Source: Basidiobolus ranarum (Eukaryota). Taken from it: a stretch of DNA of 46,530 bases. A model generated the notes under the pieces. It made no database searches and was not told the origin of the DNA. It saw only the letters and a list, made by a program, of their open reading frames with translations. Location: the NCBI GenBank assembly GCA_040143965.1, contig JASJQH010006898.1:1-46530 (forward strand), read 5' to 3'. This document shows positions 1-46,530 of the stretch, piece by piece. How positions within the stretch are numbered: the first letter of the stretch is position 1; each line of letters starts with the position of its first letter. The translations under genes were made by a program, and so were the position numbers.

Positions 1-42
1 TTTCAATGGTGAGTTGCTTATGGTTAGGGTGTAGCAATATTC

Positions 43-64
43 AATATATATATATATATATATA
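43..64. repeat. (TA)n microsatellite
   Basis: Uninterrupted AT/TA dinucleotide run of about 11 units. Confidence 0.9.
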
Positions 65-1141
65 GAATAGCAGAAAAAGAACATATTGGGGTTAGGGTAA
101 ATAATACTGTATTACCTAGAGTTATTCCTAAACTTCGCACTTAGATTTCGCGCACCACTGCTTTACTTAGGGCTAGTTACTGCTTCACTCAAGAGCAATC
201 AAATAAATGTCTATCTGAACGGTTGAGTTGCCAACTCTAGCCATCCCTATAAAGCGTTTTCCTTTGTATCCCCAAGCGACGATTCTGTACCTATCATTTT
301 TGCACATGATCCCCGAAGCACATATGGATGGTCCAAGAATATGGAAAGCCTTTCTATACCCCTAATCTCGGTATCTGTCCCGCCCCTACACCAACAAGCA
401 ATGATATTGTATGTACTGAATCCTGAGTTTGCTCTCGTTGACTCTGATCAGAGTTGTAACAACGAATATAGCGACAAATGAGTTGGTTCTACTCCATCAC
501 GTTGTATTAGTACCAAGTTGAGTAAATTACCAATGGCCTTGTGCATGAATGTAGGGTTCTTGATTTAACAAGTAAATGGAGACTATTAGGGAAGGTTAGT
601 GGTCAACTTCGGGACTCTGATTCGTGCACCCTGGCAGTAGTAATCCTATACATATATAGTAATCTTATATATATAATAATGGATAAGGCAAAGCTCGGAT
701 ATACTTGGGGTTGAGTTGAAGCTTGCAAAAATTTCTTCCCAAATGTAGTAAATCGAGTATTCAACACTTTATTCAATCGAGTGTTTGTCGGCATTCTAGT
801 ACTCGCTATACATAGCAAATATTTTTATTGTCTAAGTAATTTATTTCAACGCTCGAGAAGAGTTCTTAAGGGAACCTTATCACCGATAAGAGTTGATCCT
901 ACACTCATGATTTGTTATGTAAAGAAGGATAAATTCTCTACAACCAATTAGATACATATTGTTTACCTAATAAGCTATATAAAATAGATCAAGATAACCC
1001 TCTATTCAACTTTGAGTTTGTTTCTACTTACATTCAAGTATTCTTCAAGTATTCCATTTATTGTCACCAATTAGTTTCATTGCGTTGCCGCATCTCATCC
1101 ATTAGCTAACGTCTATTAAGCCTTACAGTACTGATACCTTA

Positions 1142-2527
1142 ATGAGTCAGACGAACAATTCTCCACCTCCTTCCGTTCTACCAGTAGAGTCAGAGCTTCC
1201 AGTAGAAAGCTCTAGTTTAAGTAATGATAATGTTGATCAAGAGGAGTTAAATGCTGAAAATCTCAACTGGGTAAACACTAATTACGACGAGTTTGCAAGT
1301 TTTGATCCTGCTTCGATTTCTCGAAAAACACGAAGACGAACCAATAAGCAGGAGCAGTCCATTCTCGAAACCGCCTTCCAAACCAACCAACGCCCAGATA
1401 TAGCTACCCGTGAGAAACTTGCTAAAGAGCTTGGAATGGGTACCAGAGCTATTCAGATATGGTTTCAGAATAAAAGACAGACTTTGAAGAAAAAGAAAGC
1501 TGAGCCGTTGATTGTGCCTGTTCACTCAGACCAAGAGGAAGATAGTGACGAAAAGGGTCCTGGATTTACAGTGTTAAAAATTTCTGATTGTCGAGTAGTT
1601 AAGCGCCCACAGATATCATGGCCAGAAAATGCTAAAACATCACCTCCATTGAAAGCTGATGTTGAGATTCCCGTGTACCACCGAAAGAAAAGCTGTGGGT
1701 ATCCAAGTCGCGAAGTAGATCTTCAAGAGCATAAACGTAGAAAATCTTTTTCACGCAATATTCCACAACTAAATACAAGTCAACAGTTACTTGTCTCAGA
1801 ATCCACCGCATATGAAAGCGAAGGTGTCCGAGGTTCTATTGAACGACGACGCCTTAGTGACCTCTCTGATTACTCCAATCCACTGCCTCTTACCCCAGAG
1901 ACTCCAAGCACTACTTTCATTGATAAACCCATTCCTTCTTTATCTAAAGGAGCATTTCTACTTTCACCGTCATTTTCCGCAACCTGTGCAACAAATGCAT
2001 TGACAACGATAGAACCTTTGAACTCAACCAACTCACAATCTACCAAAGGAGTATCTTCTGGTTGGAGCCCTGTTCGTTCTCAAGCATACACTCCTCTATC
2101 TCCATTTTCTCATTCACCTCAATCGTTTCAGCTTCCACCAATTACGCCTATTCAAGGGCCTGGAATCTCACCTTTAGCTTATCAACATAACTCGCACACA
2201 AATCCCTCCAGCATGGATCCATTGATATTGCCTCCACCTTTAATTCCAGAGGAAAGTACCCATCATGGAGTATCTGATGGGCATTCACGACACCAACCAT
2301 TACCATCTCTTAGGACTTTGCCAGAGAACCATGACCTTTCTCTGTCACCTTTGGTTCTTAGAGACCCTGCCTCCCCGATGATTCATTTTCCAGGATCCTC
2401 AAGCAAAATGATGACTAACCAAGGCCAGACATCCCCTTTTTTTCTGTCTGACCCAATGGCACCCTTGAGTTTGAAGTTTTCCTCCATCGATGAAGCACAG
2501 AAGGAGAAAATCCGACCACGTGTTTAA
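1142..2527 (+). CDS. Homeodomain transcription factor, Yox1/Yhp1-like, intronless, 461 aa
   Basis: Homeodomain RKTRRRTNKQEQSILETAF...AIQIWFQNKRQTLKKKK with the helix-3 WFQNKR motif. The RRRT and WFQNKRQ features resemble yeast Yox1. Long Ser/Pro-rich C-terminus; TATA-like TATATAAAA near 976. Confidence 0.9.
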   Translation: MSQTNNSPPPSVLPVESELPVESSSLSNDNVDQEELNAENLNWVNTNYDEFASFDPASISRKTRRRTNKQEQSILETAFQTNQRPDIATREKLAKELGMGTRAIQIWFQNKRQTLKKKKAEPLIVPVHSDQEEDSDEKGPGFTVLKISDCRVVKRPQISWPENAKTSPPLKADVEIPVYHRKKSCGYPSREVDLQEHKRRKSFSRNIPQLNTSQQLLVSESTAYESEGVRGSIERRRLSDLSDYSNPLPLTPETPSTTFIDKPIPSLSKGAFLLSPSFSATCATNALTTIEPLNSTNSQSTKGVSSGWSPVRSQAYTPLSPFSHSPQSFQLPPITPIQGPGISPLAYQHNSHTNPSSMDPLILPPPLIPEESTHHGVSDGHSRHQPLPSLRTLPENHDLSLSPLVLRDPASPMIHFPGSSSKMMTNQGQTSPFFLSDPMAPLSLKFSSIDEAQKEKIRPRV

Positions 2528-2864
2528 GTGAATCGATACCATACTCTTAGAGATTCTCTTCGTATATACGCGTGTTTTGATTCATTTGTTTTATATTTCA
2601 TGAGCACAATTCATTTTCTATGTAACATAAATTTACCCACTTACTATTGGACCAACTTATTGATATTGAACTGGGTCTTTGTGATATTCAGAAGTAACCA
2701 CAGAAGTAACCATTTGACATCTGGCAAAAGAGGAAATAATGAGCCACTGCCACTGTATGCAGTGTAATCATCAGATTAGGTGGTGTGAGGAATTGTGGAA
2801 TGATCTCTCAACGCCAAGATTCAAGAAAGAAAACGAACCAAATTTAATGATTTCTTTAATGATT

Positions 2865-3883
2865 TCAATTGTACATGGGGAATGAGTTTGGATAACATGT
2901 TTGATTTGGGATGTTTGGGTTCATACTACTTTTAACCAGATCATCGCATATTTCTAAATGTTCTAAGTTGGAGGCTACCACTTCTGACCAAACTGCCTTG
3001 GTTGCTACTTGTCCAACCGTTGGATATGATTTGGGAGGTGGATACCAAGTGGTGATTGACTTTGGTGGTTCATTCTTTTCATTGAATGCGGAATGGAATG
3101 GTTCAGAGGTAGGGTGAGATTGTACTTTACAATGCTGTGGTCTATCTTGACTTGTTCGTCTTACCCATATAAATCTTTTCACAAATGGGGTTAGATTTCG
3201 AATGATTTTCACGTCGTTATCAACATGTACGTATGAGTTCAGATTCCTAGCTATATATTCTTTTCCTTCTGGACTTTGACAAAATACAAGACGACTTCGT
3301 TCGATAGAGTCATTCTCCCCAGGTTTAGAGGGTTGAAATAATCCTGCTGAAGTAAATAAGTGAATTATTTGGAGACGTTCTTCCGGACTTGATACCTGCA
3401 TCAAAAGATACATGTCATATAGCTTGGCAAAAGAACGCACCATTGGTACTGTTCCTTCCAAAAAAGCGTAATTTGGAGTGGTTGGGTCTGGAAAAGGATT
3501 CCACACAATAACCTGTAATAAAAAGATAGTTGAAGTTAGAAAAGAAAAGAGTTGAAAGTGATTTTTTAAAATACTTACATTCTTTAAGGATAGAGTCATA
3601 ATGGGTTTGTTTTTGGATATAGGGTCAAGTAATTTGGTCAGAGAACTTCTACGTCGTTGAACCTGTGAAGTACAATGAAATATGAGTAACCTAGTTAAAG
3701 GACTATAAAAACTTCTAGAATACCTACCTCATGAACTAAACTAACGATTTCTTGGTCCTCTGGTAGTAATTCTTCTTTGTGACTGCATGTACTAGTATAC
3801 CACCAATATATACCTGAAGCTACGACAACAATGCCTGAAGCTAATGAAGAAAGTAGAGCGGTTCTCGGCGATACGCGTCCCAT
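2865..3883 (-). CDS. PEX22: Peroxin Pex22-like (plant-type) N-anchored membrane protein, 3 exons
   Basis: Exons 3883-3728, 3662-3579 and 3512-2865 join in frame via GT-AG introns. N-terminal TM (LLSSLASGIVVVASGIYWWY). Soluble domain YDMYLLMQV..AGLF..RLVFCQSPEGKEYIARNLNSYVHVDND parallels plant PEX22 (DLYLM..AGVF..KVLFCSTE.GR.SFVRQLEPDWHIDT). Confidence 0.75.
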
Positions 3884-4702
3884 AATATTAAGTACTTTGG
3901 AAAGAGATTTGATAGTATTAGGTTGATACTAAAGAAACAATAAGAAAGGAAAGAAGGTGTATGGCAAATATGGCAAGTGTATACAAAAGGGTCTCAAAAA
4001 CAAGCAATTATAGCACAGGCTAGAGTGAATACCACCGAGAAAGCGGAGAAAGTCAGAGATAAATAGAGAAAAATGCAAAGCCAATGAACGAAACTGTTAC
4101 TGTTTCATTAAATCATCTTCACATGTGTTAATAGAAAGTTGACACAACGACTGGTGACTTGGAAATTTAGATGTTTGGTAATCAATCATATTTTCCCATT
4201 AAGTTAAACTATTCTAATTTGGTTCATTTTCGAGAAAAAAAGGTCACAAGAGCACCTCTCCTGCTGATTATCTGAAGTCCCACATTATGTTGGAACCCAT
4301 GACCGGTTATAACCGAAATTACTACGAATGATGGACCCTGAGCCGTTTATCCATATCGGTGTTTGAAATTACGTAAATTGACCTCATCAATTATATAAAT
4401 TACATTCATAAATCATTCCCGAGAATATTTATTTCTACGTAAATTAAGATTAACATATATATATATAGATTATTAATACGAGCAAGTGAAATGTAGTGCA
4501 AGTAATTGTCTGGAGTTGTAACTAATGCTTTAATAAACTGAGAGTGATAAAGAATCAAAAGGGGATGTTTTGATAATACAGGTTTTGAATGAAGTGAGAA
4601 GAAGCCAAGACAGAGAGATTCAATCTTGGATTAAGTCATTTGGTAAGTATACAAAGGTGTGTATGGGAATTAACTAAAGATTGAACATGAGAACCGTGAA
4701 GA

Positions 4703-6108
4703 TCAACGTGACTTAAGGTAACGAGAGTTTGTACGGCGTGGAGTATTTCGTGGTCTAGTGGGTTGATGAACGGGCTCGTTCTGTAGATAATATTGATAAT
4801 CGTGACGGGTTCGGGAACGCAAGAATCCAAACGCAAAGTTGGATAGAAATAAAGAACCAAAGATCAACAAGGTAAAGAATACCTATTTACATAGACTCAT
4901 TAATATTGATACAACCTATAATATAGAAATCCAATGTTTACCATCGTTTTGTAAGATATTGGCTCGACAAAATTGTTCAAAATCTCGGCAAATGTCTCAG
5001 CAGATACTTTAGCTCTATATTTAAAGGTCAATTAAGATACATACTTCATATGGTTGTGATCTCAATAAAAACTTTACCTTCCAATGACTGTGGGATCTCG
5101 TCTCATGCAAGTTTCCCAAGTGTTGCATAAATCCTTCAGTCCAGGCAAACGGCTTTCAGCGGGAGCGCACTGATTAGCGATGTAGTCATGAGAGCATTTT
5201 CCTATTTCTTCAAGAATGGCTATCATGGAAATTAATACGCGTTTTGGATTTTTCAATACAAGTTGAAAAGTGTGTACCCATTGAGTATTCTTCCACTTTT
5301 ATATCGATATCTCTTTGTACGGTGTATATAAACTGCAAAATAATGTATAGAATGACTGCAATCAGAAATAGATTGAAGAACAATTGAAGCCACCTGTGAT
5401 AGAAGAGTTTTAACATAAGAAAGCAAAATATATATTATCGAAGCATAGCCCATACCCTGAGATTATATAAGGCATATCAGCATTATAAGCGACTCCATCC
5501 AACAGTGAATTACCGGACAGTAACTACAATTACGTTGCAGATTAATAAAACGATCTTCCTAAAATCCTTGAACGAGCTAATACAAACCTCATGTTCTCCT
5601 TCACTCTCACTTAAATCTGAGGCAGAAACACTTCTCCGGTATTTATTGTCCTCTGCTTTCCGCTTTCTCAAGGATCGCTTCGTTAATTGGACTGCGCGTG
5701 TTTTAACATCCACTTCATCCGTAGGTGACGCATAACTCTCACTATCGTGCTCTTCAGATACAGATTTTGATAAACCAATAGGTTCAGTTCTATTCGGTGT
5801 AGTTGGGGTACCGGAATTAAATACAAAGTTCATGTTGGAAAGAGGTTGTCTCACAGGTGTGGAAAATAAGCCTCCATTCTGTGAAGCTACAGTGGGAAAA
5901 CATAAAACTTGGTTATTTTTGGTGAAAGAATGGTAGATTAGGAATATACTGATTGATATGTATGAGCAAGAAAAAAATTCTAAGAAATGGTAATACATTG
6001 ATCTTTAGTCGGCTTCTTACTAGGCGAAAAGACATCGTCCGTCAGAGGTTTTGGAGATTGGTATTCGAATTCCATAGGAGATTCATTAGTCCTTACAGCG
6101 AAACTCAT
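4703..6108 (-). CDS. BRR6: Nuclear envelope protein of the Brr6/Brl1 family, multi-exon
   Basis: Spliced product has N-terminal ESPMEFEY, PYIISGWLQLFFNLFL (TM1), the four-Cys lumenal domain C..DY..N.C..RLP.L..C..WE.CM.RDP, SAETFAEILNNFVEPISYKT, and TM2. Confidence 0.9.
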
Positions 6109-6682
6109 ACTACACTATCAAAATCAATATGGATTCGGAGTACTTTTGAGCAAAAACAAGGTGTATGAGGTTTTTAGAAACACTAAGTAAATACCCAACT
6201 AGGACGTAAAAAGAAAAAGGAAACTACGATCACTGTAAATAAACTTAACCCAAGTTTTTGTTTTTAGAGAGACTGAAATGATAACATTAAATCTAAAGCT
6301 TAAACCAATCAAAAACTTTGTTTGAATATATATTGAAGTAAATAACATGTTGATGATACTTGGTTAGAGCTTGTAATAAAGGACGATTTCAAATCAATAG
6401 AACATTTTATTGTCATCTACGTTAATTTCTGCAACTGGTTCTTTACCATCTTTACATATAGCAGAGAAACTTTCATTTTGATTGGTTAGTGATTAGCAAC
6501 TGTCCAACTTGAAGCTACAGGTTACTTAATATACAAATTAGCTTCACCAGCTTGAATAAAATACACTAATGATTAACCAGAGTATGTCACTATTCTTTAC
6601 CAAATAGAGTCACATCTGATTCTATGATTATGTTTCGTACTTCATACAGAAATTGAATCAACAGCGAGATATAAATGTTTAT

Positions 6683-7347
6683 TTAGTTGGATAGATTGAT
6701 TACTCCAAGGAAGCCAGCAGCTAATAATTATAAACCAGTTTAGAATATCATGAACTCAGAAGACATTTAATATAAAAACTTACAAACTAAAATGATAGTC
6801 ATCAAAGGCTTCATTGGTCCTGCTAGCGATGGAAGACCTGCTCGTTGAATGACTTTTTGACGATATCTCCATGAGGCACCAGCTACGCTGAATAGAGCTG
6901 CTGACCCAAGAAAACGGCTAGAAAACTTTGACTGTTCCATGATTAATTCTCCAGTTTTCTCGTCAAAACCAACTGGTACTTCTTCGTCTCCACTTAAACC
7001 AGCAAACCCACGTCTTAGCGAATGACCCTTTAAATAGTTTAGTATATAAATCCATGCTGGACATACAAAGTGTGAATGTGTTTTACAATAGATACACCGG
7101 TAGGACTTGCCGCCATTTTGCTAAAGAAACCTACTGAAAAAATATAATAAACATTCAGTTAGTTGACTGAATGAGAATAAAACCATGAACTTCGCCTATT
7201 ACCAGGTTGTTCTGGAACAGGTGAGTCCGACAGAGCATTCGTAGGTGAGTATGCTTGAGTAACATGAGGACGAGTTTGCTGATAAACCGTTCCAGTAGCA
7301 CTATGAGCGGTAGTAGGGCGAGAGTTGGCTGTTGAATCGTGGTTCAT
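6683..7347 (-). CDS. Small hypothetical protein with two C-terminal hydrophobic segments, about 4 exons
   Basis: ATG at 7347. GT-AG introns give MNHDSTANS...GFFSKMAASPTGGHSLRRGFAGLSGDEEVPVGFDEKTGELIMEQSKFSSRFLGSAALFSVAGASWRYRQK...LMTIILVSAGFLGVINLSN*. No family recognised; the intron 2 boundaries are uncertain. Confidence 0.6.
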
Positions 7348-7746
7348 AACAATTACTTAACAGGTACAAATATTTAATACTGTTGATATAAAACTAAAGA
7401 GCTAAGATAAATTATTTCTCCAAGAATAAATTTGCTTCCGGAACCATACGTTACCAAAACTCATTTAGCAATTAGTATATGAAGCTACATAAATTACGAT
7501 AGCTAAACCATGGATTTATTATCATCTAACTTAACAAAGTAACTTTGAAGTTAACGTTTCTAACATGTATATTATATTATAGTATATGCCAATATCAAGC
7601 GACGTAATTCCGACAGTTATCGATGATAGACGTGAAGGGCACAAACACCAACTCGGCCAATATTCGATCTTTATCGAGAAGTTTCTCTACCATACCTAAG
7701 ATATGAAGTCAACAGCTAATTCAAGGTTATATGCTACATGGTTGAT

Positions 7747-10643
7747 TTAATTCTTTTTGGTTCGTGGGAACGATATTTTGACAAAAGATCCAGGTTGCTC
7801 TTCGATGGGTTGAACAAGTCCAAGAAATTGAAACTCGCAGAATGATTGATTGAATCGCGCTCTGGATATGTGGTTAGTTAGACTACTACAGAGATATCTA
7901 TGTAAGAGTGATGTACCTTAGCTCTGGCTCACCGTAAGTGGTTTGTTGATTTGCAATTCCTTGGAAGGCAAAGTACCAGTCATCTAAAAAGATGGACTCT
8001 GAGCTTTCGGAATATATCTTATAAAGTATACATGTATCATGCTGTGTAGGGCTGAATTCATCATTACAGCAATTGCAGTTAATATAGGAACTAGGATGTT
8101 CCATTCCACTTTTCAAGAATTTCAGATAATCGGGATTGAGATTCTGGTGCAGCCATTTAACAGGATGTGAGATACAACGCAAAAGTCGAGATGAAAGAAA
8201 ACCCACTAACCCATTCTAGAACTTCTCTGTTGGAGAAGTAAAACAACTCATATAAAGGCATATGTTCATAGCATATGAAGCTTTCCCTTTGCAATGGTGT
8301 TAGAGTTGTTATTAGTAGCCAGTAAAAGCAACTACATACCTGAGCAATCGTGCACAAAAATCGTGCACTCTATGAATCACGGATTCCTCACCATTTTCTT
8401 GCTGCCCATCTTCATTCTCCATCAAATCCTTTTGTGAACTCTCGTTTAACTTGGTTAGTTCTTCTAAATCATTTTTAAAGATATCGGAAACTTGAGGTGT
8501 TGTGCTAAGAAATTCTTGAAACTGCTTCAAGAATGTGCAGAGTGCCTCGTTCTTCATAGCGCTAGAAAAGGTTTCTTAAATTAGATAATCATAATGCAGG
8601 AACTATAGAATCATTCTTACTTCAGTAAGGTGAGAAGCAATTTTATATGTCGAGCGTCGGATAGGTTAGAACTTAGGCCCTCTAAGTACAGTAGATATAG
8701 AGGCTTTTTAAAAGTTCTTGCGCTGATGGCATCCTGTAGTAGACTGACACACTTTATTCCGACATAATAGCGGATGTTATGTTCCTCGAATTCTTTGATA
8801 AAATCAGGTATCCGGGAAATCATGTAATCATCATCCTCGAGTAGTCGGATGACTTCTTGGCCATCCTGAATACACTCTAGGTATCTGAAGGAAAGTCAAT
8901 ATTTAATCTGATGGGAGACATTCGAAGCGTATCACATACCTTCGAAAAGAGGGCTGCATGCGGAGTATTTCTAAGTGATCGTCAGATATCATGTGCATGT
9001 CAGGAAAATCGTCTTTGTCAAGGGAAAATATGCAAAGAGGATTGGAGTAGTATTGAGTCATCACCGAATACTAAACCATGTTCTTTAGTCTCGTCTGAAG
9101 TGGAAAAAGCTGACAAAGTTTGATGGTTACCTTGATATGATTACTGAAGCCTCTTATAGATAACTTTTGGTTTGATATTAAATCAATTAGGAGTTTAAAC
9201 GGGCCCAGCCCCAGTTTGAAACCGTTGGGATCGAATATAAAAATCTAATATGTGTTGTCAGTGAATGCATAGGTACGTAGAGGCTATAAACCATTCATAT
9301 CACTCACCTCCTCCAATGCATAGCCCAAGAATTTGGTTGTATTGGGCACAGAAAAATCTTCAATATACAGTGACTTTGCTAGGTCAGAAGTGAGATTGGA
9401 AACCAAGTCTTTTCCGGGGACTGTAGTACATATCAGGACCGAGAGGGGAATTTGACCTAACGAGCTTCTATTGTGGGATAATATTGATTAGCTGATATCA
9501 AAGGCATATTAAATGCAATCTTACGTACTTGAATGCTCCCAGAAACTCCTCAATTCGACAACAATCAGACGGATGAGCGTTAATCAGTACAACTAGATTC
9601 TCGTACCCTAAATATAATGAATGTACTTGAGTCAATGCACTATTCTAAAAGAGTTAGTAATGCTCGAGACCAACCATTGTTCTTCTTCTTAGTTTTGACT
9701 TTTCTTTTGTACCACTCAGTCAAACTTAGGTTGGTTGAAGCGCTGGTTGGGAACTTCTTTAGTAACTCCTAGTAAATACCAGATTGGATCAGAGTCAGTA
9801 GATCTAGAAGGTCTGCTCTTATAAATACATTTTTGTTAGGCGAGGATTCAAACTGGCCAATGATTGTTTTGATTGCTGTTGTCGTGTCAAGTAGATAGCT
9901 AAGATCAATCGTTGCAACAAGGGTTCGATGCTTCTCACGGAGGTTTTTGGCAATATCATTCATTATAAATTCATTGTCTTCTATATACTCTGTACTCGAT
10001 CTTATTTTTTAGTATACAATAGACTAACCGTAAATCAAATACTTTCCAATATTTACCTGTAGTTATAAAGCCAACAGGTAATCTAGGATGATGAATAGTA
10101 AATTAGACAGTGATCAAGGGGGTTTTGGTGCAAGTGAATTCCTACCTGAGTGGTTTGGTATTTGAATTGCTGTTTTGGGTAAACTCGTAAAGTTTCCTAA
10201 CACTGTAGCAATTATATTGCGCATAAGTGTACTAAAAATACGTAAGTATTTCTGAAGGTTTGAGTAAAATGCCGTTTGGTAGAAATACCTCAATCTTATT
10301 TTTGGTCAAAGACCAGGTCTTGAGATAACGCTGATATCTAAACTTGACATTCCCCCAAGCCTCTCGTCCACCCAAAAGTTTACGAAAGCCTTCGAATTCA
10401 AAGTGTGACACTCCATCCTCAATACGACACTCTAAAAACGAAAAGAAAATGAATATCACGGTTTTCACTTTAGGTGTGTAGGTGGTTTAGGTTTACCTTT
10501 CTTCTGTGGAGGATGGATCAAAGTACAGCTCTTTGTAGTATAGCGAACGGGATTATTATTGTCAACATCGTTTGGAAGATTAACTTGAGTAGAATTGAAC
10601 AAACCTCAAAATCAGATTCGAATAGTTCGCGATTTCGTCTCAT
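7747..10643 (-). CDS. ORC3: Origin recognition complex subunit 3, about 14 exons
   Basis: Exons spliced in frame give LPVGFITT, LTEWY, YYSNPLCIF..HLEILRMQPSFRRYLE, MPLYELFYFSN, HPSSYINCNCC, and the winged-helix end DTCILYKIYSES..DWYFAF..ARFNQSFCEFQFLGLVQP, all ORC3 hallmarks. Confidence 0.85.
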
Positions 10644-11025
10644 GTTGAGCGAGCCCTAGTGTAAAGGCTTTGTAACAACAAACTGAAGTTTTAAATTCCA
10701 GATATATTGAACTGCCATCAAAATAATCAAATAATAATTGTTTACATAAAATCAGCACATACAAAATCTATGGAAGAACTATCAAGGATCTAAATCAAAC
10801 ACTATTTAATCTTTTGAGTCCTAAACCTCATCCGCAGACGATGAGTAAATCTGACATGCTTTATATATGCCATTAGCAACAGTGCTACGGATGCATTTTG
10901 GCTAGCTAGGATAATGTTTGAGAGTCATTGGCCAATATCGAATTTCCTGACTATTTCATAGAATTCCCATATTCGCATGCCAGATATATAAGCCAAGATG
11001 AATGTGTTACTGCTACCAAATAACC

Positions 11026-13594
11026 ATGGATGGTCTCGTAAACGTCGCAAGTAAACTTTCTCTCTTCAACGAGGAGGAAGACAGCCTTATCAATAAGCTT
11101 ATCGACCTAAGCCAGCCAAAACTAGTTGATGGGAAAAAAGAAAAGTCTTTTATTCGTCAAAAAGAATATGAGTTGCCAACAGGGACTATAATTTCCAGTT
11201 GGAAGTTCACCGAATATCTTTATTCCAGAGATCCTTGTCCTTTCCCAACCTTAGCTCGTGGGTTATTTACTACAACAACCAAAGATGGTCATCACAAGAT
11301 ATTGATTCGTGGTTATGATAAATTTTTTAACGTTGGTGAAGTAAAGCAAACTGAGGTATTGTGCTCTAGAATGTAATATCTATATATGCGGGTGCATATA
11401 TATTGTTCCCGTTTGCGAAATCTCATAAACTAATATTATACTTCAGTGGGAATGGATAAAAGATAACACACTAGGTCCTTATGAAGTTACCATCAAAGAG
11501 AATGGCTGTATTATCTTTGTTTCAAGTTTACCCGAAGGTGGTTTGCTAGTAACAAGTAAACACGCTATGGGTCCTAATGAGAATCGTTCCGTTTCTCACT
11601 CGCAAAAAGGCCAAGAGTGGTTACTGAAACATTTACACAGCAAAGGGAAAACTTCGGAAGAGTTCGAGGAATTTCTTCGAAAACACGACATTACAGCAGT
11701 ATTTGAGGTGAGATATTAGCTGCATATATTCTATACTATTTGAAGGATTTGTTGGTAACCAGTAAATTTATTAGCTCTGTGATGATACATTTGAAGAACA
11801 TGTTCTCGAGTACCCATTGGAAAGCTCAGGAATGTATCTACACGGGATAAATCACAACACAGTCAAACTTGAAACTTGGACATCCTCTCAAGTAAGAGCT
11901 TGTGCCCAAGAGTTCGGATTTTTCGAAGTGAATTCCATAATAAAGGATAACCTAAGCGAGGTTCGTTCGTTTGTGGACGAGGTTAGAGAGACCGGAATGT
12001 TCCAAGGTCGAGCAATTGAGGGGTTTGTTGTAAGATGTAGACGACTTGATACAAATCAAGCATACTTCTTCAAGGTGAAATATGATGAACCTTATTTGAT
12101 GTATCGTGAGTGGCGAGAGGTCACTCTTCGTATCATCCAAGGAAAGCCTTATAGAAACAGATACGAGCTAACCAAGCAATACGGTGCCTGGGTGAAAAAG
12201 AAATTTGAGTTAGAGCCAGAGCTCTTCAAATCATTTACTGTGGGTATCGGAATCATAAAAATTCGAAACCTGTTTCTAGAGTTCAACAAAAATCCAAATT
12301 GGTCGTTGGAAATTGAGAAACCCAAGGGCTCTAAGAAAACTCTGATTTTCTCAGTCGCAATTCCTGGATGCGGTAAACTCGAGCCTAATTCATAACATCT
12401 CTTCATTGTGTATTCTGATGCAATCTTTTTAGGCAAAACAACTTTGTTTCTGGCTTTGTCCAAATTATTTGGGTTTCAGCTCATTCAAAACGACAATATG
12501 GAACAAAAGAAAAAAGCAAAGATTGTATTTGAGAAAGCAGTGGTGTCGAAATTCGAGCATTGCGATATCGTTCTTGCTGATAAGTAATTATACTCAAATC
12601 TCTTATCTTGGTCCTGGCACGTGACTAACTATGTTATATTATCTTTAGGAATAATCATATTCCTGGGAACAGAGAGGGTCTCACCAACATGTTCCTCAAC
12701 AAGTATCCAGATTCAAAGGTCATAGTAATCAATTGGTCAATCTCATCGTATCCTTCAGACAAAGTCTACGATATTGTTTATAGGCGACTCCTTTCCCGTG
12801 GTGAGAACCACCAATCACTGACACCAAAACGAACCAAGGGATTTCCTTCTATAATTCGACGCTTTCTAAACGAGTATGTCAACGTGGATCCTAGCAGGGA
12901 TGCTGACTCTTTAATTTCTAATGTAATCCAGTTGAATCCTTTTGATGACGCTGAAGCTAACCTTCGCGCTACAATCGATGCACTCTGCCCTCTTCTTGAT
13001 AGAGAGAAGCCGGAGGAAGAGAAAATCAAAGCGGCCTTGAGTTACGCTTCGAAGTTTCAGCCAACATTTAGGAAGGATTCTAATACTTTCACTAGTTTTA
13101 AGATTGGTTACTATGCCATACTATTTAATGATATCCCCGACGTGCTTCGAGATTACTTTTCACAGCATCCTGACATTGATGCTTCATTCTTTCATACGTT
13201 AGAGTCTAAAGGTCGCATCAAGATTCCTCATCATATTACATTGGTTCATAGAAGAGATGCGGAAAAATCACCAAAAGATCAAGAGGTTTTTGATTACTAC
13301 AGCAATCTTCTGAAAAACCACACGAAGCCTTCTGTAAAAATATCCGTTAGTCACTTGGTTTGGAACGACAAACTGATGGTCTTGAAAGCTCAAATTTGCC
13401 GCGATGATATACCTACAAACAGTCAACATCTTCATATCACCGTTGGTACTATATCCGATGAAGTTAAACCTTTTCAAGCAGCCTCAGTGTTAAAGTCAGC
13501 GTTCCAATCCAGCAAGGAGTTACCTGAATCTCATATCGTGACCATTGAACCTCCTTTGGAATTCGAAGGCCTGCTAGAGGTGTTCATTCTGTAG
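11026..13594 (+). CDS. TRL1: Fungal trifunctional tRNA ligase (adenylyltransferase, kinase, cyclic phosphodiesterase)
   Basis: PTLARGLF, RGYDKFFN, motif I KENG, TSKH, ELCDDTFEEH, EGFVVRC, P-loop GCGKTT, QND, ADKNNH, and 2H motifs HITL and HITVG. Four GT-AG introns. Confidence 0.95.
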
Positions 13595-13884
13595 ACCTTG
13601 TAATAATTCAAGATACCTGGGTAGTATTTGTAAGCATGTCAATTCAATAAAGCTACCCATCGCTAGTTGAATAATATGCCAGATTTCATCCGTTTCAGTC
13701 AACGAATTCACTTAAAAAGACAGACAAAAACACCAATTTCGATTAGAAAAGATTTCCGAAAGATTGTAGAATAAAATTGATGGAAATCATCAAATACTAA
13801 GTTTTAAAATTGAACCATCGTATTAGTCTTCAACAAAATATCATAACTGAGCGACTCCTGAAGCTGCCTTTAAGAGTTCATTCA

Positions 13885-15640
13885 ATGGCATACAAAGAAA
13901 AGTACCATAAGATTAGAAATCGGTTTTATGATGCCGCCGAGGTAGATATCTATTTTTATGAGTTTCTTTACATAGAAAGGATATATATATATAAGGTTTA
14001 ACATCTTTCTTTTAATCCAGGAAAATGAAATGTTACTTGCCTCATACCAAAAAATTGGAAAGAAATTAAAAAAGATCTCCCATGAAAATAGGTGGGTTGA
14101 TGTTTCATTTGTTCTACAGATTAAGTTTTCTCACTAATTATGCCAACGGTAAAGTCATTTACTTGATCTTGTTATGGAGTTGAGACCCGATGTGCAAGAC
14201 GATCTCTCGTAAGTTAGAATTCCTGCATATATATCTTTTAAATATTGGAATGTCTGAGTTTTTATCTCTTAGTTCAACTACGGAAGAGGATTTTTTGAGT
14301 GAAGGTTCTGTAGATTCCAGTGATTCCGATAAACAAGTAGGAAGTGATTTGGAAAGTGATGAGGATGCCATATTTCCTTCTTTAGGTAGGTTAACTTTCT
14401 TTCACGACTTTAAGGATAAAACCTCATAGATACTTATCGTGTCCCGACTAGATCCACGAAATAAAACGCGTTCTTCGAAAACACAACATGAGAGGGAAAA
14501 AAGAAAGGTAACGGAAAGTATCCATCATGCTTTTTGGTAAGTTTATTCACAAGTATTTCTATATAGGCACGAATGAACATAGATTCGGGAGTCAAACGCA
14601 AAAGACGAACAGGAGTATGTGTTGTTGATACTCTTATAATTAATGTTGCACTATATTCATTCGTATATCGTTTGCTCCATTGTATTAGAAACGCGACGAC
14701 AGAACAGATGCCAAGCCCATTGAGGTAGTTATTTGCCATATGATTACAACTTCTACTTATCTCGCTAACTTTATATCAACATGTGTATTTTTATCCAATT
14801 TAGCATCTTCCGAAGGATAATAATGGCAAACTCATATTACCAGTTACAGTAGGCAAAGGCGGAGATGAAGTCACCATCGTTAGTATTGGTAAGAACATTT
14901 AGAACTGAGAATAATTTCTATTCCTCACCTATAATGTCATTAAATGCTATTTTTTTAGGCCGAGTAATATGGGAAAAAGAGGCTTATCATACCCCTCGTT
15001 ACATATGGCCAGTAGGGTTCCATAGCGAAAAGCTTTATACCAGTATGTTGGATGGAAATAAGAAGACCATTTATGTCTCCGAGATTTTAGAAGGAGAAGA
15101 GGCTCCAGTAGTCAGTACCAACTTGAAATATTGTTTCAATGCTTATTCGTAATATTTACAACATTCTAGTTCCAAGTCACAGCTGAGGATCAACCTGGTC
15201 GTAAATTTGTGGCCAATTCAGCTAGTGGAGTGTGGAAACAGGTGCTTGATGAAATCATGGCTAAAGGGTTCGGCGCCAAAACTCATGCCAGTGGACCACA
15301 ATTATACGGCATTAATAATTTAGGAATTACTAAGCATATTCAGGTAATTATATTGTGATACTGTGGCAATTTGTGATCAACCTTTAAATTCCTTCTGCAG
15401 GAACTTGCTGGTGCTGAAAAGTGTTCTAAATACGTAATGCAACGCTGGATTGATTCAGATAAAGAACGACACAAAAGCACCAAAGCCCAAGATAAAGGTG
15501 GTGTTCCTAATATTAGGGTTACAAACTATGCTTCGGAGACTGAATCTGGATCTGAAGGGGACGATAAAGCACAAAACTTTCGACATCGTAGCCAGTCTGT
15601 AACCGGATCAATATCTATGAGTGACCGCGATTCAGAATGA
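13885..15640 (+). CDS. FYRN/FYRC domain protein (TBRG1-like chromatin factor), multi-exon
   Basis: N-terminal coiled coil YKEKYHKIR..ENEMLL. FYRN: IGRVIWEKEAYHTPRYIWPVGFHSEKLYTSM. FYRC: SASGVWKQVL..SGPQLYGI..IQELAGAEKCSKY. Confidence 0.85.
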
Positions 15641-15927
15641 GCAAAGTCATTTGCCAATACAACAATTTTTCTAGATTTCTTTTCCTTGTCAGTCAGCACA
15701 AAAGGCTTAATAATGTAAATGTAAATTAAACCATGCTAGTTCTTGGATTGTTTTGAACAACGTCTATCACGTAGGTGAAGTTGAGATATTCGCATTTATT
15801 CATGTAATTTAAATGGTCGATGTTTTTGGAGAAACATATATTTTTTTGGTCCGAGTATTGAACCAATTATGGTGTAGCTCTAGTAAACCTGACCTTTCCT
15901 CGATAGTAACCAATTTCAAACCAGATT

Positions 15928-16878
15928 TTAAGACTTGAGGGCAGAGATATGTGAGGACATTGTTTGAATTTGAATACGAGATCTATCGCTGAAGTTGGTT
16001 GTATTGAAAGTGGTGATTGGACTGGCTGAAATAGGTAGTGGTGTAGTAGGAACAAGGATCCCATCCCGGATCTGCCGATGAAGGACTGCTAATTGCTCAG
16101 TACAAAGTTTAGATTCCAAAGCCCCTGTTGATCTCATTAATATATGTCTTATCAAGTAAGTAAATAAAGGAAACTTACATCTCAATTGGAAGATTACTTC
16201 AGGGTTGAGACCAGCGGGAGTTTGAGATAGCATCAGGCTATGAGCTATCAGCGAAAAGATGCTACTAGCCATAGTGTAGCCAGCACCGTTCTTGGAGAGA
16301 GTTTTTCGATAAGATTGACGAGAAATTATAATGGAGTAAAGTGCGTATCCACTCCACCACAGCAGCAAGAAGCTATTAATTGCGAGCTCAACTACTGATA
16401 CCAATTGAAACGCACTGGGTTGAGCACTGTAAGTGCATTCTCTAAACATACCAGTGCTTGGGCTCACCCTTCCAAGGTACATGACCATGCTTGACAACTT
16501 CCCTACGAACAATGTAATGGCCATGAACAACAAAAAAGAGCGTAGCTGATTGGTGGATGTGTAGCATCGTATGAAGAAAATCACGAACAGTAGAGATGTG
16601 TTTACAAAGTATATCAAGGGATTAAAGTAGCTCTTGAAAGTACAGTTTGATGTGGCGATGTAGTCAGATACACGTGATAGATGGCACACAATAGCAAAAA
16701 AACTCTGTGCAAAGCAGAGTATAAATAGGATGTCGTTTGAATGTTTCCTGATCATTCTCAAAGAAACAAACCCATTGCTTAGATGTATCATCAACGTGAA
16801 AGAGTACACGATCATAGCCGAGTTAATCATGACAAACCATTCCTTGGAGAACTTTGCGAAATTTGTGTCGTCGTCCAT
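15928..16878 (-). CDS. Orphan multi-pass (about 7 TM) membrane protein, GPCR-like topology
   Basis: Seven hydrophobic segments; Cys before TM3 (SNCTFK) and in the loop after TM4 (RECTY). Probable 54-nt in-frame intron 16178-16125 (GTAAGT..CAG). Confidence 0.7.
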   Translation of the reverse strand: MDDDTNFAKFSKEWFVMINSAMIVYSFTLMIHLSNGFVSLRMIRKHSNDILFILCFAQSFFAIVCHLSRVSDYIATSNCTFKSYFNPLIYFVNTSLLFVIFFIRCYTSTNQLRSFLLFMAITLFVGKLSSMVMYLGRVSPSTGMFRECTYSAQPSAFQLVSVVELAINSFLLLWWSGYALYSIIISRQSYRKTLSKNGAGYTMASSIFSLIAHSLMLSQTPAGLNPEVIFQLRCKFPLFTYLIRHILMRSTGALESKLCTEQLAVLHRQIRDGILVPTTPLPISASPITTFNTTNFSDRSRIQIQTMSSHISALKS

Positions 16879-17639
16879 CGAAAAGAGTTACGATTGCAGG
16901 GATGTACTGGGGGTTATTCGATCTATCAACTATTATATAGCAAAAAAACTGACATAGACTGCAGAGATTGACAAGCTTGTATTCTATCCCATTTTTCGTA
17001 AATTGATTGCAGTGAATATGTCTTATTACGGTTTGACTCTGAATCACTCAGATGTACATGCAAATGTAATGGGAGTAAAAACAGCGAAACGAATGTTTAT
17101 TGAAAGGGGTTTTCCCGGTAAAATTTGTCTTAGCTAAGCTCAAACAAATCGGCACGTAGCCTATTGTAAAAAGGGCTACCTAGTACTTTTTACCCATCTT
17201 GGCCCAATCACGTTGATAACTCAGTCATCTCCAAACTTCTATTAAAACTTACAATGTAAGTGCTGTAGTGCCCGCGATGGAAGGTGTTAGCCTTGAGCCT
17301 TTAGCGTTGAGTGTTCAGAAATTCAAATCTACTTGATTCAGGAATTTAGGGTTAGGATTAGCGTGAGATTAGTATGGGGTATATTAAATCGTTTCTATAT
17401 AAAATCATAGTGTGACGCTCAATATTCCAGAGTAGATCAAGTTGCAAGATTACCGCAGCCCAGATAAGAAAGATCCCATCTACATAATCTGTACTCCCCA
17501 TGTATTTTACACCTCATGGGGACGATTCTTTCAGAGACTGGAAAAATTCTACCCCAGTTAGGCAATTTGATTAGGCATGATATCTTTCACTCGTTGAAGG
17601 CTTTTCGACTTCAGACATATATCTTTCAGCACAGCTAAA

Positions 17640-18427
17640 ATGAACGCTCTTAGAACAGCTTCCCGTTTGGTGAGCATTCTTTAATATAATAGCTTTTTTA
17701 TCCTCTACTCAAGGTTAACATATGAACACATCGATTTCAGGCCATTCGCCCTAGCTTATTGGTTTCTAAGCAACTCACACTCGGCCCAAAGCTTGGTATC
17801 TCTGTTAGATTCATTTCCGACGATCTCAAGCAATCTATTGATAAGGTAAAGATTGCAGTGTCTATGTCTTATTGACAACGATTCTAATAACAAATAATAC
17901 TTTAGGCCATCAAAGAAAATGATGTTTGTCTTTTCATGAAGGGTACTCCTGAAGAGCCTATGGTAAATTAAAGAGATATTACAGAGATACAAGATGACTA
18001 TTACTAAAACTTTGTTTTATAGTGCGGATTTAGCAGAGCTGTTGCTGCTATTCTTGACGTTCATGGTACATTGCCTTAGCGAAATTCTTGATATTATTTG
18101 CGATATACTTATCATTATTTCTAATTAGGTGTTAAAAACATCAAATCATTTAACATTCTGGAAGATCCGGAGCTCAGAAATGGCATCAAGGAATATTCGT
18201 AATTATTGTTCCGTTGCAGTTTGTATGGTAGAATTCACAGCTAAAACCTAATTTATTTTAGTAACTGGCCCACTATTCCTCAAGTTTACATCAAAGGAGA
18301 CTTTGTAGGTGGATGCGATATTATGTTGAATATGCATCAATCTGGGGAGTTGGAGCAACTTCTTATTAAAGAGAATATCATTTCTCCTGAAGCAGAGGAG
18401 GAAAGCAAGGAGAAGCCTTCTGCATAG
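17640..18427 (+). CDS. GRX5: Mitochondrial monothiol glutaredoxin, 6 exons
   Basis: Presequence-like [52 protein letters not shown]. Not in the ORF track because its exons are short. Confidence 0.95.
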
Positions 18428-18627
18428 AGTTCAACATCTTGTTTACTTTGAGTTTCGCCAGAGCATATACACTAGTCATCTGTTTCCCTATTTTTTTTTG
18501 CAGATTGTTCATTGACGTAGCATTTTTCCAATAAAATTATCATTGCATTACATACAGGATTGTATTTCAATTTGGAACTGTATACTATTATTATTATTAT
18601 TAAAGGGTTATTAAACGGTACTGCTGA

Positions 18628-19986
18628 TCACTCATTCATACACAACAAGGAACAAAAGGCTGTGATTGATAAGTACTGTTAGAGCTAAAGCATTGCACGA
18701 AGCACACAATGATAGGTCCACTTACTTTGACGGCAAATGGGACAACAGTTTGATCTAGATTGTAATTCCTCGGCACACCCCTTACACAGACAGGAGTGTC
18801 GACAAGGAAGTATTGTTGTAGTTACTGTTTCAGTCAAGCAGATAATGCACTCTTCGGTCGCGTTTTTGGCAAAAGGTGGTTCATCACAAGAAATCCCATC
18901 ATCCACCTGAGAACGACCGTAAATCTTCTGCACAAGAAAAGTGGTGTCATTGATCTAATGGGGTAAAGTCACTACAGGGTTGCTATTTTGAAAGAAAATT
19001 TTGAAAATTTACATGGAATTTTTGTTTCAGTGGCTGAATATTGTATTCACGTTCATCATTGATAGTGAAATTGCAGAAGGTTAGCAGAGCCGTATGCGGT
19101 GTATCTTATTTCACGCAGTTAATACCATCTTGAAGAAACCACCTACAAACAGACACTTTACCTCCAGTAGGGACTGTCTCCATTAATATCACGAGTGGAT
19201 ACCAGACATCCACAAGGTCGTGGCAGACTTGATCGATTTGCGAGATACTATCTATAGAGGATTGGTATTCGTTTGATACATCTTGACTCGATCGGAAATC
19301 GTTGATTTTTGGCTGCATTACTAAATCTTTGAAGCAATATTTACTCACCTGTAGCAATTGATCTTCCGGAAGAATAAATTGTTGTGCAATTCCCGAAGAA
19401 CAAGAGTATGACTTCGGACAGTCTGAATATTTCTGATGAAGACTGTAACAGAGTTAAATACGTGGAAATTGTTTCGAAGATGTTGATGGTTGGCATACCG
19501 AATATTGGCTTTGGTATGCTGATCCTCTTTAGCCATCCAGAATAACCGGATATTACATTCTTCTTCAGCATCGAAGGTAAACCTCAATTGATATGTGTTC
19601 GCCTCAGAGGTTTTCAATAGCTTTAGAGATGTCATTCTGAGATTAATGCTTGGATAAAACACATTAGAAGAGGCTAGGAAAGACTTTCATGGACAGAGTT
19701 AGAGTGTAATTGAGTATAAAGCATGTGTTGCGGTATTTACTTCGCTTGTAGAAAGAGCACCTTTGGAACTCACAGAGTTCATGACAGGTATTTCGTTCCA
19801 TGAGTTTTGATTCGATTGATCAGAGTTGCTAGACGTTTGAACTTCCAAGTAAGGCCCAAAATAAAGAAATTCAGTAAAATGACTGGGATCACTCTCATCT
19901 ATATAGAGTATAGCTAGTCTGGACAAGCTATATATTTCCGATAAAGCAAGCCGCAAAGAAGAGCCAAGTCGAGTGAAGAAGTCCAT
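18628..19986 (-). CDS. RING E3 ubiquitin ligase, MGRN1/RNF157/LOG2-like
   Basis: YFGP, INLRMTSLKL..YQLRFTFDA..C.I, GIAQQFILP, YPLVI, QKIYG, and C-terminal C3HC4 RING ECIICL..ILPCRHSCLCKGCAEEL..CPICRQ. Confidence 0.85.
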
Positions 19987-20348
19987 GAGCTGTATAATAG
20001 ATTGCAAGTTACTTCAGTTTCTCTCGAAATGAGGTTTTAGAATAATTAAGATATAAGGAAGAAAATCACCCACATACCTTTATATGCCTTTTATTAATAC
20101 TCTGAATTTCGGGCATATTCCAAAGTCTCGGGATAAACAAAAATTTCGAAACTTAGTTTTATTTATTGACATGTTCATCGAGGGAATCTATCATTAGTTA
20201 AACTTGAGGGGAGGATGGAATTTAATTAACAATTATTAAATCCATCCAATTTATATGATGAACAATGCTGTGACTGAGTTTCACTGCACAATTTAGCACA
20301 AAGACATACTCAACTTGTTAAACGTGGCCTAGACTTGCACATCTGACA

Positions 20349-22959
20349 ATGATGACCCAAAAACATGAACAGCAACAAAAGACCGAAGAAGATATTGCTG
20401 AATTAGAATTTCTCGAGGAGAGTTTACGCCGTGCAAATTTACTTACTGACACGACGGTACATTCCAAAATTTTCATAACAATTAACCGACAATTTCAATT
20501 AATCTTTCGAAAAAGGTGGGAATGTTACGGTCCTTCGATGATAGACTGCTAAAACTGGAGGCATCAATTATACCTATTCACAAATCGACCCAAAGACTCT
20601 CTCGTGTTGTGGATAGTATCCTTTTTTGTGTATTTTATGAAAGTTTAATTGCTCGATGAAACGATTCCTCTTGACTCTTCTCTTGTAAGATCTCGATAGA
20701 ACTACCTATTCTGTAGAAAGTATTTTGCAATATTTCGACTTGGCAGTTCGTGAAGAAGTGGTCATCTTAAAGGGGTAGGCATTTTAGTTACGTATTGTGC
20801 AAATTGGTCCAAACATTCTGTACTAATTACGCTTAGTCCTGATGAAAATGATCTCATGGCATATTACCAATCTGTGAATAATATCAAAAATGCTCTTCAG
20901 TTTCTTACCCAAACTCGTTTGAAGAGTGCTGAAAAAGTGATGACTCAGCTGGTAAGATAAATAAGACCATCTCTTCAAACCTTATCATTACAATGTTTGA
21001 CATAAATGCACAACAGAGACAATTATCGAAAGTTGCTCTTCAACAACTCAAGGAATTATTTCGCAAGAGACTACAAGCAAATACAGTTGAAATCGAGCCA
21101 ACTAAATACATTGATGAAGGTAGTATAGAGTATCATATCACCTATGTGACATAGCACCTTTCATTCACACATAAACTTAGACATACCCATCATTCCGTCC
21201 AATGAATTGGAAAAACTATCCAATATCTGCGTGTATCTTTCCAACTCAGAATCTGACATCGACATGAAGGTGGAACTTTCCAAGATATTTGCTGAGATTC
21301 GATCCAATTGCCTAGTGAAATCTTTTGCTGGAATTGCTCAAGCAGTAAATTCAGGAAACAAAGAATCTGCCAACACCTACCAACAAGGAACCAGTCCCTA
21401 TATTCTGATGACAAAAATATTAATTAAGGCTTTGGAGGTTTGTTGTAAGCCATCTTCACTGCTGTCGATATTTCAAACTCATATGTTTGTGTAGGCCGAG
21501 TACGTGATGGTCCAAAGGCTTATGCCTGAGGCTTTAGTTCAAAGTACCTTCCGTGATACTTTGAATCCTTCGTTGAAACAATGGGTAGAGGCAGGAGAGA
21601 CTCTGGTGACTCGAGTTCGTAGAAACACTCAGGCGGGAATATTTATGGTTTTGGATGTGTTGGAGCACTTTCAGAATGAAATGCCACAATTTGAGCGTAT
21701 CCTTGCGGTATGGGTGCTGGTTTATGCCGATACCTTTTTATCCTACTAAATGTTCAATTTGTGGATTTTACACAGAAAACGGGAAGTCAGCAAAACTCAC
21801 TCTCTGATCTACGTAAAACCTTGCGTAATGTAGCTACTCGTTCGCTCGAGGACTTCTTAGAGGACATACGGGTAGATATGAGTTTGGTCATTCAATTATG
21901 GTCACCTTAGTAACGTACTTGTCATTATTAGAATTCTGCAGCCAGACAGATCGAGTTGTCTAAGGATGGTACTGTCCATGAACTAACCAGTAATGTAAGT
22001 TAACCCAGTTTACTTGGTGATTAGCCATTGATTTAACGAAAGAGGTTACGTTAGGCTTTGAATCACTGTAAACGCTTGCTAGATTATCAAGAAACGGTCG
22101 AGTCACTGCTAACAAATGGTGGCGTCCAAGAGGCCTCAGCTTCCCAAGCGACTGTCCGTAAATACTTTGGTAAATCCTAGTCATTTCATGTGTTTCAACT
22201 TCAACCAACTAATATCCGTTGAATTCTAGCCAACGTCTTGGATGTGGTCATTGCTAACATTAACGAAAAAGCCAAAGGATATAAGAAGCCATATCTTGGC
22301 ACTGTCTTCTTAATGAACAACTACCATTATTTACTTAAAGTAATGCGCAGTACTAAGCTGGAGATGATCCTAGGCTCGGAATTGGTTTCAAAATACGAAA
22401 AGTTAAACAAGAAGCAACAAGACGCCTATCAGGATTGGTAACTTGGTTGATTTTACTCAGCTTAGACCACACAATGACTCAATATTTTTTACAGTTGGAA
22501 ATCGGTGGTTGAGTATCTCATGGACGTGACGTATGTCCGAGGAGGTATACTGAAAAGTAGCTTAACAAGTTCTGAGCGAGCGGCAATTAAGGAAAAATTC
22601 AAGGTAAATCAACCGAATTATCCAGCGGATTCGTTTGGCAAATATTCAACTTTTGTTTGTTAGAATTTCAACAATGATTTTGAAGAGTTGTTCCGAATGC
22701 AAAAATCCTACTCCATTCCTGATCCAGAGTTACGTCAACACATCATACGCAATATCAAGAATTTGGTATTGCCTATGTACTCACGCTTTGTAGAGAAGTA
22801 TAGTGTCCATTACACCGATTGGATGCGTGGCTTATCACTAACACATGCTTATGTAGGTATCGACAGACTGAATTTAGCAAGAATCCCAGCAAATACATCA
22901 AATATGACAGAGACTCACTTGAGCAATACATTGACATGTTGTTTGATACTTCTGCTTAG
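20349..22959 (+). CDS. EXO70: Exocyst subunit Exo70, about 13 exons, with one U12-type intron
   Basis: MLRSFDDRLLKLEASIIPIH, DGTVHELTSN, VFLMNNYHY, AIKEKFKNFNNDFEE, YSIPDPELR, FSKNPSKYIKY. Confidence 0.95.
20616..20689 (+). other. U12-type (minor spliceosome) GT-AG intron in EXO70
   Basis: 5' splice site GTATCCTTT; branch-like TTCCTCTTGAC at 20665-20675, with its A 15 nt from the 3' end. Removal restores VVD-N-LDRT in frame. Confidence 0.8.
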
Positions 22960-23993
22960 TGCATGCTAGACTGCAACCGTCGTTTATCTTGTTACCTTAG
23001 CAACTACATTAACAACCTCAGCCATCGAATGTGATGAATATCTTGTTTCTGTTGCGTATGAGTCAGTGTTTTGAGTCAGACTCAACAATCTAATATATAT
23101 TTATAAAGCAATAAACAATTACCATCTTGTGGTTAGAAGCCGAAGTAGAGATAATTAAATTCTTCCATAATAGGCATAACACACCTGAGTTGGAGATCAA
23201 TCTGGTAGAAGCAAATCTTATATTCACTTCGATCCCATTCAATCTAAAGCATGCCATCCATTCACTGGCCTATTATTGATGATCACATCAATATTTAAAT
23301 CCATCTAAATATTAATTAGTAAAGCCTCCCTCCAAAATACAGGTATTCTTAATGCCATACTGACTTCATCTTTCCTCGGCGATATTATGGCTACAAGTCT
23401 TAAATAAATGTACGAGAACAATGTTCAGTTGATAGCACTAGCCGTAATTACTATCACAACACCCACTTAGTTCCTCGATGCACTATCTAAGCATATATGG
23501 CGGTCATCAAGTACAAAAAGGTTGGTTTTGTACGAGTCTTAACCCTGAATTGAATATTTATTTGTGGTCATATTATTAATTGCCATGGTTTGCCGATAAC
23601 CCGTAGTGCCAACCATGGTACTTGATATGTATACACAATAGTTCCCAGTCGTGTACCAAGAAAAATGAGATATGTTACAAGAATGATTCATTAAGACTTG
23701 GTGATCCTCGACCCCCCTTTTTTGCTACTTCAAAGCAATTTACCTGTTTCTTTCACATTCTGTTCCATTTTCCAAAGATGATTTGTGATCTACTATTTGA
23801 TATTCGATCAGTGTTTCTTGGTAATTAAGCAACTTCCAATCAATTATTAATGTGAGGTGGCTTATGTTTTTTATCTCTTCTCTGCCAAAGGATCAAAGTG
23901 GTGGTGTACTTACGTTTACTCTAGTGAGAAGTAGCTTACATAGTATCTTAACCATCAAATGAGTCAAGGGTCATGTGGGGTCTCGTAAGAATT

Positions 23994-24002
23994 GTAAACA
24001 AA
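23994..24002 (+). promoter_or_regulatory. Forkhead-type site GTAAACAAA upstream of cyclin B
   Basis: Matches the Fkh consensus about 500 bp upstream of a mitotic cyclin. Confidence 0.35.
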
Positions 24003-24504
24003 GTACATATATATACATCGCTGACGTTCGTTCAGATATTTGAATTTCCGATGATCCGTCATGAGCGTTAAATTTGAGTTCATGTGCAGATCAAATCCTT
24101 AAATTATAGGTAGTAGGTATTGTTGATCGTTAATACTTTACTATGAGTATCGTTAATCATTAGAGTTCGAGATCCGATAGTGAGCAAAAACAACCCACAA
24201 AATAGCTGCCTAGTTTATAATCTCACGATGGTATACCTGGGGCTTCATACGTTGTTCCCTTCGATTTTTGTTTCCTTGAGAGGGCATTTCTTTTTCCTCC
24301 ATTGTCCAAATATATTTCCTTCGCAAACGCTTGTCAGTTTGCTATTTAATGAAGCTTAAACTTTTGGCTTGCTAACTTTACCCTTCCGTTGTATCTTTTG
24401 TATTCGGTGGTTTCATTTATCTCTACCTAGAACTTGCGTTTCTTCCCTTTATATCGAAATATTCTTGTCCACTTGATTATATATCGTGTCTAGCCTCTGT
24501 CGGC

Positions 24505-26218
24505 ATGAGTGATATAGTATTACCAAACAGTCAGACATCAAATGGAAGTAATATTCCTATCAACTCGACTATTCTTGAAATAAAAAAGCACCCAACCAAG
24601 GTGGGCACGCGTAGACCTCTCCAAGATATTGGAAACACGAAGGTATATTTCACCAAAGGTTAAATATTCTTCTATACACGTCTAACACCGAAACATACTT
24701 CTATTATTAGGGCTCGAGCAATATTTCTCCCATCAAACCTATAGCTATTGTAGCTTCATCACCACACTCTATACCAAGTATCCTCTCCTCTTCAAACGGC
24801 TCTCTCCCTCACGTTACCACTTCGGAGGATATAGAATCCGATCCGATTAATTATTACTCTCCTTATGATCAACATTTGCTAGGCCAAGAGAATATAAATT
24901 CTTTTGTCAAAATTGATGATGCAGTGTCTGATGAGTATTTAGGTCCAAGCCCTCTACTCACAGATGAAACTGACTTGGATACAGAGGCTGATAGTGCTTC
25001 CGATTATGAATCACGACCAGAAAACTACAATTCGGAAACCTACTCGAATCCAGATACTGACAATGAAACTATTGATGCACCTCTTAGTAGGTATCACAAC
25101 GAGAGGATCAGCTTGGAAGAAAACTCTGATGCATTACCTAGTCTAGTAAATGAGGTTGATGATGAGGATACTATCATGACTTCCACCAACAAACAACCAA
25201 ATACCAAGAAGATTGATTCTGAGGCACCACCAGGGATTCCGGTGGCTTACATGGAGGAACTAGATAAGCACGATATTGGAATGGTTTCCGAATATTCAGA
25301 AGACATCTTTAATTATATGAGGGAATTAGAGGTAATTGGTGGTTCAAACTAGTGTCAACTACATAAATAGAACTACATAATTTCTCACTGTATTTCTTTT
25401 TTTCCATAGGTAAAGATGCTTCCTAGTCATGATTATATGGATCACCAACCCGAACTTGAATGGCGAATGAGGCGGATCTTGTTTGACTGGATTATACAAG
25501 TTCACGAGCGTTTTAGAATGCTCCCAGAGACCTTATTTTTATGTATTAATTACGTAGACAGATTTCTATCTGTCAAAGAAGTTTCGATTGATAAACTGCA
25601 ATTAGTTGGGATCACTGCATTATTCATTGCTGCCAAATATGAGGAGTTGGATGCACCCACCGTAAGCTCCATGTTGTATATGACCGATCAAACCTATTCA
25701 CGTGAAGAGCTTCAGAAAGCTGAAAGATTTTTGGTGAACATGCTCAATTATGAGCTTGGATTTCCTGGGCCTTTGAATTTTTTAAGACGTATCTCTAAGA
25801 GTGATGAGTATGATCCTAGTATCCGAACCTTGGGAAAGTATTTGATTGAAGTTACCATTATGTACGAGTGTTTCATTCCCTATCCTCCGTCGTTGATTGC
25901 TGCTGCTAGCTATTATGTTGCCATGAGGATGCTTCAGAAAACTGAATGGGTAGGAATCCTTTTATACTCATAAACATGCATCCTATTTCTAATCAATTGG
26001 CTTTACAGACCTCAACTCACGTTCATTTCTCTGGCTACGACGAAGTGTCTATAATTTATTGCGCAAGTCAGTTACTTGAGTGCCTTGAGGAGCCATCACC
26101 ACATATGAGTGTATATAACAAGTACGAAACCAATCAGCACATGAACGCATCTCTATATGTTGCCGAATATCTTGCAAAATATCAACAGAGTAATCCTTTG
26201 CTTCGTTCAACTATTTAA
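24505..26218 (+). CDS. B-type (G2/M) cyclin, 4 exons
   Basis: D-box RRPLQDIGN; MVSEYSEDIFNYMRELE; cyclin box MRRILFDWIIQVHERFRMLPETLFL..DRFLS..LQLVGITALFIAAKYEE; PLNFLRRISK. Confidence 0.95.
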
Positions 26219-26463
26219 AATCTCATCAATTACGAAGAAATGAATGTAATTATTGATTCTCGAACCACTAAACTTCAAGTTGTGTCTGTAGAGAAATAGT
26301 CTGATAAAGTATGGGAAAAGGTAAATAAATCATGCTAAATTATATTATGATAGTATATTAAAGTTATTGGTCTGAAAGGCACCATTCCAATTAAATCAGT
26401 GAATATTAAGAGATACTGGGCTTATACTTCGCAACCAATATTTAAGCTTCTACTGATTAATTA

Positions 26464-27861
26464 ATGAGCTTCTTATTAAGCTCAGTTCGTACGTGTGTAT
26501 ATAGACACCCGATTAAACCTTCATCCTTGCATTTGACTCAAGTGTTTGGGAAATCTTTGGTTTCTACTACCCACCTAATGTCTCCCTCTATAAATGACGA
26601 GGGCACTTCTTTAGGTGATGCGGGTTTGATTCCCAGTGTCAATACTACCGTTAATTTAGGAAATGGGATTAAAGTTCCTCCCATGGGTAAAAGTTAATAC
26701 ATATTCAATCCAGTTGTTTTCGTCTATCTAAAAGCTCGTTCATGTTATCTCAATAGGGATTGGAACTTGGTCTTGGGGAGATAAAACTAAATGGTAACTT
26801 TCAAACCAAGAGGAAATTCCTATTTCTATGTTAACGATGTTGAAAACGTTCCTAATATTAGGGGATATTCAGTCACTCATACAGAAGAAGATCTTAAGAA
26901 GGCTTTTGACGAATTAGTTAAAAGAGGAATCACCTTTTTTGATACCGCTGAGAAATATAGTAACGGGGAAAGTGAGCGAATTATTGGACGTTTATTAGCC
27001 GACTGGAAAGATAAACCTGAGGGTGAAAATATTGTTGTCGCTACCAAATTTTTACCTGTACCTTGGCATCTTAGATATCCTTCTTCTCTACTTTCAGCTA
27101 TCAAACTATCGGCAGAGAGACTAGATGTTAAATGTATAGATTTGTATCAAATCCACGGTCCCATCCATCTAAGATCTATCGAGGTACTGGCCGATGCACT
27201 TGCTGATGCAGTGGAGGCAGGTTTAGTGAAAACAGTCGGGGTTTCTAATTACTCTATCAATGAGATGACAAGGATGCATGACGCATTGAAAAAGAGAGGA
27301 GTTAAGTTAGCAACGAACCAGATCGAATTTAGTCTACTTAGACGCTATCCAGAAACAGGTGGATTGATTCGAGCATGTCAGGAACTGGGAGTGGAGATTT
27401 TAGCTTATTCACCTCTTGGTATGTTCATCAAAATTTCACTTCTACTTTCTATCCATTAATCGTATCATACGTAGGCATGGGAAGGTTAACGGGTAAATAT
27501 AATGCGGCCAATCCACCACCTAGTGGTCGTCAATTTGGTAACTACTCTATGCAAGAGATTGAACCTCTGCTAGATGTACTAAGACAGCTAGCCCTGAAGT
27601 ACGAGAAAACCATCCCTCAGATTGCGATCAACTGGGTGATTTGCAAAGGTAATGGCGATCTTTTATTAATCAACTGTCATAGTGATTTCCTAATTTAGCG
27701 GATTCATTACAGGTGCTATACCTATACCTGGTGCTAAGAATCTTAAACAAGCTCAAGAGAATTGTGAGGCTTTAGGTTGGCGCTTAGAAGATGCTGATAT
27801 CGATCTTTTAGATGCATGTAGCTTTACAGGATCTACGTATAACTTTTGGCAACATGGTTGA
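26464..27861 (+). CDS. Aldo-keto reductase (pyridoxal reductase-like), 5 exons
   Basis: GIGTWSWGD, FFDTAEKY, VVATKF, DLYQIHGP, VGVSNY, NQIEFSL, AYSPLGMGRLTGKY, IPGAKN. Confidence 0.9.
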
Positions 27862-28095
27862 GAATGCAACTGATAGATGTATTTGAATGGTCACTCATTG
27901 ATTTTGAACATTTGTATTTGGAACAAGTGATACATAACGAGTTTCAATTTCTAATCTAAATCCGAGGCTGGACAAATATGGTCTTTAAGAAAATTAAATA
28001 CAGATTAGGTAAATAAATAAATCTTCAGATAAAGAATTTCGAGGGGCATTGCGAATAGATAGCAATGAGTCGATCATCATTTCTCTCTGAACGAA

Positions 28096-29916
28096 TCATG
28101 GGATTCCTGGAGTACAGCGATTACCTTCGGGTGTTGTAGACCAGGTAGCTAATGTATTGATGGTAACGAATACCATAGTGCACAGCCCAAAGAAGATTAG
28201 CGTAATATCACCAAGCTTGGAAAGTGGATGACTAGCAACCGCCTTAAGATGAAATAACGCTGGGAATATGAATGCTAGTGGGATACATGCGAACGCACCG
28301 ATCAATGCAACAAAGTTATCCAAGTTAGATGAGCCAGCATAAGCAATGGCAGATGCAAGTGCACACAGCGAAGCGCGGAGAACATTCTTTCCCGTCTTAA
28401 TTTTGGTAGAATATTTTCCAGTCTTTCTTCCAAATGTAGCTTGCTCAATTATACGTACAGCTGGGAACATCATTAAAGGAACTGTCAAGATGATGGCGAG
28501 TACATATAGCACTTGGGTCAATTGTGTTGCTGGGCTTTCTGGCAAATTTAGCAAGATGACTGCTTGTGTTTTTTCCCCAAATGTGGCGTAAGATAATGCA
28601 CCAATGGAAACAAAAATCATGGCTATAATGGCCATGGCCATTGTCATCAAACGAGGGAATTTTTCTGGTTCCTTCATAGAGCTAACAATAGGCAGTATAA
28701 GACCTATTCCTTCGAATGTAAAAGATGCTGTTCCCAAAAACAGCCCAAAGCTTTTACTGTTAAACATTTGAACTTCGGCAGGACCAGCGGTGAAAAGTTG
28801 ATCCAAATCTACTATGTAAATGTACCCAAGACCAAACATAATTGCAACGTTGGCGATCAAAGCTGCGTTAGAGAAGCTCTTCATTTTACGCAAAAAAGAG
28901 AATGGAATATAAATCAAGAGTTGGAGCAATATCAGAAGATGTTCAGACACTTGAATTTGGCAATTTGACCAAGCCGAGATAAGATCGCTAATGTTCTTGG
29001 CAACAAAAATAAAATAAGCACATGTAAAACCCATCTATAATAAACGCGTTTGATTAGAATATCATATTGAAATTTCTTAATGATCAACATAATTGCATAC
29101 CTGTGAAAGCGCAATATCTGAGAGAATGATGTATCTCAGCCATTTACCGTAGAGTATACCGCCGATTTCACCGAAACCACCCGGAACTATGGAACGTACT
29201 TTGACCAGCTTCAAGATGGATATCAATGATATAATCGATACCAAAGTAAGAACGATAGAAGAAAATAATAAACCGCCGTTATAAAAAGCTTTGGGTAAAA
29301 ACAAGACTCCAGTGGCGACAAAAGATTTCATTAGCAGGAAAAATGTTTTAGATAAAGTAGCAGTTCCAGGTGGAGCTACTTTGCGAGAAGAACTACGACG
29401 GATAAGAGGATCGGAGGTACTTTGAGTAGGTGTATCTTCTTCCTCCTCGTTGTCTTCCTCTTCTTCTTCGTCATCGCTATCGCTCAAATTTTCACCAGCA
29501 AAGTGATCGTATAAAGACCAATAGTCCAAGAAGCTTGTTTCAACGACTCTTGGTGGACTACGTCCATCTATTTTAGCCTGCTGCGCAATATAGCTTCTTC
29601 TAAAGCCTCCTGGCTCTTTCAAACTAGAAATTCTTTTGACTTCTGCCAAACTAGGTACACAAGAAGAACTTCGAGACCGGGTCAGACCCCCACCTTCAAG
29701 ATTCTTGTAAATGTCATAAGTAACCGAGGCACCCGGATTAGTAAGATCAAGATCGTTAGCAGTTATGTCTATACTGTCATGTATACTTGGTGAAAAGCTA
29801 GATCCGTCAGCAATGGACCTGTAATCTGGGAAAGACAAAACAGGACTGTCAAGTAAACTAGTAAGTGAGGAGATCTCTTCTGCCGGGATCGTGTTTTTAG
29901 TACTTGGTGGACTCAT
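28096..29916 (-). CDS. Vacuolar amino acid transporter, Avt3/Avt4-like (AAAP family), 2 exons
   Basis: PGGFRR, DHFAGENL, acidic patch, LMKSFVATGVLFLPKAF, FTFEGIGLILPI. Intron about 29100-29035. Confidence 0.93.
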
Positions 29917-31265
29917 AATATGTTTTACACCAGTGAAAAAACTGATTAAAAGCTTAACAAACGATTTCTCTGGCAGCAGTCCTCTTTATAAACTATCGTG
30001 AGAAAGGATAACAATCCATATCAAGATCAAGTACCTGAGGAAGTTCCATGAATGATCAATGATTTTCGATATTGACTGTTAAATAAATAAATCAACCAGA
30101 TTTTACATTAAAGGCAATCTTTGCCCTCAGAAAGCGTGAATAATTTTGATAACTTCAATGCTTAAAGTAAGATGACGACATAGGTCGGCAGATGATGTAA
30201 GTAAATTTAAATCGTCCCTCGTCAAGTTACTCCACCAATTTTGCTGAAGGTGTTGAGCGGATTTCTCAGCTACTCTTAAAATATATACCAAATAGGATTA
30301 ATGTAGCATCTGACAGTATGCAAGCCTATGGTACATTATTAGGAATGAGTTGGTACCGTGATGTTAATGTCAGAAGGTGAAGACTCCCATGCATATGTGA
30401 TAGTCATATACCTTGTCAGTGATGTCTCCCAGGTGATCCCTGCACCGATCTGCATGGATATTGTACAATCTGCGAAATCCATAAAGTAGTATTCTTGAGC
30501 GACATGTAACACGAGTTCGCAACTTCTTACATGGTGCAATAGATTTCTAGTTGAGCCTTCAAATGGAACCCAACGAACAGTAGGAGTTGTGGAATTATTG
30601 AAGGTGCATACAGGATCTCTCTCTAAAATATACAACTACCATTCAGTAGAAATTATATTAGCATTCAGTATTTAACATTCGTATATAACCCACTGGATGA
30701 GCATACAGTCTTTTAAATTAGTGTTCTAGTGATGGTATTAGTTGTTCGCTTATTTGCATGTAGCAATCAGACTTAAAAGAATGTCTAGATATCGATGATT
30801 CTAGGTACACCATCATGCTATTTTTTTTACTAGTGATCTAGGGTCAGTCCCTCAATCCTTAGTCATTTGATAGAGAATATCATATTATACTATCGTAATC
30901 GCTCAGTAAAAGTACGCACTCATTCACTGGGATATTTTTTGTGTTTGGGTATATTCAACTTTAGGGTTAGTGTTGAGTTTTAGATATAGTTTACAAGATA
31001 CATCGCTCATCATCAACATAGATCTTTTTTTTTCATAAATAGCTTCTCAAAGGAAAATAGTATATATACATCGTATTATTATAATTCCTCTTCATTATTG
31101 TTCTACAGACACTTGAGCATTCTACAAAGTTCCTCACTTTTTTGTAAGTGAATCCGAGCACAGGTAAATGGTAAACTTATTGTAGTATATTTGTTTATTT
31201 AAACTAATTAAAGCATACTTTTCCAACGAAGAGATCCAATAAATTCCACCAAACACTACTCGGAT

Positions 31266-31991
31266 ATGAGCACAAAGTCGAACCAATGGCTTTTCACTCA
31301 AAATGATATGACTAAGACCCCGACCGTGGTAGATGGTATGTCTTGGGAAAAGGAGCGAATCCTTCGCGCGAAAGGCGGTAACTTCATAATCAATGCTGGA
31401 ATGACACTGAAACTCCCGCCTACAACTATTTATACAGCCGGCATCTACTTTCAACGATTTTATATGCGACATAGCTTTAGAGCTTATCATCACTATGATC
31501 TAGCGGGTACTTGTTTATTTCTGGCGTCAAAGGAAGAGGAAACTGGACGTAGATTACGAGATGTTGTTACTATTTCTGTACGGAAAGCTCGTAAAGATGA
31601 TGCATACAAAGTTGATGAAAACTCTGATGATTTTCGTCGATGGAAAGAAACTATACTATATCACGAAGAATTGGTTTTGGAGACCTTATGCTTTGATCTA
31701 AACTTGGAATTACCTTATAGTTTTGTATTTGAAATTCTTGCCCGGTGTGCTGCCACCCCAAAGCAGGCTTTGTCGGCAATCGCATTTACAAATGATTTCA
31801 TCAAAACTCCGCTCTGTCTCATGTATCCACCTCAAGTGCTAGCCGGAGTATCTGTTTTCTTAAGTTCTCAAGTTATGCAGGAAACTTTATTTGAAGTTAA
31901 AAGTGGAAAGGCTTGGTGGGAGATTTCAACAGCGGACACTGAACTTATACAAGACGCTGTGGAGACCTTATACGTATCTGTTATGCCATAA
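31266..31991 (+). CDS. Transcription cyclin, cyclin T/K (Pch1-like); 3' end may extend via an intron near 31974
   Basis: QWLFT..TPT..G.S..E...R.KG..FI, YFQRFYMRHSF, CLFLASKEEE, EELVLETLCFDL..PY. Confidence 0.88.
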   Translation: MSTKSNQWLFTQNDMTKTPTVVDGMSWEKERILRAKGGNFIINAGMTLKLPPTTIYTAGIYFQRFYMRHSFRAYHHYDLAGTCLFLASKEEETGRRLRDVVTISVRKARKDDAYKVDENSDDFRRWKETILYHEELVLETLCFDLNLELPYSFVFEILARCAATPKQALSAIAFTNDFIKTPLCLMYPPQVLAGVSVFLSSQVMQETLFEVKSGKAWWEISTADTELIQDAVETLYVSVMP

Positions 31992-32712
31992 CATTGAAAA
32001 TCATCCAAGGCGCTATAGTGCTTCCTTTATCCTATTTCGACGAATCCAATATTTCCCATATACTTCTCCATGTGGGGAGAGGAGATCAAATCCAACTAAT
32101 TTTTCACACATCATGTGAGTTACTTTGCTAGATGAACCCTCCAGTAACTCTGACAAGCGTGTCCCTTTTCTCTACTAGGTAATGGAGTTGGTTTTACTTA
32201 TACAATTCGAACATTTCTTTTTATACATTTTTCCCGTTTTCGGTGATTTATTTCTATACATATTTTTGTTGACCTTAGTTTCCCATCATAAAATTGAATC
32301 GTTACCCTTACTAATTTTTGGATTTCTTTATCCTGACACGAATCAAAATACAAAAAAAAGGATATGTTTACTACAGAGTGATCTTGTACATTTATCCAAA
32401 TTCCTCGTGTGTATGGAGATATTGATTTTACATGATAAAACTGTCGATTATTCTACACTAGCCCATGTGTAGAGACTCTGATAGATTATTGGATTTCTAC
32501 TTAACCCTCTCGCAAGATATTTGAGTATTCAAGCTTTATTGTCAAACAAACAAACCATCGAAATGATATTCATGCAAAAGAATGGGTTAAAAATGTCTAA
32601 TTGATGTGGTAGATGAGGTATAAAATAAATATGGCCCGCAAAAAATGAAATCTTCGCAGTGATTGAAAAGATATAAATGAGTGGTATTTAACAAGATGTA
32701 GTCAAGAAACTT

Positions 32713-34385
32713 CTATGCCAAAGAGGCAGTGGAGCGACCACTTTTAAGACTAATGAAATCCCAACCTGGTTTTTTATCACTCTGAGAGCCAGATTGAAGG
32801 TATTTCTTTCTGCCATAGAAGGCAATCCCGCCAATAGCGAGGACTCCGATAATACCTCCAACAACACCCCCAACAATAGCACCAGTATTGCTTTTAGAGG
32901 TTTTGGAGGAACCACTGTCAGCTGCAGTCTCATCGACTTTGAATACTTTAGCAGTGCAACTAGGGATATCTATTTGTCTCGCAATATTACTGCATTGGCT
33001 TGACTCAACAGTATCGCTCTTATAGCCTGTAGCAAGTTTAGTTATCCATTTGTTATTGTAGTCGGGCTGGTAGGTACGATATTGTGCCGAAATCAACTCT
33101 GTTAAAATCAACCAAGTAAATAACACAACACGAAACTAATGTTTTCAATTGATTTCAACATACCTTGAATTGCAAGATCAGGACGACTCGGTGCGCTTTG
33201 ATCCCAGTCTATTTTGGGAAGAAATTTAGTATCCTGTTCCTTACTAAGAGTTTAGAAAGTTATAATATACCTGAATTCAAAGCCTCATTCTTGATTTTAT
33301 CAGTTCGGTACAAGCCTTCGCTTTCAAGAAGGGGAATGGAGGCCTTTGAAGTTAAGTTATACGCCGCAAGCCAGGTAACCATGTTAATATCCGTCAAATA
33401 TGTTTCATCTATAGCAAGCCAAGTTTTCGCCATATCATTTTGAAATTCTACGGGAGTTGTTAAGGGATTTTTGGTAGGTTTAACTGGGCTTCCACCTATC
33501 AGGTTAAAAGTTAGTTTTGCAAAAAGACGTGACTGAGGTTTAATTGTTTTCACATAAATACCTGCATCGCTGATTAAAATTCTATGGTAATTGTCATCTT
33601 TAAATTTATATCCTTCCTTATCACTATGGATCCAAGCAATTGGCTTCTTGTTGATCTTGCTAAGATTATCACGGTGACAGTTGTAACTATTCTTGATTTT
33701 GTTGTAAATATCTTCCGCTTCTTTATCCATGTTGAGAATAGCACCAACGTAAAGTATCCACTGAGCTTTCTATATAAAATTAAGGAACCATTAGTACTTC
33801 TTTAAAATACAACATGGAAGGTATTGTACCTCTAATGGACTCATTGAATCTTTAATTCCAAGAGTTATGGATCCTGCTTTTGAAGTGTTAGAAAACATCA
33901 ACGGTTTCTCTGAAGCAGTAATATTCTTTTCGATTTGCTTAATAACACACGGGGAAGTGGATCTATCGGTGCCTTCAATGGACGAGATTCTTTCTACAGA
34001 ATTGAGAAGCTAATACGAAAATTGAATAAATTTCTTGTATAATAGAGTATAGAATAAGAAGTAGAGTGGAGTGTACCTCAAGGAAGCCAATTGATTCTAA
34101 GCTAGCGACAATAGTTGTTTTTTCGTCCCCTAATGGTAGGGTATTCGGATCAGTGGCAGTAGTACTATCACATACAAGGCGGATTTCTGTGTTAAGGGAG
34201 AAATGCTTGATAATCTTGACGTTGTTTTCATATTTGATTTCAAATTGAGCTACGTCCTTCCTAGTAGCCTCGGAGATTTTCTCGGTAAATTTGTCGTCTC
34301 CTGGTGTGTCGCATTTGTTTCGTGCTCTAGCACCAAGGACTAAAAGTAAAGTTATAAAAGAGGTGGTAAAAGAATTAAAGTGCAT
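32713..34385 (-). CDS. Secreted, C-terminally membrane-anchored substrate-binding protein, CBA1-like (cobalamin acquisition / ABC periplasmic-binding-protein fold), 6 exons
   Basis: Signal peptide; F.IKY....KI; FLELL; TSPC; SPLEKAQWILYVGAILNMDKEAEDIYNKIKNSYNC; DAGG; YRTDK; DWDQSAPSRPDLAIQELI; single TM GAIVGGVVGGIIGVLAIGGIAFY followed by a basic stop-transfer. Confidence 0.75.
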
Positions 34386-35065
34386 CGTTAAGTTAGGGCG
34401 TTTAGAAAGAACAAGAAACAGTGCATGCTGCAGGTATATATAACCTAGAATAAACTTTTTATCTCCAGATTTTTATGTGAGGAATTATCGAATGGAAATG
34501 GAGGCGCTCGGAATCGACTGAACCAATTATAGTAATTAGAAAATGGATATCCTAGATCGTCGCATAATTTTGGTGAGATTACGGCGTAAAACCTGATAAC
34601 ATTTGTGGAATAATTCAGAATCCTTATTTCGAATACTATAAACAGAATAGGATTTTGATACAGCCCGAGTCATTAAAGGTGAATTAATCCACTTTCGCTT
34701 GGTTGTAGATTAATCCAGTGATATATATATATATTCGGAATTTCGTGTCGGGTTTCAAGCACACTTTAGGAACAGGATCCAGATACTAAGACAACTGAGC
34801 TGTTTTAGGACGCACTTCTCGTGGAGTTTTCATCCTCTTATTGTTATTCATGCTGCTCAGACTGATGCTCTTTTTTCGGATTAGCATACATAGAGTACTC
34901 TGATTTAATACCGGTTGATTCATGATGGGAAATTCAAGTGTGTATGTCATCGTATCATCAATTGCAAACAGGTGGAATGCGATGAATACGTATGAGCCAC
35001 AACAGCCCTAATAGTCTCGCTATTATTCTTCTAACGTAGTAAAACACTTACTACTACTTGATAGC

Positions 35066-37311
35066 ATGACTTGTAAAAACTTTAGCAGTGTAAAGAGACC
35101 GCTTCTTCAGCTTAAAAGCTCCCAGTTGTTACTTCGATCAAGTCAACTTTCTTCTTTAAGGCTGCTTTCAACCTCAGTCCCTACAACTCCAAAGTCCATT
35201 CTTCATTCGAAATGGTTTAAATTAGCCTCTACTTCAGTACTTGGAGTTGGATTAATTGCTTGCGCTGTCGAGTATAATCGTCCCAAACCAACTGTTAATG
35301 TTAAAACACAATTACAACAAGGTCCGGCAAATATCCCGATAGTGCACAGACTTGATGAAGGTAAACCACGTTTGGTCGTTCTAGGCTCTGGCTGGGGGGA
35401 AAGTATTTTATTTTCTACTACAAAGTATTTATTCTGGGAAACTAATATTATCTGAACTAAATAGGCAATATCCCTCCTTAAAGAGTTGGATGAGGACAAG
35501 TACGATGTGACCATTGTCTCGCCCAATAATTATTTCCTTTTTACTCCTTTACTACCAAGTGCTACTGTAGGAACCTTGGAATTACGGTAAGGAGATGGTT
35601 TTGATTTTGTAGGAGAAAATGAAGTATTAATGAAAGATTTTCAGTTCATTAATTGAGCCTGTGCGCAAGATCTCAAAGCACTTAAAGGCTTTGTTTATCC
35701 AGGTATGGCGAGATATATGGCATCTTATATCTTTTGCTTTACTAAAGACACTGAATTTATATAGGCCGAGGCTCAGGATATTGAATACGAAAAAAAGATG
35801 GTACTTATCAAAGGAATCGACGGAAAGCACTTCTATCTTCCGTATGATAAGGTATTCAATCATTTGATTTGAGAAATGCCACAACGGTTCATTAATTTCA
35901 ATTCTGTTAGTTGGTCGTGGCAGTTGGATCCCAAAGTATGACTTTTGGAGTTGAGGGAATAGAATATTGCAGCTTCTTAAAAAATATAGAAGATGCAAGG
36001 GATTTAAAGCAAAAGGTCATCAATAACTTTGAAAAGGCCGCATTACCAACTACCTCGGAGGAAGAGAAAAGGCAGTTGCTAAGCTTCGTTATCTGCGGAG
36101 GAGGTATTTAGCCCTCGAGTGAACCCTGAATATTCATTGATCATAACTTACACAACTTCACAACGTCATATAGGTCCTACAGGAGTTGAATTCGCAGCGG
36201 AGTTATATGATTTCGTTGAAGAGGATCTAGTGAGTTATGTACGTGTATATTTCCCCTGTACTCTCTAGTGAGGATAAATCTTAACAGCTCCAATTTAGTT
36301 CGCTCCTGACTTAAAAGAAAAGGTGAAAATCACCGTGATTCAGTCTCGTGATCACATTCTCAACACTTACGATGAAAAAATATCCACATACACCGAGAGT
36401 CATTTCGAACGCAGTGGCATCAATGTGATAACTCTTGCTCGCGTCAAATCCGTTCATGAAAATCACATCATCTACTCCATCAAGCAGAAGGATGGAACAA
36501 CGATTGACAAGGAATTGCCATTTGGTGTATGTCTCTGGTCTACAGGAATTGGTAAGATGCTTGTTATAAAGCTGGTATCTCGAATGGCAACTAATTGCTT
36601 ATTATAGCTATGAGGCCCATTACCAAGAAGCTTTGCGATAGTTTGGAGTTACAAAGGAACAAGAGAGCCCTTGAAACCGACAATCGACTACGCGTTAAAG
36701 GAATATCCGATGGTTCAGTATATGCTTTAGGGGATTGTAGCACTGTGGAAAACCCGAATCTTGTTGAACGTATGATGGATTTCTTTGAGGCAGCAGATAA
36801 AAACAACTCTGGAACCATTGATTTTGATGAATTCTGCGACATGACTCAAGAAATGAGTAAAAAATACCCGACAACTCGTACACATTTACAGAGGCTGCAT
36901 GACCTTTTTGAGGAGTATGACGAAGACCACTCTGGTGAACTTGATCTCGATGAGTTAAAGAAGTTACTTCAATATGTAGATTCTAAATTGACATCACTTC
37001 CTGCCACCGCTCAAGTCGCAAGTCAACAGGGGAAATATTTGGCTCAGAAATTGAACTCGTCAGCCTCACCACTTACCGAGTCCGATGATCAGTACCCACC
37101 TTTTACGTACTCACACTTGGGCTCTCTTGCATATATTGGTGGCTCTGCAGTGGCCGATTTCGGTCAAGGCCACCATATCAGTGGATTTGGTGCAGTTTAT
37201 TTGTGGCGTAGTATTTATTGGAGCGAACAAGTGTCCACACGTACTAGACTCTTATTGTCGATGGACTGGACCAAACGTGCCTTGTTTGGACGGGATTTAT
37301 CCAAAATATAA
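35066..37311 (+). CDS. NDE1: Mitochondrial external type II NAD(P)H dehydrogenase with EF-hands (NDE1/plant NDB-type), 8 exons
   Basis: Presequence; [39 protein letters not shown]-hand loops [12 protein letters not shown] and [33 protein letters not shown]. Confidence 0.92.
35399..35464 (+). other. Non-canonical GA-AG intron (first intron of the NAD(P)H dehydrogenase)
   Basis: Only removal of GAAAGT...AATAG yields the conserved GSGWG|AISLLK. Nearby GT donors give stops or delete the Rossmann helix. Confidence 0.6.
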
Positions 37312-37462
37312 TCTAGACCGCTGATAAATAACTGATGGCCAATGGATAAAATGGCTGTTATCTTACATTAACTTTTATTTGGATATATATAAAATATATA
37401 TAAACATTCAAAACTTCTAAAAATAATTAGGATGCATATTTTTGCCCGTTGCCCTCTTCTAT

Positions 37463-39404
37463 TTACTGAGAATGAGATGTCCGACAGGATGACGGTGGTT
37501 TAAGAATGATTTCTACATTAAAAATTAAGTCAATAAAAAATGAGGGTGCCTTTAGTTTTCTTAATACTTACCTTCACAAAAGTCTTTGAGGCAGTGACTA
37601 CAATCTGAAGCTGGTTTGCTGCAGCCACAACCACATGTTTTAATTCCATCTGTATCTACATAGAACGTAGGATTTTCTGGATCAAAACAACAACTGCAGC
37701 CGCCTGTAGAATCCTTATCACCACTACCACAACACGAGCCGGTTTTGGCCTTAGCATCTTGTGCTTTTTCTTCGGTAGTATTGGCATGACTTGAGCAACA
37801 TTTTTTTTCTAACTTAGTCTCCACGATGGACTTCGCGGCATCGGATTCATTAGGATGTTCCTGCGGCTGACAACAGTTTTTAGCTGGATTGACACTTCTA
37901 TATACGCTTTGGATAAGCTCATTTTTATCTACGGAACTAAGGTCGTCAAGGTTAGCGTCATCCGCAGACCGCTTTAGACCGTGTTTGTTAGAAACATTTT
38001 CAACAATAGTTAAAACAGAATCGTTTTTGGTATTTGGATCAGGTGAAGCGTAAGTATGTGCTTCCTTTGCTATGCTGTTGTATTCGTTAAGATGTCCATT
38101 GATTTTCTTCTTATCAAGAGTTTTTTTGTTTCCACAGCATTTGGTGCTACATGACTCGCAATTTGCTCCACACGAACTCCCACACTGCAAAGTAAGTCTG
38201 AGCGCTTCAGTATCAACGCCAGTCCCGTCAAACTCAGCATAAAAATCGTACTCATCTGGAATACTGAAACATGTACATCCAAAACCTTCTCCACAACGAC
38301 AAGGATTCATCAATGATTCCACTGTTGGAAAAATAAAATCACATTACTATTATATTCTTTTAACCGTGATGTTTCACTTTATACTTACAGGCTAATTTGT
38401 GATTGAGCCCAAGTTTACGTGTGCTATGCTGTAAACTTGTAATAAGCTTGGCTCTATTTGAATCTAGTTTGGTTTTGAAATATTAAGTACACGGAAGTGG
38501 AAATGATATCAAGTCATTAAATAGCTCACCTTTGTTACTTGATGCTGTTTTTTTTGATACGGAGGAGATTGGCGACTCTTGAATTGATTCGTTCTTCTTA
38601 GAACAACAACTATTGACTTTACTATCTTTTAGGGCTGTTGTATCTGTTTTTTCAGTATTAGAAACTATTGCTGTGTCTGATTTTCTAGATTGACTGATAT
38701 TTGGCTGAATGCCATTCATAGATGAACAACAGCCATTGCTACGAGAGGGAGGACTAGAATCTTGTTGAGACTCGGTAGAGTTAGATTTGGTATTCGTCTG
38801 AGATCCACAACCTGATCTACAAGATTTACATGCGCTCGAACAAGAATTTACATTTTTTAAAGTAGTTTTGTTGGTTTTCGAGTCAATGCCAGCGTCATTC
38901 ATATTTGTATAAACCTCCTCAGAAGTACTACAACATCTACAAGGAAACCCTTCAGAACAACGACATGGATTGAGAAGTGAGGTAACTGAATAAAAGTTGT
39001 TGGTTAAACAAACAAAGTACCATTAAAATATATGAATAAAATCCACAAACCAGTAAATTTCTCGTTCTTCTTTACTTCTTCAGTGGAAGTTTTCAAGTCC
39101 ACTATATCTTCTCCCAAGACATCGTTTTCTTAAAATAAAAAAAGAGTCCCAACCAAATTAGACAGTGAACACAAAGTAAATTTATTAAATATAAAAATAT
39201 ACCTTCTGTGTCTGGTCTAGCACAAATACATTTCACATGTATCTTTTTGGTTTTTCTTAGTTCACGACAATGGTTGCACTGTGAAACGGGTCGACCTTTT
39301 TTTTTTATTTCAAAAAGTTGTCGTTTTAGATGACTACAAGAAGAAGACCGATGACCCCGAATACATGTTTCGCAAGCATACTTTATCCCGTTAATAAGGA
39401 CCAT
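37463..39404 (-). CDS. Copper-fist transcription factor, Ace1/Cup2-like, Cys-rich, 6 exons
   Basis: MVLINGIKYACETCIRGHRSSSC.H..L..IKKKGRPVSQC.HCRELR..C.C, then CRCSEGFPCRC (compare Ace1 CRCDEGEPCKC), with many CC/CxC clusters. Last exon EIILKPPSSCRTSHSQ*. Confidence 0.9.
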
Positions 39405-39947
39405 TTAATATGGGGTTTGGAAGAGTATATTCCCATACACTTCAGTGGAAATACGTAGATGTGAAAAGCGTATATAGCGGTAAAGAACGAAGAATTTATA
39501 TGATTTGTCTATTGTGATTTTTTGCTTACTAAAATATCAATAGCATGGAATGAGAGATTTTTGCTTAAGAGATTAGTAACATCAATCTAGTTTCTCATAA
39601 TCTAGTTATCCATTATCAGAAAGAATTTATGTCCATCTGACTCATGATATATAGATAAATCCTCAGGCAGAAGTTAGAATTCAAATACACGGGGAGATCC
39701 CTCGGGTCAACTAACGAAAGTCATATGTACCATATCACCACCTTATCACCATAGAATTTTCTTTCCAAATCCATATTGATTGGAGTCCAACAAATTGGTT
39801 CGTTGAAGAATTTTCCAACCTAACCATATTCGTGAGGAATAATCCGAGATACAGCTCATACTGTCAAATCTGCTTTCATTTATATAATATAGGCATGTCC
39901 CCATCATATCCGCTCTTTCCCACCTTCGTGGGTGTTCCGAAAGCTTC

Positions 39948-39962
39948 CGAAGGTTCTTGAAA
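39948..39962. promoter_or_regulatory. Perfect three-unit heat shock element cGAAggTTCttGAAa
   Basis: Exact nGAAnnTTCnnGAAn about 545 bp upstream of the copper-fist gene ATG. Confidence 0.4.
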
Positions 39963-40510
39963 CGCTTGGCTTGGCATCGTGTCACATTCACTGTTACACT
40001 TCCCATGGTACAAGTTGAACTATAATCATATGCTGACATTCCATTCAAATGAATGAAAAATACTGAAAAGGTTATTTAAGGTTTTTGTATGAGAAAATCG
40101 AATGAATGTTCTACCACCTTGGAATGAATGTTCTATGACCTTTGATCATTCCCCTAATGTTGCCTCTCTATACTTATAAGCGCTAGTAGTCAATCGGTGG
40201 TACATATATACCTTAATCGATGGCTATACTCAGGTCAATTAATGGTACTTATTATCCTAAATTAATTCTATGTAAGGGAAGGAGAATATCGACCCAACTT
40301 GGTTCTCGAAAAAAACGATGTTTACCCAAACTAGTTACATTGCATTCGAGAAAAGGGAATATTTTTGGATTGACTTTATAGTATGTACAATCAGTATCAA
40401 AGAAATAGCTTGAAATGAGTTACATTATGGAAAGAATTGTTGCTATGTTACAAAAGTAAAGTACTGTAAAAGGAAAAATCGATGCCATGATTTCTAACCG
40501 TTAATAATTC

Positions 40511-41611
40511 CTATTGTAAGAAGTAACTCTGATGCTGATGATGCTGTAAGCTATCGTTAGGTGAAGAGGGCGCTGAGTGATAACCACTATGTGAGGTGAC
40601 GGGTGGAGCAAGACCTTGATGGGCCAATACTCCATTGGAAATGGACATATGGCGAGTGTGATGATAGTTGTTACCATGCTGGCTATGGCCCATTCCTATA
40701 CTATGAATGTTACCCACACTAACGGATTGAGTCTGCGAGTAGGGGTGCCCAGGGATAGTAGTTGCTGTTGGTACACCATTGTGAACTTGGGAGTGGTATT
40801 GGCCGGGAAGTGATAGATGTCTTGTTTTATCGGGGAAGTATGACCCGGAGTACCCTGTGGGTGAAGTCATATGGATTTGTTTGCCTGGATTGCCAGCGTA
40901 GGGAATTTCGAAGGGACTCTTGGGCTCCTGTTCCCACCCAGGTGATATATTTGGGGAAGCATCGGATTGAAGTTGCGGTAGATTTTGAGCACTAGTTCGA
41001 TCGACAGTGATGGTGGGCGGTCTTTTGGTGGGATCAAGTCGGGGAGCAACTGCTCGCGTACTCTTCAGAGTATGATTTTCGCTTCGTAATTCATGGGCCT
41101 CGGCTTGAAGCTCCCTGATGTATTCTATTGCCAAGCGGAGTACATTACTCCGAGCAAACTTATCTTGTTGTGCATTAGGGATGATTTCTGATAACTCTTC
41201 AATGGCGCTGTTGATCATGTCACGTCTTCTACGTTCTACACGATTATGTTGAGCTCTTCTTTTTTGTAGTCTTTCGATCGCAGTTTTACTGTCAATATCA
41301 TCTCGATTCAAAATATTCACTCCTTGAACCTTATATATCTCACGTTTACGTGAATCTTTGGTTTTGTATAGCTTTTCGGGATTGAATTCTCTGATGGAAT
41401 CTTCAAAAAGGTATCCTTTTAATTTCCGACTTATAATCTTGCTTTGAAGAGAAACCTTGTCAGGTTGAGGCTTGGATTGACTGCTCACAGACGTTGATGG
41501 TTGAAAATAATCAGTCGCTCCAATTGGAGTATTGGGCGAGGTAGCAGATTGATCAAAAGTGACTGGAGAGTACGATACAGAGCTATTTTCAGAGACGGTT
41601 GGAAAGCTCAT
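40511..41611 (-). CDS. bHLH(-ZIP) transcription factor, intronless, 366 aa
   Basis: KRRAQHNRVERRRRDMINSAIEELSEII..RSNVLRLAIEYIRELQ (H-E-R E-box type) followed by a coiled coil. Preceded by the YKVQGVNILNR motif. Confidence 0.9.
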   Translation of the reverse strand: MSFPTVSENSSVSYSPVTFDQSATSPNTPIGATDYFQPSTSVSSQSKPQPDKVSLQSKIISRKLKGYLFEDSIREFNPEKLYKTKDSRKREIYKVQGVNILNRDDIDSKTAIERLQKRRAQHNRVERRRRDMINSAIEELSEIIPNAQQDKFARSNVLRLAIEYIRELQAEAHELRSENHTLKSTRAVAPRLDPTKRPPTITVDRTSAQNLPQLQSDASPNISPGWEQEPKSPFEIPYAGNPGKQIHMTSPTGYSGSYFPDKTRHLSLPGQYHSQVHNGVPTATTIPGHPYSQTQSVSVGNIHSIGMGHSQHGNNYHHTRHMSISNGVLAHQGLAPPVTSHSGYHSAPSSPNDSLQHHQHQSYFLQ

Positions 41612-44307
41612 GTTGAGGGATAATTAATAGGAGACAGGTAAGGTTTTAAGATTAGATGTGAGCTATCTCGTTGGGGCTCGGGTGTCCTTATAAACGTTAT
41701 CGCGCTGAGCTATTTCGCCGGTGTTTTAAGGTAAATTATGGGATTTCTCAGTTGCTTCTTTTGGTCGATCAATTTACCAAAGTTAGAATTAAGTTTGATG
41801 TTTCGAGTACAATTTTTCCTATTTGGGATTTTCTAGTAAGTTAGAGTCAGCTGGAGCAGAGTTCCAAAATCAACAACCTAATCCCAATACTGCCATGTCA
41901 GTTCATATGTACATAAGCAGATATAGGTAGATAGATGGTGACTTATGTTCAGTATCTTGTTCGCGTTGCTTAGCCCATGAATGGGGATTCTAATCATTGC
42001 ATTGGCGCTCATCTTTTGGAGTCACGGACCTTTAGAGTGCCGGGATTTGTCTTTATTAAGTCAATATTCCCAAAACCATTGTCTACCAAGCCAATGATTC
42101 TGTAATTGGATAAATAAACTGTTTGTTAAGCTAACTACCTCAGGTGCCGTAGATCAGGGAATCTTCGGTGATAATAATGAACGTGCCAAAACCTTAATTC
42201 AACCACGAAAAAGAAGCAACTCCGATTAAAAATGGCTTTCTGAATAGCCACGGTTGATTGTAGTGCAACGGTGAGTGTGTTCACCTCCCACTAGTCAAGA
42301 TGTAAGAAGGTCCCATGCAATAGTGGAGCTCTCATCTCTCCAATTACATCTCGTGTTGATTTCTACTTTGATACGGAAACTCATTAACACAACTTCAGTC
42401 AGTCACTCTCCGGAACTTTTACTTGTGATACATTAAATGAGGCCCGCTTCCTGTTTGGATGGTAGGCTTTTCGATACGCCATATCTCATTGGTATCCATG
42501 AACCAAATGTGCCTTGGAGGGCTGATCTATTAGAAATAAACACTCGTGGTAGAAAGCGGGTGGGAGTGTTCTAGATTGTAGGTTTAACCATCTTTAGATG
42601 GAACGTCCCAGTGTCTCTATCTCACTCTCAAACTAAACCCAATTGAAGAGCTCTTAACCTTGGAGTAGTAGAGTAATTGGTAGTTCCAACACTCCACTGT
42701 TACATTCAAAGTAGATACTGTACGACATACACCATTTCTGAAATTCAATTTACCAGTGATTTCTCCCATTTCACTCGCTCGTTATAAGAGAGCTAAGAAT
42801 CACCCATTTGTAAAGCAAAGAATACTCATTCGAAAATCACATGAACGATCATACTAAGCCAAGGAATATGCGTTAAACAACATCTTCCACTTCGACAGGA
42901 AGTTGGTGTAGTTCGTTGGATAGAGGGATGCAATGGGGTGGACGTAGCTACAAGGGCAATAATGGTGAGAATAGATCAATAACAGTAATGTTTGTGAGAA
43001 TAGCCAAACATAGTTAATTGTAGCATATTTCACACATGAGAAATAACTTGTGCATGGAGATTATTCATAGAAATCATTCTATCCCCAAGTAGAGCGCTTT
43101 TGTAGAGCGTCCCAGAATGGAAAACTCTTATTGCTATCTTAATCATCTCTAAATTGAATTTCGATCATAACAAATATATCCTCCCTAATATTTTTCCATA
43201 TTTGGTGTTATCAATATTTTCTCTATCACCTATTGAATCAGCTAATTACTCAATTACGTTTGGGACACAAAGCAGTGTTATGAGATTTGTACAGATTTCG
43301 TTATGGTTATATACAATACTCATTGCCAAACTAGAAATAGAAAATCAAGGGTTGAGAAGCTGTTCTAGAGCTTCTAAACAGTTGGGCAGATGTCGAGTAC
43401 AAGAAAAACTCTGTCTTGGATCTAGCTGAATGTGGTGAACATTCTCAAGTGAATCCATAAGCACACACAAGTGATTGCATATGCTCAATTATAGCATTGC
43501 TACCTTATCCAAACGTCCCCTTTGACATTCTAGAAATATATGTCAACATTGATTCGATTTTATTTTGCCGCTAACTTATATAATTGTTTTATACTAATCG
43601 CAATGACTTGACAGGTTGTAGAGGCTTAGGCTTCATATAGTACATCATTCGCCTGTAGCTTACCAATACTCCAAGTATGCCATTTATAATATTACCAGCT
43701 TTGTGATCACTGCAAATCATGAATACTTTACCATTATGCACGCCACATTTTTGAAATCCAATCACTTCGTGAAAATGCTTTCATAGTAGTTTTTCTAGCT
43801 TACTACAAACTTGGATTAATTTGAACTATATCCAGGAAGAACCTTAATATTAGATGCTCCCTGTTTCCATGACTCATAGTTTTATTTATTCAACAATTGT
43901 GCTCAAGATGAATGTACTATTTCTCTCTATCGTGCCAGATCGTGAGGTATTGGTGATATTCTGCTTAATTTGTTACCATCCAACACTCATGGCATTATCC
44001 ATTTTGATCATTTGTACTCAGATCTTATCAAACAAGTCTCTAACTACTCATTGGCCTGAGTAAATCTGTCCTTAAGTCCCTTTTCTTAGGAACAAACATA
44101 CAAGAATAATAATTAATAAACTTAGTATCAATATTGATAGAAGCAAATGTCCTCTGCTGTTTACAATTTTCATGGATGGTGACATCTATATTTTTCTTTG
44201 TTTATATAACTTCATCATTTTCTTGTTGTTGAAAAAGACATAGCTTAAGCATCTCTATTGTCATATAGTTAGCTACCTAAACTCCGCTGTGCCATTATTT
44301 GCAATTC

Positions 44308-45280
44308 TGTTGAGGAGTTTACCCAGACTATTTTACCATCTTGGATGTTCTCCAAATATATAATCTTCTCAAAGTAGCCCAGGAGACCTCAAACATTGCA
44401 CACGTACTCCTGGGACCTTCCTTAACACATTCTGCATGTAAACTTGCTTTCATCTTGAGAACACTTTAAATGTAAACTCTCTACTCAAAAAATCATAAGG
44501 TAAAAAGACCAATATTTTTGGTTCTCCATGCCACTTCCAGCAAACCTCCAGGTTACTTTAACAGGCTATGAGCCCCAGGATTGCACTCTCTGCAATATCT
44601 ACTTCTCATATTCTGGGAACCCTTCCTTCCTTGGAGAAGTGGGATGGAGCCTAGTGTCTATTAAGATATTTGGGAGCCTGATGGAAGTGGTTTGGAGAAC
44701 TAGAGAAATTGGTGGTCTTTCCTTATTGAATCATTGAGTAGAAAGTTGACATTTATACTTTTGTCAAGATATAAGCAGAATAACATGTAGAATGTGTTAA
44801 GGAAGGCCTTACAGACATGTGTGCAAAGTCTGGGGCTTCTAGCACAAGTTTGAAAAATCCATATATCTGAGAACTTCCAAGTTGGTAAAAATATTCTAAG
44901 TAAGTTCCAATTGAGAGTAATGGGTAATATCTGTGAGAGTACTTGGGAGCTTGCTGGAAGTGGTCTGGAGAATTAGAGAAATTGGTAGTTTTTACATATT
45001 GATTTATTGAGTAAAAAGTTGATATCAATAGTTTGATCAAGATGTAAACAAACTACCATACAGAATGTGTTCAGCAAGATCTCAGGAACATGTGTGCAAA
45101 GTTTGATGTTTCTAGCACAAGTTTGAAAAAATCTATATATCTGAGAACTTCTAAGTTGGTAAGCATATTCTTAGTAAATTCTAATGGAGAATAATGGGTA
45201 ATATCTTGGTAAAATATGTCATAACTAAGTACTAAGCTATATATGACTATACAGGTGTTTAGGCAATGCAAATTTCAACC
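44308..45280 (-). repeat. Putative 3' LTR (~970 bp) of the copia element, with internal 274-bp tandem and inverted repeats
   Basis: Follows the polypurine tract TGAGGGAGAG (45290-45281). Begins GGTTGA (decayed TGTTGA) and ends TCAACA at 44308. Its first ~90 bp match a second copy at 46135. Confidence 0.6.
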
Positions 45281-45290
45281 CTCTCCCTCA

Positions 45291-46134
45291 ACAAAATAGT
45301 TATATATACTAATATATGGAAGGTCTAAGTTTCTCAAATTTTGGTCTAGCTAATAGTTTGGTTAATTTATAAGCAATCATGTCTTCTGTAGAACAATATG
45401 TTAAATCAATAAATTTATCCTCTATAGTCTCTCTAAAGAAATGCTGTCCCATTTCTTTATGTATGCTTCTAATAAGAAATGTGGGATTTCTAGCTAATTT
45501 GATACAACTTTGATTATCTTGAAATATTGTAGTTGGTGAATTTGGAGAATAGCCTTAATCAGTTAAGAGTTTTCTCAACCATATGGATTCTTTTGTTGCT
45601 TCATAGGCAGCCATGTATTCTGCTTGTGTTGTTGAAAGTGCTATGGCAGGTTGGTTTATTGATTTTCAGAAATAGCTCCATTCTAGCAAAGAAATGATTA
45701 TCCTGCTGTAGCTCTCCTGTCTTCTGTAACTCTTCCCCAATATACATCTCAATATCCCATCAGATCAAAGTTTGATCCAGAATATGTGTATCCTAAGCAC
45801 TGATCCATAGTATCATTCAAATATCTGAAAATCCACTTGACTGCTATGATTTGATCAGATCAATAATTTGAAGTAATTGGCACATACCTCCCACAGAATA
45901 TGTAGTATCAGGCCATGTTCCAACCATGATTTACATCATGCTACCAATCATAGATTGATATGGAAATTTCTGGCTTTCATTTGAATCACACATTATCTGA
46001 TTTAAGCCATTTTTGGTCAAATTAATATTTGTCTCCATTAGGGAAGATACTGGACTACATTCTTCCATTTTAAACTTCTTTAGTATATTCAGGATATAGT
46101 TGGACTGGTTTAAAGTTATTGTTTTAGTAGTTCT
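45291..46134 (-). mobile_element. Degenerate Ty1/copia pol remnant (RT C-terminus and RNase H)
   Basis: NQSNYILNILKKFKMEEC.PV, PYQSMIGSM, GTWPD, K.IFRYL, GY*DVYW, IALSTTQAEYMA, WLRKLL, IFQDNQSCIKLARNP, YCSTEDM, interrupted by stops and frameshifts. Confidence 0.92.
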
Positions 46135-46530
46135 TGTTGAGATTAGCATTGCCTAAACACCTAAATAGTCATATATAGCTTAGTACTTAGTTATCTTATA
46201 ATTTACTAAGATATTATCAATTATTCTGAATCAAAATCAGCTTCCAAGCCAAAGCCTGCTGGCACAAAAGGAAAGAAAACCAGCAAGAACAGAGGACTTA
46301 ATTGATGAGCAGTCTAGCAATCCACTATCAACTTTGGAAGGCATTAACATGCCAGAAACTAACTCAAGTAATGATGAAGCATTAATCAATTTACCAGATG
46401 TGTTCCTTTCCAGCAATAGTGCAAGTGAAGAGATTGTAATCACCCAATTATGTAGTAAATCAATAGTTGAGCAAAGTTCAACCAAAACACCATCAAGACC
46501 ATCAACTTCCAAAATGGCTACTTTGCCCAC
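46135..46530 (+). mobile_element. Second related element fragment in opposite orientation: LTR start followed by low-complexity coding-like sequence
   Basis: TGTTGAGATTAGCATTGCCTAAACACC...TAGCTTAGTACTTAGTTAT matches the reverse complement of about 45190-45280 and interrupts the RT frame. Confidence 0.65.

Follow-up and report, generated by a model that had tools for sequence, protein, structure and literature searches.

CBA1 is required for B12 uptake in two algae, and the closest described systems are Chlamydomonas CBA1 (Cre02.g081050, here CrCBA1) and Phaeodactylum CBA1. A bacterial binding-protein fold is also seen in another eukaryotic surface protein, the diatom ferrichrome-binding protein FBP1. 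Even in algae the way in which CBA1 works is unsettled, and endocytosis was discussed for the algal protein by Sayer et al. (PMC10828217). Membership of the CBA1 family does not imply a B12 ligand, because most streptophytes are without MetH, yet about 80% keep CBA1 (PMC10828217). In non-Dikarya fungi, B12-dependent enzymes are widespread (Orlowska et al., PMC8085122). CBA1-like sequences were reported by Sayer et al. (PMC10828217) in five of six MetH-bearing fungi (Allomyces, Spizellomyces, Rhizophagus, Rhizopus and Phycomyces), where they were offered as uptake candidates and knockouts were proposed. Hence, CBA1 membership in early fungi is not new. The original prediction for the present locus named a candidate B12 capture system, a putative plasma-membrane receptor; the candidate status stands, but fungal CBA1-like proteins were already in print (PMC10828217).

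Basidiobolus is absent from the main text of Sayer et al., and neither two fungal types nor a tail motif is described in the passages covered; the supplement may bear on both (PMC10828217). In the literature found, with subscription papers mostly outside its coverage, there was no study of a fungal CBA1, no two-type split and no demonstration of the route by which B12 enters fungi. The main text of Orlowska et al. makes no mention of CBA1 (PMC8085122). Dorrell et al. (PMC11439496) cover plants and algae, the accessible text of PMC12400927 adds nothing on fungal B12, and that of a 2026 preprint (10.64898/2026.08.07.738727) contains neither "fung" nor "endocyt".

The protein encoded at the present locus of Basidiobolus ranarum (P0001) was compared with these systems. 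It shares with both algal proteins an N-terminal leader, C-terminal membrane attachment and a host with B12-dependent enzymes, and with CrCBA1 it has homology across the whole binding domain and the same fold neighbours. CrCBA1, however, is tailless and ends at a hydrophobic stretch, whereas P0001 has a membrane helix followed by a 32-residue tail with a subfamily motif. The fungal sequences of Sayer et al. (PMC10828217) belong to the same family and the same fungal phyla and have MetH alongside; judging from the lineages of the named relatives described below, some of them are probably of the tailed type. Our preferred reading, to which we give about an even chance, is that P0001 is a single-pass, tailed CBA1-family receptor for a putative cobalamin or corrinoid ligand, which would be taken up by endocytic recycling.

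Gene model and family membership

The window, that is, the whole stretch of 46,530 nucleotides that was analysed, carried the focal gene on the minus strand, with a predicted ATG at 34385 and a TAG at 32713. The six exons gave a stop-free reading of 450 residues, and the five introns were all of the GT-AG type and 60-67 nt long. The translation was identical to hypothetical protein K7432_001110 of Basidiobolus ranarum (P0001, 450 aa), the one protein returned among 283 candidates when the largest open stretch of the gene was the query. A five-exon model of 472 aa, from which P0001 differs by one extra in-frame intron (33561-33496), was dropped; six exons match P0001 and restore DAGG. The sequence motifs quoted in the original prediction were all present in the spliced protein, and three of them were split by exon joints, namely PLEKAQW (intron 2), DAGG (intron 3) and DW.QSA.SRPDL (intron 4). 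The features of the locus are as follows.

34077..34385, minus strand: exon 1, residues 1-103, N-terminal beta region preceded by the probable signal peptide
34323..34385, minus strand: probable signal peptide, residues 1-21, ending A-R-A (from sequence; model helix 2-18)
34010..34076, minus strand: intron 1, 67 nt, phase 0, after GFLE
33830..34009, minus strand: exon 2, residues 104-163, TSPC and the beginning of PLEKAQW
33770..33829, minus strand: intron 2, 60 nt, phase 0
33562..33769, minus strand: exon 3, residues 164-232, long backbone helix of class III binding proteins
33496..33561, minus strand: intron 3, 66 nt, phase 1, in frame and stop-free; its splicing yields DAGG
33271..33495, minus strand: exon 4, residues 233-307, C-terminal lobe, IDETY
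33209..33270, minus strand: intron 4, 62 nt, phase 1
33164..33208, minus strand: exon 5, residues 308-322, predicted cleft segment, W309-D310-Q311, RPD kept
33099..33163, minus strand: intron 5, 65 nt, phase 1
32713..33098, minus strand: exon 6, residues 323-450, last part of the binding domain with the conserved cysteines C358 and C370, then the Ser/Thr linker, membrane helix, tail and stop
32968..34283, minus strand: class III substrate-binding fold, residues 35-366, introns included
32812..32883, minus strand: predicted transmembrane helix, residues 395-418, Gly-rich
32716..32811, minus strand: cytoplasmic tail, residues 419-450, beginning RKK
32746..32757, minus strand: FISL, residues 437-440, the P0001 form of the subfamily tail motif, without the usual following acidic residues

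In P0001 a probable signal peptide (1-21) comes first and the binding domain (about 35-366) next; a Ser/Thr linker then leads to one membrane helix (395-418), behind which lies a basic tail of 32 residues. The signal peptide region lay below the hydropathy threshold of 1.4; it was assigned as probable from the sequence and from the AlphaFold model, which has a helix at 2-18. One hydrophobic helix was present at the C-terminus (Kyte-Doolittle peak 2.3), and this helix with its tail bears out the type I C-terminal anchor that had been proposed. The combination that marks the CBA1 family, a signal peptide (by sequence and model) and at most one membrane helix, was thus found in P0001. The flanking genes, which encode a cyclin and an EF-hand NADH dehydrogenase, were of the housekeeping kind and unrelated to it.

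P0172 was identified as CrCBA1 by its source label (CHLRE_02g081050) and by agreement at 16 of 16 published positions. BLASTP aligned P0001 to it with 25% identity over 362 columns (E 1e-17), and a family profile built from 66 rows, which were near-full-length single-domain proteins picked from the best 150 relatives listed, matched CrCBA1 in hhalign with a probability of 100 and an E-value of 1e-53. Library proteins matched P0001 in numbers beyond chance (321 at E<=0.001 and 98 at E<=1e-10). The product of the focal gene is a membrane-anchored homologue of Chlamydomonas CBA1, as the original prediction had held.

Two anchor types among fungal CBA1 proteins

Among the 66 rows, 35 had a helix followed by a tail, 26 ended in a terminal hydrophobic stretch (GPI-like, a label from sequence only) and five had neither. 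In a quick tree built from the ectodomain only, the anchor types were sorted almost perfectly. A branch of 31 rows (support 95) held all 26 GPI-like rows together with four anchorless rows and one tailed row, and outside it were 34 tailed rows and one anchorless row. A further 106 proteins outside the alignment, which include cluster mates, two bacterial proteins and a few near-ties, were assigned by two ectodomain HMMs. The tailed side received 28 tailed, no GPI-like and 18 anchorless proteins, many of these partial; the canonical side received 29 GPI-like, eight tailed and 23 anchorless ones.

In a second tree of 35 rows, also quick, 15 canonical rows stood with CrCBA1 on one side of a branch with an SH-aLRT of 98. 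Besides CrCBA1, this side contained proteins of streptophytes and the GPI-like proteins of the fungi Umbelopsis, Conidiobolus, Mortierella, Podila and Basidiobolus; P0001 was on the opposite side from the algal, plant and canonical fungal proteins. The branch of P0001 was long in both trees (1.49 and 1.39). The two bacterial rows lay on a branch too long to root the family, and because the root is unsure, the tailed rows are not established as a single clade. According to its helix and tail and the placement of its ectodomain among tailed proteins, P0001 belongs to the tailed type and not to the canonical one. The fungal split into canonical and tailed CBA1 types has no counterpart in the literature found.

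All 19 of 19 named tailed relatives came from non-Dikarya fungi, with Mucorales, Endogonales, Calcarisporiella, Glomeromycota, Mortierella, Kickxellomycotina, Neoconidiobolus, chytrids and Blastocladiomycota represented. Of about 80 tailed-side proteins, 20 were named (about 60 further ones are unnamed), so the restriction of this type to B12-using fungi is not based on a full survey. In addition, the query biases the sample toward the tailed type. The Atlas clusters nearest P0002, the nearest relative of P0001, were commonest in Zoopagomycota and Mucoromycota, and those nearest P0001 by features were streptophyte. Both types occurred in the B. ranarum genome and in the genus Mortierella; in Mucorales and Glomeromycota, every named match was tailed.

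Several matches had unusual architectures. In P0003, P0004, P0005, P0015, P0018 and P0021, which are 780-1525 aa long, a canonical-type CBA1 domain is repeated in tandem two or three times, and a membrane helix is present in several of them; the repeats of P0003 and P0004 are nearly identical and may be assembly artefacts. P0003-P0005, the top matches, are of this tandem canonical make-up and are no close relatives. In P0009 and P0031, a CBA1-like domain is fused to BTB, or to dehydrogenase, bromodomain-associated, PHD and EBP domains, and these are probably merged gene models.

The survey of the genome for paralogues revealed four canonical-type loci, on contigs C449 (P0112), C8037, C2027 and C7918, and the focal gene was the only tailed copy found. 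Neither these paralogues nor the conserved tail motif had been noticed in the original prediction. The four copies clustered together among the fungal canonical rows of the second tree. The position of intron 1 was homologous: the donor followed PY[LI]E in two of the four paralogues, the acceptor preceded MLGL in all four, and the last exon of the canonical paralogues started at the focal intron 1 site, in phase 0 where both sides were found. This shared position, as read from the sequences, fits an old duplication within eukaryotes. Moreover, a recent bacterial transfer of the focal gene is unlikely, because it has five introns and one position in common with its paralogues. Contig C3438 was ruled out as a further paralogue, since its match was the shared Gly-rich membrane helix only. 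The copies on C2027 (L008:802-1875) and C7918 (L027:180-1253) are near-identical, with branches of about 0.06; ILESTGW replaces PLxRAEW, WKF stands in the cleft segment and the C-terminus is weakly hydrophobic. They are possibly secreted forms or allelic copies.

Predicted fold and cleft residues

The model of P0001 was folded on the 66-row alignment (pLDDT 85.5, pTM 0.78). In Foldseek and VIA-align searches it was placed among the class III binding proteins, with two predicted lobes joined by a long helix. The best match of the model was 4hn9 (Z 16.9, rmsd 3.5, 263 aligned), and 45 chains had values of Z >= 11 (11-17), after which the scores fell to 8. The values for BtuF were 13.8 and 12.7, and heme and siderophore binders ranked higher. 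The binding-protein fold that had been proposed, BtuF included, was therefore recovered in the model. The model of CrCBA1 gave the same ranking: 4hn9 was again the best match, and BtuF stood at ranks 29 and 40. Because this control yields an identical order, the fold rank is uninformative on whether the ligand is B12, heme or a siderophore, and the step of reading a heme or siderophore specificity from the ranks was rejected.

The two lobes and long helix are shared with the bacterial class III proteins (BtuF; the heme binders 2r79 and 2r7a; CeuE and FhuD; PF01497), but their identity to P0001 is 5-15%, and P0001 has a eukaryotic membrane anchor and five introns. PF01497 was the sole Pfam match of P0001 (E 4e-5, 23.5 bits), under the curated cut-off of 27.5, and an NCBIfam search gave nothing meaningful. 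A PDB search with the P0001 sequence alone returned two weak matches, both to membrane helices. Of the 17 rows of the PDB profile search, most were membrane-helix matches; Lmo2184 (E 0.009) and IsdE (E 0.05) were also reached. Furthermore, no FecCD/BtuC permease was found in the genome (0 matches in an assembly of 13,754 contigs that may be incomplete, against matches in 14 of 14 control genomes). A bacterial-style ABC partner is therefore unlikely, with the fragmentation of the assembly as a reservation.

Sixteen conserved CrCBA1 residues, given as nearly invariant by Sayer et al. (PMC10828217), were examined. P0001 keeps 7 of 16 in two alignments, joint lowest of the 34 tailed rows, whereas P0002 and P0112 keep 13 of 16 each. 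The means were 10.4 (25 rows) and 10.1 (9 rows) for tailed proteins and 14.3 for canonical ones (31 rows, range 11-16). To some extent such a difference is expected, since algal proteins were the source of the list and the tailed type also has a lower overall identity to CrCBA1 (0.24 vs 0.30). The substitutions named in the original prediction, AQW for AEW and WDQS for WFES, are real relative to CrCBA1 (Q166 for E206, and W309-D310-Q311 for W394-F395-E396). In the modelled B12-site cluster, W255, W394, F395 and E396 correspond to W, W, D and Q in P0001, so that two of four are kept, and ILNMD in exon 3 stands at the position of CBA1 FFNxE. Positions 394 and 395 were both aromatic in 8 of 34 tailed rows vs 27 of 31 canonical rows. 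By this comparison, the cleft substitutions are largely a trait of the whole tailed fungal subfamily. Both cleft tryptophans and the RPD after them are kept in P0001, as are cysteines C25, C72, C124, C194, C358 and C370. W-F-E was present in none of the five genome copies, the canonical ones having WLS, WLS, WKF and WKF, so the idea that a canonical paralogue keeps the B12 pocket and P0001 lost it is unsupported. Because the tryptophans and RPD are kept and the canonical copies are without W-F-E, the substitutions neither prove a new ligand nor mark a paralogue as the real binder.

The same residues bear on a rather unlikely alternative, in which the receptor was duplicated and the tailed subfamily, or P0001 itself, acts on heme, an iron-siderophore or another metal chelate while the canonical paralogues act on B12. 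The subfamily-wide change at the F395 and E396 positions and the fewer aromatic pairs at 394/395 would agree with such a shift, and class III proteins that bind heme and siderophores head the fold ranking; however, the CrCBA1 control deprives that ranking of ligand information, and the canonical copies lacking W-F-E leave no clean division of labour in the genome. Dikarya use heme and siderophores heavily, and no named tailed member came from Dikarya, which argues against this cargo. The retention of CBA1 in plants without B12 enzymes (PMC10828217) counts in its favour.

Tail motif, B12 metabolism and the proposed receptor role

In the tree set, 24 of the 34 tails of the tailed type carried the pattern [FY]xx[LMF], for which 2000 shuffles gave a mean of 7.1 and a maximum of 17; in 19 of 34 a D/E came after it (shuffled 2.7). 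Since the pattern was chosen after these tails had been inspected, a held-out set of 23 tails (28 minus two mis-parsed and three cluster mates) was also tested. The counts there were 14 of 23 (shuffled mean 5.2) and, with D/E, 13 of 23 (2.0), and 0 of 2000 shuffles was as high. All these counts are inflated by relatedness, and the motif spans several phyla. It was absent from 10 of 34 tree-set and 9 of 23 held-out tailed tails and from all nine tails of canonical-type proteins. FISL of P0001 matches [FY]xx[LMF] and falls in the alignment at the F column (76% of the 34), with the acidic residue missing.

By analogy, the tail motif looks like a sorting or trafficking signal. It resembles the Yxx-hydrophobic adaptor signals with F in place of Y, and GLUT4 FQQI, which binds AP subunits, is a precedent for an F-x-x-hydrophobic signal. 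The motif also often includes aromatic-x-[L/M] (FYKM, FYQM), which is the SNX3-retromer consensus (PMC9006456). An improbable alternative draws on this consensus: P0001 might be a trafficking partner or intracellular sorter with weak or no B12 binding, whose cycling between Golgi and endosome carries canonical CBA1 or its cargo to the vacuole. The altered cleft segment and the coexistence of both types in B. ranarum and Mortierella are consistent with it. FISL, however, does not match aromatic-x-[L/M], and the exclusively tailed named matches of Mucorales and Glomeromycota would suggest that the tailed type can act alone.

The genome was also surveyed for B12-dependent enzymes, whose retention had been proposed, and both were present. 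MetH was encoded by one open frame of 1222 residues with five Pfam domains and DxHxxG, and methylmalonyl-CoA mutase by 750 residues with DxHxxG. Both were surrounded by fungal genes at 40% GC, by which bacterial contamination was ruled out as their source. CblC-like and CblD-like matches were found as well. MetE was also present, and B12 may therefore be optional for methionine. For B. meristosporus, the same enzymes are given by Orlowska et al. (PMC8085122). Among the tailed-relative species present in part of Table S1 of that study, Catenaria anguillulae, Dimargaris cristalligena and Jimgerdemannia flammicorona, three of three have MetH and the mutase (PMC8085122). LMBR1-family matches lay on four contigs of the B. 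ranarum genome; they are not specific evidence, because the family is universal in opisthokonts according to Orlowska et al. (PMC8085122). As a minor observation, the CblC-like match (G000:C7046:14296-14793) was barely above the Pfam cut-off, and no CblC appears for B. meristosporus in the table of Orlowska et al. (PMC8085122).

From the computed gene structure, homology, fold, topology, motif enrichment and enzyme content, we infer the ligand, location and trafficking of the tailed receptor in four steps. Owing to the signal peptide, the binding domain would come to lie in the extracellular space or in the lumen of an organelle. A bacterially made corrinoid may then be bound in the cleft between the lobes, either directly or after being passed on by the canonical paralogues. 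The tail motif would engage a coat adaptor (an AP mu subunit or retromer), so that the receptor cycles between the surface and the endosome. Finally, the endosome or vacuole might be the place where the cargo is freed, and an LMBR1-family protein could perhaps export it from there so that it reaches CblC/CblD, MetH and the mutase; in this scheme P0001 itself is not a transporter. Counted against the receptor reading were the 7 of 16 conserved residues, the long branch, FISL without acidic residues and the presence of MetE, and the four canonical paralogues could do the job instead. It is quite improbable that the subfamily is a B12 receptor of which P0001 is a copy under relaxed selection, partly or wholly non-functional and backed by the four paralogues: its low residue count relative to P0002, long branch, change of FFNxE to ILNMD and lack of a close orthologue among the 283 candidates or in the library search would fit such decay, but it has an open frame across six exons with canonical splice sites, the six cysteines and RPD, a confident model (pLDDT 85.5) and the position of sole tailed copy found in the genome.

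A broader form of the receptor reading is put forward tentatively, as possible though short of probable. By the addition of a membrane helix and a coat-adaptor signal to a bacterial-type binding domain, early fungi may have evolved an endocytic B12 receptor of their own. Tailed CBA1 would then be the main importer of the vitamin in fungi that range from chytrids to Mucorales and arbuscular mycorrhizal fungi. It would act either by itself or at a step after GPI-type CBA1 scavengers, and Dikarya would have lost it together with their B12 metabolism. If true, it would be an independent parallel to the receptor-mediated B12 uptake of animals. The tailed CBA1 form also bears on the dependence of fungi on bacterial partners in gut, soil and mycorrhiza. 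The conserved cytoplasmic motif makes the endocytosis idea testable by point mutants, and the two-type split indicates which gene to delete in a tractable Mucorales species. If the ligand is not B12, the tailed subfamily would still be an uncharacterised metal-chelate receptor of early fungi.

Other genes were observed in the window. A copper-fist transcription factor (PF00649, E 2e-23) lay at about 39400-37560 on the minus strand, about 5 kb from the focal gene. Its copper-fist region was followed by two Cys-rich stretches, each starting NPCRC and with several CC pairs, which represent one long gene or a tandem duplicate. A fungal tRNA ligase (11002-13594, plus strand), in which ligase, kinase and phosphodiesterase domains are combined, was ordinary, and a multi-pass hydrophobic frame of 319 aa (15928-16887, minus strand) had no Pfam match. 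The rest of the window from 1106 to 46530 was ordinary and held a homeodomain protein, a Pex22-like protein, two cyclins, an aldo-keto reductase, an amino-acid transporter, the EF-hand NADH dehydrogenase and a bHLH factor.
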